Part shown: piece after piece, positions 1 to 64,000 of the stretch | Layout: every line of letters begins with the position of its first letter | Numbering within the stretch: position 1 is the first letter of the stretch | Assembly (NCBI GenBank): GCA_051294905.1 | Contig: CM119376.1 | Location: 5,456,001 to 5,520,000, forward strand | DNA: 64,000 bases | From: Botryllus schlosseri | Taxonomy: Eukaryota | Direction: 5' to 3' | Program-made: the position numbers and the translations under genes | The notes under the pieces: generated by a model | Database searches by the model: none | Told to the model about the DNA's origin: nothing | The model's input: the letters and a program-made list of their open reading frames with translations, nothing else

Positions 1-118
1 GAACTGAGCATAATTTTTGTTGTTGGCCTACTTCTTGCTAATAAGGAATTTAATTCAATTTAAACAGTTTTTGAGAAATCAGGAATTGTGACTGAAGAAC
101 TTCTTGTAGGTATACAAT

Positions 119-592
119 CAGGGTTGGGATGACTCGAGTCACGATTTTCTGACGACTCGACTTGACTCGAGCCATTTTCTCCAAATGCGGAAATGACTAG
201 ACTCGATTCGAGTCAATCCGTGTATTGACTCGACTTGGACTCGAGTCATTGCGCGTGACTCGAACCAAGTCATATGACTCGAGACTCAGCCGACCATGAC
301 CGACATTTCATTGTAAATTCTAACTATAGTCAAGTGACCACACTATTGGGATTTCGTCTATCGGTACTGGTATTTGAAAATGCGACCAGAAACTGCAAAA
401 CGTGAGGAAAATTAGTCGATTATGAATGCGAACCTTTCGATATCACGAAACATAGTTATGAAAAGTGGGTTTAACGAGACTTTAACTTGAAATTGAGCAG
501 TCAACACAATGACTTGGACTCGGACTCGAGTCTCTGCTTGCTTACTTGGACTCAGACTTGACTCAGAGTCTGGTGACTTGGTTACAACCCTG
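119..592. mobile_element. hAT-type MITE, family A (GACTCGAGTC-rich ends)
   Basis: Termini CAGGGTTG...CAACCCTG; flanks TATACAAT (111-118) / TATACAAA (593-600) = 7/8 TSD; dense GACTCGAGTC subterminal motifs; 4 further copies in the window. Confidence 0.85.
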
Positions 593-1588
593 TATACAAA
601 GCTCTTTCCAATTCTCTACTAATTTCTGACGATCACGCCGGACGAGCGTCATTTCAATTTGAATGTACATTTTACTCGTAATTGTAATTCTAATATAATT
701 TGTAAAAAATGTGTCCTAATGTAACTTGAAAAACACTGCGCTGCAATAATTATAATTATAATCTAATTTTAAAAGGCTAAAAAATATTGTAGCTGTTCAA
801 ATCTGCTAGCAAGGCATGGTAGCTGGTTGTATTGTTTGCAACCAAACTTCGACGGAAAACGTGATATTGCGTTCGAGTCATGAAGCCGAGAACAAGGAAG
901 TAAACGTCAGCGCACCACGGGTGAGGTGTAAATTCGCGGTCTGCCAGAAAGCGGAGGGTGGAAATTGCTCATCTGGATTGCAATCTTAGTTTCCCCTCCC
1001 ATCATCGGACTGGGCAGCGTGATTTCCCAAAATTTGTTTGATAATGTAAAACACGCTATCTGGCAATCGAGTGGTCAACCGCCGTGCGTCAAGTTCGTAA
1101 ATTCCAGATGTAAGACACTCAAGCCTAACTACAGCATAAATGGGTTGCCTGGTGGCGCTATGCTTTGCATTTACTCCTTAGCAATTTAATCGTGTTATTG
1201 TACCATACGCCTGTCAGGACAATTATCCCTTGCTGAAGAAAGAGTTTTGCATACAGACTCATATCAGATTCGTGTGACGCTAGCTGCTGAATCGCCTACT
1301 CAAAAATAATTTTGACAATTTGGGACGCACTGTGTCTCCCAAGTCGCGTGGATGGGTTTTGAAATATTGAGAATTTGGGACGCACTGGCACTATGTCAGC
1401 TACTTCTTTCAGCTACTCCGGTACTTTCCAAAAACCACAAACACCAACTAACTGCATACTAAGCCTACTTCTAAATTTAGCAATAATGATGAATTGGAGA
1501 GTCAATTTACTGCCATCTTTACAGATAGATGCATTCAATGTGTTGTAAACGTTCCCCACAGTTGCCGTTTGGATTTGGAACATCATAC

Positions 1589-1706
1589 CTTATCAGCCAC
1601 CAGCCTTCGAAGTTCTTCTGCAAAACTTCCACCGTGACGCCCGCGCCGAAACTGATTTCATCCGAGTTCTCCGCCTTGTATTCTTGCGTGGTAACATATT
1701 GTTCAC
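1589..1706 (-). CDS. SH3PXD2: SH3PXD2/Tks-like gene, exon 8 (second SH3, N-terminal part); the gene continues beyond window position 1
   Basis: ttccag|GT...ATAAG|gtatga; translates (G)EQYVTTQEYKAENSDEISFGAGVTVEVLQKNFEGWWLIR, resembling Tks5 SH3-2; phase 1 matches the previous exon. Confidence 0.9.
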
Positions 1707-1949
1707 CTGGAAATAAAAATATACGAGATCTCAGAGATGGTAAACATCAAGCCAACACTTTACGCCAGCGGTTATCAACCGCTGATCCGCGGACCGAAGC
1801 CCGTTCGCCAGATATATTAGAATTTTATTTCTCAATTTTAAAATGAAAGAAGTTGGGCGCTTCTGGATTGATTAGAGAAAGAGAACATCAAATTTTAAAA
1901 ATATTTACAAGTGGGGAACGTATTTTTGGATGATTTCGCAATAGAGAGT

Positions 1950-2405
1950 TCATGGACTACTTTGGGTGTATGTCACAATGGTGTAGTCTTATAAGGAACT
2001 GTTTGAAAAGTAGCCTGCAACTCGTTTTGGACACGCTATATGTGACAGCTCCGGAGACTTTCAAACAAATTTCATTAAATTCCGACAGTGTAATTAAGCG
2101 GCACTTGGCAGTTTATTACATGCTATAGGAAATATCAAAGTCGCATTTCTTTCAAAGGATAACGGAAAATCACAACCACTTCAGTGCTCTTTAACAAGAC
2201 TTCGCGATCTTCGCCTTGCAGAAACTTCAATAGAACCACGTATAAATGTCTAGCGTCAAAAAGGCATCATTAAAAGAAGTTGCCAATATTAAATTTGACT
2301 TAATGCATTTATCGTAATTTAATTAAGGGTGAATTTTGATTTTTGAAAGTTCACCGTTCTGCAATATTTCTTTCTCCAAGAGGTCAAAAAGGTTGAGAAC
2401 CACTG
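1950..2405 (+). mobile_element. Degraded 3' end of a Charlie/Buster-like hAT transposon
   Basis: Broken frames resemble the hAT dimerisation domain (LWVYV..YKELFEK, YM*QL, LRLAETSIEPRIN); followed by the typical right end AAAAAGGTTGAGAACCACTG. Confidence 0.55.
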
Positions 2406-2678
2406 CTTTGCGTGGCCAACGGAGAACACGTTTGTGAGTACGAGAAAGTGTTTCAAGCCTTTTGCTAACTTCATTATTCCAGAAGTTAAGCCGACTCAAT
2501 GGTATTGTTTTTGAATTTCAACTGAAAAGTTCAACTGCCAGCTGAAATGCGGTCAGGCAGGTGTACTTTTTCGAACAATTTTTACATTCTACCGCATTTT
2601 TACACGCTTCTACGCCATTTTTACTGACGTCAACAGTCTTCCAAAGCTGTACGAGTGTTGGAGTGTATGCGTGTGTAT

Positions 2679-3254
2679 TAGGGATGTTCAAAAATGCCTT
2701 TTTTACTCAAATTCTACTGGCTACTTGATAAAATTGGTAGGTTACCTAATTGAAGCCTGCACACCAAATTTGGTTCAATTGCAGCGAGTAGCCGCATTCC
2801 TACAGGAGAAGAAAGTTAGTCATTCATTATATAAAAATGAATAGAAAAAAATTCAAATTGCCGTCGAAAAATTCGGGATTTGAATAAAATAGTATTTACG
2901 GTGACCGATTCTTCAATTAGTTATTATAGTTGTGCCCACCGTAAACACTATTTTATTCAAATCCAAATTTTTCGATCTCAATAACTCCGCTTCGGCTGTT
3001 TGGAATCGAGCCAAATTTGGTGAACATCGTTTCTATACACAACCTAGCAATATCATGGGGTGAACAGAACACTTTGAATTTTTGTAAATTCATTTTTAGA
3101 TAATAGCCTAATTAAAAAACTTTCTTCTGTAGCAATGCGGCTACTCGCTGGAATTGAACCAAATTTGGTGCGTAGGCTTCAATTAGGTAACCTAACAATT
3201 TTATCAAGTAGCCAGTACAATTTGAGAAAAAAAAGTCATTTTTGAACACCCACA
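2679..3254. mobile_element. hAT-type MITE, family E (long fold-back arms)
   Basis: TAGGGATGTTCAAAAA / TTTTTGAACACCCACA; ~140-bp inverted arms; perfect 8-bp TSD GTGTGTAT (2671-2678, 3255-3262). Confidence 0.85.
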
Positions 3255-3380
3255 GTGTGTATATGCCTGTACGCAAATTGGAATTTTACTAATTCTGGAA
3301 GAGAAAGAGTCACATTTGGTTGGTGGCATAGCAAGCGCCTCAGTCAAGAAATATAATTTTAGAAAGCAGATTTGTACTTG

Positions 3381-3612
3381 AATAGTTTCTTAGAGGTACA
3401 GAACTTTAATATACAATTGATTAGTATATTCTTATTGAAATGAACTCGAATATTTTTCCCTGACGAGTGTCAGGCGTAATCGTCAGAAACTAGTAGAGAA
3501 ACTAGTACAATGTTCTTTCCCATTCTCTACTCGCTGCTGACGATTACCAATGACGAGTGTCAGTGTCAGCACAAAGTATTCGACCGCATTTCAATATGAA
3601 TATACCATTCAA
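3381..3612 (-). mobile_element. Family D hammerhead-bearing repeat (degenerate, fold-back copy)
   Basis: Reverse arm 3381-3500 and forward arm 3506-3612 head-to-head; flanks ATTTGTACTTG / ATTTGAACTTT (9/11). Confidence 0.65.
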
Positions 3613-4406
3613 ATTTGAACTTTTGAATGTACTTTTGAAAGTTCGATTAAAGACTAGTATCACTAAGTTATCAGTATCTTCGAATTTAGAGATTTGGGGG
3701 GTTTGAAACCCCTCCCATTTAAAACTTGCGCTGAGGTTCGTGTTCGATTGTAATAAAATGAAAATGAACGAGTTGCTTCAGAATCTACTCTAGTTGTGTT
3801 TTCTCTGGTTAATTGATGATTTTAGAGGGACGTTAGTTCTAGTTCTGCATTTTGATAATCCTGTCCAGAACAGGCAACTGCCATTGCCGGCCGGCACCAC
3901 GGAAGGAAACCAGTCCAGTCAAGTTCTTCGCTGCGGTTTCGTCAAATCGTTATTCATCGATTGTGTAAAGTGCCACCGATCGGCGATGAATCAATCCTGG
4001 ATATCGCGAGTTTAATTGAGGATAATCCAACCGATCGGTCCAATTCAAATCAGGAAACGATCAAGAAAAGTTTAAACATAGAGTCCATTCTCCTATCGCA
4101 TGCGGTACTCGACAGGTGACAACCGCAAATCATCAGTAAAAGATTATTGGATAAAATGAAGGCTTGCAAATGCAAACTCAAATGTACGGTCGATCGGCGA
4201 AACCGATCTGAGTCATAGCCTGTAATTGGTCGATGGTTTCAGGGATGTGAAGTCTGAGTTGAATTTTCATTAAATTCTCTCCAGATGTCACAGAGACTGT
4301 GTAAAACCCTTCAAAGAACGGGAGAAACACATTCTGGTTGGGGCAGGAATTTGTTAAAATGCTCCAACTACTTTAAAATCAAACCAAACGTTCTCAAATG
4401 TTACTA

Positions 4407-4606
4407 TTGAGTTGTATGTTCGGATTCAAATTCGAATATTTTCGGCTGACACTCGACACTATACGATTGTTGATGTACAATGTTCCTTCCAATTCTTTAC
4501 TAGTTGCGTACGATCACCACTGACGAGTGTCAGCCGAAATTATTCGGGTTTATTTCAATATGAATATACTAATCAATTGTATATTGAGTTACTCGAAGAA
4601 GCTCTT
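4407..4606 (+). mobile_element. Family D hammerhead-bearing repeat (fold-back copy)
   Basis: Truncated reverse arm then forward arm ending AAGAAGCTCTT; flanks CAAATGTTACTA / CCAATGGTACTA (10/12); core CTGACGA-G-TGTCAGC-C-GAAA-TTAT-TC-GGGT at 4520-4549. Confidence 0.7.
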
Positions 4607-5269
4607 CCAATGGTACTAAAATGTTTCTGCAAGCTACAAAAGTTATTAAGAGCTTCTCGGAGGTACAGAAGAAGAAGCTATTAAATTCTTTTCAAAATTC
4701 ATTTCTGCGAGCACAATTTTGTTTAATTAGAAAAAAAATGGTCGAGTCAATACGTAATATTAATAACTGAAAATGTGATAGTAAACGTATATTTTTCTGA
4801 GTAGATTCACCATCATAGTTGGAATGGGAGTTCTGGGAACAGAATCTTAGGAGTCGTATTCGATGCGTTAGAAGTTTCGGGTGTCATAGTCTCCGCAGAC
4901 TTGCACTATAAAATTTTCCGTCTTTTCCAAATTAGAGTAGCATTAGAGTTAGTGAGTTCACAAAAACTTGGAAATTGAATTGAATTTAGAATTATAATAA
5001 AAAATTAAGCTGAGCGTATTTCGCACTATACAGTTCTCCTGTAGCGTTTCAAATAATACCAGAAATTAAATTCAAATCAGAACACAGAAACTTCTCCAAA
5101 TTAGCTTAGAGTTAGATTGCAGGGATTTCACTTTAATTAGTATACGGTAATGAAGACAACTAGAATTATGTGGTTGTCCAAATCTTGTGGTTGGTATACT
5201 GAGAATACCTTCTGAGTTGTAGTTCACGGTAAATGCCTGCAAATAAAAGCTAACGGAAGCCTTATATAC

Positions 5270-5386
5270 CTTGACCAGGGGCGGCTCTCTTTGTGACCAG
5301 GTCTTCCACGGTGCCGTCCGGCTTTTCCAAGTACACCCCCGGCACCCAGCCTCTTTCTCCTTCATCGTTGCTGACCAGCCACCAGC
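5270..5386 (-). CDS. SH3PXD2: SH3PXD2/Tks-like gene, exon 7 (first SH3 C-terminal half plus linker)
   Basis: tgtcag|GC...CAAG|gtatat; (G)WWLVSNDEGERGWVPGVYLEKPDGTVEDLVTKRAAPGQ; 117 bp, phase 1-1. Confidence 0.92.
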
Positions 5387-5486
5387 CTGACAATTGCAAC
5401 AAATGCGGGCTGATTATTGGCAAGGAACACTGCTAATGCGGTATATTCTACACTGGATCATTCAAGTGAGATGAAACTATGTTTAG

Positions 5487-6416
5487 TAGGGATGGTGTGA
5501 ACGTGAGGTTCACGTTCGCGTTCTGTGTGTGAACCTCAGAAATTTAGAGGTTCACGTTCACAAACGAACCATAGTAGGTTCTGCACTGTGAACCTTTTTC
5601 ATATACCGGTATTATAATTTTTACTTCATTATAACATATTTGGTGGAAATTTATTGCATTTCAACTGCGGGCCACTATATGCACCTTGACAATCTCAAAA
5701 AATTTAATTGCTTCATACAAACGTATGTCCGAATATTCAATGACTGTCAGCTGCGAGCTTGACCCGCAATCACACAACATCAGTACCGAAATGAACTACA
5801 TGTAGGTAGGTAGTCCGCGAGTGATGCTTATTCAACCAATCAATGAAATTGATGTCATTGTGTGTAAGAAATCTAGCAGGCGTACTGCGTCAATCTTGAA
5901 TTCATATGTTTATTGCATGTTTATTGTATTGTATTGACTACGGCTGTATAACTTGTTAACGGGGTAATATCGGTAGCAAGTATAGAAACCCGCTTTACAC
6001 TCTTGCTCAGTATCAACGGGGCAATACTCAGACGCCGAAATAATTGTCCGGTCTGGCCTGGACCGTAAAGGCGGAAGCTTATATTCCCATGCAAAGCACT
6101 TTTCAAAATTGTCGGGAAAGCGACGGAGGATATTGATTTTATGGGATTATTATATCATTTGATTGCCGCAGTTGATACATTTGACGACCTCTAAAACGTA
6201 AATATGTACTTCAGCATTGTGGCATTGTGTGGCACAAGTCGTCGCTAGGTATCGTGTTCAACAATATAGGCTCTCACTTCACTGAAATGTAGCGTTGGAA
6301 TTAGCAATATGACGTCACGTGACGTCATGAGGTTCACGTTCGTGTTCACACAGAACCTATCAAAAAGGTTCGCGTTCACACGAACCCGAACCTTTCAGAG
6401 GTTCACACCATCCCTA
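5487..6416. mobile_element. hAT-type non-autonomous element, family F (GAACC/GTTCAC-rich ends)
   Basis: Perfect 16-bp TIR TAGGGATGGTGTGAAC / GTTCACACCATCCCTA; perfect 8-bp TSD ATGTTTAG (5479-5486, 6417-6424); intronic. Confidence 0.92.
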
Positions 6417-6537
6417 ATGTTTAGTGCCGGGTGGAAAAATATGTATTTAGCATATTCGATCACCTCTAACTGCATGAAAATATCAGAATTTGAATATCAA
6501 CTAAAATTCGATAATTGTTGCACACACTATCACCTAC

Positions 6538-6669
6538 CGTTTTCATTCTTTTCGATAACTTCAAGCCTTTCTCCGTCGGTGATGGATAATTCTTTATGCT
6601 GCGTGCTCAAATAATCGGCGATAGCCACGTAGGGCTCAAGAAAAAGTGGCGCCGATATTTCAGATATTT
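6538..6669 (-). CDS. SH3PXD2: SH3PXD2/Tks-like gene, exon 6 (first SH3 N-terminal half)
   Basis: ttttgcag|AA...AACG|gtaggt; (E)ISEISAPLFLEPYVAIADYLSTQHKELSITDGERLEVIEKNEN; 132 bp, phase 1-1. Confidence 0.92.
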
Positions 6670-7849
6670 CTGCAAAAAAGATATCCAAACTAAATGACTT
6701 CAACACGCTTTTAAAATCAAGGTCGAAATGCAATGAATAGCAATTGGTTATGTTCAACTTTACAAAATTATTTTAAAGTATGCCGCTGATAGCATGTCAC
6801 TTACAAAAGTGAAGTTCCCACATCAATCTGTGAACAGCCATGCACAAATAGCACATCTAACACGCATGCAATACAATTAAGCTTCCCAGCCACTGTGCAG
6901 GAGTCATACAGGACATTGTTGACAATGAATACTAGCCTACGACGCATGTAACAACATACAATAATACATAAAGTATTCGTTCATTGCATTTGCGCAAGCG
7001 TTTGTGAGTAAATGCTTTAAAATCGGAGCAAAATTAATCGTGTTACGAAATCAAACCATCGCATTAACTGTGAATAAAAAGCTCTGGAAATAGACGTAAG
7101 ATGGTATCGTTATAATACTCCTACTCAGTAAATATGTGCAGTGTACAGCAAATAACTTGATAATGATGCTTAGCACAGAACCAAAAACTGGTTTCCAACC
7201 ATTTTTGAATAACAGGCCAGTATCATCGAAGCCTGGAAACAAATTTGACTAATGTTTGAAATTTAGTGACTAACATCGTGACAAGCACATCATAATCTAA
7301 TCAACTGGTGTCCTGAATACATTCGCACTTCATTTTCCAATGATATATTTTCCATGGAAGGCCATTGGACATGGGATAATAATACAGGCAACAATTGTTG
7401 ATTTACGGTAATGTTCTTTCCAATTATCTACTAGTTGTTCACGGAGTGTCAGCCTGTCGTGGTTATTTCAATATGAATACATTATGCAATTGTATAGGCC
7501 TATTGAGAGACTGTGTACAGTATATTTCACTCATGAATTTTTCAATTATTCCATGCTATGCTGACACGCAGTTCCAACAGATGACATAACGACTAGAATT
7601 GAGAAACTGTGGATACAGGGTGAACAAACAGGGATACTCTGACCAAGATAAGATATTACAAAGCTTCATACAATCTTGTTCACCCCACTTCAACTAGCCT
7701 ACTTCAAAGATCAGAGACTAACTAGGTTAATCTGTAACCATACACTCAGATAACACCAATAACTGGGAAGTGAAAAAGGGATCCATCATGCTTGCGTTAC
7801 ATATGACACAGCAAGTCAAGCCCCTTGGGATTTCCTTATTGAAAGGATG

Positions 7850-8950
7850 GATTTTCAACTAGGTCGCCGGTGTCAGAGAAAATGATTTATACCAGAACAG
7901 CAACATTAAAGACAGCTCTCAACCTGTTGCTGGTGCTGATATTTACATACATCTAATGGCTTTCGGAATTACATACAGAAAAAGCTCCTCAATCGTCAAA
8001 ACATCAACAACCAGCAATCCAGATAGGATGGAATTTCCAATTCTCTACTAGTTGCTGAAGATTAACCCTAATGAGTGTCAGCCGAAAACATTCAAGTTCA
8101 TTTCAATCATGAATATATTACTCAATTGCATGTTGAAGCTTTTCAAATACAGATATTGAACTCTCAAATTCCAAATGGTTGTTTGGATAACACTATCAGG
8201 CTATAACGACGGGTGATATAATAGATGATGAATCATAGAGACTGCATCCTAATTAGGGCTATCAGTGGATCATTGGAAAGTGAGAAATATCCTGTTTCAA
8301 GATTGAATTACTCCAGACAGGAAGGTAAGCTAGAGGCCTATAACAATTTGCTGCATCACTAATCGAAGACCATAACCAATGGCCAGTGCTGGTAATCTAG
8401 TTGGAGGATTTCTACGAACATCGGACATTAGTTGAGTCACCTACTAATCTTTATTTTAAACTATATACCGGTAAACAGAATTACGGGAGAACACAAAAAT
8501 CTTTTAAAATAGATCCACACCCATCAGTTACTAGAAACATTAGGATATTGGTAAAGTAAACCAAAAGCAGTCAAGGTAGGGAGGATGCTGTAAACTACAA
8601 AGGCTACAAATTACAAGATCAGCTACAATCGAGAAATAGTTTCAGTGGTTAGATTGTCAGCGGTTTCATTTCGTAACATATTAAAGACTTGGAATATCTT
8701 GCTTAACCTAATTAGCGATTTTTCCAATCCTAAAATTCATAACCTTCAACTGATTTTATCTCACAAACCCAATACAATATATCAGTCGTGGCTGCTTATA
8801 ATTGGAACCCGCCAAAGGTAATCTCGAAATTTAGATATCAAAATCGTGTATGACCAATTTTCAAGAAGCTTGCAGAAAACATTTTAAGCTAACCAGAGGT
8901 TCCAATCACCAATTTTGTTCGCAGAGAATAGTGCTAGTGATTGACAGTTT
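7850..8950 (-). mobile_element. Highly degraded non-LTR (LINE) reverse transcriptase remnant
   Basis: RT-like fragments in the expected order and spacing across broken frames: TTDILY, VAFVVY, DVRR...LVMQQI, YLDC, GAFSV...NISTSNRLRAVFNVAVL; interrupted by a family D fragment at ~8030-8150. Confidence 0.4.
8030..8150 (+). repeat. Family D fragment with mutated hammerhead core (CTAATGA)
   Basis: ttccaattctctactagttgctgaagattaaccctaatgagtgtcagccgaaaacattc matches the family D consensus; another fragment at ~7397-7500. Confidence 0.65.
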
Positions 8951-9966
8951 CCTGCTTGAAGCTCAGACTAAAGCGGGGAGAACACCCAAACGGAAGGATG
9001 TAAATGCCATGACTTCCTACGGCTTAGCTGGGATGGCAGGAAGAACAGATTAGGTCAGGCTTTGCAACCACAAAAGTAGCCTATCCGACAGTAATCAACA
9101 AGAGACTCTTGAGATATGAAACTAATGATCAAAACAGTCAGAGAAAATCTCAAAACATTTTGCACACACACACAAGAGAAGATTACCGTCATTTTGTCAT
9201 TTAAACTCTCAATGAGTAATCCAGACAAATACGGGAATATTAAGTGTGAAAATGTCCTAACATGGAGTTAACATCACCTGATGTTATAGTCAGGATTCTG
9301 AAATCATCTATGGCATTTTCAAAAACGTAGTAGTTTCAATCGAACGCAAGAGGCATGATTCACATCTGGGTAACAAATCCCAGTATGGCGATTCAAGCAG
9401 AAATGCTGCGGGCAACAAAATGCAAAATTACAGAAATTCCTGAGCGCAACAACGATTTAAACAACCTCATCTGGTCAACAGTATCTCCAGACGGCCATAA
9501 GGGAGACGTGCTGCGCATGGCATGACTCACACAACAATGAAATTACGTCAGTGAAAGTGAATTAAGCAAACGGCATCTACGAAACAGCCCTGGCTCCAGA
9601 CGCATTCACATCAATCCTTGGACGAAATCAGACGCAGGCAAGCGACGATGACTCATATTATCGGACCCACGTCAAGGTACTCACCAAACGATTTCGACCT
9701 TCTGACAACTCTTTGGGCGTGAAAACGCCGGACTTTTCAATGATAATAACAGAAAAATACTGTGATTTGAACTAATCTTGAAATAAAATCAAACACAGAA
9801 CGTATGATCCTTTCACCGGAAAATCTACAGATTACGGGTTATATCAAAATCAATGTGGGAATTGCTGCTAAGAGTCAAGACCATGGGCTAGAATATAACA
9901 AATCCAAATCAGCTGTTTTCAAGTACTGAATTGCATCCATAGCCTACATGCAAATAAGTTACTTAC

Positions 9967-9998
9967 CCGGTTCCTCGTTCTTGCGTCTTTTTGACTCA
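9967..9998 (-). CDS. SH3PXD2: SH3PXD2/Tks-like gene, exon 5 (32-bp linker exon)
   Basis: ttttcattgtag|TGAGTCAAAAAGACGCAAGAACGAGGAACCGG|gtaagt; phase 2 in, phase 1 out, exactly bridging exons 4 and 6. Confidence 0.8.
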
Positions 9999-10239
9999 CT
10001 ACAATGAAAATAAGACTTCATGATATAAAATTTCACCGGTGGTAAAGCATGGTCATATAACTAGCTAGGAGTGTATGCAAATTCAACATTTGAGTCACTG
10101 AAGTATACATCCCACAGCATATACGAGCGAGATTTCAACCTATTATGTCTGGGAACACGCTAGGGTGAAGAAAATTGCGAAATTGTCTGCTTGCATTTGT
10201 AGACATAACCATCAAAGATATGAACCAATTTCTACTTAC

Positions 10240-10331
10240 TCTCTATTAGGATTCAAATCCTCCGGCCTGACCTCGAAAAAGTCCAAAACGTGGTCGCAAT
10301 GCGCGATATGATCTGGCAGCTTGACAATAGC
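10240..10331 (-). CDS. SH3PXD2: SH3PXD2/Tks-like gene, exon 4 (end of PX domain)
   Basis: tttttcag|GCT...AGAGA|gtaagt; AIVKLPDHIAHCDHVLDFFEVRPEDLNPNR; 92 bp. Confidence 0.92.
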
Positions 10332-12676
10332 CTGAAAAAGTAATTACGTATGCGTGAAATGAATGATTCGAATAAGTCGATATATTAATTAAAAGATTTG
10401 ACATTTCGTAATAATAGTTTTGCACAAATATGGCATTTTAAGAATGAGCAATAGGTCAGACATTCGCCCACATATTTTCAATTCCTTTCATCGCTCATAA
10501 TCACCGATACATACTGATGACAGATCAATATTATCATTCAATTTTACATATTCTATAGACATAATAGTCAACAATGAATGCATTTGTACTGGTAGGGAAT
10601 AGAAAATCTTAACAACATTCCAGTTTAGTAACAAAAGCCACAAACAACTAATACTCAACACCTACGCAAGATTATGAGTGATACAGCATGGGCTAAATAC
10701 AGTGGTAAATCTTTTTTCTGTTAAAAGCTACAGATCCCATATTTCTAAACGTTGAAGTGTGCCATTAAGGTTATGTTGCATAATGATAGTATCAAGAATT
10801 TATGAATCTGTCGTATAATCTTTTTAAATGAATATCCACTCTACACAGGCTACACAACTATCAATACCAATAACATAAATTCTATCCTATCAGATGGTTT
10901 GAACGTCTTGAATGTGGACATGCTGCAAATTCTTGACAAAAAACTCATTCTCACACGAACAGCCAAATGGGCTAATCGGAAGTTTGCTCAGAAGTCTCCA
11001 CACTGCTGCCAGATACAGTGATCTGAGTGATAAACTATGAGTCATTTATCTCAATGTAAGTTTGACAATAATATTTAAAACCAAAATATCAAATGTAATA
11101 TACTACACTGGTATTAAAAGACTGACACACCGACAACAGCAAACATTGCGGTAATGCGGTAAGCAGTAGTGACTGTCATTCACCCACACATTTTCCATAA
11201 CATATATTACTCATAGACACAGACATTTAGACAGATACTGTACGACTATGTCACGTAACATCAAAGAAATTTCGGGAAATTGACCACAATTTATGACACG
11301 AAGGAAATGTAATGTATCTATTATACCAATACTAGGAGAAAGTAAATAGTATTTAGACTAAATTTATTACTATTAAAACTATTCATAGGAAGGAAATGTT
11401 AACTCCTCATTTATGATTTCATCCACTATACAAACAGTCGGGTCAACATATAGCATCAAGGTACCACATTAAGGAGGAGTGAAACATGTTATCAACTAGA
11501 CAAACCGAGATACACACTATTTATGTAGGTCTCAAAGTTAGCCAGCTACAAAGAGTCTGGTATCTACAGCAAAAACATTACTACTTCGATCATTCTGCAA
11601 ACAATTTCTATGATTATAAGACTACCAAATAGGGTAACTCTGGTCCTGTTGTGGATCTCTCTTGTGAAAGATGCAGCCAGGAGAATTTAAATCAAGCACA
11701 TACAACAAATAGCAAGAATGGAAAAACATTATCTCCCAGAAATACCAGATAATACACCCGCCGTTATCATAACAATGCCATGAAATCTCATGAAGGAGTA
11801 TCCCTCTCTGCTTGCCCAATTTGAAGATAACTTTTCAAGTTTATCACCAGATAAAGGATCATTACAATAATAAATAGTTTTATCACATGCAAAGCTGAAC
11901 CATGCTAAACGCTTCGAGATATTTAGATGTATCATAATTGAAATTCACTTAAAATTTGACTTACAGCCTACTTCATAACAAAATATCTTGGATAATATAA
12001 TCACGAGGTAAAATATGAATTTTTCTTTATTCTATACGAACTGCAGTAGCCTACTGGTTTGTTAGATCATGGTCATGAATGATGCAATAATAATTACCAA
12101 TCGTTGCTGCAGCAACACACATTTATATACGAACTCAAATAGGTCAAGTAGCAACACCTTGCAATAAACATCATATCTTCCTGTACTTCAATGGGAAACC
12201 TAGGTATGACAGGATGTCCACTGACGGGCACAGCGGAGCCAGAAACTAAATAACACCAAGCTGTATGCCTAACTTTTCAAGCAGTGCCTTCGATAATGGT
12301 CTACATGCATAAGTTGTACATAATTACCAATTGTTATGGTTTACACAAAAAAGGTTGTCGAATCACAAAACTTTCCACATTTAATGCGACTATTTGTTAA
12401 TCGATTCATATTTTGTATCACTTCAAGACAAAAACAAAATTGTGTTGGTAATAACAGTAAATAAATAAATCGGAATTCACGCATTGATGAGATAAGTGAA
12501 GTCCGCATAACCACATATACGTATCTTCAAGTTAAGTCACCCACATGACACCAAGTCAGAAAATGCATGCAATATCGAAAGTAAACATAAATAATAATGC
12601 TGGTGCATGTGAAACTGACGATCAATAGCCAAATCGACATCAATCAGCATTCCACACAAAGTCACCGAGTACTTAC

Positions 12677-12829
12677 TTTGCAATATTCGTTTATAGATTT
12701 CAGTCGCTTTTGTGCTACGTCTCTGATGTGACTTCTCCTGAACAATATCTTTCCGGGTAGAAAAGGAATTCTTCGAGCCGACGGCTCTTTCAAACCCCCC
12801 TCCCAAGGAAATGTCTCCAGTAGGATGAT
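12677..12829 (-). CDS. SH3PXD2: SH3PXD2/Tks-like gene, exon 3 (PX domain core)
   Basis: ggcgtag|ATC...TGCAAA|gtaagt; [51 protein letters not shown], with the Tks-diagnostic [14 protein letters not shown]. Confidence 0.95.
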
Positions 12830-14939
12830 CTACGCCAAATAGGTAGAATATAAGCCACAAGTGTATAAAGTGCTCTTCAACCATTTTAAATATATATATG
12901 TCCATAAACTAAGAGAGGATTCTAATCGAGTCATGCCAGTAACTTCACCGCCATAAGCTCTTAGGCCAAGCAAAGGTATTTATGAAATCATGTATATTAA
13001 AACGTGGGCATGGGTTGTACACCACTGAACATTAAATTTAACCAATAACAAACACAAAAAACTAAAGCATCAAGATGATTTTTTGATGCCCAATTCCAGG
13101 GCTTTTGAAACTGCGGGTCCCCAACCTGAATTTACGTTTCAAGACCTTCCGGTTTGGGTTGCAAAATACTATCGATTTAACATGAATAAAAGCATCGCAA
13201 TAATGAAATTTTAATTGATTTGTTGTTCTCAATACAGGGCATTAGGTTTCATAGCGAATTGATATATTTATCCGCCAATAAGTTTTATACATGAAGTTTC
13301 ATATATTCATTCATTTATATATATTTTTATCGGTCCAATAATACACTAGATACCAGTATCGATTAAATGAGAAACTACGATGTTTCACTCCTGCAATTGA
13401 CACAAGAGCAATCAATCCTTCAATATTGATATTTATTGTATGGTATTTTTGATGAAATAACATCACTAATAAATTACTTTATCTTGAGACTTCAAAGCAG
13501 TTTTTTAGTCTCGCTGAAAAGGATTTCGGAATCTCTGCTCTTTTGTATTAAATCTGCCATCGATAGCATGTTTGTGTCTGAGTGGAGCTGTAGTATGCCT
13601 GGGAATTGATGTAGTGAGATAGGTTGTGTTTCGCAGATCGCATCCTACTGGGAAGCTTCCTGTACAGAGGCTAGTGACAAGAATTCAGGCTGCAACGGCG
13701 TGAAAATACAAAAATAGCAATCAAACGTGGCGCTTGGCATTCAACTCGAGACCAAATGCTTCCAATGCCACCTCATAGATAGCCAATGAGGAATTAGTTG
13801 AAACCTGTCTGCTTCATAGTAGCAACAACAAAGCAATACGTAAACTCGTTCCAATTTCAAACTGGCATGACAACTGAAGTTAATAAGAAATCTCCACACT
13901 TTAGATTCATCATCATTTCTGTGGTAATAACTTACATGGGCGTAATCAATTAAATATATATTCCACTGTATTTAAATTATAGTCTACCTGATACCATATT
14001 TTAACCAATTATTACGAATCAACATCTTGGACAAATTGAGTCAATATTGGCAAAGCACTAAACAAAATTTTACAATGTCAGCTACATCCCTGTCAATTAC
14101 AGTAACAAAAGTTATTATACGGCAATCAATAAGTGCCCGGCAGATCGGAGCATGAGAATAGCGAATGTCTGTACAGAAAGCTTGGCTTGTTTCGCGCTAC
14201 ACAGTTCTGCTGTAGCAATTGCAGAAAACCAGATATCACATTCGAATCAATATTAGAGCATAGACACATTTCATAAATAAGACTGGAATCAGAATTAGAG
14301 CAAAGAAACATTTAACAAATTATATTATAATTTGATTACCGGCACTTCGCTTTAATTAGTCTAGTTAGGAAACTAGAATCAACTAGCTGTGCAAGTCTGC
14401 CTAAGAAATTAGGCCTATCCAAGTTACATGTAAAAACACAACTCCACTTGTATCAAGGAAATAACAATCACACTAGGGACTTCCCCAGCTGGGTATTTAC
14501 CCAAAAAAGCGGCTGAACAATAAAGGCCAATCAATTTCCACCGGTTTACATTTACACTGAACGTGAAAGCTTTGATTATTTTTGATAGGTTTGATGGATT
14601 TTGTTATGAATTTTCTTTGAAGAGCATACTATTGGTATGAATTGGGAATTTACTGTAAAATAATAAAAGATGATACACTTAAGGAAATCAGCAATCACAG
14701 TGATTCAGAGCAGCGCAGATAACCACATGTCAGATCCAATGGCAAAGATTTTAATATCAAGATTATAAGTCTTTTCACGGAATGTTCAAAGCACAATGAA
14801 TCACAGACCATAGGAGTGGCAAAGTAGGCTACTATATACATACGACCATATTGAAATAAAGCCAAATATTTTCCGCTGAAACTCATCAGGGGTAACCGTC
14901 AGCAGCTAGTAGAGAATTGGAAATTATAAACAAAAATAC

Positions 14940-15020
14940 CTGAAAGTCAAAAAACATGCTGTATCGTCTGTAAATAACGATGTCGCTCCCATCATTCCAA
15001 GACACATTGATGATGTACAC
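14940..15020 (-). CDS. SH3PXD2: SH3PXD2/Tks-like gene, exon 2 (PX domain)
   Basis: ttttggcag|GTG...TTTCAG|gtattt; VYIINVSWNDGSDIVIYRRYSMFFDFQ; 81 bp. Confidence 0.93.
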
Positions 15021-15178
15021 CTGCCAAAAAAATTGACATTCGCTCAGGACATCAGGTGCATGGAATGGTATTCAGAGACAGCCATACCAACGAAATTGCA
15101 GCAAATGAAGTCACAGCAGTGTGCGAAATAGAGCAACAGACTATATAGCATGGTTAAATGAAAATTATTAGCACTTAC

Positions 15179-15265
15179 ATAATGCTTCGACGGAGATCGA
15201 CGCTTCTCAAAATCCACGACTTCGACCTCTTTCAGTCTCCTCCTATTCGGAGTAACACAATGCAT
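15179..15265 (-). CDS. SH3PXD2: SH3PXD2/Tks-like gene, first coding exon
   Basis: ATG at 15265: MHCVTPNRRRLKEVEVVDFEKRRSPSKHY|gtaagt, resembling the Tks4/5 N-terminus (V.DV.KRR.P.KHY); the exact start codon is uncertain. Confidence 0.85.
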
Positions 15266-16313
15266 TTCGTACAAATTACCGTGATAAATATAACAACTAA
15301 TTAGACATCACTGTTTCAACACAATATTTTTTGATTCAAGAATCACACAGAAATCCAGGACAGATTGTGAGGTATAATATATATATTCCTGCTCAACAAT
15401 CAATGTGAATAATTCTAAAACGGTCTCAAAATTGCCTTTTACTCCTTCACATTACATAGATGTGCCTAAAGCATGAAATACATAGGAAATATAGAATAGA
15501 GGCGATCACTTGTATGCAATGCAGTTCTATGAAACATGATTCATAACAAAAATTCATTGATTCAGTGAAGTAATATCACATGACATTTCATCCTTCAGAG
15601 TATTATTTATGTATAGACCTACGACTATTTGGTATTGGCCTCTATCTATGCATATACCAATGGTTTAAAACCTTTTTCTACTCAGTAACTCCTAGGTTAT
15701 ACCCAACACAGTTGACTTGGAAATAATCAAGTAACCAAGGCAAAGGGAAAATTTTTTTTGCAAGAAATTCAGAAAATATTGCAACAGTAGAAGTTAGCTC
15801 TGATGAGGTGGCGACCATAGACTACTCCAAGTCGCTTAGACACCTTCCTATCTTTTCATTGCATTGCAATTTTGTGGTATTGAACTGATAAATAATTGCA
15901 AATAAGTGAAATAAACCAACCAATACTTTAAGTACCATTGCGATTAATAAACTGCAAACATTAGCAACACCTCTATGATTACATGATTACAGAGACTGAT
16001 TTGGGTTTGAGAAACATCATCTTCCCTCTCACCTTTAAATGCCCGCTACACAGGACGTTAGGAAAGTTACGCTACACTTGACTTACGATAGTAAACCCAG
16101 CAGCTACAAGGCAAGGAATACGCCGTCTGTTGCAGACTTCGACGTCAAGCCGCAATCTGACAGCTGACTTGAGAAGGCCGCCCATCTTATTTCAGATCAA
16201 AACATTTGCTGCCGACCACCACCTAACGGACCAGTGTGCCGTGCAGGTAGGTTAGCAATCCACGGTGAAGGTGAGCGGAAATATTCGTTGCTAGTTCCAT
16301 AGCACCATAGTAG

Positions 16314-16345
16314 AATAGCAATTTACAACGTCGTAAATTGCTATG
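16314..16345. mobile_element. Micro-insertion family mu2, 32 bp
   Basis: AATAGCAATTTACAACGTCGTAAATTGCTATG hairpin flanked by a perfect 7-bp direct repeat ATAGTAG (16307-16313, 16346-16352); related copy at 30510. Confidence 0.7.
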
Positions 16346-16812
16346 ATAGTAGTTTACAAAAATGACCATGGTAACAGGACATTGAATCAATAAATTTTAT
16401 GGTCTGGGAGGTCGTTACGTATTCAGATGCATAGTGCGCTGGCTTGAGACGGTATCGACTTCGTACAAACATTTCAGTAACTCGCGATAATCGATTCTTA
16501 TTTGAATACCATACTGTTTAGTGTAACTAGTGTATACAATATACATATGCTTGGTAGTTGACTGATTTTTTAATGTATTGTCTTTCGCTCGCGTTTTTCA
16601 ATATTGAATATTGATGATCACGCTTAGTAACATCCCAGTGTGTTTAGTAAAAATATATATGGCTTAAAATATACATGGTTTTTATTTCTATAATTTCCAG
16701 TCGATACGGTTTCCACATTCCACTCCACGAAACAATGCAATGACCGGAGATTGAGGTTGACGGCGAAATCCGGCAATGCGTGATCACTTGACCGTAACTG
16801 ATCTAAATATTC

Positions 16813-16826
16813 GTGACCATAGCAAC
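16813..16826 (+). promoter_or_regulatory. RFX X-box upstream of CFAP251
   Basis: GTGACCATAGCAAC, 13/14 to the X-box consensus GTYNCYATRGYAAC, ends 86 bp before the ATG of a motile-cilium gene; second candidate ATGACCATGGTAAC at 16362-16375. Confidence 0.55.
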
Positions 16827-16911
16827 GAGCTAACGCATTGGATAAGATATCCACAGTTCTCAGGAATCGGGAAGACTGCTTGAGGCTTATCGTCTAACGC
16901 AGGTTAGCAAA

Positions 16912-19900
16912 ATGTCTGATCATGGCGAGGATAGTGAGATGGTAACCGCACAGACACCCGATGAAGCAACAGATGAAAATTTAGAAGATCGACCTGCCGA
17001 GACGCCGGTAAAAATGGAACAGCAAGAACAAGATGCTGAAAAACCCACAGTAGGCAATGAAGTTGAAAATCAAGTAAAAGATGCAGATCAAGCGCCGGCA
17101 GAAGCTGATGTCGCTCCTCTCGAGAGTACTTCAGCAGATACAACCGATATGAAACAACCTTCTCCAACCGAGCAAGAGGACATCACAGTTGACAAACCAG
17201 ACACAGCTGTTGAGAAGGAGAATGCTGTTGAAAAGACTGATGGCGATGAAGAGAACGCCCAAAACTCTCAAGGCACACAATTAAATCAGTCGCAAAATGT
17301 AGTGGAAAATGATAACAGTGAAAAGATTGCAAATGAACAAGGTCCTGAAGTAGCGTCAACAGCAGAACCTCAAAATTTAGAAGTAGCAACTGATGGTGAC
17401 GGTGATACAGAAGTGGATAAAAATGTGGAACCATTGTCAGAAAAGAAAGAAGATGACGCAGAGAAGAATTCGAACAACACCGATCAAAGTGTAGTTACTG
17501 AAAGTAATGCTGAACAGAATGTTGAAGTCGCAGACCAGACTAACGTCAATCCAGATGATGCTATTGCAGAATCTGGCTCTGTACAAGATGAACCACCGAA
17601 AACTGATGAAAATCAAGCATCTAGTGACAATGTTGATAATTCTGAAAATCCTAAGGAAGTGATCACAGAAGAAACTAGCTCGCCTCAAACTCCAGCCAAA
17701 GATGAAGAAATCAAACCATCCGGAGATGAGATCAAGGATGCTGGCGATGTAAGCGGAGTTACAGAAAAAGATGAAGCGGTTGAAAAACCATCCACTCCTC
17801 CAGTGCAAGGGGAGGAAGTTGAAGCTAAAGATGCAGGTGACATAGGCGTAGACGAGTCAAAGCAGACTCAAGAACCGCTCGCGGAATCGTCCGAAGTCGC
17901 AATAACTCCTTCAGCAGGACTACCTAATGAGTCTCGTCCTAACAGCAAACCCTCTTATCCAACTCCACCTCCAGCTCCTCATGTCCGCGATAAATCAGTC
18001 GTCGATGGCGCCGTCTCGCATAACTTACTAGATCCATTCAAGGAAGACGAACAAACCCTTCCTTTGAGTCTCAATTGGACTTTTGGCTTCAATCGCCACA
18101 TCGGATGTTTAAATCTATCCGATAGCTCCCGTAATCTGGTGATGTACGCTTCTTCGCATGTTGCGGTGTTACTGGACTTTGAAAACAACGTACAGAAACT
18201 GCTGTTGGGGCATGCGAACGTTATCACATGCATAGACTGCAGTGCGGATAAAAGATGGTTGGTCAGCGGTGATAAAGGTGAAAATAGCTCCGTCATAATT
18301 TGGGATTCATACACGGGTATACCGGTTCAAACCATTTTCGACGTACCAGGCGGTAAAGGTACGGCAGCCGTTGCTATGTCCTCAAGCGCAAAGTATATCA
18401 TCACTTTAAGCGCGACCACCCCGCAAATAGTAAGCGTGTGGGATTGGACCACTTCAGGAGATTTTCCGATTTGCTCGATCGATCTGCCTGTAGACTTTGG
18501 CGTACAAACTAAAGTCGCGTTTTGTCACAATGACGACGAGCAATTCGCAACTAATAGCGATATTCAAGTGATTTTTTTCTCGTGGTCCAGCGGAGAATTG
18601 GAATACCACGCGCCTTACTTGTCAGACGACGTGTTTAATAGGATTGTCGGCACTTTTAGTCATACTATGTATCAACTTGACGACATACGAGCTCTGACTG
18701 GTACCTCTCAAGGAAATATTGTGGTGTGGGAACCTGAAAGATCGAACAAGATAGGAATGGAAACTCCAGCCATACGAAAACGAGCTTTAAAACTAGTCCG
18801 ACTTCAAGAACGGGCTATTACCACATTGTCCTTCACCAATGGATATATTATCACTGGGGATGTAACAGGAGCTATCAAGTTTTACGATGCAAATTTGGAC
18901 TTGCACAGTTGGCATAGTAGTAATACCCAAATGGGACCGATCACGTCAATATCTTTCAAATACGACCCTGACTTCAATACTGAACTATTGGCAGACAGTA
19001 ATGTCTACCCCACTGATGCTACAATTGCCGGGAACCCGTTTATTGTCCGCGATTTTCTGGCATCTACGAAACACGCAGAAATATTCAGTGTTCACGCCGA
19101 CGGAAGCAGTGTTGATACAATCTTGCAGGAGCACGACGCTGCTGTACATGCGATCGCGGTGTCATCAACAAAACCGTGGATTTGTATTGGAAGTTACGCC
19201 GGATTGCTGAAGGTTTGGAATTATGAAACGAAGCAATGCTTGGTGACGAGGATATTCGAGAAAGGAAGCAATATCCAATGCCTCACTTTTGATACATTGG
19301 GTTTGGAAATTGCGATCGGTATGACCAACGGTTCAGTTCATGTCGTCGATGCCTTGAGTCTCACAGACTTGGTGGAGAGACCGTTCCGTTACGCGAGGGA
19401 TGCAGTAACACACATTGCTTTTTCTCACAATTCAAGATTCCTAGCAACCGCCGACGCAGACATGGTAACTACGGTGTTTGAAAACGATACCAGTTGCGGA
19501 TGGAAATATCTGGGAAGATATCGAGCTCATTACAAGCCTATCAGAGATTTATCATTCGGCGTTGCGCTGGATACGAACCTCCCGAGACTGTTGACTCTCG
19601 GAGAGGACAGGGCGATGGTTGAATACGATCTGGCTAACAGTTCGAAAGACGATCTGCGTCTGATATCGATCGATAGGATAGAGCAAAGCGCCGTGCCCAG
19701 CTGTATAGCCTGGTATCCAGACGTGACAAAGGAAAGCTTTTTGTTAATGGCAAACGATAAATATAAGTACAAGCTATTCAACACGACTACGAAAATGTGC
19801 CGGAAAACATTGCTGGCACCCACGTACGGCTCGCATCTCCAAAAAATGCTTCCGTTGCCGGCTGGTAACAATAGCAAGGCAAGACTGCTTTCTTACGTTA

Positions 19901-20736
19901 CGAAATACAAAGTAGGCTTGCAACTACTCCCTTTGGACGGCAACCCGCACAAATCAATCGCAGTGGTTGCTCACCCAAGCGGCGTTTCACATTTGTCTGC
20001 GTCGCACGACGGAAAATATTTATTCACAGCGGGCGGGAAAGATTCGTGCGTTCATATGTGGTCGATATCGACAAACGCGTTGGAGGCTGCTTCATCTCTC
20101 GGCGGTGAAGGGCTGACGCCATTTTACGGCCTTCTAGAAGGCGGTAGAGACGGAGAATTATTTGCGGAGCTGGAAAATTATTTTTATTTCGCACAACTTC
20201 GCAGTCAAGGCTTAGACACAACCGAAGCCCGGGAAGTCAGCACTGTAATCCCGCTCGAGCAAATACCGTTTGTCATGAGAGCCTTGGGGTTTTATCCGTC
20301 GGAACAAGAGATCGAGGATATGCTAAACGAGGTTAAGTTTTCTGAATACGTGGAAACGGGACAATACGTGACCGAAATCAATTTGGGAGACTTCATCAAA
20401 TTGTACGTAAATCACAGGCCTGCGTTCGGGTTATCGCCCGATGAAATCGACCAAGCTTTCAACACTTTGAGCCGTCTGTCTAAAGACAGCGCGGGAAACA
20501 TCGGAAAACAACAGCTACTTAACATCTTACAGCGCCGAGGCGAACACATGACCGAGCACGAACTATCGGAATGTCTGGGAACCTTGCTCGGAGTGACTTC
20601 GGAAGGCGGGACCACGGAGCTTGATATCGACCCGGATAAAGATACACTGGGCAAATATTTGGACGAGATATTACCGGACGAAATTTCCGCTCCAATGTTT
20701 GCAGAGGAAATACTGGGATTGCCCGTGAACGAGTGA
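16912..20736 (+). CDS. CFAP251: Cilia- and flagella-associated protein 251 (WDR66), intronless, 1274 aa
   Basis: Acidic low-complexity N-terminus, WD40 repeats (LSLNWTFGFN, LLLGHANVITCI, GRYRAHYKPIRDL), EF-hand-like C-terminus (IPFVMRALGFYPSEQEIEDMLNEVKFSEY...FIKLYVNHRP); AATAAA at 20795-20800. Confidence 0.95.
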   Translation: MSDHGEDSEMVTAQTPDEATDENLEDRPAETPVKMEQQEQDAEKPTVGNEVENQVKDADQAPAEADVAPLESTSADTTDMKQPSPTEQEDITVDKPDTAVEKENAVEKTDGDEENAQNSQGTQLNQSQNVVENDNSEKIANEQGPEVASTAEPQNLEVATDGDGDTEVDKNVEPLSEKKEDDAEKNSNNTDQSVVTESNAEQNVEVADQTNVNPDDAIAESGSVQDEPPKTDENQASSDNVDNSENPKEVITEETSSPQTPAKDEEIKPSGDEIKDAGDVSGVTEKDEAVEKPSTPPVQGEEVEAKDAGDIGVDESKQTQEPLAESSEVAITPSAGLPNESRPNSKPSYPTPPPAPHVRDKSVVDGAVSHNLLDPFKEDEQTLPLSLNWTFGFNRHIGCLNLSDSSRNLVMYASSHVAVLLDFENNVQKLLLGHANVITCIDCSADKRWLVSGDKGENSSVIIWDSYTGIPVQTIFDVPGGKGTAAVAMSSSAKYIITLSATTPQIVSVWDWTTSGDFPICSIDLPVDFGVQTKVAFCHNDDEQFATNSDIQVIFFSWSSGELEYHAPYLSDDVFNRIVGTFSHTMYQLDDIRALTGTSQGNIVVWEPERSNKIGMETPAIRKRALKLVRLQERAITTLSFTNGYIITGDVTGAIKFYDANLDLHSWHSSNTQMGPITSISFKYDPDFNTELLADSNVYPTDATIAGNPFIVRDFLASTKHAEIFSVHADGSSVDTILQEHDAAVHAIAVSSTKPWICIGSYAGLLKVWNYETKQCLVTRIFEKGSNIQCLTFDTLGLEIAIGMTNGSVHVVDALSLTDLVERPFRYARDAVTHIAFSHNSRFLATADADMVTTVFENDTSCGWKYLGRYRAHYKPIRDLSFGVALDTNLPRLLTLGEDRAMVEYDLANSSKDDLRLISIDRIEQSAVPSCIAWYPDVTKESFLLMANDKYKYKLFNTTTKMCRKTLLAPTYGSHLQKMLPLPAGNNSKARLLSYVTKYKVGLQLLPLDGNPHKSIAVVAHPSGVSHLSASHDGKYLFTAGGKDSCVHMWSISTNALEAASSLGGEGLTPFYGLLEGGRDGELFAELENYFYFAQLRSQGLDTTEAREVSTVIPLEQIPFVMRALGFYPSEQEIEDMLNEVKFSEYVETGQYVTEINLGDFIKLYVNHRPAFGLSPDEIDQAFNTLSRLSKDSAGNIGKQQLLNILQRRGEHMTEHELSECLGTLLGVTSEGGTTELDIDPDKDTLGKYLDEILPDEISAPMFAEEILGLPVNE

Positions 20737-20869
20737 ATGCGCGGCGTGTGAAAATCTCCTATGAGCGTGTTAATAATCTGCTGAGTCTTTTTTTAATAAA
20801 GTATATATATATTTCAAATGCATCTATGATTATTTCTTTGATGCCCAGTTTTGCTGCCATTCAGTTTTA

Positions 20870-21037
20870 ATTAAATAGTATATTCATATTGAAATGAACC
20901 CGAATATTTTCGGCTGACACTCATCAGGGGTAATCGTCAGCAACTAGACGAGTGTCAGCCGAAAATATTCGGGTTCATTTCAATATGAATATACTATTTA
21001 ATTGTATATTGAAGTTCTGTACCTCCAAGAAGCTCTT
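20870..21037 (+). mobile_element. Family D hammerhead-bearing retroposon-like insertion, best-preserved copy
   Basis: Perfect 12-bp flanking direct repeat CATTCAGTTTTA (20858-20869, 21038-21049); 54-bp perfect inverted arms; right end AAGAAGCTCTT. Confidence 0.8.
20898..20931 (-). ncRNA. Minimal type I hammerhead ribozyme motif
   Basis: Minus strand reads ACCC-CUGAUGA-G-UGUCAGC-C-GAAA-AUAU-UC/GGGU: full catalytic core, 4-bp stem I, 1-bp stem II, palindromic AAUAUU stem III; predicted cleavage between 20902 and 20901. Confidence 0.75.
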
Positions 21038-22086
21038 CATTCAGTTTTAGTTGATTATTAACAATTTTATCAGATCCATGCACCACAAGATTGGGATACA
21101 ATGAAAAGATAGGGAGGAGCCTAGAGGCGGTCAAAGTAGTCAAGAAAGCTACTCAGTAGAAGTAGAAGTAACGACGGAAAATCTACTCAAGTACTAGTAT
21201 AAGTAATTCTTCCATAAGCAACCTAAAACTACTTGAAGTAGAATTGACTGACTTTAAATCTACTCAAGTAAGTAAGTAGTTGTGAAAACGATCATAATTC
21301 GTTCGCATCACTGTAGTACCCTGACAGGGCCGTAACTTCCGCACCTCAATCCCCACTTGTGGAGCGAGCTGGATGGCGGCCCATATAATTATTTTGTAAA
21401 TCGTATACATATATATAGTTAGCCTACATATGATGTTTCGGTTACGATGCGACTCCGCGAAGTGTGTTGCCAAAACGGTCGGAAATGGCAGTCGCGTTTT
21501 GGCCGTAACCTTCGATATTCAATATTGTCCATAGAATCCTCAAGGGCCCGGTCCGAATAGTCCTGTTCTGACAATTTGAACCCCACAGTACAAATGCCAC
21601 CAGAAGAGAAAATGATCCGCCCGTAAAGAAATGTAAATTTGGAGCCGTGTGCATCTTACAAATCAAGTTATTCTTTTAGTTTGGTCTTGTACGTTTGGGC
21701 GATTCCAATATCTTTTTGACTAGCTGAGGGAGGTCACGAAATTACAACATGCTGAAGATGTATAATTAATAATTGCTTGCCATAAATTTTCAAACACTCA
21801 ACCTTCCTCAGCTCTACCGGTACCGGCATGGGTGGCCCAAGACCAGCGTTTTTGGGGTTGACGAAGTGCTGTTTCGGTCACACACATCAGAATGATTACA
21901 AAAGTTGGGTTTGGTTTGATCACTCGTTATTTTGATTCTCCAGGTCGTAATCGTCAGATTATATATTTTCATCAGATCAACATACACAATGCGATGCACA
22001 AGACACAATGCGATAAAATGCACATGAACATATAGGAGGATGCCCAAACTACCAGTTGCGGTCTCTTAATCTGGCATCTACCTCAG

Positions 22087-22613
22087 CAGGGTTGTGACTT
22101 AGTCACAAGTCAACCTCACTTTTTTTAGTTTTTACTCATGTCAAGTCGAGTCATTTTCAATTCACCACCGAGTCAAGTCCGAGTCCAAGTCAGCGAGCAG
22201 AGAGTCGAGTCCGAGTCATGGTATTATGACTCGAATCCTAGTTCAGGTCATTGCGTTGACTGCTCAGTTTCAGTTAAACTCTTATTCAACCCATTGTTTG
22301 GTGATATATAGAACGGTCCGCATTTATAATATACTATTTTTTCTCACTTTTAACCGTTTCTGGTCGCATTTGTAAGTACCGCCACAAATATCTGGAATAC
22401 CAATAGGGTGGTTACGTCACAATTGTAATTGTATCACTGAGTCTCGAGTCAGATGACTTGGTCCGAGTCATTCGCAATGACTCGAGTCCAAGTCGAGTCG
22501 AGTCGAGTCATATCCGTATTTTGAGAAAATGACTTGATTCAAGTCGAGTCATCAGAAAATCGCGACTCGAGTGGGACTCGAGTCGAGTCATGACTTCAGT
22601 CATTACAACCCTG
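22087..22613. mobile_element. hAT-type MITE, family A (opposite orientation to the copy at 119)
   Basis: CAGGGTTG...CAACCCTG termini, GACTCGAGTC arrays; TSD not recognisable. Confidence 0.8.
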
Positions 22614-23399
22614 ACTGATACAAACATATTGCCCATTGGAGATATGTTTTGTTGGGGTTTCGGAATAACTTGCTTGCAAAATGAAATCCGTTTCTCATGT
22701 GATATACATATAACCGCTATTCCAGAATAACTTCATGATGAGTTGCTACATATAAATGACTAATTTGGATGTTATATTGGTGCCATAATATGTTGCGATC
22801 AGACCCAAATGTGTCGTCGGAAGCGTTATGCGCTATTATTACAATCGCCACCACCTATATCTTAGTGTATATTAATGGATTCTCGGCACTCGCTCATGTC
22901 AATTCGACGGCGCGGATTTTTAGACACGGCAGTGTATTCCAAGAAATGCAGTCATGTAATTGGCTTTGAAATAATATACGTCTTTCCGATTTCTACATAA
23001 ATATAGTATGATGTTAATTCCAAAAAAGGTCATTTTTTAGCTGTCACCAGCCAACAAATATTGCACAAGATAGATGACGATTGCACGATAATAGAGCTAA
23101 ATTTGAACTAAACTTGGGAGTCCGCGGTGGTAGGGTACGTGACGGTCCAAAGGGGGTCCGCGAAGACAAATAGGTTGAGAACCACTATCGTATTGCAATT
23201 ACAAGTACTTCGATCCGAGAATTATCAACGAAAAATTCAAAGAACTCCGCTTCTACTAGTTGTAATTGACTCAAATTTGTTTTGCATCGTCTTTGAAGAC
23301 AGCTCAACAATTTCATGGGGTTGACGAAAAAAATGGATTTTTTTTTAAATTTTTCCTAATAAATCAAATGTTTTAATTGGATCTACGGAGTCTTACACT

Positions 23400-23507
23400 T
23401 GTTGAAATTGAACCAAATTTGGTGTGCAGCGTTTTTTAGGGTTACCTGACAATTTAATCAGTGAATGGCTGGAATCCGGGAATAAAAGTTATTTTTGAAC
23501 AGCCCTA
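23400..23507. repeat. Right-end fragment of MITE family E
   Basis: aattgaaccaaatttggtg...tttttgaacagcccta matches the arm of 2679-3254. Confidence 0.6.
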
Positions 23508-23762
23508 CTACACATGCACATTGCACATGCTAGTACAAGTACATAATGAGTGAAAACTAATAGACGATACAATGAAGATTCTTTTTCCGATTTTTTCCCT
23601 AAATCACCATTACAAGGACAAAAAGTATAATGATTACATTCAATTACAATTCCGCCAACTGCGTTATCCAATAGCTTTCTCTGTCGGCTACAGTTAATTT
23701 CGCCACAGCAATGAACGGCCAATGGCGGATTACGTCATGTCTCGTCTCGCGTTCGTAGAAGC

Positions 23763-23784
23763 CAGGGATATCTAGATATCCCTG
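23763..23784. mobile_element. Micro-insertion family mu1, 22-bp perfect palindrome
   Basis: CAGGGATATCTAGATATCCCTG flanked by a perfect 8-bp direct repeat GTAGAAGC (23755-23762, 23785-23792). Confidence 0.8.
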
Positions 23785-23938
23785 GTAGAAGCATCAGACC
23801 TGACTAACGCAAACAGAAAAAGCACAAACGAGAGTTGAACAGAGCGTGACATAAACAGCAAATACCTCTGGCACTGCAATACAGTCCACTTGCTTCAGCT
23901 AGAGATTTTGTTACCGTACCATTTATTAGGCAAGCAAT

Positions 23939-23992
23939 ATGGAGCTTAGTGTTGTCGTGTTTTTTTTAGCCTTATTCGGGATCGCTGCTTCG
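23939..23992 (+). CDS. WBP1/VOPP1-like single-pass membrane protein, exon 1 (signal peptide)
   Basis: MELSVVVFFLALFGIAAS|gtaagt; CCAAT (23719-23723) and CRE-like TTACGTCA (23730-23737) upstream. Confidence 0.7.
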
Positions 23993-24206
23993 GTAAGTAA
24001 TTTAGCCCTTTGAATATTATCTTTGCGAAACTTTGCTTGACACTTGTACAGTAAAGCTTAATTTCGCTCTGTGTTGCTGTAACTCGATCAATTCGAGCTC
24101 TATTTCGTCAATCTTGTTTCGCAATATTGCGATAGTGGGCAGGATTAAAACGCATGCCTAGCGCAATATCTATGATAATTGTTAATCATTTGTGTTTCTT
24201 TTTCAG

Positions 24207-24216
24207 AGTTGCTGTG
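24207..24216 (+). CDS. WBP1/VOPP1-like gene, exon 2 (10-nt microexon, S-C-C)
   Basis: tgtgtttctttttcag|AGTTGCTGTG|gtgagt; converts phase 0 to phase 1 as the model requires. Confidence 0.6.
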
Positions 24217-25732
24217 GTGAGTCGTATATCTTTTTCTCGATACTTTAGTTTCGCTGGATTATTTGGATGTTAATGTCGCCGTAGGCCTTTGTCGCGGTAC
24301 AGTTCGTCATAAAAGGTAGCCTATATCTTCTGTTGAAATTTGAATCTTTCCAAACCCAACATTGGAAATATAATTAGGGAACTCCTATCAGCAACGTCAT
24401 GTTAAACCACAAGAGTGTCTTCACTTAAGAATTCAAACCTCGCCGATAATGGAATAACATATTTGGATAATAGAGAAATCTCTACAAGTTCGGGCCAGTG
24501 CCAGTTGCTAGTTACGCTTCGACTCCTTAGGATATTGTTCAACTGCCGTTCCGGATATGTATCGACAATGACGGTGAGACATGTAATGTAACAGACAAAT
24601 TCCAACGCGCAGGCGGGGAAATTTGGCAGCTTTACGTAAATATGAGAATGTGGATTTCAATCGATAAAATCGACATACCGACGTCGCATTATTTTGACTG
24701 CAAACACTTCGGTTTGTCTATTGCGCCAGTGCATGCTGGGACAAAACGAATTTCTTTCTGCGGGATCAAATTTTTTAATATAAAAATTACTGCAAACTAT
24801 CCTAAATTCACCCACGTTTCTGGCGTGACGGGCGGCGTACTATTGCCCGTTTCACTGCCACCGAGGGTTTTGGGTATGAACCCGACTGAAGAATATAATC
24901 ATTCCGTCATTTATCGAGATATCTCCATGTTTTCGCTATATACAGATTACTCCTTGTTGCAACCCAGGCTGGATAGATATTGGGTAACGTGTCGCAAAAT
25001 CATAGAGTGGGAATGTGCCGTGATTGAAGCCTGCAGATAATGAATGGGCAACCAACTATTGGGACTTCTGTATAACGTCAAACCCCGCATACTCAGGAAA
25101 TGGCACAGACACTTATCAAAGCAACATCCCTCCCAACTAGCAGACCTTCATTTTCGATAAAAAACTGTGATCACTACGGTTCGTTTCAAGTTTTTTAGTT
25201 TCAACATAAATGCGCAATTTTGAACCGTCTACATATGCGGCATATGTATATTGTATATGCATTGCAGTTCATTTGGTTTTCGCGCGTGGGACATCATCTC
25301 AAACAAATTTTTGCCAAAATTAATGTATTATTATAACCTGTACGTTTTGTGCTTATGTGCGCCAATTAAATTCGCGATTATTCCGCGACGATTCGAGTCG
25401 CCGTTGATGTAAATGTACTTCGTCATTTCCGCGTTGTTAACAGTACGATGCGGAAATTCAAATATAATCATTAATCACGCAGCACATGCGGAACGTTGTC
25501 GACTACTTCTAATATTGAAGCAGCGACACACCCCATTCGCACAAACTCCCAATGTATTAAGCTAGTGAACATGGAATTTTCGATATTCCGATTTAACTCG
25601 CTCGGCACAAGCATCGAATTTCAAATAGTGTTTAGCAGAAAGCGGGATTTCAAGTTCTAGTGCTATTTGCGGATTTTGAAAAGTGTTTAGTTCTAGTTCT
25701 AGCTCACAAGTATTAGCCGCAGAACAACTATA

Positions 25733-26080
25733 AGAGAGAGAGAGTCTTTATTTTCATCCAACAAAAATACATAACAAACGGCAGTGATGGTGGTACAGAA
25801 AATATGCGTGCACAGTATTCGGTATTAGATAGGAATGATCGATAAGACCGTGAAGGTCATCTAGTCTGATAACACCAGCATCAAACAGGTACACTTGACT
25901 CTGAACAGCCTGGCTGTAAAAAAATGTTTAGTTAAGAAAGGAAAATAGAAAAAAAATGAAACGATGGTAGCAAATGATCAATGAAGCAATGTCTGGGCGA
26001 GGTAGGGCAACAGTATTAGTGTAACGACAAGAGGTGATCAAGTAGGGCTTTTTTTTAATATAAAACACGCGTCATACCGA
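25733..26080 (-). mobile_element. Probable 3' end of an L2/CR1-type LINE
   Basis: Minus strand ends ...GAAAATAAAGA followed by a (CT)n tail; upstream broken frame LLPYLAQTLLH*SF resembles a LINE ORF2 C-terminus. Confidence 0.35.
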
Positions 26081-26569
26081 TGTCCCGTTGTGTGATGTTC
26101 CTGCAGCCATTGCCAACTCAAAGTCATCACTACAAGTATAGTGGCGCGTGGCCAGGAGGTGGGTTTTGGAAGTCGAAACGCCTCCCATTTCAAACACGAA
26201 ACCCCGTCCTTTTTAAATGATGATTCCGACTCCGACATTTCTTAGCTTCATTTACAATTCAATAATTCGTAGTATTATTATCGGTCATAAGTTGTGTTCT
26301 TGTTAGTTAGTTCTAGTTCTAGTTGCGAGTTTTGAAAAGTGAGTAGTTCTAGTTGCGCATCTTGAAAATCCAGTAGTTCGTGCAAGTATGAATCAAGCGA
26401 CCACCCACCACTTAACCATGGCCTCGGAACATTCGTCGCGCCATTATAGTATTACCCCGTATATCACACTAACGACATCACGGCCGTAAGCTTTTCTAAC
26501 AACTATAATACTCACTAGCTTGCTATATATTAATACACTATCCAGTCTTACAAAGTCAGCGTCAGTGCT

Positions 26570-26710
26570 TTCTGTGAGCAGCGCTTGGTCATGCCCTGTG
26601 CGATAGACACGATTGACTATTCTGCGAGCAGCGCTTGGTCATGCCCTGTGCGATAAACACCAGGGATATCCCTGGAGTTTTAGATATCCCTGGATAGACA
26701 CGATTGACTA
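26570..26710. repeat. Tandem duplication of a 50-bp unit; the second unit carries a mu1 insertion
   Basis: Unit 1 26570-26619, unit 2 26620-26710 (50 + 41 bp). Confidence 0.85.
26661..26692. mobile_element. Micro-insertion family mu1, 32-33 bp
   Basis: CAGGGATATCCCTGGAGTTTTAGATATCCCTG flanked by GATAAACA(C) / GATAGACA(C), one mismatch. Confidence 0.75.
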
Positions 26711-26821
26711 TCATAATTACGATTACTTAATAGGTCGATAGCACATTGCCGGTACTCAGAAAATGAAATTGCCGCTCGGTCAGAATTGACGAGAAGTATC
26801 TCATTTGAACACAGCTCGACA

Positions 26822-26995
26822 GGATAACGTGAGCTAACGGTGGAGCGTAATGCTTCTTGTGCGGTAGATCATTGGTTCTATCCTCGGCCGGGTCAGACCA
26901 AAGACCTGATCAGCAAAACTGGTATCCGTGACGTGACTTCCCCGCTTGTCGCTCATCATTTCCGGGATAGCATGGGGGGTGCAAGACTTAGAAAG
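26822..26995 (+). mobile_element. tRNA-derived SINE, degenerate
   Basis: A-box-like GAGCTAACGGTGGAGCG, B-box-like GGTTCTATCC, then CGGGTCAGACCAAAGAC...AAAACTGG central block; a related tail fragment lies at ~29195-29235. Confidence 0.5.
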
Positions 26996-27314
26996 CCTTA
27001 CAATGCTATTTGTTCACTTTCCTTGTCCAGTGTCATGTACACATCATGTACTCGCGGTATGCATATGCGCGTGTTGTGTATCATGAGTCGGTGTATTTGC
27101 CGCAATAATATCAAGGACAAAAATATGACACATCCTATTAGCTCGACTCGTGCTAAAATTGGATGTATGTAGTTTTCGATGTCCACTGCTGAAGTGGTGA
27201 TGTAAGAATTCTGTATGAAATCGCTAACCTTTGAGCAATAGATAGTATCGAAAATAGAGATGACGCCTGTACTACACGATGCATAAAACTGACTCTATGC
27301 TTCCTCATTCGCAG

Positions 27315-27365
27315 ATGATTATGACTATAACTGCGACTGCTACTACTCCGTTTACACTACGTGGT
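27315..27365 (+). CDS. WBP1/VOPP1-like gene, exon 3 (Cys/Tyr-rich ectodomain)
   Basis: cttcctcattcgcag|AT...TGGT|gtgagt; (D)DYDYNCDCYYSVYTTW(W); 51 bp, phase 1-1. Confidence 0.7.
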
Positions 27366-28049
27366 GTGAGTATACCAGTTTTCAGCCGAAGTATTTTCGA
27401 TCACTTTTGTTTAGATACGTTGGTATCCAGTTAATTGGTGCTTGCTTACTACTGCGTACTGGCACCCGTCCTGATTATTTCGTTGCACCAGCGTCATGGG
27501 TGATGAAATGAAATCTTATTTGGCGAAGGCCCGTCTGTGTAGTGATATGTCTTTCGTTCCTTCAACACAATCATTTCAAAGCATCACAAGATAGCGATGC
27601 CTTGAAAATATTGCAAGGGAGTCGAGATGATTCGGCTCAACACTATAGATCAGACAACCACTGTGACCTCGCCTGTATGCCAATACGACCGCGGCCTGTC
27701 ATATATACTCGAACTGTAGGGCGGGCACAATGATTCATGTGTTTGAATCTGAATCGAGTATTTATTATTATGATTTTAGTCGTTTAGTGAGAGATGAATA
27801 TTTCGAGTTCTGAAATTACACGCTCCTCACCTCTAACAGTTAATTTTATAAGAAAATTATAGTATCGATAGTATATTCCAATATGACAGCCTTGAAATCT
27901 CGATTGATCGTATCACAGCACACGAGACATGTTGTGGAAAGCTACAAGCTCAACCGTATATATAAACCTTCCATTGGCACTACACACAAATGGCGTAACC
28001 ACAATCACTGGGTTATACTGGATAACAATACACTCCTGTTTCCGCATAG

Positions 28050-28231
28050 GGTTTTGGGTGGCGGTTGTCGTCGGTGTCCTGCTGAAGTTTCTATGCATCG
28101 GATGCTACGTCAGCAACAGAAGAAAGAGAATGCGGATGTACTACGTACCCACGCCGACTGTGCAGACTCAAACCTGCGTTACCACCAACACAACCGTACG
28201 CGTGCCAGTGGCGAACGCTCGCCCTAACAAC
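28050..28231 (+). CDS. WBP1/VOPP1-like gene, exon 4 (transmembrane helix plus basic stop-transfer)
   Basis: ctcctgtttccgcatag|GG...AACAAC|gtaaga; FWVAVVVGVLLKFLCIGCYVSNRRKRMRMYYVPTPTVQTQTCVTTNTTVRVPVANARPNN. Confidence 0.8.
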
Positions 28232-28634
28232 GTAAGATTCGTTACATATACATAGAATTACGGCTGGGCATTACGGCTGGGCACATACTTGAATGACAAG
28301 ATAATTCTAGTGGAAATGCCGGTAATCCAATTCTAATCTAATTTGTGAAATGTCTCTTTGCTCCAATACAAAGTCTAATCTAATACGTACGTAACGTACG
28401 TAACGAGCCAAGCTTGCTGTACAGACATTTGCCGTCCTCGTACTTGCGATAGCGAACTCTGATTTGATATGAACTGAAAATAATCCAATGTAATGTAGAA
28501 CTGACATTATGTTATTTGTAGTCGCATAAATGTTACATTTTATAAACTTTCCACACTTTCAATCCCAGCCCTAAATACAACACAATCGTATGATGTCGGA
28601 GGCCATGGATTTAAAGGGTAATTCTTTGTTTCAG

Positions 28635-28787
28635 ATGCCACCGCCGTACCCTGGCTACGCTCCCCAGCCTTGTCCTGGCTATGCGCCACAGCCCTATCCT
28701 CAAGCCGCCGGCCCCAGTCAAGCGAATGTGGTGCAATCGCAGATGGACACTCGTATCGAAAAAGACACGCAGTTGTTGGTTGCTTGA
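28635..28787 (+). CDS. WBP1/VOPP1-like gene, last exon (PPxY, Pro-rich tail)
   Basis: ttctttgtttcag|ATG; MPPPYPGYAPQPCPGYAPQPYPQAAGPSQANVVQSQMDTRIEKDTQLLVA*; the full model is 149 aa. Confidence 0.8.
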   Translation: MPPPYPGYAPQPCPGYAPQPYPQAAGPSQANVVQSQMDTRIEKDTQLLVA

Positions 28788-29519
28788 GTCTAAAATTGCC
28801 AGCACTACGCTCATGTTCCGTGGCTAGGATCTTGATTTATAAGTAAAGTTTTGTACAGTAGGCCTAACTCTTTCTTTCTGGTATGCCGTATGTATCATTT
28901 GGTGTTACAAACATTTTCACACCTTTTTTGAGGAATCTTTGTGTGATTATTATGGCTTTGAGTTCTTAACAGGTATTTTCCGTTACTGGCTATGTGTAAA
29001 CAGATTTTGACACGTAGGTAATGAAGGCGGTCCGTCGCAGAGTATGGCCGCGGTCTGAAATTTGGTCGCTAGGCGAGTTTGCTGGGAACCCTCACGGAAA
29101 TTAGGATGCAGGGTAAAACTGTATAAGCACGTACGGAAAGGCTCAAATTCTAACATATTGGAAAGTATAGCCGTGCTTGGAGTTTATCGGTTCAGGGACA
29201 GCATGGAGGTATGGTGCAAAACTTAGAAAGCCATGTAAGGAGCCCCTTCCATATCCAGCGGCGTATATGCGCAATCGCATGGCATGTGTGGTATGCGCGG
29301 ATCTTGTGTATATAGCTATATATGCGTTACTAGGCTACATGATCCGGTGTAGCTTACATGCCGCAAATCGTCGAAGACAAAAACAAAATCGTCCCGTTCA
29401 TATATATAAAATGATGATGCGACAAGCGACGCGTTCCCTGAGACTCCGATAGTTTGTTCGTCCGGTGTGATTCGACGTACAATGCGCTCCTTAGTACACC
29501 ATTGAAACCATACTTATAC

Positions 29520-29853
29520 TAGGGTTACAATACGTCCTCTTTTATGAGGATTTGTCCTCATTTTTGACTTTTTTGAATGTGTCCTCGGATGACGCCCTTT
29601 TGTCCTCTTTTTTGAGAATTTTGGTCTATTTATAGCAAAATTCGACTGAGATGCCATAAATTAGCACCGAAGTGACGCTCCGGCGGGTATTTCGGGAGCC
29701 GAGTGGAAAGTTGTTTTTTTTTATGTTTTTTTTAGTCAACCGACCACAAGTAGGAAAAATTTACCATTTTTTGAAAATTCTACTCCGGTTTTGCAAGTCT
29801 GAAAAGTCTGAAAAAGTGTCCTCTTTTTAGATTTCCAAAATATGTTAACCCTA
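29520..29853. mobile_element. hAT-type MITE, family C (GAGGAC-rich ends)
   Basis: TAGGGTTACA...GTTAACCCTA; perfect 8-bp TSD ACTTATAC (29512-29519, 29854-29861). Confidence 0.9.
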
Positions 29854-30380
29854 ACTTATACCAACTTAGCGTACAAATGTAAGCTAGACAATAACAATAA
29901 GAGAACTGAGTAGTAGTCGCTCTATGCATATAAGGTATAACTACACTCACTAAATTGAAATCCAAGGTTGTAGTTCAAATTATTATCGTTTTGTTTCTTT
30001 TCGTATGATTCTAAAATTATATCCTGTTTGTTTCTTATCATTTCATATCCACATACAGACTTAAATTTCAGTTATATCGAAGTCCAAATATTGAATCTAT
30101 ACTTCATCGTCATCCATGCCAACGGACTTTCTTGCCTCTTGCGCAACCGGAAATTGAACTCGCTTTGGTATCGACACTAAAATCGGTAACATTACGTGAT
30201 TCTAGATTAGGTCAACGTGAACTAATAGATGCGTTGCGTAGGCTACATGAAAAACGACTCCTATCTGAAGTCTTTACTCTTGTTCATTGTTCATGGAAAC
30301 ATCAATGCCCGAATACTGCATAGAATATGTCCAGTCCAATTTGTAACATATTTCAAGTGCTTGGATATGTAGGCTAAAAC

Positions 30381-30410
30381 CAGGGTTATATGGAGTTCTA
30401 TATATCCCTG
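30381..30410. mobile_element. Micro-insertion family mu1, 30 bp
   Basis: CAGGGTTATATGGAGTTCTATATATCCCTG flanked by a perfect 8-bp repeat GCTAAAAC (30373-30380, 30411-30418). Confidence 0.8.
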
Positions 30411-30509
30411 GCTAAAACGCGTAGACGTTGACTAAATTTGGATATATTTAAATCCACGCAATGCTGACAGTCGCGTGTACCAAATGCGAGCAGTGGCGAA
30501 GTATTGTAT

Positions 30510-30552
30510 CATAGCGATTTACAACGTTATAGCTATGTTGTAAATTGCTATG
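30510..30552. mobile_element. Micro-insertion family mu2, 43 bp
   Basis: 16-bp TIR CATAGCGATTTACAAC / GTTGTAAATTGCTATG (one mismatch); 7-bp flanking repeat ATTGTAT (30503-30509, 30553-30559). Confidence 0.72.
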
Positions 30553-30615
30553 ATTGTATGCAGTAGGCATACTGATAGGCTACTACCAGTGGGCAAAGCG
30601 ACTGCTCTTATTGCA

Positions 30616-30962
30616 CAGGGTTACCAAATTTTGGAATCGGGAAAAGAGGACACTTTTACCAAATCAGAAATGTTAGTTGATCAAAACTGAAAACAGTCGA
30701 TTTCGATATTTTTGCTGTAAATTTGGTGAGTTAACTTTAAAAAAAGGTAGCCTTAGTCATTTTCGATCGAGCCACGAATTTCGCGCTCGAACGTCCGTAT
30801 TTGCTATTTATAGCGTCATTTATGCCCATTTTCACTCGTATCTGTCCATCATATCTTACCTGTAAAAGCTGTAAAGGATGACGAATTGCCAAAAAGGAGG
30901 ACATTTCAAAAACCTGAAAAAGGAGGACAAATTCCCCTAAAAAAGGACGTGTGGAAACCCTA
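30616..30962. mobile_element. hAT-type MITE, family C
   Basis: CAGGGTTACCA...GGAAACCCTA; perfect 8-bp TSD TTATTGCA (30608-30615, 30963-30970). Confidence 0.9.
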
Positions 30963-33110
30963 TTATTGCACATCACATATGGTTGTTCGGGCATTCTTTA
31001 ACGATGTTGTGAAACGATGAAATTACCATGTCCAAGTTGAATCTTTGGGGTGGGTGCAGAACGCGGACATCTAGAACTAGACCTAAATATTGCTGGGACA
31101 AGGGCGCCTTTCGCTCCCTCTGGTTTACATATTCAGGGTCGCGATTGCTTGCATCGTTCATCAGTTCAATATTTGCAGCGGCTTGTCGCATAGGAACATA
31201 TTCATATTCAGGATTCGTATCCATATTTGGATATGGAATTCGGAATAATGGATAATGAACTAATTCACAATTTGGACTTGGATTTCGGGATTTTGGTAGC
31301 AAATCTGATTTTGTACTGGGAAAGGACACATGTATAGTTGGACACTGGACAAGTGGACAGTGCACACTATTCATGAACTGATTGAAAATGCTAAAGATGG
31401 ATAGGATTAGTAGGATATCGAGAAGCTATGAAAATGAAGACGAGGCATATTTTATTCATTATATCGTTTCTTGCCACATTATCGAGGAGCGAATTTGTTG
31501 ATTAATACGTAATTCCAGTACCCTGTTTTACAGTTTGGACTCCCTTTCCCACTCAATTTTTGCAAAATGTGGAAGTGGGAGGTTGTGTGGCGGAGTTATG
31601 CGAATTCAGTTATATTTTTTTAGTTGCGTATCGATATCATCAAGTTATTTCACCTGGTTACGAAAAGGCAGGGTATAGATTGCTAGATCAGTTATGTATT
31701 GCATTGCATGTATTGTATATCACATTGTACATTGTGTACGTGTGTGTCTTGGGCTGATGAAAATACAATCTGAGATCTGACGATTGATTCATTGATTGCA
31801 AGTACCAGGTACGATGATCGATTGATTTGCTATGTTGTTTTGCGCAAAAGTCGGTTTATAGTTCATGTATATTTATCGATACTAGAAGTTTATGATAGGT
31901 GTCACACTAAATGGGCACGGTATCCAATCCTGATTGGAATCGCTGGCCTTTTTGCCTGATATATCAGGTGAGCAGCGATGATTTTCCAAGTTAAAGTAAT
32001 TTAATAAAAAATAATTAAAAAATAAAATATAGTGTGAGCACAGGACGCCGATTCCAAACAGGTATCCAATCCATTATTTTCTGAAGAATCCCCAGATTTT
32101 CATATTTTTCAAACAATCGAAATATTGAGGTACAATTAAAACGTACGAAGCGTCAAGTGTCATAATGACTCGGCTCGGATAAATCCTGTAGTTGTCCAAT
32201 CAAACGCAGCCGACAACGACAGTGACAACCGAAATTGTCGATTAGAAGCTAAAATACAATTCTTGATTAATGATTACCTTGATATAATATGTTCTTTGTT
32301 TTGGTTGATATGTTGCTACAACATCAACACTTTGTATACTTTGCTGTAATTGTTGATTTCAATGGTGTTAGCTGCATTGCACAACATAACATCGTTGGGT
32401 TATATTTTTCATCTGAACAAGTCACACACAATGTACAATGCGATGTCATGAACAGATAGAAGGATGTCGAACGACACGCTTCAGTAGCGATCCTTTTATT
32501 CTCACATCCACCTCGGCCTAGAGTGCCCGAAGTCACAGTTCTTTTCGATGTTGATCTTTTTTGAAGCCGCGGCCCTTTCTACTGTTTTTTTTTCCATTCT
32601 TTGTGAGTGGTTTCTTTCGCCGGGTCTTTTACTGGGCTTTACTGGGCACAGTGCACATAACAATCACATTGACTGATATTGTCAACAATGGAAGCTGTTC
32701 ACAATGATAATAATGCTTCTTATTTATATTTAATTAGTTTTGTATTCATTTCTTGGGCTCGTTTTATGTTCCTACTCAACTGAGGGAAGAAATTGATTTC
32801 TAGATCAAAATATATGTATGAGCGACTCTGACCGTGAAGATTATCGGGTCTCCATGTCAACGCCATCCATAGGGTTATCTAATATTAGCTTGTTTTCGGC
32901 AATTAAAAATTATCTCATTGCATGACTTGCATGGTTAATAATATCATCTTGTGTATTTCTCGGTTGACAAAACATACAAACTATCTCTCTCAATTCTCTA
33001 CACAATTAAAGGAGAATATTTCATGCAGAAACCCTAGCCTTTGACAGTCGACATCAATTTCATTTACAGTGTCGACAATGTCTTGTACGTAGCACTAACC
33101 TACAAAGACA

Positions 33111-36100
33111 ATGGGTAGCATGCACTTACTATTCTGTAACACATTCACGTGCGACCCTCCCGGTCCTACGGGCAACTGGGCCGTCGTCAAGTTTCCTTGT
33201 ATGATCGCTGTGGATTTGATAAAGATCATAGCGCCAGGAGTGAGACCGCATTCTCAACTGCACGATGATCAATATATCGGGAAGACGTCGCCTGGAAAGT
33301 TTCGTTTGGAAATATACTCTGACGATCGCTCCGCCAATAAGACTACTTATGATCAAGTCGGATATTTAGACTATTCCGAGACGCAACATTGCGAATTTCG
33401 ACCTCTGTCTGCGTTGTATAGCGAAAAATTGTTGCTTAACGGCTGGTTCACGCGTTTAACCATAGCTGTGTACGGAGGTGTTTTGAGTGATGTGGGGTTG
33501 CCTCCTCCGACGCTTGACTTACCTGTGAAAGCACCATCGTTGGTTATTCACGAAAAACCAGAAGGTAGATCGGTGTATATTCGTGGGACGCAAGATATGC
33601 CAAAACTGACAAAAGATCTCGACAAACCAGAGCCGTTAATGTCCTCCTTTCCGCCAAACGCGAAAGGATACATGAATATCAACGATAACATCACAGACAG
33701 AAGACAATACGGAGAAGACAAAATCATGGACCTCCACCCTTCCTACTACGATAGGCGGCGTCCTAAGAATTTCAACGATTCAAATCGCGGCCACCACAGA
33801 AACTTCCCAGACGAGAGGTGCGACCATCAAAGACCACCCAGAAATAAACATCAACACATCGACGTTGATTTCCAAGGTAACAGGTCCAACGATAATGATC
33901 GGTACAGGGACAGAGGCAGGCAGTTCACAGGGCATCAGCGGCACACAAAAAGAGACAATGTGGATGAATTAGGATCGTCCAGGCAGAATGTACTACCGAA
34001 AAGTGATATCTCTGCAAAACCTTTGCCTAACGCTACTCAAGATCTGAAGAGTGTACACGCGGACAATTCACCAAAACCAGATCACAGAAACACAGAAACA
34101 GAAGAAAGTGACGTGCCCCCAGAATGGGTCGATGCTGAGTATGAAGAAATCAGCGATTTAGACGCAGAGGAGGAAAGGTTTAGCTCTGTTAATGATTTAG
34201 AAGATATGATGGACGATGATATTATAGCGTCAGCTACGACTTTTAATCCGTTCCTAACCGAACCCGCACAGCTCCTGAATTTCACTCACCCGGGAATGAG
34301 CGATTTTGAATTAGCTTGTAGTAGCCTTTTATCGGAAGAAGACAGTGGCTTGTCACAGACTGGAAATGAAGAAGCGACCTCCAGATTCGAATCATTATTG
34401 ACTAAGGCTAAAAAGGTCGGTAAAATCAAAATCGGCGAATCGATTCCTACGTTAGTGCTGAAAAAACGCGAAGGGAAGGACTGGGTTTCCGTTACAGAAG
34501 AAATCATTCCGTTAGTGACGGTCGCGTTACCGCAGTTTGGTGTCACATCTCGCGATAAATATGACGAATACGTATCGTTGCTTGTGGCGTTTGTGTTTGC
34601 CGGACTCGACACAAACGTAGTTTCAAAGCAAGCTATCGGAATTAACTTGCGGATGTTAAAATGCGGCGTAAACCTGGCAGATAAACTCTGTCAAACGACG
34701 CAAGATATTGTGGCCGTGCTTGCGGAAGGAGGTTTGGATGCAAGGCTTGTTTCCTTGCTAAAAGAAGACAATATGGCGTCGTCTGTTAAAATCATGATAT
34801 TACACGCGTTAGACTCGTACTTGTCATGGCCCTGTGCCTTATCAACATATTTTCCAGATAACGGGAAAGCCAATGACACGTATCTTGAACTAGTCGAGCT
34901 GATATTAATTCCGCAAGCAGCCAGAGTCGCATCTGCGTTGTCACGTCTTATGAACAAAATCAGTTTGTTCCACGCAATGTGGAAGTTAAAAATCGTCAGT
35001 CAAGAACTAGTTGAAAGTAAAGTCCCTCAGTTGAACGAAGATTTCGATTCTGAAGATGATTTTAGCGGCGAGGAGGTTCTCGAAGAGGAAGACGTGGTTT
35101 GCGATGATGAAGGCATGAATCATGGAGTGTCTCGGTCTGACGATGTGCAAAACGCGGAAAGTCACGATGTGGAAGTAGATGTTATCCAACCAGAAAATAT
35201 AAAAAATAGAGCAAAAGCTACTGATTATGATGATGTGGATTTAGTCGATCCTTTGGAATCGGTGGTGCATCTCGAAAACTCCGAGATCTGCCAAGATATC
35301 AACACCGTTCTGCAGTCTTTGAATTTAATCATGCATACTTTTGAGGATGTCGGCGAAACCATAACTCAACTGCCGAAAACGGTGTTCCCGACCACTGCAG
35401 ACAGCCGTGAGGTGTCTGTAAAAGCCTCGTTGGCTTGCATGTTTCGAATGATGGAATGGTACAACGTTTTGCCGTCTGTGCAAGTGCTTCTGTCTTTGCC
35501 GTACGTGTCTGGTGACTCGGAACTATTTGAGGCTTCGTACAAACTGTTGGATTTTCTGATGTCGCGACAAGACGGACTATTGTTTTTGGCGTTCAACTCT
35601 GGTTATGTTTTGTGTCTAGCTCGACATCTACTCAGTTCTGACGTGGACCTCAGTAACGTTGAAATTGTGGGCACCGCGACGCATTTAGGTGCTAAACTCG
35701 CGTTCCATCTTCAGTGCATACAATGTGTGGATCAGCTCAAAGTTTTATCAGATGGTAGCAGCGAAGAGGTGTGCTCGCCGGAAGACAGCGTGGAAGTGTT
35801 TCGTGTGTTGTACTCGTTGACTTTTCCTACGTACGGCAAGTACTGGACTGCTAGTGTTCTTTCGTTAGACGACAATATCCTGCCGTTACTTACTTTCGTG
35901 CAGCGTGTTAAGGAAGAAGAGAAAGGCGAGGATGAGTCTGAAAAGGTAAAAGAGGGAGAAAAAGCGGAAGAAACGAAAAAGAAATCGGTACGCAAAAATG
36001 CGGCTGGGGGATTCGCTGCTAGCTTATTGCTGCTGACGTTGAAGATGTCTCGAAATGTGTCATACCTTGTAAAACACAGAGAGTCTGTGATGAGCACGGT

Positions 36101-38912
36101 TCGTTGTGCTACCGCAAATCGTTATATCGAAGAGGTTTTGGAATGGGTTCGTCCTTTGGAAAGTGTAACCGACGAATCTAACGTTATCGGACAGTGCATG
36201 GAATATCTGAAGACTACGTTTTCGAAATTGGAGTGGAATACGCTGATGACGAACGGTCCTGGGTTGTGTACCGCTTTGAGAATACTTTGTCTCTACACTA
36301 ACGCCGCCGATAGTAATCGACCTGTTACTATAAAAAAGCTACAATTCGCATTGCTAGTGTTTGGCGGTGGCGGGCTGAGCGTGTTGGTCGATGCGATGGA
36401 GCAGTTTAACAAATGCTACGAATACCCGTGCTACACGCAGCACGCGTTAACGACCGTGTTTTCGTTTAACTTCCACAATCTCGTAACTGCTTTGTCGGAA
36501 AACATGTTAACTCTTGTCAAACACCTGCTGTCCGCTCTCCTCAGCACTAACGACGGGAAGTTTGATTTCAAACTTCTCACAAAATTACTTGTAGAGCATT
36601 ACGCCGGTATGTTTGTTATACTGCGCGAGTCGAATCAAACGAAATTGAACGCTATAACCGAAATGATTGTAGAGATTTACGGTCTTTTGTTGCGGAAATG
36701 CACGGTGCCCGATTCCGGTGACGATACAAAGCGATTGAACCACAGAACGGTAGCTTTGCAGGATATTTTGTCCGCGTCGCAACGTCACTGTCAAAATCTA
36801 GCTCCCGGGGCGTTGCTGTTGTCGCAACTATTACCGATGCCGCTACCAATCACTTCTCCCGAGTTAGACAATGCGGTGATTTCGCAAGTTAAAAGACAGC
36901 GCGAATCGTGGTGTGCTGCCATGCGTGATGTATCGTCGGATTTAGCAACATTTCTCAGTACAATGTGCCAGTCTACTTCGATTCCGTTGCTGGAAATCCT
37001 GATTCCGTTAGCACAACAAATCGTTGATTTATCGCCTTCTCTCGCGAGGCAGATTGTGGCCGCACTTGTGAGCGCTTGTGTAGTCACGATGCCTCAAACG
37101 GATACAGAAAAGGAATCGCAAGAAGTTCTCGAAGAGTGCGTATATTTCAAGTCCCATCCTTTGATGGTGTTGGCGGAAATAGGGTGCTTGCCGGCGGCCA
37201 AAATCGCAATCGTGCATTGCTTGAGGTCTGAGGATAATAAATTCAAATCTCTATGGACCACGGCTCGAAATCAAGCCAAAAGCGGCTCTCCCTGTCTTCT
37301 AGATGCTGCTATTAAATTAGTATCGGTATTGGTGGATCCGGACAATGTCTTATTGCCGGAGCCGGCAAATCATGCAGTGTGTGACATCTTACCAGCCGAG
37401 GTTTTGACCGATATGGTGAGACTGTGTTGCACAGCTTTGGAATCTGTGAATTTATCGACACTAGTCGAATGCCTCTACTGTCTTTACTTCCTATGCGCGA
37501 GCGACGAGTGTTTCAACGAATTAAAAGACGCGTTATCGGCTAACGCGACTTTGCTGTTCGATATGCTAGCGGTATTGGTGAAAGCTTGGAAAAAAGATGC
37601 CGAATCTGCGTGTGTCGTTTTGACGAGCTTGTGCGATTTAATGCGATGTCTCACGCTTCCGCAAGACCGCAGGTCGAGTTCGTTAAAGAAGTCTGAGTTG
37701 AGATCCTTCTTGAAATGGGACTCGACCACGAATTACAGCCAGCATCCTTTCGTGGTACTAAAGAATCGGATCGAAGAAAGCGAAAGTGATTCGGACATAC
37801 TCGGACGGGCTTTGGATCAAATCTCGACTCTGCACGAAAGACTGATGTCGCCTTGGGATTTTAAGCACAGGGTTAAAAAAGCAAAACCTGCGAACGCGGG
37901 TGATTACATGTCGTTGGAAGACAAGTTTGAGAGACGTCCCTGGCATATGTGCGGAGATAACGACAGTGCTCTGTGGCGCCGTTTGGATATGTTACACGGG
38001 AACGCGGAAAGCTCATTTTTGAGCGAGAACATTCAAAGCGAAGACAGGACTAAAGTCGACCTGACTAAGCTAGCCGAAAAGAACTGCCCAGGATTCAGTC
38101 TGGAGAAGAGCTTTAAAGACTTGACTGACTCTGCAAAGTCTACGGACATCGATAAGATTCGCATCGAAGCCAAAGCGAAGAGACTACGAAAGCTAGAAGC
38201 TTTTTCGACTACACACGGAAAGACTTTAACCTACACGAAAAGGTCGCACGGGCTTTTGATGACTGGAGTGAGAGGAAGGGGTAGAGGCAGGGGGTCGTCG
38301 ATGGGACGTCAAAACGATCTTTTCCGTCAAAGGAAGCAAAATACTAGCCGTCCGCCGTCTATGCATGTAGATGACTTTATAGCGGCCGATGAAGAGGATA
38401 ACAACGGCACGAATGATTCCTATGTGTCTCCATCTCCACCTCCGACTTTTACAACCAGGCGTCCGCCTACATTTAAACGTGACTTTGTGCCACGCGGCAG
38501 AGGACGCGGCATGGCACGTAACGGCAGGGGGAATTATTCGTTCGGACTGGGTATGGGTGGCGACCAAGCGCCCGCGATTGATAAGTTTCGAAGCAGGACT
38601 ATGGGCAGTCACCCCACTGAGAGGTTTGGTAGAGGGAGGGGCCGCGGTAGGGACCAGAATCGCCCGTTCGCGCACAGAGATTCAGGGTTCAAACCAAAGC
38701 AGCCATCGTGGAATTTTTCGGGGCAACGAAACGTGGGTGCGTCCTCGACCGGGGGTTTTAGGGGTGGCGGCAGGGTGAAGTCTTTGATGAGGCTGGGCAG
38801 GCCCTTGCTGCCTCCTCCGTTGAATCTGAAGTGGGGCGGGATGCCACCTCCTCGAAGGGGAAGGGGTTACGGGAAGCCGAGGGGAAAGCATCTGCGATCG
38901 TTTACGCGATAG
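33111..38912 (+). CDS. VIRMA: Protein virilizer homolog (m6A writer complex), intronless, 1933 aa
   Basis: VIR_N-like N-terminus (LLFCNTF, VVKFPC, PGVRPH, GKTSP, L.GWFTRLTIAVYG); C-terminal DLFRQRKQNTSRPPSMHVDDF and RGG-rich tail; AATAAA ~50 nt after the stop. Confidence 0.95.
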   Translation: MGSMHLLFCNTFTCDPPGPTGNWAVVKFPCMIAVDLIKIIAPGVRPHSQLHDDQYIGKTSPGKFRLEIYSDDRSANKTTYDQVGYLDYSETQHCEFRPLSALYSEKLLLNGWFTRLTIAVYGGVLSDVGLPPPTLDLPVKAPSLVIHEKPEGRSVYIRGTQDMPKLTKDLDKPEPLMSSFPPNAKGYMNINDNITDRRQYGEDKIMDLHPSYYDRRRPKNFNDSNRGHHRNFPDERCDHQRPPRNKHQHIDVDFQGNRSNDNDRYRDRGRQFTGHQRHTKRDNVDELGSSRQNVLPKSDISAKPLPNATQDLKSVHADNSPKPDHRNTETEESDVPPEWVDAEYEEISDLDAEEERFSSVNDLEDMMDDDIIASATTFNPFLTEPAQLLNFTHPGMSDFELACSSLLSEEDSGLSQTGNEEATSRFESLLTKAKKVGKIKIGESIPTLVLKKREGKDWVSVTEEIIPLVTVALPQFGVTSRDKYDEYVSLLVAFVFAGLDTNVVSKQAIGINLRMLKCGVNLADKLCQTTQDIVAVLAEGGLDARLVSLLKEDNMASSVKIMILHALDSYLSWPCALSTYFPDNGKANDTYLELVELILIPQAARVASALSRLMNKISLFHAMWKLKIVSQELVESKVPQLNEDFDSEDDFSGEEVLEEEDVVCDDEGMNHGVSRSDDVQNAESHDVEVDVIQPENIKNRAKATDYDDVDLVDPLESVVHLENSEICQDINTVLQSLNLIMHTFEDVGETITQLPKTVFPTTADSREVSVKASLACMFRMMEWYNVLPSVQVLLSLPYVSGDSELFEASYKLLDFLMSRQDGLLFLAFNSGYVLCLARHLLSSDVDLSNVEIVGTATHLGAKLAFHLQCIQCVDQLKVLSDGSSEEVCSPEDSVEVFRVLYSLTFPTYGKYWTASVLSLDDNILPLLTFVQRVKEEEKGEDESEKVKEGEKAEETKKKSVRKNAAGGFAASLLLLTLKMSRNVSYLVKHRESVMSTVRCATANRYIEEVLEWVRPLESVTDESNVIGQCMEYLKTTFSKLEWNTLMTNGPGLCTALRILCLYTNAADSNRPVTIKKLQFALLVFGGGGLSVLVDAMEQFNKCYEYPCYTQHALTTVFSFNFHNLVTALSENMLTLVKHLLSALLSTNDGKFDFKLLTKLLVEHYAGMFVILRESNQTKLNAITEMIVEIYGLLLRKCTVPDSGDDTKRLNHRTVALQDILSASQRHCQNLAPGALLLSQLLPMPLPITSPELDNAVISQVKRQRESWCAAMRDVSSDLATFLSTMCQSTSIPLLEILIPLAQQIVDLSPSLARQIVAALVSACVVTMPQTDTEKESQEVLEECVYFKSHPLMVLAEIGCLPAAKIAIVHCLRSEDNKFKSLWTTARNQAKSGSPCLLDAAIKLVSVLVDPDNVLLPEPANHAVCDILPAEVLTDMVRLCCTALESVNLSTLVECLYCLYFLCASDECFNELKDALSANATLLFDMLAVLVKAWKKDAESACVVLTSLCDLMRCLTLPQDRRSSSLKKSELRSFLKWDSTTNYSQHPFVVLKNRIEESESDSDILGRALDQISTLHERLMSPWDFKHRVKKAKPANAGDYMSLEDKFERRPWHMCGDNDSALWRRLDMLHGNAESSFLSENIQSEDRTKVDLTKLAEKNCPGFSLEKSFKDLTDSAKSTDIDKIRIEAKAKRLRKLEAFSTTHGKTLTYTKRSHGLLMTGVRGRGRGRGSSMGRQNDLFRQRKQNTSRPPSMHVDDFIAADEEDNNGTNDSYVSPSPPPTFTTRRPPTFKRDFVPRGRGRGMARNGRGNYSFGLGMGGDQAPAIDKFRSRTMGSHPTERFGRGRGRGRDQNRPFAHRDSGFKPKQPSWNFSGQRNVGASSTGGFRGGGRVKSLMRLGRPLLPPPLNLKWGGMPPPRRGRGYGKPRGKHLRSFTR

Positions 38913-39531
38913 ATTTTTGTTAGTGTGCTTTTTTACGTTTCAACTCGTTCCGGAAGTCGAATAAAGGGGACGTCAATTATGGTTGATGTTTGTGATGTTC
39001 TTGATCTCTGGAAGCTAGGAAGTGCTGCGTTTTCGTAAGGAGACTGGCGGTGTTAGTTGCAGACCAGTGTCTGTCGTTAGAGCTGAGGTGGTCGACAACG
39101 CTACTCAAGTAGAAGTAGAACTACGCGGTGTTAAACACTACTAAAGTATGCAGCATTAAATATTTTGTCATGGGCTGTCGAAAGCTTGAAATGGACACGT
39201 GCGGGTTGTGCAGAGATGAGGGTTCGTGCTGCTACCATCCAGGTGGTGTAAATTTTCACCAATGTTATAAGAATATAAGTTATGACACTTGCAAAGAGAA
39301 TTACTAACAAATTTCTTGTGTCCAATTTACTCTCTCACAGGAAGGGCATAATACTTCTAATAGTCAAATTGTAAAAGCGAAGTTTGTCTAAGTCACAAAA
39401 TATTATTTACATGAGCTAGTACTGCAAGTAGAGGAAAACTACATGAGTACTTTGAAATACTAGTAGGCCTGCTTCATTACTGATCACTTCTGCGCAAGAT
39501 AGTGAACCATTGACAAGGAGGTACCAGTATC

Positions 39532-39693
39532 TGATGTGTATCGTGATTGGACATTATTATTACTTGATTACAATTACTGAATTGTGTTGTACTGCGTCGA
39601 GTAAACGACGATAGTCATTCGTTTTCTGTTGCCCTGCACGTCAGGACCTTCTGTTCTATTCGCATGAATAAAGTCTTAAGTTAGTACATCACA
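39532..39693 (+). repeat. 5' LTR
   Basis: Base-for-base identical to 43972-44133; contains AATAAA at 39667-39672. Confidence 0.95.
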
Positions 39694-39710
39694 TGGCGTT
39701 GTCGGCAGGA
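39694..39710 (+). promoter_or_regulatory. Primer-binding site, tRNA-Ser-like
   Basis: TGGCGTTGTCGGCAGGA has one mismatch to the complement of the 3' end of metazoan tRNA-Ser (…TCCTGCCGACTACGCCA, recalled sequence). Confidence 0.75.
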
Positions 39711-39807
39711 CCTATCTAAAAGAAAGGCCACACAAATTATCATAGATGGCTACGAGAGGAAAACAAGTGGGGAATCAGAGAAACGCGAAAAACAAAGGGA
39801 AGATGAG

Positions 39808-42800
39808 TTGAAGAGATTGGAAGATCACCACAAAGAGGTGTTACAGCGCATGGAAGCTGATCACAAAGATGTCATTGCATCTCTTTTGGGGCAACTTAAG
39901 CTTAACTCGGAACGTTCGGAGAAAACATCCAGTCACGTGTCTCCGAATAAACCACCAAGACTTGAGGCAGATATTGACATAAAAGACTTTCGAGGATGGG
40001 AGCAATTATGGGCGGATTATGCAACAGTTATGAGACTAACGAGTTTACCGAACGGCGAACAAGTATCCCACCTTAAAGGATTCTTTTCCCCAAAATTACT
40101 GGACACACTTATCCACGTAATTTATCCACAATACTCCGAACAAACCGATCTAACGGTCAAAGATATTCTAGAACGAATCTATAAATACTTGAGAGATCAG
40201 CGGAATGTTGCTCTTGATAGAGTGGAGTTTGAAGAACGCAAACAACGAGCTGGCGAAAGCTTTGACTCATTTTATATGGATCTGAGGAAGATTGCCAATA
40301 ATTCCGAACTTTGCAAGCATTGTTTTGAAACGCGTTTGACAACACGCATTATTTCAGGCGTCATATCAGGAGAAGTGAGGAAACGTCTGATGCAAACCAA
40401 ATCCTTTCCCAGTTTGAAGGAAGCTGTGGACATATGTCGGAGTATGGAATCGGCATCCATAGGTGACCAAGCCTTGGCGACTGCAAGTTCAGAATGGAAT
40501 GGGCATACTGTGAGCAAAGTCATAAGGAGCAGGAAACCATCGAGCAAAGAGGCGAACACATGTCGGAATTGTGGGCTACCTCATGCAGAAGCCGCTAGAT
40601 GCCCAGCAGAAGAGGCAATATGCTTCTCTTGTAGGAAGAGTGGACATTTCTCTCGAATGTGTCAAGCAACAAACTTGCCGAAGAATATGGTGATAACATG
40701 CTACAATCTATCGGGGCGTGTCGTTGGAAGAGCACCACCATCGGTATTCATTAGTGTGTATGATGTTCGAGATCGTAATTTGGGACGGCATGCCGTGTTG
40801 CCTGACAGTGGAGCGGGAATTTCAATCGCGTGCGAAGAGTGGATCATGTCGATCGGATTGAAACGTGCTGATTATTCCAAGCCGCCTTGCGACGCTGTCC
40901 TCGCTGCAAATTTGCAACCGATGAAATGCGTAGGATATGTTGTTTTGAAGATGGAATACGGCGGTAGAAAGGTGACTCTTGAAGTTCTCATCTGTAATGA
41001 TTGCGAAGGAGCGATGCTTGCGTGGTATGTTTGCAAGGAGCTGGGAATTCTTCCGGCAAATTATCCGTCTCCATTACCTATTGCTAAACAAGTAGTTACC
41101 GATAAACGAGACATGGTACGTGAGGTTATCGGTGACATACCTACAGAACCGGATATGGCTGAGATCTGTCGAATCGAGCAACGTATATTCCAGCATTTTG
41201 AAGACGTTTTTTCAAACGATGTCAAGCTGTCGCCTATGACGGGTGCTGATATGAAGATACATGTCAAAGAAAATTTTGAAGCCTATGCCATACACGCTGC
41301 ACGGGCGGTTCCGTTTCCTCAAAGGGAAGATGCGAAAAAACTTATCGACGAGATGATAGTCAAGGGTATTATCGAACCGGTCACCTCGCCCACAGAGTGG
41401 TGCCATCCGATGGTACTGGTGCAGAAACCCGGTGGAGGTATACGTTTATGTGTTGACTTGACCAAATTGAACAAGTTCGTGAAACGTCCGGGATACCCTT
41501 TGGTGACAGCAAAGGAAGCTGTCGCGCAGATACCGAACAACACGAAGTACATGAGCACGTTTGATGCAACACACGGATATTGGCAGCTCCCGCTAGAGAA
41601 GGACTCTCAATTGCTCACTACGTTCATGACTCCTTGGGGAAAATTCAAATTTCTGCGCGCACCAATGGGCTTAGTTTCAACGGGAGATGAATACTGTCGC
41701 AGAGGGGACGAAGCACTGAGAGGGCTCCAGGATGTCGCAAAAGTCGTTGACGATATTCTCGTTCATTCTGAAGACTTCAAGTCACATGTCCATCGAGTAT
41801 GGAGTTTGCTGCAGCGGTGTCGTGAAAATAAAATAACGCTGAACCGTAAAAAGACAAGATTCGCAAAAAGCGAAGTCAAATTTGTTGGATTCATTATATC
41901 CAAGGACGGAATATCTGTAGATCCTGATAAAGTGAAGGCGATTACAGAATTTCCTGCTCCAACCAACATCACAGAATTACGCAGCTTCATGGGAATGGTG
42001 AATCAATTGGGGGAATTTTCGAAGGAGATCAGCACAGTGGCAGAGCCTCTTCGCTGTCTACTCAAAACGAGAAATGAATTCATCTGGTCAAGCGTACAGG
42101 CCGACGCATTTCGGAAGACGAAAGCAGCATTGACTAATACACCTGTATTAGCAACATTCGATCCGAAGTTGCCCGCGAGTTTGCAAACAGATGCATCCAG
42201 GACAAGAGGTTTGGGATACGCTCTATTACAGTTGCATGGTGACGCATGGAGACTGGTTCAATGCGGCTCCCGGTTTCTAAGTGAGACAGAATCGCGATAT
42301 GCAATGGTGGAGCTAGAACTTCTTGCAGTTGTGTGGGCAGCACGCAAATGCAAACTATTTCTGACAGGATTGCAGCATTTTGAAGTGGTTGTCGACCATC
42401 AGCCGCTAGTTTCCATTCTAAATGCTCAAACGTTGGATTCCATCGAGAACCCACGACTTCAGCGACTGAAAGAGAAGTTATCTGCATTTGTATTTACGAC
42501 GTCATGGAGGAAAGGAAAACTTCATGCCATTCCTGATGCATTGTCAAGAGCTCCAGTGCAAGACCCAACAAGAGAGGATCAAGCAGCGGAAAGAGACGAC
42601 GCCGCTTGCATGGCATGCCATCTCACCATCAAGAGCCAAATTTTCAGAAGCGAGCAAGCGGGTGGATCGTTGAACGCACTAGAAGATCCGGTCTTATCGC
42701 GCATGAGACAAGTTGCACTCACTGACGATAATTATCAGTCATTAATCGAAATTATCCGAAAGGGGTTCCCTGCTAAATGCGAAAACGCACCTACTGCCGT

Positions 42801-43938
42801 GCAGCCGTATTGGAAGATTCGGAATGATCTAAGTATAGACGATGGCTTGGTTCTATACAATGCACGAATTGTAGTCCCGTGTGGATTTAAAGGAGAAGCG
42901 CTTGCACGATTGCATGATGCTCATCAAGGCATAGTCAGAATGAAGAGGCGGGCGAGACAAACTTTATACTGGCCAGGGATGAGCACTGACATAGAGAATG
43001 TGGTACAGTCATGTGGGAGATGCCAGGAATATTTGCCAAGTTTACCAAAAGAGCCAATGGAAATTGAGCTATCTCCTAGCAGAGTTTTCGAAGATGTCTC
43101 AACCGACCTCTTTTCATATTGCGGAAAGAAATACCTCGTGTACACCGATAGGTACTCCGGTTGGCCGAGCATCTGTGAATGGGACAAGGATCCAACCTCT
43201 CGACAGGTAATCAGAGTAATTCGCAAATTCTTTTCCGACACAGGTGTTCCAGTGCGTTTACGAAGCGATGGAGGACCGCAATTCTCTTCGAATGACTTCA
43301 GAAAATTCATGGACCGATGGGGTGTTAATCATGTTGTATCGACGCCGCATTACGCGCAATCAAATGGTCTTGCGGAGGCTGCCGTTAAGTCCATGAAATA
43401 TCTTTTGGCTAAAACGTCGCCCAATGGGGATATTTTTTTAGATTCATTTCAGCGAGGTTTGCTAGAGTGGAGAAACACACCAAGAGTGGACGGACGTTCT
43501 CCGGCACAAATTCTTTTCGGACGCCCACTTCGCACCTGTTTACCGGCACATCACAAGCTGTTTGCACCAATGTGGCATAAACTAGCTCGAGATTGCGATT
43601 CCAAAGCAGCGGCTGTGAGGACGTACAATGAGGATCATTATAACAGAGATGCACATCCGTTGTCGCCATTCAAAATAGGAACTTCCGTTCGAATTCAAAA
43701 CCCGATCACCAAACGTTGGCATCATCGCGGTATCATTGTTGCCATTGGTAACTTTCGGGATTACTTGGTTAAACTGAGCAGCGGGCGGATATGGTGGCGA
43801 AATCGACGATTTCTGAGAATAGATCACGTTTCGCCAACCACAGAGGAGGGAGAGAAGGGGGAGATGGATGCTAACCACAATCAACCACGTCGAAGTTCGC
43901 GCAATCGACGATGCCCTGAACGTTATATCTCGGGGTGA
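39808..43938 (+). CDS. Gag-Pol polyprotein
   Basis: Two CCHC knuckles (CRNCGLPH…C, CFSCRKSGHFSRMC), protease LPDSGA, RT VVDD, RNase H LQTDAS, integrase HHCC plus STDLF / RSDGGPQF / NGLAEAAVK; frame is stop-free from 39685, first in-frame ATG at 39850. Confidence 0.95.
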   Translation: MKRLEDHHKEVLQRMEADHKDVIASLLGQLKLNSERSEKTSSHVSPNKPPRLEADIDIKDFRGWEQLWADYATVMRLTSLPNGEQVSHLKGFFSPKLLDTLIHVIYPQYSEQTDLTVKDILERIYKYLRDQRNVALDRVEFEERKQRAGESFDSFYMDLRKIANNSELCKHCFETRLTTRIISGVISGEVRKRLMQTKSFPSLKEAVDICRSMESASIGDQALATASSEWNGHTVSKVIRSRKPSSKEANTCRNCGLPHAEAARCPAEEAICFSCRKSGHFSRMCQATNLPKNMVITCYNLSGRVVGRAPPSVFISVYDVRDRNLGRHAVLPDSGAGISIACEEWIMSIGLKRADYSKPPCDAVLAANLQPMKCVGYVVLKMEYGGRKVTLEVLICNDCEGAMLAWYVCKELGILPANYPSPLPIAKQVVTDKRDMVREVIGDIPTEPDMAEICRIEQRIFQHFEDVFSNDVKLSPMTGADMKIHVKENFEAYAIHAARAVPFPQREDAKKLIDEMIVKGIIEPVTSPTEWCHPMVLVQKPGGGIRLCVDLTKLNKFVKRPGYPLVTAKEAVAQIPNNTKYMSTFDATHGYWQLPLEKDSQLLTTFMTPWGKFKFLRAPMGLVSTGDEYCRRGDEALRGLQDVAKVVDDILVHSEDFKSHVHRVWSLLQRCRENKITLNRKKTRFAKSEVKFVGFIISKDGISVDPDKVKAITEFPAPTNITELRSFMGMVNQLGEFSKEISTVAEPLRCLLKTRNEFIWSSVQADAFRKTKAALTNTPVLATFDPKLPASLQTDASRTRGLGYALLQLHGDAWRLVQCGSRFLSETESRYAMVELELLAVVWAARKCKLFLTGLQHFEVVVDHQPLVSILNAQTLDSIENPRLQRLKEKLSAFVFTTSWRKGKLHAIPDALSRAPVQDPTREDQAAERDDAACMACHLTIKSQIFRSEQAGGSLNALEDPVLSRMRQVALTDDNYQSLIEIIRKGFPAKCENAPTAVQPYWKIRNDLSIDDGLVLYNARIVVPCGFKGEALARLHDAHQGIVRMKRRARQTLYWPGMSTDIENVVQSCGRCQEYLPSLPKEPMEIELSPSRVFEDVSTDLFSYCGKKYLVYTDRYSGWPSICEWDKDPTSRQVIRVIRKFFSDTGVPVRLRSDGGPQFSSNDFRKFMDRWGVNHVVSTPHYAQSNGLAEAAVKSMKYLLAKTSPNGDIFLDSFQRGLLEWRNTPRVDGRSPAQILFGRPLRTCLPAHHKLFAPMWHKLARDCDSKAAAVRTYNEDHYNRDAHPLSPFKIGTSVRIQNPITKRWHHRGIIVAIGNFRDYLVKLSSGRIWWRNRRFLRIDHVSPTTEEGEKGEMDANHNQPRRSSRNRRCPERYISG

Positions 43939-43971
43939 ATGTACAGTACGCTTCGGATGAAAGAGGGGAGA

Positions 43972-44133
43972 TGATGTGTATCGTGATTGGACATTATTAT
44001 TACTTGATTACAATTACTGAATTGTGTTGTACTGCGTCGAGTAAACGACGATAGTCATTCGTTTTCTGTTGCCCTGCACGTCAGGACCTTCTGTTCTATT
44101 CGCATGAATAAAGTCTTAAGTTAGTACATCACA
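43972..44133 (+). repeat. 3' LTR
   Basis: Identical to the 5' LTR; preceded by the PPT. Confidence 0.95.
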
Positions 44134-45083
44134 GTATCTAGTACATTGTCTGTGTACTGTGCCATCAGTTCGATCAAGAAGCAGGCCTAGTTTTTATAAC
44201 ACAAGGCTTCCCAACCTTTTCCCGATCCCGTACCATTTGAATGCTCTGTACCGCAACCCGTACAGGTACCACTTGCAGAACAACTGATCAAATCGTATTT
44301 TATGCAGACGGAAATTGGCCTAGCACTCTCAAGGAGTCACGGCAACTACTGATCCTCAGCAGAGCATCAACTTGATGTGTTTTTGAAACAAAATATTTTG
44401 TGGAAAAAAGTGAAACTGCTCGTGCTCACGTACCACAGGTGAATTCCTGTTCTACTGTGTTGACCAGCTTTGGTACCCAGCACCACTACCTGATTAGGAT
44501 AAATTCAGATGTGGTCGAAGTAGCCAGCTTCCCTAGAATCAAGTAGAAGTAATATGAATGTCTACTCAATTACAATATAAGTATATATCCGGAATGTGCT
44601 AAAACTGCTTGAAGGAGAAAATTGACGGTTTGAAGAGTATTCGAGTAGCCTAAAATGAATAATTTGGACGAGGGGTTGCATACTTTCAGACTATAACCGG
44701 ATGTGGCAACTTTATTTATTGCAAGATGCGTCATCATGAGCAACATAAAATGACTAATAGCCCAGTGAAAATGATGGAAGTTTCAAAAATATATTCAGTT
44801 ATTGTTACGAAAAGGCTGTTTAGCAGGGCTGTCATGACACTGACAAAGACTTACTCGAACATGATTGCCTGAATACATAGACGCAGATCACACTTTGTTA
44901 ATGAGCCATACTATGCTCGTGTTTCAGAAAAGTATAAAACAGTATCAAGATATCGACATCTTCCATTGACAAGTTTATTCTTCATTGATCATTGGTGTTT
45001 TCGCAAAATGTGAATTTGTCTCGTCCATGAAATTCTTTTTTGTCTGTAAGACTACCACGGCTGCTAGAAAAGTTAGCACACAT

Positions 45084-45615
45084 CGGGGTTGTAACCAAGT
45101 CAATCTCACTTTTACGGTTTTGACTCGAGTCAAGTCTAGTCATTTTCAATTCACAACCAAGTCAGGAGTAAAAAAGTCGAGTCTCGAGTCATTGTGTTCG
45201 CCAATGTTCCTTCTAAGCTGCGCAGTGCTGACACGGTCTCTGCGTACAGAAAATCTAAGCTGCGCACAAAAAAATGACCTTTTTTTTAGACGTTACGTAT
45301 GAGTTGGTGAGTGCGCGCGAAGACTCGTGAAAAATTACAGTTAACAGTAATGCTCACTGTTCACTCTCGAGTTCAAACAACGTTAAACTAACTCTTCAGT
45401 GATATCGAAGGCCTAGCATGCATAATATACCTATTTTTATCACTTTTATTTTAATACAATGTTTATTCACATGGGTAAAACCCTACAATCGAGAAAAGCT
45501 ATCAAAATATATCACTCGAATTATGTCATATCGAATATCTCCAGTCGATACATAGAGTGACACAAGTCGAGTCATTTTACATTTTAGAAAATGACTTGAG
45601 TCATTACAAACCCTG
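45084..45615. mobile_element. hAT-type MITE, family A variant with a different interior
   Basis: CGGGGTTGTAACCAAGTC ... CATTACAAACCCTG; GACTCGAGTC motifs at both ends; no clear TSD. Confidence 0.7.
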
Positions 45616-45819
45616 CGCCACACACCCGGCAGAACTGCACTCCATATCTTAACCAATGATAGTTTCAACGACCCAAAATACGCTGGTAACCACACAAAGT
45701 GCCGCTTCAAGTGATATCCATCATACATCAGAGATTACCATGAAACGAGGTTCAGCACGCGCATATTAGTCGGACAGGCATCAAAATCCCTTCAACAGGA
45801 CATTCTTTCAAAGTCCATT

Positions 45820-47547
45820 CTAGAATTTATCCGCAAGCGCCATTATCCTTTCCCTCTCCACCTTTGCGCTATCGTCATCTTGCTGATCGCCGATATACCC
45901 CGCGTATTCACGAAGCACGTTCCTAATGCTTTGAACAGAACCGCTTCGCAAAGTCAAAATCTGTTTGATCCTGTCTTTCAACGCCGATTGCCCGGAAGCC
46001 GCCAACTCCACGATAATATAATCCGTTTGCTGCAACAGAAACAACCCCGCGTCCAGTTTCTGTAGATACTGGTCGTCCTCCATTTCGTCGTCCCACTGTC
46101 CTTTCTTCTGCAGCGACACGCGTTCCTGGTCGAGTTTGGCTTCCGCGTTCTGCACCCTGCCGAGGTACTTGAAATGAATTTCCATCAGCCGATCTACTTT
46201 CGCGAAATCAGCCTCGACGAATTTAGACACAAGCCTCTGTCTTTGAGATCCTTGCAGGTTTTTAAACATGGACGCGATGATAGACACGGCGTGTTCTTCG
46301 TGTACTTTAGTACGCACCCCTGTCTTTTTTTGCTTTTTCGGGGGCCGCATGAATATCGGGAAAATCGTGCGAAGGCCTAAGATTTCGATGAATTTAGTGC
46401 AGTTGTCTGCGCCGTCAGGCCCGTTCATAGAGTGATCCAAAACCTTCAACGCGCTGTTTCGAGACATCTTCTTCTCACGTAGCATCAAATTCATCAGCTG
46501 CAAGCCTTCGCCTTTCAAAAACAATGTCCTGTTTCCGGAATACAGCAACGAAGAGCATAAACTATTGAATAAATTTTCCATCAACTCCATTTCCTCTGAC
46601 GTACTAGGATCGTTACGTTTGTAAACCGCCAACAACTGCAGGAGTATATCAATACCGTCTAATTCACCGAGTAATTTCCTAGTCTCATCAGTCTGGTGTA
46701 AAAGTATGGACAAGATCTCAGAACAGTATAACTTGTTAGCGTCGAATTCTTTACGTGTTTTCAGCCTCCGCAAAAGCCACTGCATCAGTCCTTGCTGCGC
46801 TACAGCCGGCGCGATGTCAGGTTTTAATTCCAACATGTTTTCCACGACTCCAAGAGTGTTGTGTATACCTTCGGCTTCCTCTTTTACAGAGTCATCCAAT
46901 CTTTCCATATTTTGAACGAATAGAGACGTACATTGACCTTCCATTAAAGCGTCGATTAAATTTTCAGCACCGTCTTCGTGTTCTGTTACCATGTCAACGT
47001 CTGTTAATTCTTGGAGAAGGTCTACGACCGCGATCGATACGTCAGCGTTCAAGTGATTGAGCAGAGCTAGGAAAGAATTGACAGCACGCAGCTCTACGAG
47101 GTAATGCAGATGCTCGGGCATTGTAGCGAGGACTTTGATTTCGGTGATGGCATCGTTTAAATCAAGCTCAGACTCCATGAATTTCTCGGGACTGTCCGGA
47201 AACTTAATCCTCATCTCTTGATTTTTGAGCACTCTTTTCTCGAACGACAATATCATTTTTTTAACGCCTTGATCGTCTAAAACCTCCATCGCGTCTCCGA
47301 TTTTGCCTTCAGCTTGCTTTTCGACCATTTCTAGAAGCTTCATTTGTCTTTCTTCGTTGTCTTCCTGCGCTTTTTCCAGTTGCGCGGCGGTGTTTGAGGT
47401 TCTTTTCATACCGGACGTGACGGAGGATCCGGTGGAAAGCTGTAGCCTGGCGGCTTTCATTTTCGGTCGGTCGGTTTGATCATCTTTTCCCTCCAAGTCG
47501 TGTTTCAGGAGATTGGGCTTGAAGTTGAGGAGTTCTCCAACATCCAT
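45820..47547 (-). CDS. CTNNBL1: Beta-catenin-like protein 1 (Prp19/CDC5L complex), intronless, 575 aa
   Basis: MDVGELLNF, KNQEMRIKFPDSPEKFMESELDL, FDANKLYCSEILSILL, ENLFNSLCS, GEGLQLMNLMLREKK, LDAGLFLLQ. Confidence 0.97.
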   Translation of the reverse strand: MDVGELLNFKPNLLKHDLEGKDDQTDRPKMKAARLQLSTGSSVTSGMKRTSNTAAQLEKAQEDNEERQMKLLEMVEKQAEGKIGDAMEVLDDQGVKKMILSFEKRVLKNQEMRIKFPDSPEKFMESELDLNDAITEIKVLATMPEHLHYLVELRAVNSFLALLNHLNADVSIAVVDLLQELTDVDMVTEHEDGAENLIDALMEGQCTSLFVQNMERLDDSVKEEAEGIHNTLGVVENMLELKPDIAPAVAQQGLMQWLLRRLKTRKEFDANKLYCSEILSILLHQTDETRKLLGELDGIDILLQLLAVYKRNDPSTSEEMELMENLFNSLCSSLLYSGNRTLFLKGEGLQLMNLMLREKKMSRNSALKVLDHSMNGPDGADNCTKFIEILGLRTIFPIFMRPPKKQKKTGVRTKVHEEHAVSIIASMFKNLQGSQRQRLVSKFVEADFAKVDRLMEIHFKYLGRVQNAEAKLDQERVSLQKKGQWDDEMEDDQYLQKLDAGLFLLQQTDYIIVELAASGQSALKDRIKQILTLRSGSVQSIRNVLREYAGYIGDQQDDDSAKVERERIMALADKF

Positions 47548-47561
47548 GCTGCAAGATGATA

Positions 47562-47709
47562 CGATAGTTGATATACAATGTTCTTTCCAATTCTCTACTT
47601 GTTGCTGACAATTACCCCGACGAGTGTCAGCCGAAAATATTCGGGTTTATCTCAATATGAATCTACTATTCAATTGTATGTTGAAGTTCTGTACCTCCAA
47701 GAAGCTCTT
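47562..47709 (+). mobile_element. Family D insertion, single arm, hammerhead core mutated
   Basis: Perfect 10-bp flanking repeat CAAGATGATA (47552-47561, 47710-47719); ends AAGAAGCTCTT; core reads ACCCC-GACGA-G-TGTCAGC-C-GAAA-ATAT-TC-GGGT (U4 lost). Confidence 0.8.
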
Positions 47710-49333
47710 CAAGATGATATCAGTAGGACAAAATCTCAGCAATATAGGCCTAACCCCTAACACATGTGGTTATGGCTATAATAGTAAAATTTATTGTTCA
47801 CATTTTGTCATTGCTAGGAATGGACATAATCGAGTACCTGATTCAGTTACTAAGCAAATGCCCATACCGTCTACGGAGGCTGAATTATCAGTGAATTTTA
47901 TCAGCTGACACGGGCAGCCTCAGTCATCAAAGTCCCTAAATCCATCCCATTAAGTAACTAAACTAGCGAAATACCAGTGAATTATAGGAGGAAACACAGG
48001 CATGCACAAGAAGATGGTTCTGAACTTACATTGTGATTGAACGAGTATAACTTGTAGTAAGTAACAGGGCGCTTCGAGTGAACTCGATCTAAGTGTCAGG
48101 GATAAATGCCGAGAGGTACGACAAGGGGATAAGGTATAGTCCTGACTCCTGAGATGATCGGGAGTCAAATCAAAAATTTCATCGCTGCGGAAGCGCATAT
48201 TTTCAATCAGTTATTGTAATTTACAGGTATTCAACGTCATAAATAGTTATAGTAAACGCTTCAGGTTTGACTCACGTACCTTCTTTGAAAAGCTACGTGC
48301 TTGTGCAGAGTGCAGTAACTTCGCTATCGAGTATCGATGTAGTTTAGTCTCAACAACTATCAGCTCAACGACAGCAAGTAATCAAAGGGACCATGGAGAA
48401 TGCATAATGCTATTTTGCATCACGCTCACGCTCCATCGACATAATTTCAAATTTATTCTGCCACAGCACAGACTCGAAGTCCTGTCCTCGGCAATTCCAA
48501 TCGTTCCTTTGCATCCGTAAAATGATTAATATTTTGTATAAGAATTTTAAATACCATTATTCGTATACTGCATGTGTAGGATTATTGATTATTATCGCTG
48601 TGATCACACCATAGTGGAACGGAATTCTACGGTCCATTCTCGAATTCTCTGGAATGTACTGTTCTACACGTATACATTGGGTATACATTGGCATAGGACT
48701 CCACATTTTGGTACCCTTCACCTTCATTGGGCGTTTTGTTATCAAATGTGCCACGAATTGCACTTCCGATAGTTTTGTTTTACTACAAATCCCGCCTATT
48801 TTGTGAGAATGCGCGTGCATTGTTGGCTACTTATGCCCATCGAATCCATTCGTGAGAAAAGTCCCCAATTTAAGAATCTTTAGCGCTGGGTAATGGGGGA
48901 GTGATTGAATATAGACTATTCCAATCCGAGTCGTTTCAACAGCTTCCTGTCTTCTCTTTTTATCGTTTGGTAATTGATCGTGCAATAAACCGGTTTATTT
49001 GCAATTGTGCTTCCACTGCGTATGTAAATTCACGAACTATGGAACTTCTGCCCAGTGATATCAACAGTCAAGATGTCGTTTCGGCATCTTACCATCTTTT
49101 TATTGTATCGCAATCTTGTGGTGTATTTATCAGATAAAAATAAACTGAAAATAACTGAAAAACTGACCATCGTGACCGACCTTCAGTGTTGACAAGATGG
49201 CGGTAAGGAGCTACGAACGTCGTGCATACGTTTTCGTACCACAGAAAAGTCATACCCGAGGTCTGGACCTTAGACGGATGGTGTAGATTTGAAAAGTTAG
49301 TGGTTTTCTGCGCAGAAAGGTTGTCACGAGAGT

Positions 49334-49636
49334 ATGAATATTCTTTTACAATCTGCCCGTACGCTTCGGGCTGTCGTGAAGCGCGGCATAGCCCCGCAGA
49401 CTGCGATTCGCGGTAATGCGACAATGAAAAAAGATGACTACATGCGCACTGTGAAGTATCCCGCTCTGTGGCTATATGCATTCTACGGGTATCTGATGTA
49501 CTGCTGTATACAGAAAGGCCGCGAAATGGACGCTGTATATGAGGAGCTCCAAATAAATGGATTGCCAATGCGTGACCGGCCGCGGGATCCAGATCATGAA
49601 CTTCTGTCCAATTACCGTAAATACAGATATGAATGA
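49334..49636 (+). CDS. Unidentified 100-aa protein with a mitochondrial-type presequence and one TM helix
   Basis: Arg-rich, acid-free N-terminus; hydrophobic YPALWLYAFYGYLMYCCI; more GC-rich than its flanks; ttttctgcgcag acceptor 18 nt before the ATG. Confidence 0.6.
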   Translation: MNILLQSARTLRAVVKRGIAPQTAIRGNATMKKDDYMRTVKYPALWLYAFYGYLMYCCIQKGREMDAVYEELQINGLPMRDRPRDPDHELLSNYRKYRYE

Positions 49637-50458
49637 ATGATTAGCCATATTTCGAATGTTTGTGCGGCTCCAGCGTTTGATGTTTGTGTTTTCTTTTAAG
49701 ATTAGCGGTATGTATGTGAAGATAAAACGTGAATGCTGTCGTATTATGCACTGCAGACTGCACATGTCCAGAATTTTATTAGGCACTTTGATCAATTTAA
49801 TCAATTACAGTTTCTCTCTCCCACTTGGAAAGTAAATCCTAATGTAAAAATATATCGCTAGCCCAGATCTGCTTGTGTAAAACGGGGATAAATCTCAATT
49901 TTTAAAGTACAGTTGATTCCAAGGGAACAAAAAAAACTCGTGAACCTGGTTTTTGTATTATTCGCGACTAGCTATAATGCTTGGTATCACAACCTTTTGA
50001 AGAAATGCCAGTGTCTTGTGCCTAGCACACCATATTCGTTTTGACTTCCGGTTTTCATCTTCATTGTAGTTGAGTAAAATTTTGTTATCTTGTTAATTAG
50101 GTCATTGAATTGTGGGTATCTACCGTGGATTGGCATAGTCATTTGGCTGTTGAACGATGTAAAAGGTTCCATCAATATTTAGAGGTCATATTCAATTATT
50201 GTGTTATGTTCTGTATTTGATGAATCTTCAGAACTGCTAGGTAAAGCGATTCAAATCTCTACTTTTTCACAACTGTTGGACAATATGTTCGAGTTCTTTA
50301 GCCCGAATTTTAAAATCGTTATCTCTCTTTCAGCATTTGATTTGTTGTGAGCTACGCAGCGTTTGAGATGATATCTTTGTCATTATATTTTCTGTCGTAT
50401 TTTTGCCGAACTCTTGTGTGATAAAATATTCTTCTATTAGCAGGTTATAAATTTAAAT

Positions 50459-51211
50459 ATGTTCAGTATCTTGACGCTTAAAGCATCTGGTTCCAGGAGC
50501 GTAAAACCTCTGATATTGGTGGCTTGTCGTCATTACAAGGTTCGGAAAAAGCCAATTGATATACACGCCGTTTTTCATCCTAGAAACATTTCACGGCAAC
50601 CTCAACTCTACGACTATTTCCTGGTGTTGGATTTTGAAGCGACTTGCGAAAAATCGAATCAAGCGATGAATTGTTTCCAGCAAGAAATTATTGAATTTCC
50701 GGTCCACAAAGTTAACAGTAACAATTTTGAAACCGAGGCGGTGTTTCACTCGTTTGTGAAGCCAGTCATAAATCCTCAGCTATCAAATTATTGCTCCTCG
50801 CTAACTGGGATATCGCAGGTTGACGTGGACAATAGTCTTGAACTGAGTTCAGTTTTGGAAGATTTTGATCGATGGATGACGAATAATGTCGTCACGTCGG
50901 AAAAAAGTTTCATATTTGTGACTTCTGGGGATTGGGATTTGAAGAAAATGCTGCCGACGGAGTGCAGAGACAAAAATATCCAGATGAAATCATACTTCAC
51001 GGATTACGTCAACATTAACAAGTCCTTTGCGTACACGATGGGGAAATGGCCACGATTTGGAAAAGGGAGAATTCCTGCCATGCTAGCGTTGCTGGAACTT
51101 TCGCAAATCGGCGAATTCCATCGAGGTGTAAGCGATTGTCAAAATATCATTAGTATAATGAAAAGCTTAGCGGATAAAGGATGTGTATTTAAACCAGAGG
51201 AAAATACCTGA
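50459..51211 (+). CDS. ERI3: ERI1 exoribonuclease family member 3 (DEDDh 3'-5' exonuclease), intronless, 250 aa
   Basis: YFLVLDFEATC, EIIEFP, LTGISQ, FVTSGDWDLKKMLP, H.G..DCQNI; catalytic D-E-D-H-D set intact. Confidence 0.88.
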   Translation: MFSILTLKASGSRSVKPLILVACRHYKVRKKPIDIHAVFHPRNISRQPQLYDYFLVLDFEATCEKSNQAMNCFQQEIIEFPVHKVNSNNFETEAVFHSFVKPVINPQLSNYCSSLTGISQVDVDNSLELSSVLEDFDRWMTNNVVTSEKSFIFVTSGDWDLKKMLPTECRDKNIQMKSYFTDYVNINKSFAYTMGKWPRFGKGRIPAMLALLELSQIGEFHRGVSDCQNIISIMKSLADKGCVFKPEENT

Positions 51212-51814
51212 ATATTAACTCATGTAACAGTAATATCAACATTGCTGTAAACAGATGTCTGTCAGCAGGTTTAACAGGTACTGAAAAATATGATCATCTG
51301 GTGCATTTTCACAGTATCTTCCTGTGCTGCGCCGATCTTTTTTGCTTAGCCATGCATTAGTATCGTAGAAAAATCATACCTGGCATATACCTGTCCATTT
51401 AACAAGGTAATCAAGAATCTCGAACGGTTCGTTGCTGGGTTTTTCAATTTAACTAGCATCTTATATGCAATGGCTGAAGATTGTTTTGAACCATGTCGTT
51501 GGTGCCAAGATGCGACGACTGTCACTGTCAATCATATCGCATATCATCTTGTAATATTATTATCTACTGGTCACAACACTACATCCCTTGCAAGAATATA
51601 TCTCTTTAAACTCTATCAATTTTTGGGTGCCCCTTACCAAGACTTATTGTATTGACACGCTAATTCTGCTTGTTACGTCATACACTTTACTGTATTGGTC
51701 ATGCTTCAGAATCTGTTGGAATACCTTTCGGGTGTCGATAATTCTCGATAAGAGCCACCCAAAATGTCTTCAAATATGAAGACATGTAGGCCTATTCAAT
51801 ATAGAATTGAATAT

Positions 51815-52010
51815 TAGATTCCTATTTGAAATCAACCCAAATGTTTTTGCCGGACACTCGTTATCGTCATGGGCAATCGTCAGCAACTACAGAATTCACA
51901 AGAATTTGTGTATTAATAGTGACGAGTGTCAGCTGAGAATATTCAGGTTAGTTTCTAATATAATATTACTATTCAATTGTATATTGATTTTTGTACCTCA
52001 GAGTGTGCTC
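51815..52010 (+). repeat. Family D, degenerate fold-back copy between ERI3 and SF3B1
   Basis: Reverse arm (…ggacactcg…cgtcagcaacta) then forward arm (gtgacgagtgtcagctgagaatattcagg…caattgtatattg). Confidence 0.6.
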
Positions 52011-52198
52011 AAATATGTATTCTTGTAATGAATGTTGTGAAACGACAGTTAAATTACCTATCTGCTGTGCATTTTTTCTCTTCTTTAATAAGATAACACA
52101 CGACTGGTTATCTAATCTCTATTTTTTGACAGAAAACTTTATTATAGCCTTTCTTATAAAGATACCTTGTAGCTTCTTGGGAACGGTCGCGGACTGCC

Positions 52199-55100
52199 AT
52201 GGCCTCGAAGGAAGACTACGTGTCCGAAATCAAAGCGATACAACAAAAAAAAGGCTCCATTCAGCCTCCGGCCGAAAAACCGGATGTAGCCGAGGAGATT
52301 GATGAAGATGACCGCGTCGGGTTAGGCCAGGAGGGCCACTACGATCAGCAAATCTACGGCGGTTCGAAAAGCAAATTTGCGGGGTATGTGACGTCGATCG
52401 CGCCCAACGAGGGTGAAGACGATGACGAGGGTGAAGACGGAGGTAACGCTTTACTCGGGAAAAGGCCGACTTACACAGCACCCGCTGCTGTGATGCATGA
52501 TATACAACAATCAGACGAGAATCTGGATCCATTTGCCGAAACGCGAAGACAACCGATTGCAAACAGGGAAGACCCTTACCGACAGCGTAGGCTGCAACGG
52601 GCTATCTCTCCCGCGAGACACGACCCTTTTGCAGACGGGGGTAAAACCCCAGACCCGCAAATGGTCCAGTATAGGGATGTAATGGCGGCACAGTCACTCA
52701 CTAAAGAAGAACTCGAGATAAGAGGTAAAATTAGTGAAAAACTCAAGTCCGGAGATACACACGTGAATGGAAATTCACAAGCAAAAGCAGCACCTGTAGT
52801 TAGAGAGAGGAAACGTAGATGGGACGCGACCCCGACACCGGACGCGCCTAAAAAGAAAATGACATGGGACCAGGCCGAGTCTACCCCGGGGCATGCTCCG
52901 ACACCGATGCGTTGGGATGAGACACCAGGACGGCCGAAAGGCGGGGAGACTCCCGGCGGTATGGTCACCCCAGGGCAGAGTACTAGAATGTGGGACGCGA
53001 CACCGGGGCATGCTACTCCAGGGGCGACCACCCCAGGTCATGCCACGCCTGGAATCGGTGGCACCCCGAGTGCAAGCTCTAGAAAGAATAGATGGGATGA
53101 GACCCCCAAAACGGAGAGAGAAACGCCGGGGCGTAGTCTAGGGTGGGCTGAGACGCCACGTGCCGACCGTGGGGATGATTCGGAGAGAATTCCGGGCGGC
53201 ACTAGCAAACGTAAGTCAAGATGGGATTTGACTCCAGCCGCGGCCACCCCTGGTAGTCAGACACCGGGGTCTGCCACGCCTGTATTCACCCCGGGCGGGA
53301 CTCCGTCCGCGTTTACCCCGAAAGGAATGGGCACGCCTAGTACTGCGGGTACCCCGTCTCTTTTTACACCGTTAGGGCAAACTCCGATCGGGACTAAAGC
53401 CATGGGTATGGCGACTCCGACCCCGGGACACTTGATGTCTATGACTCCGGAACAGTTGCAGGCTTGGCGTTGGGAGAGAGAGATTGATGAACGAAACAGG
53501 CCGCTTGCTGATGAAGAGTTGGATGCTATGTTTCCGGAGGGTTATAAAGTTCTCAACCCCCCTACTGGGTATGTGCCTATTCGTACCCCGGCCAGGAAGA
53601 TTACAGCCACCCCGACACCTATGGGTGGGTCGACCGGATTTCACATTCAAGTTGAGGATAAATCCATGAAAGGCATCACCGATCAGCCCACTGGAAATTT
53701 ACCGTTTTTGAAGCCTGACGATATTCAGTATTTTGACAAGCTACTTGTTGATGTCGATGAGGAAAGTTTGAGCGCCGAGGAGCAGAAAGAAAGGAAAATC
53801 ATGAAATTGCTGCTCAAAATCAAAAACGGGACTCCTCCCATGCGTAAAAGTGCTCTTCGACAGATTACAGACAAGTCTCGCGAGTTTGGCGCCGGGCCTC
53901 TGTTTAATCAGATTCTGCCTTTGCTGATGTCGCCGACATTGGAGGATCAAGAAAGGCATTTGTTGGTTAAAGTGATCGACCGTATTTTGTACAAGCTGGA
54001 CGATTTGGTGCGTCCTTACGTGCATAAGATTCTTGTGGTTATCGAGCCTCTGCTTATTGATGAAGATTACTATGCTAGAGTGGAAGGGAGGGAAATTATC
54101 TCGAATCTGGCGAAAGCGGCTGGTCTGGCGACTATGATTTCGGTGATGAGGCCTGATATTGATAATATGGATGAGTATGTGCGTAATACTACTGCCAGAG
54201 CGTTTGCAGTGGTAGCTTCAGCCTTGGGAATACCTTCTCTGCTGCCTTTCTTGAAAGCCGTGTGCAGAAGTAAGAAATCGTGGCAAGCCAGACACACGGG
54301 TATTAAAATCACGCAGCAGATTGCGATCTTGATGGGTTGCGCGATTTTGCCGCATTTGAGAAACTTGGTTGAGATCATAGAACACGGTCTTGAGGACGAA
54401 CAGCAAAAAGTGCGTACCATCACCGCGTTGGCTTTGGCTGCTTTGGCGGAAGCCGCGACTCCGTACGGTATCGAATCGTTCGACAGTGTGCTGAAACCGT
54501 TGTGGAAAGGTATCAGGACGCATAGAGGTAAAGGTCTGGCTGCGTTTTTGAAAGCTATCGGATACTTGATTCCTCTCATGGACGCAGAGTACGCTAACTA
54601 CTACACGAGAGAAGTGATGTTGATTTTGATTCGTGAGTTTCAATCTCCCGACGAAGAAATGAAAAAAATTGTACTCAAGGTAGTGAAGCAGTGTTGCGGT
54701 ACGGATGGTGTGGAGCCGCAGTATATCAAAAACGAGATTCTTCCGCCGTTTTTCAAGCATTTTTGGAATCAGAGGATGGCTATGGACCGTAGAAACTACA
54801 GACAGCTTGTGGATACTACCGTGGAAATCGCGAATAAAGTTGGATCTTCTGAAATGGTGCAGCGTGTGGTTGACGATCTCAAAGATGAGAACGAACAGTA
54901 CAGGAAGATGGTGATGGAAACTATCGATAAAATCTTGGTTAATCTCGGATCGGCTGATATAGACCACAGACTCGAAGAACAGCTTATTGATGGAATTCTG
55001 TACGCGTTTCAGGAACAGACCACAGAGGATATAGTCATGCTGAATGGATTCGGTACTGTGATCAATACTTTGGGTAAACGCGTGAAGCCATATCTGCCGC

Positions 55101-56224
55101 AGATTTGCGGTACGGTTCTGTGGCGTTTGAACAACAAATCTGCTAAAGTTAGGCAGCAAGCGGCTGATTTAATCTCGCGTATTTCGATCGTCATGCGTAC
55201 GTGCCAGGAGGAGAAACTGATGGGGCATCTCGGGGTTGTGCTGTATGAGTATCTAGGGGAGGAATATCCCGAAGTGTTGGGTTCCATACTGGGTGCGTTG
55301 AAGTCGATCGTGAACGTAATCGGGATGCACAAGATGACTCCGCCTATTAAAGATCTCTTACCGCGTCTGACGCCGATTTTGAAAAACAGGCATGAGAAAG
55401 TCCAAGAAAACTGTATCGATTTAGTGGGACGTATCGCAGACAGAGGGGCTGAGTACGTCAGTGCTCGTGAGTGGATGAGAATCTGTTTTGAATTGTTGGA
55501 GCTGCTCAAAGCGCACAAAAAATCCATCAGACGTGCTACCGTAAATACTTTCGGGTATATTGCGAAAGCTATCGGGCCTCATGATGTGCTAGCCACGCTG
55601 CTTAACAATCTCAAAGTTCAAGAGAGGCAGAATCGCGTATGCACCACAGTGGCTATTGCTATCGTTGCTGAAACCTGTTCTCCGTTTACAGTGCTGCCTG
55701 CGTTGATGAATGAGTATCGTGTTCCTGAGTTGAACGTGCAGAACGGCGTGTTAAAAGCGCTCTCTTTTCTGTTTGAGTATATCGGAGAAATGGGGAAGGA
55801 TTATATCTACGCCGTGTCTACTTTGTTGGAGGATGCTCTAATGGAGAGAGATCTTGTTCATAGACAAATTGCGTCTGCCGCTATTGGACACATGTCCCTC
55901 GGAGTGTATGGATTTGGATGCGAAGACGCATTGAATCATTTGCTCAACTACGTCTGGCCGAATATATTCGAAACTTCGCCGCACGTTATTCAAGCTGTCA
56001 TGTCCGCAGTCGACGGGATGCGGGTCGCGTTGGGGCCGAGCAGGCTTCTGCAGTATTGCTTGCAGGGGTTGTTTCATCCCGCTAGGAAAGTGAGAGATGT
56101 GTATTGGAAGGTGTACAACAGCATATACATCGGAGCGCAGGACAGCTTGGTGCCGTCCTATCCGAGGTTTTATAATGACGAGAAGAACCAGTACTTGCGT
56201 TACGAGCTGGATTATGTGATCTAG
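52199..56224 (+). CDS. SF3B1: Splicing factor 3B subunit 1, intronless, 1341 aa
   Basis: RWD/ULM and TP repeats, HEAT region ([26 protein letters not shown]), C-terminal RYELDYVI. Confidence 0.99.
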
Positions 56225-57780
56225 AGCGCGGGATTGGCGTTTCGCAGGTCTACTGCTTAAGCCTGTGCGGAACTAAATATGGGAGCTTATCAGAATTGTG
56301 GATGCGTATGTACGTCCGCGTGACGAGTCGAATTGATCTGAGGGCAGTTTGTCGAATGCGGTTTTATAATTGTCACTGGCGTGTCTCCTCTCCGGGACTG
56401 TTTCGGCTGTGTATAGTTTGTATGCTTTTACGATCTTTTGGAGTTTTTCGATATTTGTAGGATGATGTCTGTGCTTGAAATTTGTGCATGCAACGGGCGG
56501 CATCGTTCTCACCTTTGGACGTGCAATCGGGACCAAAATCGTAACATTAACTACCGAAGACTTATCAGCAGTTGTTGGAATGCTTTTCTGGAATCATTTG
56601 AAATTTCGTGTCAATAGAAGTCTGTAAATTGTACAAGTTTGGTGGCGCGGTCTGTAGTAGATAGATAGCATGTCAGAAGACAAGTAAGATGGTGTGCCGA
56701 TGATAATCTGTCATACGTCGGGTTAATAGGCTTATACTATTTGAGGTTTTTAGTTTAGGACTGAGTGTGGTTTTGCTAAAATGGTGCCCGCAGAAGACAA
56801 ACCCATAGTGGGTCGATGGTTTCTGATGTTCCTAGCGTCCTGCTGGTGGTGCCCTATGGGGTCAGTTTCTAATTTGAGCAGAAGTGGTCAAAGTAGTCGG
56901 CGATGCTGCTTGACCAAATCTACTTCTTGAATTGATTTACTCAAGTTCCTTTTCCGCCTATCATCTTGAAGTAGTTCTTACTTGAAAGTTGTTACTTTTA
57001 CTTGTGATCGACTAAAAAATTACAGCGTTGCTTTACCAAAGTAGTTCGTCCTCTTTTAGTGGTTAAACAGTCATGTTACGTCCTGCAATTTTGAAAGTAC
57101 GGACACAAAATGACTACACTTTGAATGGGAACACTCGTCTTTGACAATATGTGCTGGCTATTTCATGTGCTTCTTAAGACGATCTCCCACGAAGGTGGTG
57201 CAAACTCATCCAAAAAAAAACTTCTCAAAATCCAAATTGTGAATAGCAGCAGTTCAATACATTACCACTTCAGTCTGTAGAATTGGGCTCAACTGATTCT
57301 TTGCTCTAATTCTAGTCTAATTTGTGAAATGTTGCAATGCTCTCAATTTAAATTTAGTATAATTTCTCGTTTTTCATGAAAATGCTGCAGAAGTGTACCG
57401 TGTGAAACGAGCCAAGCTCACTGTATAGACATTTGCCACTCCAAGTTTTCGTGTATCCAGTAATTCGTAAAAAACTAGCTGTAAGACCAATTCAAGTATA
57501 ATTTGATAAAAAAAACGTAGTCTCATTTGGAAAAACCTGTGTAGTTATAATTCCAAATCGAGGTATGCAAAATCAACTTGAGGACTGCATATAAGTAGTA
57601 GGTCCATTACTGGCCACCGTAGATTTTCAGACACGAGCCACCAAAAAACCCTGACAGTCATTTGGTCACTGGCACACTGCGAGACAAACTATTTCTAACC
57701 ACGTATGTATGCTAAATTCTCAAATACCGAACATGAAGGTATATTTCAAAAATCAATCTCTTACAAAACAGCAAAGTCAA

Positions 57781-58472
57781 TCACTCAAACAGCATAACGG
57801 ACAAGCTCTTGGTGCACTCGAATATTTTTGGAACGTGAGAATACACCGCACCGGCAGTCTCCACGACCCTCTCGGCTCCGAGAGCCCGCGCTTCTTTCAC
57901 CCACGTATCGTTTCTATCGTCAGAAATCAAAGTCCCCAGACACACCAAATAACGAAAAGTAGCTTCAGAGTCAGACATAGACTCTCCGGTAACCAAATGC
58001 ACGATTACAACTTCAACACAAGATGATCTTACTGCAGAAGACAATTCACGTATTAAACTATTCAGCTTAACCTCGCTGCTGGCAGACAACAAAACGGAGT
58101 AGTTCAGCAGTAAAGAAGCGGCTGCAATTTGCACGTTTTTGTTTCCGTAATAGGGCGCAGATTGAGCGTTACTCTCGCTCAATCCCAAGTTGAAGCCTTC
58201 GGAAAGCGCCGGGAACACGTCCTTGTAACTAGCCATCAAGAAGGCGGACCCCTCGGCGTACGCGAACATGTTACACAGAGCTCGTAAGCTCAGCAGACGG
58301 TTGGCGTTGGCGGCTTTCGAGTTATCGTTTGTGACTATGTGTCGGCAGAGCATTTCCACTAATTTCTTCGGCCTGTCATCGGATTCGGTGGTGCCGCAGC
58401 AAAGTTGTTTGCACGAAAAGTCGTGCCACAGACAGGTCAGTCGGAGTACGTCCAAAGCAGGAAGGAGGCAAT
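57781..58472 (-). CDS. PLAA: PLAA/Doa1, last exon (PUL domain)
   Basis: aattacag|AT TGC; (D)CLLPALDVLRL…NRLLSLRALCNMF…NKNVQIAAASLLLNYSV…EATFRYLVCLGTL…LFE*. Confidence 0.9.
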
Positions 58473-58978
58473 CTGTAATTGAATCGCCGAATTTTGAGAA
58501 TTTTCAAGTGTTACGGAGGTGGGATATTCATTTTAAGCCATGTTCATCAGGCTGCATATATCAAGACTGAGCCCGAACATTGATATCGCACCATGGCTTC
58601 CGCCCCGAATTAGCATCTAATGAAGGGTCGGTCACCAACACGCGGCCCGCGATCTGATTTTGGAAGGACGCTAAGTAAAGCAGATTGAAATGCTGAAATT
58701 GATTTCAGATACAAAATATTGTTGTAGTTTCAAAATAAGTTATTCTTCTGTTCCATCGAGGCAGAATCAGCTGATATGAATGAGAATATTGCCTTAACGT
58801 GCAATGGCCCAGACACAGCCAAGACCGAGGCACTTAAAAAACGGCTTAGGGCTTACCGTGTCTCGCTAGCCCTAATATCGATTCCTTGGTCGCTGAAAAG
58901 CGTTGTTATGTATCATGTGCATATCATAATTCAAAATAAAATGAATTTAATGATCATGATATTTTTAGCAATAATTGT

Positions 58979-59414
58979 CAGGGTTGTAATCAAGTCACAA
59001 GTTTCCGAGCAACAAGTCAATCTCACTTTTATAGTTTTGATTCGAGTTAAGTCGAGTCATTTTCAATTCACCAGAGAGTCAAGTCCGAGTCTTAGCGTTT
59101 TGACTCGAATTCAAGTCAATATGGTCACTGTTCAGTTTTCAGTTCAATCCGGTTCCACCCACTGTCAACTCTGCTTTAGTGATATAGAATGGCTAGCATT
59201 CATAATATAGTAATTTTCCTCGGTCTGAACAGTTTTTGGCCCTATTTTCCAATTATCAGTCCTTGTAGACGAAATACCAACAATGCAGTAAGCGGCAACT
59301 TTATTATTCTTCGAAGTTACAATGAAATGTCTGTCTTGGCGTCCTAGTCATATGACTTGGTTCGAGTCATGCGAAATGTCACCAAAAATCGTGACTCGAG
59401 TCATTACAACCCTG
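58979..59414. mobile_element. hAT-type MITE, family A, in a PLAA intron
   Basis: CAGGGTTGTAATC...CATTACAACCCTG; flanks only 5/8 identical. Confidence 0.8.
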
Positions 59415-59828
59415 GTATTTGCATATCCTTAATAAAATATTACTTCTTCTGTGGCAAACATGCGCGTCGCCCATGTTAGAGAGCACAGCGTTGTACTGTC
59501 GTAAAGTTTTAAAAACGTAGTTGAAAAGCTGTGTGGCCTATTTTGTCTCGGTGCTGCATCCTTGCGGCCAGCGGTCTCTACGAAAGTTGAAAAGCAACCT
59601 GTTTTGAGTTGGCGAGGGCGACCGTCGATCTACATCGTTGATTAGTTTAGCTGGGGACTACGATAGCTTAGCTTTCGTAGGCCCCGGTCCGGACTTGGAT
59701 TGAGACAACTCTTGTCTAATTATATCAGTTAGATCGAAATGGCGGTACAAAACAACATCGATCACTTTGCTGTAAAGCACTTGTGAATTCAGAACAGGGT
59801 GGCAAGCCCAGTCGCAAATAGTCCTTAC

Positions 59829-59969
59829 CCGCGGGCCATTGAAGTATTTTCCACAGTGTTTCAATAGCGGACGGAGTCACATCGCCATCAGCGCGTAGCA
59901 GCTCTTTCAGACTTGTCATCTCAGATTCACTCAGACCGCCGCATTGCTCCGAAAATGTCGTCAGTTTGC
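59829..59969 (-). CDS. PLAA: PLAA, penultimate exon
   Basis: atttttcgaag|GC…GCGG|gtaagg; (G)KLTTFSEQCGGLSESEMTSLKELLRADGDVTPSAIETLWKILQWPA; 141 bp, phase 1-1. Confidence 0.85.
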
Positions 59970-60743
59970 CTTCGAAAAATAAACCGATATGCAGAAATGG
60001 TAACAACAGTCAACGCTGTTGCTACTCAAGTAGATTGAATGTCATGAATTTCCACTCTACTACGAGTAGGAGTAGAAATTTCAGAGATATGCCAAAAGTA
60101 CTCTGTAAATTACTCAAGTGCAAGTAGTATTAAAAGTAGATTTGTCCTACGTGTCACATACTATCAACAGTTAATCGTAAACAGGTTGTGTCTAATCTTT
60201 CAAGATCAAGTTTTGTTCAGATAGCTCCGTTAGTTAAACTAGACGTTTATAGAAGTTCTTTCGTTATTTTGCAAGAAGTGATAACATGTTAAGTTGACAG
60301 TCTAAGGCGGGGATGTCCAACCTGAGATTTTTGTGCGGGCCGCTAGTCATTTTCACCCCAAGCAGTATTTTGATCTTTGAATCTTAGCCTGATGAAACTG
60401 TACCAGTCAGCTGGGGCGCAGCAGTAGTATAGTATGGGAGCTGTTACTCTTCGTTCGCCTTTTGCGCAATGATGCTTCCAAGACTAATTGACTGAGGCCA
60501 GAGTGTTTGTTGTCAGTTAGGGCACTTGTTTTTATAGTGCAGTGTTGAGTATGTCATACCCTGATAATTTAAAAAAAATTAGATTTGAGTGCAGAAAAAA
60601 ACTCGCCCTAGTAATAAGTTTTGTGAAGTCAAGCTGAAGTGGAAGTAGTCTCAAACATATCCAATCGAGGAAGTCGAACAAAGAAGCAAACCAACAAAAT
60701 TAAAAATACTTCGTCATTTACAAAGATAAACAACCATTCCCAC

Positions 60744-60883
60744 CTTGAATACCGGCAGCATTCACCGCGGCGAAAGTAATGTACCCTTCTTTCGGAAAAT
60801 AGGAAGTAATAGCAGGGCGCAATACTGATTGTGGTTTCACGGGCGGTGCAGTGTCCATTGCGTCGGTGTCGCTCGGAATGTAT
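60744..60883 (-). CDS. PLAA: PLAA, antepenultimate exon; upstream exons lie beyond the window end
   Basis: cgttgcag|A TAC…CAAG|gtggga; YIPSDTDAMDTAPPVKPQSVLRPAITSYFPKEGYITFAAVNAAGIQ, matching the YFPK…TF…N…I.GKL PUL start. Confidence 0.85.
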
Positions 60884-61325
60884 CTGCAACGATTATTGGG
60901 TGAAGGTATGTTTTTTCGAGAAATTGGCAGTAGGCAAATTTGAGGACCCGAGTTATTTAATTCTGTATCGAGAATTACGCTTCGAGTCGAATATTCGAGT
61001 CATGGTTGTAATATAATGACTCGGGCTGCTATTTTTTGGTGGCTCGAGTCATTGCGCAATACTCCACAGAGTCACAACTCAAGATGACAGGGTTGTAATG
61101 ACTCGACTCGAGTCACGATTTTCTGACGACTCGATTTGACTCGAGTCATTTTTTCAAAATACGGAAATGACTCGACTCGAGTCAATCTGTGTATTGACTC
61201 GACTTGGACTCGAGTCATTCCGCATGACTCGAACCAAGTAATTGACTCGAGACTCAGACGGCCAAAACCGACATTTCATTGTAATTCTGAAGCCAACACA
61301 CTATTGGGATTTTGTCTGTTGGTAC

Positions 61326-63566
61326 CAGACATGGGGTGATTACTTCATGAATGTAATCGATTGCGATTACGATTACTTCTGAATGACGCGATCACGATTA
61401 CGATTACAGCAAAATCAGGAAGTAGTCGATTACGATTACATTGGAAAAGTAATCACGATTACTCAGGATTACATTTATTTTGCATCTTAGAAGTTATATA
61501 GGAAGACAATATATGGATTGCACTAAAAAGGCCTAATGAGATAACAATCTTCCTATAAAAAAAGATGCGTCATGATTTTATGTTCGTGACGTCGTGGTTT
61601 GAAAAAAACATTTTTTAAACTAGGGCCTTGTTTTAAACATGTCTGTTTTAAATTGATTTTTATCTTAAATGCAACCCTAATTTATAGTAATAGGCATTTA
61701 GGTGCCAGTCAATACCGTGCCACGACACACCAAAAGATATACGCAGTTTCGACCAACATGCGACTTCATGAAGTGTGCTACTAAAGAAAGACCTTGGTCG
61801 AAACTTTGGGTATGTGTCCATTGTCAATAGCCACGCTGGGTGGACGTGACTAATAGTCCGGTCCTTCCAATCTGAGCTCATAATGCAAATGCCATTCGTA
61901 GCACCCACAGTGTTTTAAAGACATGACAATTTGTGTGTGCGTCTCACCAAAGTTCTTGCGCCACTTCAACATCTTTTGATTATATAACATAGGCTTACCA
62001 TCATTTGGAAATCTAAAAAGAGGACACTTTTTCATAAATTTGTGACTTGCAAATCCGGAGAAAAATTCTCAAAATCGGTGAATTTTTACCACTTTGTGAC
62101 CGGTTGACTAAAAAAAAGGTCAACTTTCCCGCTCAGAGCCCAAAATACTGTTTCTTCCCCCACATTGCCGGGTGGTTGACTAAAAAAAAAGGTCATCTTT
62201 TCGCTCAGAGCTCAAAATACCGTTTGAGCGTCACTGCTGTGCTAATTTACGGCATATCACTCGCATTTTGCTCTAAATATGACCTAAATTTTCAAAAAAG
62301 AGGACGAAATCTCAAAAAAGAGGACAAAAGGGCGACCTCCGAGGTACCGAGGACACTTTCAAAAAAGTCAAAAACGAGGACAAATCCTCTTAAAAGAGGA
62401 CATATGGTAACCCTATATAACAGACCGGAGGTCACGAATTAACAACATAAACTAAAGTAATTATAACAAGATACCGGACGTTATAATTATGAATTACGTG
62501 CTCCCAGCTCTACAGGTAAATCTGACCATCGAGGCTGAGAGAGGATTAAAAATTAATAGTAATATAATGCAATTACGAATAATATTGACAAAATTCAGTC
62601 TTCAACTTGAAAATACCACCCTATGGGGGCCAAAGACCAACGTTTGGACTGGGGGACGAATTGCTGCTTAGGTCCAGATTCTAGCTACAACCCACGCTAA
62701 CATGGTATAGAAGCCCATGGCCATGGCGGCAGGTCCCAATGTTGAGTAAAGAACTGTGGAATAACGATTGACGCCCGTTTCAAGTAGAGTCATATGAGAA
62801 TAAGATGAAGCCGGGGCCCGATGAAGCGAACATAAAATTCTGCCTTCAACTTCATACAGATAATGTACTGTAAGCTGCCGTTACGAGAAACGGCAAAGAC
62901 GGCTCGGTTATGATATATATCATTAGCTGTTGACTTTTTACTGCTTCCTTGTGGAAACCGTAATGTTTTATTTGGCGAGTACAAAATTTCAAATCTTAGT
63001 CCGGTGTACGTACGTAGTACATAGGCCTACTGCTCGCCAAGAAGCGACGGTCAGACTGCGTTTCACTAAGCATAGCCAAACATCAATACATGAGTTACTA
63101 TTTTAAACTATAGGCAGAATGGAGATTAATAATCCTGCTGCGAGGGACTGGCGTATGGAACGTGTTGATAACCTGATATACAGCACGGCGGGTGTTCTTA
63201 CAATCACACTTATGTAGGCTACGTACATCGAATATCTATTTACTGTGGATACTTCTTACGCAATGACGAGCGAAGCTAATAGGCTACGTATTAATGAGCA
63301 ATAGCATTTGGAAATCAGACGTGTGTGCTATCGCGAACCTGGTATAATATCTCTTCCTTTTTCACGAATGTTCAGTTTATGTCATAGTCCTTGTACAAAT
63401 AAAAAGTAATCGCTCTTTCACTAAGAAATCGATTAGATATGCAAAGTAGTCGATTACGATTACTCCGGAATTTTTTCGAATGTAATCGATTGCGATTACG
63501 ATTACTTGGAAATGCTGTAATCGTCGTAATCGATTACGATTACTAATCGCGATTACCCCATGTCTG
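61326..63566. mobile_element. hAT-type non-autonomous element, family B (GATTAC-rich ends)
   Basis: TIR CAGACATGGGG / CCCCATGTCTG; perfect 8-bp TSD GTTGGTAC (61318-61325, 63567-63574). Confidence 0.9.
61990..62415. mobile_element. Family C MITE nested in element B
   Basis: TAGGCTTACCA...TGGTAACCCTA; flanks (A)TATAACA on both sides; ends match those of 29520-29853 in reverse. Confidence 0.85.
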
Positions 63567-64000
63567 GTTGGTACTGGTACTTGAAAATGCGACCAGAAAC
63601 TGCTAAGAGTGAGGAAAATTGGTATATTTTAAATGCGAACCGTTTGATGTCACCAAACAGAGTTATAATGAGTGGGTTTACCAAGACTTTATCTGTAAAC
63701 TGATCAGTGAACACGATGACTTGGTCTCGGACTCGAGTCATAATTCAATTACTCGGTCTCGACCCTCTTCTCGCTGACTTGGACTCGGACTTGACTCGAT
63801 GGTGAATTGAAATGACTCGACTTGACTCGAGTCAAAACTATAAAAGTGAGATTGACTTGTGACTTGGTTACAACCCTGCGAGATGATCACGACATGCATT
63901 TCATTGTAACATCGAAGAACAGTACTTAAGGTCACCACATTATTTGATTTCTTTGAGTACGGTACTTGAAAAACAGGGCCAGTGAGGTAAAGTACTATTA

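What the first reader, a model, noticed from the sequence alone, without database searches (positions are those of the whole stretch)
20870..21037. Dispersed short retroposon carrying a minimal hammerhead ribozyme (family D)
Seen: a ~150-230-bp repeat occurs about 10 times (~600, 3381-3612, 4407-4606, ~7400, ~8030, ~14870, 20870-21037, 47562-47709, 51815-52010). Its conserved centre is ACCC-CTGA(T/C)GA-G-TGTCAGC-C-GAAA-ATAT-TC-GGGT, the topology of a type I hammerhead with a 1-bp stem II and a palindromic stem III. Copies share a fixed end (AAGAAGCTCTT) and have variable 10-12-bp flanking duplications (12/12, 10/10, 10/12, 9/11). Four copies have a truncated inverted copy of themselves at the variable end. 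Established: minimal dimer-acting type I hammerheads, variable TSDs and inverted truncated 5' segments are hallmarks of Penelope-like elements and their pseudo-LTRs. Inference: this is a non-autonomous, ribozyme-processed, Penelope-mobilised RNA element (retrozyme-like) that is dispersed and fold-back rather than tandem. No autonomous partner is present in the window.
Basis: partly seen in the sequence, partly recalled or inferred. Interest (0 to 1): 0.85.

Follow-up and report, generated by a model that had tools for sequence, protein, structure and literature searches.

The report
Truncated Penelope retrotransposon tails with pseudoknotted hammerhead
The repeat is the last 60-230 bases of broken copies of an ordinary self-sufficient Penelope-like retrotransposon, and its hammerhead ribozyme motif is real but builds its second helix in an unusual way, by pairing with a box just upstream.

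Summary
About ten copies lie in the window. They show a fixed 3' end, variable 10-12 bp target duplications and four fold-back copies.

The copies are not a separate non-autonomous retrozyme or SINE. They are the short end of a continuous 5'-truncation series of an autonomous Penelope-like element (PLE). Its unit is about 2,682 bp, with one 845-aa RT plus GIY-YIG-like ORF, and it occurs as a partial tandem elsewhere in this 495-Mb genome. The 34-nt ribozyme core occurs 3,142 times exactly.

The motif lies 17 nt upstream of the element's own start codon. The same 43-46 nt architecture sits upstream of the start codon in all 12 related elements I looked up (40-63% protein identity). There are compensatory changes in helix I, in the C3-G8 core pair, in 10.1-11.1 and in the palindromic helix III. 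There are also compensatory changes between "loop 2" and a 5-6 nt box upstream of helix I. Helix II is therefore most likely a pseudoknot, not 1 bp.

More distant relatives have the ordinary hairpin helix II. Cleavage is untested, and RNA-seq shows no ends at the cut site. Earlier notes of this scan describe the same pseudoknot on other pieces of this genome.

The parts
20870..21037 (+). One composite PLE insertion (168 bp): an inverted 5' segment followed by the sense 3' terminal segment.
   Evidence: It is flanked by a perfect 12-bp duplication.
20858..20869 (.). Left target-site duplication, CATTCAGTTTTA.
   Evidence: read directly.
21038..21049 (.). Right target-site duplication, CATTCAGTTTTA.
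   Evidence: read directly.
20870..20946 (-). Inverted, truncated copy (unit positions about 2570-2648). It stops about 34 nt short of the element's 3' end, so it lacks the 'tail'.
   Evidence: 98.7% identity to the L076 unit. The same stop is seen in genome copies.
20947..21037 (+). Sense 3' terminal segment (unit positions 2592-2682), 100% identical to the full-length copy in L076.
20898..20941 (-). Complete 44-nt hammerhead motif. Sub-parts: box P 20941-20936; linker 20935-20932; helix I 5' strand 20931-20928; core CUGAUGA 20927-20921; 10.1 at 20920; unpaired N at 20919; box P' 20918-20913; 11.1 at 20912; GAA 20911-20909; palindrome AAUAUU 20908-20903; C17 at 20902; helix I 3' strand 20901-20898.
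   Evidence: The architecture is supported by covariation.
20947..20974 (+). 5'-truncated hammerhead (starts at G5; lacks P, the helix I 5' strand, C3 and U4). It cannot be complete.
20985..21037 (+). Start codon and first 17-18 codons of the PLE ORF (MNILFNCILKFCTSKKL). In a tandem copy these read on into the next unit.
   Evidence: The N-terminus is conserved in relatives.
21004..21037 (+). 34-nt 'tail' present only at the sense end.
   Evidence: Compare the PLE tail in PMC8557442 and PMC11167929.
47557..47711 (+). Simple 5'-truncated copy (about 154 bp, 94% identity) with a 10-bp duplication, CAAGATGATA. Its hammerhead at 47604-47646 has lost U4.
4402..4607 (+). Fold-back copy: inverted part 4402-4458, sense part 4461-4607.
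4648..4670 (-). 23-bp scrap of the element's 3' tail.
3379..3612 (-). Fold-back copy on the minus strand: sense part 3379-3500, inverted part 3506-3612. In the sense part the loop of the CUGAC/GUCAG hairpin is reverse-complemented.
51795..51999 (+). Old fold-back copy: inverted part 51795-51916, sense part 51920-51999. It lacks the last 14 nt.
593..651 (+). Old fragment (unit positions 2544-2602).
7391..7496 (+). Old fragment (72% identity).
8034..8138 (+). Old fragment. Its core is mutated (CUAAUGA).
14847..14923 (-). Old fragment.

Best explanation
Family D is the 3' end of dead, 5'-truncated insertions of an autonomous, C-terminal-endonuclease Penelope-like element. Many of these insertions also carry an inverted 5' segment.

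**Shown**
- The unit is about 2,682 bp and occurs as a partial tandem (pseudo-LTR).
- Its single 845-aa ORF (RT plus a GIY-YIG-like domain) starts inside the upstream repeat, 17 nt after the predicted ribozyme cut. It reads across the unit junction.
- Insertions share one 3' end and have variable 8-14 bp target duplications. These duplications also enclose the inverted segment, so each composite insertion was one event.
- The inverted arm stops 24-36 nt before the 3' end. This is the PLE 'tail' signature of two reverse-transcription start sites.
- The last about 110 nt hold a 43-46 nt type I hammerhead motif. Its order is P (5-6 nt), linker (3-4 nt), helix I 5' strand (4 nt), Y3-U-G-A-N-R8-A, 10.1, one unpaired N, P' (5-6 nt), 11.1, G12-A-A, a 6-8 nt palindrome from A15.1 to U16.1, H17 (the cut), helix I 3' strand.

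**Inferred**
- Helix II is the 10.1:11.1 pair stacked on the P:P' helix. P takes the place of the 10.x strand and P' the place of the 11.x strand.
- The single N crosses the deep groove, as in an H-type pseudoknot.
- The short linker ties the far ends of helices II and I together, doing the job of the usual loop-loop contact.
- Two motifs pair through the palindrome and cut as a dimer.
- Cutting would free an RNA that begins just before the AUG, for translation or for circularisation. Uncut RNA must be the insertion template, because genomic copies extend 63 nt past the cut site.
For: **Identity of the element**
- The family is real and abundant: at least 1,831 candidate copies and 3,142 exact copies of the 34-nt core, against 0 for the reversed control.
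- Truncation series.
- Full-length partial tandem and ORF.
- Protein evidence: RVT_1 at E=3.5e-9. GIY-YIG scores E=0.021 in this protein and 1.4e-4 at best in 3 of 10 relatives. 852 homologues were found, most with RVT_1, DUF8422 and HTH_animal.
- Many other intact PLE ORFs lie in tandem and head-to-head arrays in the genome.
- Target duplications enclose inverted plus sense parts in L011, L013, L016, L018, L020 and L028.

**The motif in relatives**
- The motif lies just upstream of the likely start codon in 12 of 12 relatives looked up. In L170 it overlaps the gene caller's ATG and I take the next ATG as the real start. It is also present in two metagenome loci.
- In the scan of 87 metagenomic loci there were 12 hits, against 0 in 20 shuffles.

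**Covariation**
- 226 of 227 cells are paired over 15 lineages. Each P:P' position shows 3-4 pair types. 10.1:11.1 appears as GC, UA, AU and CG. C3:G8 appears as CG (9) and UA (6).
- The tool count on 10 sequences gives 100% paired, 13 of 15 pairs with changes on both sides, and a score of 0.90 against at most 0.17 when slid.
- Spacings are fixed: N is 1 nt in 15 of 16 lineages, there are 0 nt between P' and 11.1, and the linker is 3-4 nt.

**Phylogeny**
- Pseudoknot-type and hairpin-type elements fall on opposite sides of one branch with 100% support.

**Literature**
- PLE min-HHRs in pLTRs, and the U3-A8 variant: PMC4209133.
- The tail and internal initiation of reverse transcription: PMC11167929.
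- Complex inverted and tandem insertions: PMC8557442.
Against: - No Rfam hammerhead model matches, even at E<=10 on 156-311 nt. This is expected for a motif without a hairpin helix II, but it is still a failed test.
- Self-cleavage was not tested.
- In bulk and single-cell RNA-seq no pile of molecule ends was flagged at either predicted cut site. Most reads come from dispersed truncated copies read through in host transcripts, and depth over the ORF body is near 0-10.
- Published PLE min-HHRs cut poorly in vitro, and cleavage was dispensable for insertion by an Anolis PLE (PMC4209133, PMC11167929).
- Covariation cannot tell one pseudoknotted fold from two alternating folds.
- Part of the sequence set was found with a scanner that required pairing. 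However, the 12 looked-up relatives were first inspected without requiring any pairing.
- The PLE clade name is not established.
Confidence: 0.85

Rival explanations
1. One reading: a separate non-autonomous, ribozyme-processed short retroposon (retrozyme or SINE-like) that borrows PLE enzymes.
For: Short copies dominate the window. In the 30-locus sample, four copies start at the same point, 144 bp from the 3' end. Retrozymes are thought to derive from PLE pLTRs (10.64898/2026.07.22.740005, PMC7229834).
Against: - The copies form a continuous truncation series up to the 2,682-bp coding unit, with the same 3' end and 92-100% identity.
- The short copies contain the element's start codon and first 17 codons.
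- None of the window copies or the sampled genome loci is a short-unit tandem array.
- The window's sense copy at 20947 even starts inside the ribozyme core.
Confidence: 0.06
2. The hammerhead has only a 1-bp stem II. P:P' is then a separate, mutually exclusive hairpin: an 'off' state that hides helix I's 5' strand and the core, or a protein or RT recognition hairpin. On this reading P:P' is not part of the active ribozyme.
For: Covariation shows only that each pairing forms at some time. In lineages with N7=C, P' can also pair with core nucleotides C3-C7 (CUGAC...GUCAG), so conformational switching is plausible. PLE min-HHRs are weakly active (PMC4209133).
Against: - The strict spacings fit the stereochemistry of a coaxial pseudoknot better than that of a free hairpin. 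These are one unpaired N, no nucleotide between P' and 11.1, and a 3-4 nt linker, all held across lineages that share no other sequence.
- Sister lineages have a 4-6 bp hairpin helix II in the same place, so a long helix II appears to be needed.
- Minimal hammerheads without helix II are nearly inactive (established knowledge).
Confidence: 0.2
3. A fold-back DNA transposon (MITE) whose hammerhead-like core is a chance match.
For: Four window copies are near-perfect inverted repeats.
Against: - Most copies have no inverted part, and one end is fixed while the other varies.
- Duplications vary from 8 to 14 bp.
- The two arms are unequal, because the tail is present at one end only.
- The sequence continues into an RT ORF.
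- The motif is conserved with covariation in 16 lineages.
Confidence: 0.01

Closest known systems
Minimal hammerheads (min-HHR) in the pseudo-LTRs of metazoan Penelope-like elements (Cervera & De la Pena 2014, PMC4209133)
   Same: - Type I block order and location in the pLTR.
- A 4-bp helix I.
[quoted passage not shown]
- A palindromic helix III that implies dimers.
- The U3-A8 core variant.
- Thousands of dispersed copies from truncated elements, some facing each other on opposite strands.
   Different: Helix II is not a hairpin. Only 9 nt lie between A9 and G12, and its second strand is supplied by a box 5' of helix I. The unpaired nucleotide lies after 10.1, not before it. Such motifs escape hairpin-based descriptors and Rfam.
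Non-circularly permuted hammerheads, types SGC, CSG and GCS (Eckert et al. 2023, PMC10085705)
   Same: The core is built with pseudoknots instead of a plain three-way junction. A linker of about 3 nt joins one strand of stem I directly to one strand of stem II, which probably holds the two stems side by side.
   Different: Here the three conserved blocks keep the classic type I order (CUGANGA, then GAAA, then the cut site). Only the distal 10.x strand of helix II is moved. The published types come from metatranscriptomes and viroid-like contexts, not from animal PLEs.
Metazoan non-LTR retrozymes (PMC7229834; 10.64898/2026.07.22.740005)
   Same: They carry a type I hammerhead, are related to PLEs and occur in the same kinds of genomes.
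   Different: Retrozymes are non-coding tandem repeats of 170-400 bp with canonical hammerheads, expressed as circular RNAs. Family D copies are dispersed truncations of a coding element.
Poseidon PAc of Anolis (Frangieh et al. 2024, PMC11167929), and ribozymes placed before ORFs (HDV-like ribozymes in R2 and other LINEs; viral hammerheads, PMC13725137)
   Same: The ribozyme sits directly at the ORF start. There is a tail between two reverse-transcription start sites. The insertion template must be uncut.
   Different: In PAc the ORF begins inside the ribozyme. Here and in relatives the AUG lies about 3-65 nt after the cut. A role in translation is only an analogy.

Membership tests
Penelope-like element (EN+) | Reverse transcriptase ORF of PLE type | tested here: met
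   RVT_1 at E=3.5e-9. PLE-like motifs DKG and Q-DG-AMGSPLGP are visible in the ORF. 852 homologues were found.
Penelope-like element (EN+) | C-terminal GIY-YIG endonuclease | tested here: inconclusive
   Pfam GIY-YIG scores E=0.021, below the curated cut-off, for this protein. 3 of 10 relatives match at up to 1.4e-4. The motif VVYEY..C.C.C.YVGRT..R..QH is visible.
Penelope-like element (EN+) | Partial tandem (pseudo-LTR) organisation | tested here: met
   In L076 a partial copy is followed by a full unit, at 99% identity over 2,196 bp with a 2,683-bp period. The ORF spans the junction.
Penelope-like element (EN+) | 5' truncation, adjacent inverted 5'-truncated copy, variable target duplications, 30-40 bp tail at one end | tested here: met
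   The inverted arms end 24-36 nt before the 3' end.
Penelope-like element (EN+) | Named clade (Penelope/Poseidon, Neptune, Nematis, Hydra) | not testable with these tools
   No reference PLE sequences were available. The DKG motif is present (Hydra has DKT), and I saw no CX2-5CxxC linker by eye. This suggests a Penelope/Poseidon-like element, but only tentatively.
Hammerhead ribozyme, type I | Conserved core: C3-U-G-A-N-G8-A, G12-A-A, A15.1-U16.1, H17 | tested here: met
   The core is present in 16 lineages, with C3-G8 to U3-A8 covariation.
Hammerhead ribozyme, type I | Helix I flanking the core and the cut site | tested here: met
   4 bp, with 3-5 pair types per position and 100% paired.
Hammerhead ribozyme, type I | Hairpin helix II between A9 and G12 | tested here: not met
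   Only 8-10 nt lie between A9 and G12, and no hairpin is possible. It is replaced by 10.1:11.1 plus pairing of the intervening 5-6 nt with an upstream box.
Hammerhead ribozyme, type I | Match to the curated Rfam hammerhead models | tested here: not met
   No hit at gathering score or at E<=10.
Hammerhead ribozyme, type I | Site-specific self-cleavage | not testable with these tools
   RNA-seq gave no pile of ends at the predicted sites. That is weak evidence, because the libraries and the mapping are dominated by dead copies.
Non-LTR retrozyme | Non-coding short tandem repeats, each with a canonical type I hammerhead | tested here: not met
   The copies are dispersed truncations of a coding unit.
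MITE / fold-back DNA transposon | Terminal inverted repeats with a fixed-length target duplication | tested here: not met

The most novel reading that the evidence does not exclude
A whole subclade of animal Penelope-like elements uses a natural hammerhead topology that I did not find described in the papers available to me. The distal 5' strand of helix II has moved upstream of helix I, which gives a doubly pseudoknotted 44-nt ribozyme. This ribozyme would be catalytically active as a dimer and would cut a few to some tens of nucleotides before the element's start codon. It would thereby produce the translated, or circularised, form of the element RNA.
Probability: 0.4. Interest if true: 0.7.

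Novelty: new variant of a known kind. Interest (0 to 1): 0.5.

Why it matters
The repeat itself is ordinary: truncated PLE copies carrying a minimal hammerhead have been known since 2014. What deserves attention is the ribozyme's build.

**A different build of helix II.** Covariation across 16 lineages indicates that helix II is made with an upstream strand instead of a hairpin. The change separates cleanly on the RT tree from relatives that have the hairpin form.

**What follows if the motif is active**
- It adds an animal, transposon-borne case to the recently discovered non-standard hammerhead topologies.
- It would explain why descriptor and Rfam searches miss hammerheads in some PLEs, which are then reported as 'core only'.
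- It gives a compact 44-nt test object for how stems I and II are held together.

**Link to open questions.** The constant position just before the AUG makes the long-open question of what PLE hammerheads are for directly testable. The candidates are processing, cap-independent translation and circularisation.

Tried and rejected
- **Rfam.** I tried the gathering threshold on the window and E<=10 on 9.9 kb, 156 nt and 311 nt. No hammerhead hit appeared, only chance miRNA, snoRNA and UTR matches.
- **First guess at the full length.** About 206 bp, then about 1,350 bp, looked like the full length because several copies start there. Both were rejected when longer copies were found.
- **Steric objection to the pseudoknot.** I first thought P:P' and 10.1:11.1 could not coexist. 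I dropped this after re-deriving the geometry. A single nucleotide has to cross the deep groove of a 5-6 bp helix, which established pseudoknot stereochemistry allows. This remains an inference.
- **Alternative cores and a maxizyme-like dimer.** A hammerhead built on the first CUGACGA (inside P plus the linker) finds no fitting helix I or II. A maxizyme-like dimer through helix II does not work because the segment is not self-complementary.
- **Further genome loci.** A genome-wide length census was therefore not possible.
- **Literature.** PMC5785218 (Lunse et al. 2017) is not held. A search for ascidian PLE hammerheads found nothing.
- **RNA reads.** No ends were found at the cut sites. I treat this as uninformative, not as negative evidence.
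- **Structure-based alignment.** MAFFT misplaced the rows with 8-nt palindromes or a 5-nt P'. The 15-row statistics therefore rest on my own structure-based alignment, and the tool count rests on the 10 rows that align cleanly.

Full report
**1. The observation**

The region 20870-21037 is a 168-bp insertion flanked by a perfect 12-bp duplication, at 20858-20869 and 21038-21049. Its left 77 bp are the reverse complement of part of its right half. A 20-nt core pattern hits the window 9 times at up to 3 mismatches, against 0.01 expected. The only intact hammerhead-like motif in the window is at 20898-20941 on the minus strand, with the predicted cut between 20902 and 20901. The other motifs are truncated or mutated.

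**2. What the repeat is**

The window lies in a 495.5-Mb genome, at G000:C6:5456001-5520000.
- A search with the 145-bp copy gave at least 1,831 candidate copies, the best at 92-95% identity.
- Most of these continue upstream beyond the window copies.
- Walking upstream gave a graded series of 5' ends: 144, 152, 173, 190, 204, 248, 294, 343, 409, 550, 864, 1023 and about 1,350 bp, and beyond. All share the same 3' end...CCAAGAAGCTCTT.
- Longer copies encode the C-terminal part of a reverse transcriptase and a GIY-YIG-like motif.
- In L076 (G000:C17) a partial copy is followed head-to-tail by a full unit, with 99% identity over 2,196 bp and a period of 2,683 bp. One uninterrupted frame of 857 codons crosses the junction.
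- The first ATG of that frame lies in the upstream repeat, 17 nt after the predicted ribozyme cut. It gives an 845-aa protein.
- That protein hits RVT_1 at E=3.5e-9 and weakly hits GIY-YIG, at E=0.021 for this protein and 1.4e-4 at best in 3 of 10 relatives.
- It has 852 homologues at E<=1e-10, typically 830-865 aa on 2.6-3 kb contigs.
- The first roughly 25 residues, which are encoded in the 'family D' tail, are conserved in relatives.
- The genome also holds many other intact 853-861-aa PLE ORFs in tandem arrays with a period of about 2,778 bp, and in head-to-head arrays.

Family D is therefore the 3' end of truncated copies of an autonomous PLE, not a separate short element. In the window itself only the first 19-21 codons are present.

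**3. Insertion signatures**

In a sample of 30 genome copies, 14 show target duplications of 8-14 bp. In L011, L013, L016, L018, L020 and L028 the duplication encloses the inverted plus the sense part, so each composite was inserted in one event. Inverted arms end at unit positions 2646-2658 of 2682, which is 24-36 nt short of the 3' end. This matches the PLE 'tail', which was explained by two adjacent internal reverse-transcription start sites in an Anolis PLE (PMC11167929). It also matches the complex tandem and inverted insertions described for PLEs (PMC8557442). Most 3' flanks, and the target duplications, begin with CA(A), which is also what follows ...CTCTT in the tandem junction. I read that as target preference or microhomology; this is an inference. 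The 34-nt core occurs 3,142 times exactly in the genome, against 0 for the reversed control. Many of these occurrences form close minus/plus pairs.

**4. The ribozyme motif**

Rfam finds no hammerhead, even at E<=10 on very short stretches. I therefore compared relatives.
- I fetched the contigs of 12 homologous proteins with 40-63% identity. In all 12 the same architecture lies just upstream of the likely start codon, although the flanking sequence is unrelated. In L170 it overlaps the gene caller's ATG, and I take the next ATG as the real start.
- Two further instances came from a metagenome scan.
- A pattern scan of the 87 metagenomic loci gave 12 hits, against 0 in 20 shuffles.
- The motif reads, in order: P (5-6 nt), linker (3-4 nt, usually starting with G), helix I 5' strand (4 nt), Y3-U-G-A-N-R8-A, 10.1, one unpaired N, P' (5-6 nt), 11.1, G12-A-A, a palindrome of 6-8 nt running from A15.1 to U16.1, H17, helix I 3' strand.
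- In a structure-based alignment of 15 lineages, 226 of 227 cells pair. Every P:P' position has 3-4 pair types and every helix I position has 3-5. The 10.1:11.1 pair occurs as GC, UA, AU and CG. C3:G8 occurs as CG (9 times) and UA (6 times). None of 2,000 shuffles reached the observed pairing.
- The tool count on the 10 rows that MAFFT aligns cleanly gives 100% paired cells. 13 of 15 pairs change on both sides, and the covariation score is 0.90 against at most 0.17 for slid partners.
- The U3-A8 core variant, the conserved 10.1-11.1 pair, the 4-bp helix I and the palindromic helix III are the published traits of metazoan PLE min-HHRs (PMC4209133).

The motif is therefore a genuine PLE hammerhead motif and not a chance match.

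**5. Helix II**

My model is an inference. P' continues directly, with no intervening nucleotide, into 11.1, and so occupies the 11.x strand. P occupies the 10.2-10.7 positions. The single N bridges the deep groove of this 5-6 bp helix, which classical pseudoknot stereochemistry permits. The 3-4 nt linker leads from the top of helix II to the top of helix I. The result is a 6-7 bp quasi-continuous helix II with one unpaired nucleotide near its 5' base. That is the same shape as the long hairpin helix II of other PLE min-HHRs, but with different strand connectivity. The fixed spacings across lineages support this model.

More distant relatives, at 30-38% identity, have the ordinary hairpin helix II at the same place. 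On an RT tree the 13 pseudoknot-type elements and L170, whose motif was found only afterwards, sit on one side of a branch with 100% support. The 6 hairpin-type elements sit on the other side. The root was chosen by me, so the direction of change is not shown.

The nearest published parallel is the set of non-circularly permuted hammerheads, in which a 3-nt linker also ties stems I and II together (PMC10085705). I found no description of this arrangement in PLEs in the papers I could search or read. Lunse et al. 2017 could not be read.

The rival reading is that P:P' is an alternative 'off' hairpin. It is not excluded, and I give it 0.2.

**6. Function**

Cleavage is untested. I laid bulk and single-cell RNA reads on L076:1600-4700.
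- Depth is concentrated on the last roughly 200 bp.
- In the bulk run 98% of the reads run on into unlike flanks, so they come from dispersed dead copies inside other transcripts.
- The ORF body has a depth of about 0-10.
- No pile of molecule ends was flagged at the predicted cuts, at L076 positions 1741/1742 and 4424/4425.

This agrees with the need for a dimer implied by the palindromic helix III, and with the Anolis PLE, for which no reads end at the ribozyme site (PMC11167929). It is not a test of activity.

Genomic copies extend 63 nt past the cut site, so the insertion template must be uncut at its 3' ribozyme; this follows directly from the sequence. The constant position of the cut, about 3-65 nt before the AUG in all lineages, suggests one of three roles: processing of read-through or tandem transcripts, production of a translatable RNA, or circularisation. 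The translation idea is by analogy with HDV-like ribozymes of LINEs and with viral hammerheads (PMC13725137). The circularisation idea was proposed in PMC4209133. All three are inferences.

**7. Verdict**

The repeat family is an ordinary by-product of an active-looking PLE family, and the retrozyme reading is not supported. The hammerhead motif is real and belongs to the PLE min-HHR kind, with an unusual, well-supported pseudoknotted helix II shared by a subclade of PLEs.

I looked up earlier notes of this scan only after I had reached this reading. They report the same pseudoknot on other pieces of this genome. They are not independent evidence, but they do mean the scan has seen this before.

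Noticed in passing
L076:8281-8592 (G000:C17, about 1.23 Mb into a 3.0-Mb contig): A degenerate telomere-like array (TTAGGG/CCCTAA-type units) lies a few kb from the tandem PLE copies, far from the contig end. It produced spurious Rfam miRNA and Hsp83-UTR matches.
   Followed up: no
window 3455-3480 (minus-strand copy): In this copy the hairpin CUGAC-GAGU-GUCAG of the ribozyme core has its loop reverse-complemented (CUGAC-ACUC-GUCAG). It looks like a small hairpin inversion or template switch.
   Followed up: no
protein P0070: A close homologue of this animal-type PLE protein is deposited as a reverse transcriptase of a Pseudomonadota metagenome-assembled genome. This is probably eukaryotic DNA mis-binned into a bacterial MAG.
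   Followed up: no
L079, L081, L083, L085 and other 2.6-5.8 kb metagenome contigs: Many relatives sit on contigs of about one unit length whose ends repeat each other, or on contigs with 2-3 tandem ORFs. This is compatible with tandem arrays or with circular templates, and the data cannot tell which.
   Followed up: partly
G000, e.g. C6:30409425-30417512 and C11:890711-905412: There are other PLE families with intact 853-861-aa ORFs, in tandem arrays with a period of about 2,778 bp and in head-to-head arrays. The first look gave 4,673 candidate matches.
   Followed up: no
L076:4446-4553: In one single-cell RNA run, 19 reads from 14 starts show a 'goes back 108' joint with 6 extra letters, next to the upstream ribozyme. 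This could be a tandem duplicate elsewhere in the genome or a small circular or rearranged RNA.
   Followed up: no
window 47565 and loci L006, L011, L018, L028: Several copies begin at the same point, 144-145 bp from the 3' end. They begin with TAGTTG or AAGTTG where longer copies read TTGTTG. This may be a preferred truncation or template-switch site, or a subfamily marker.
   Followed up: partly
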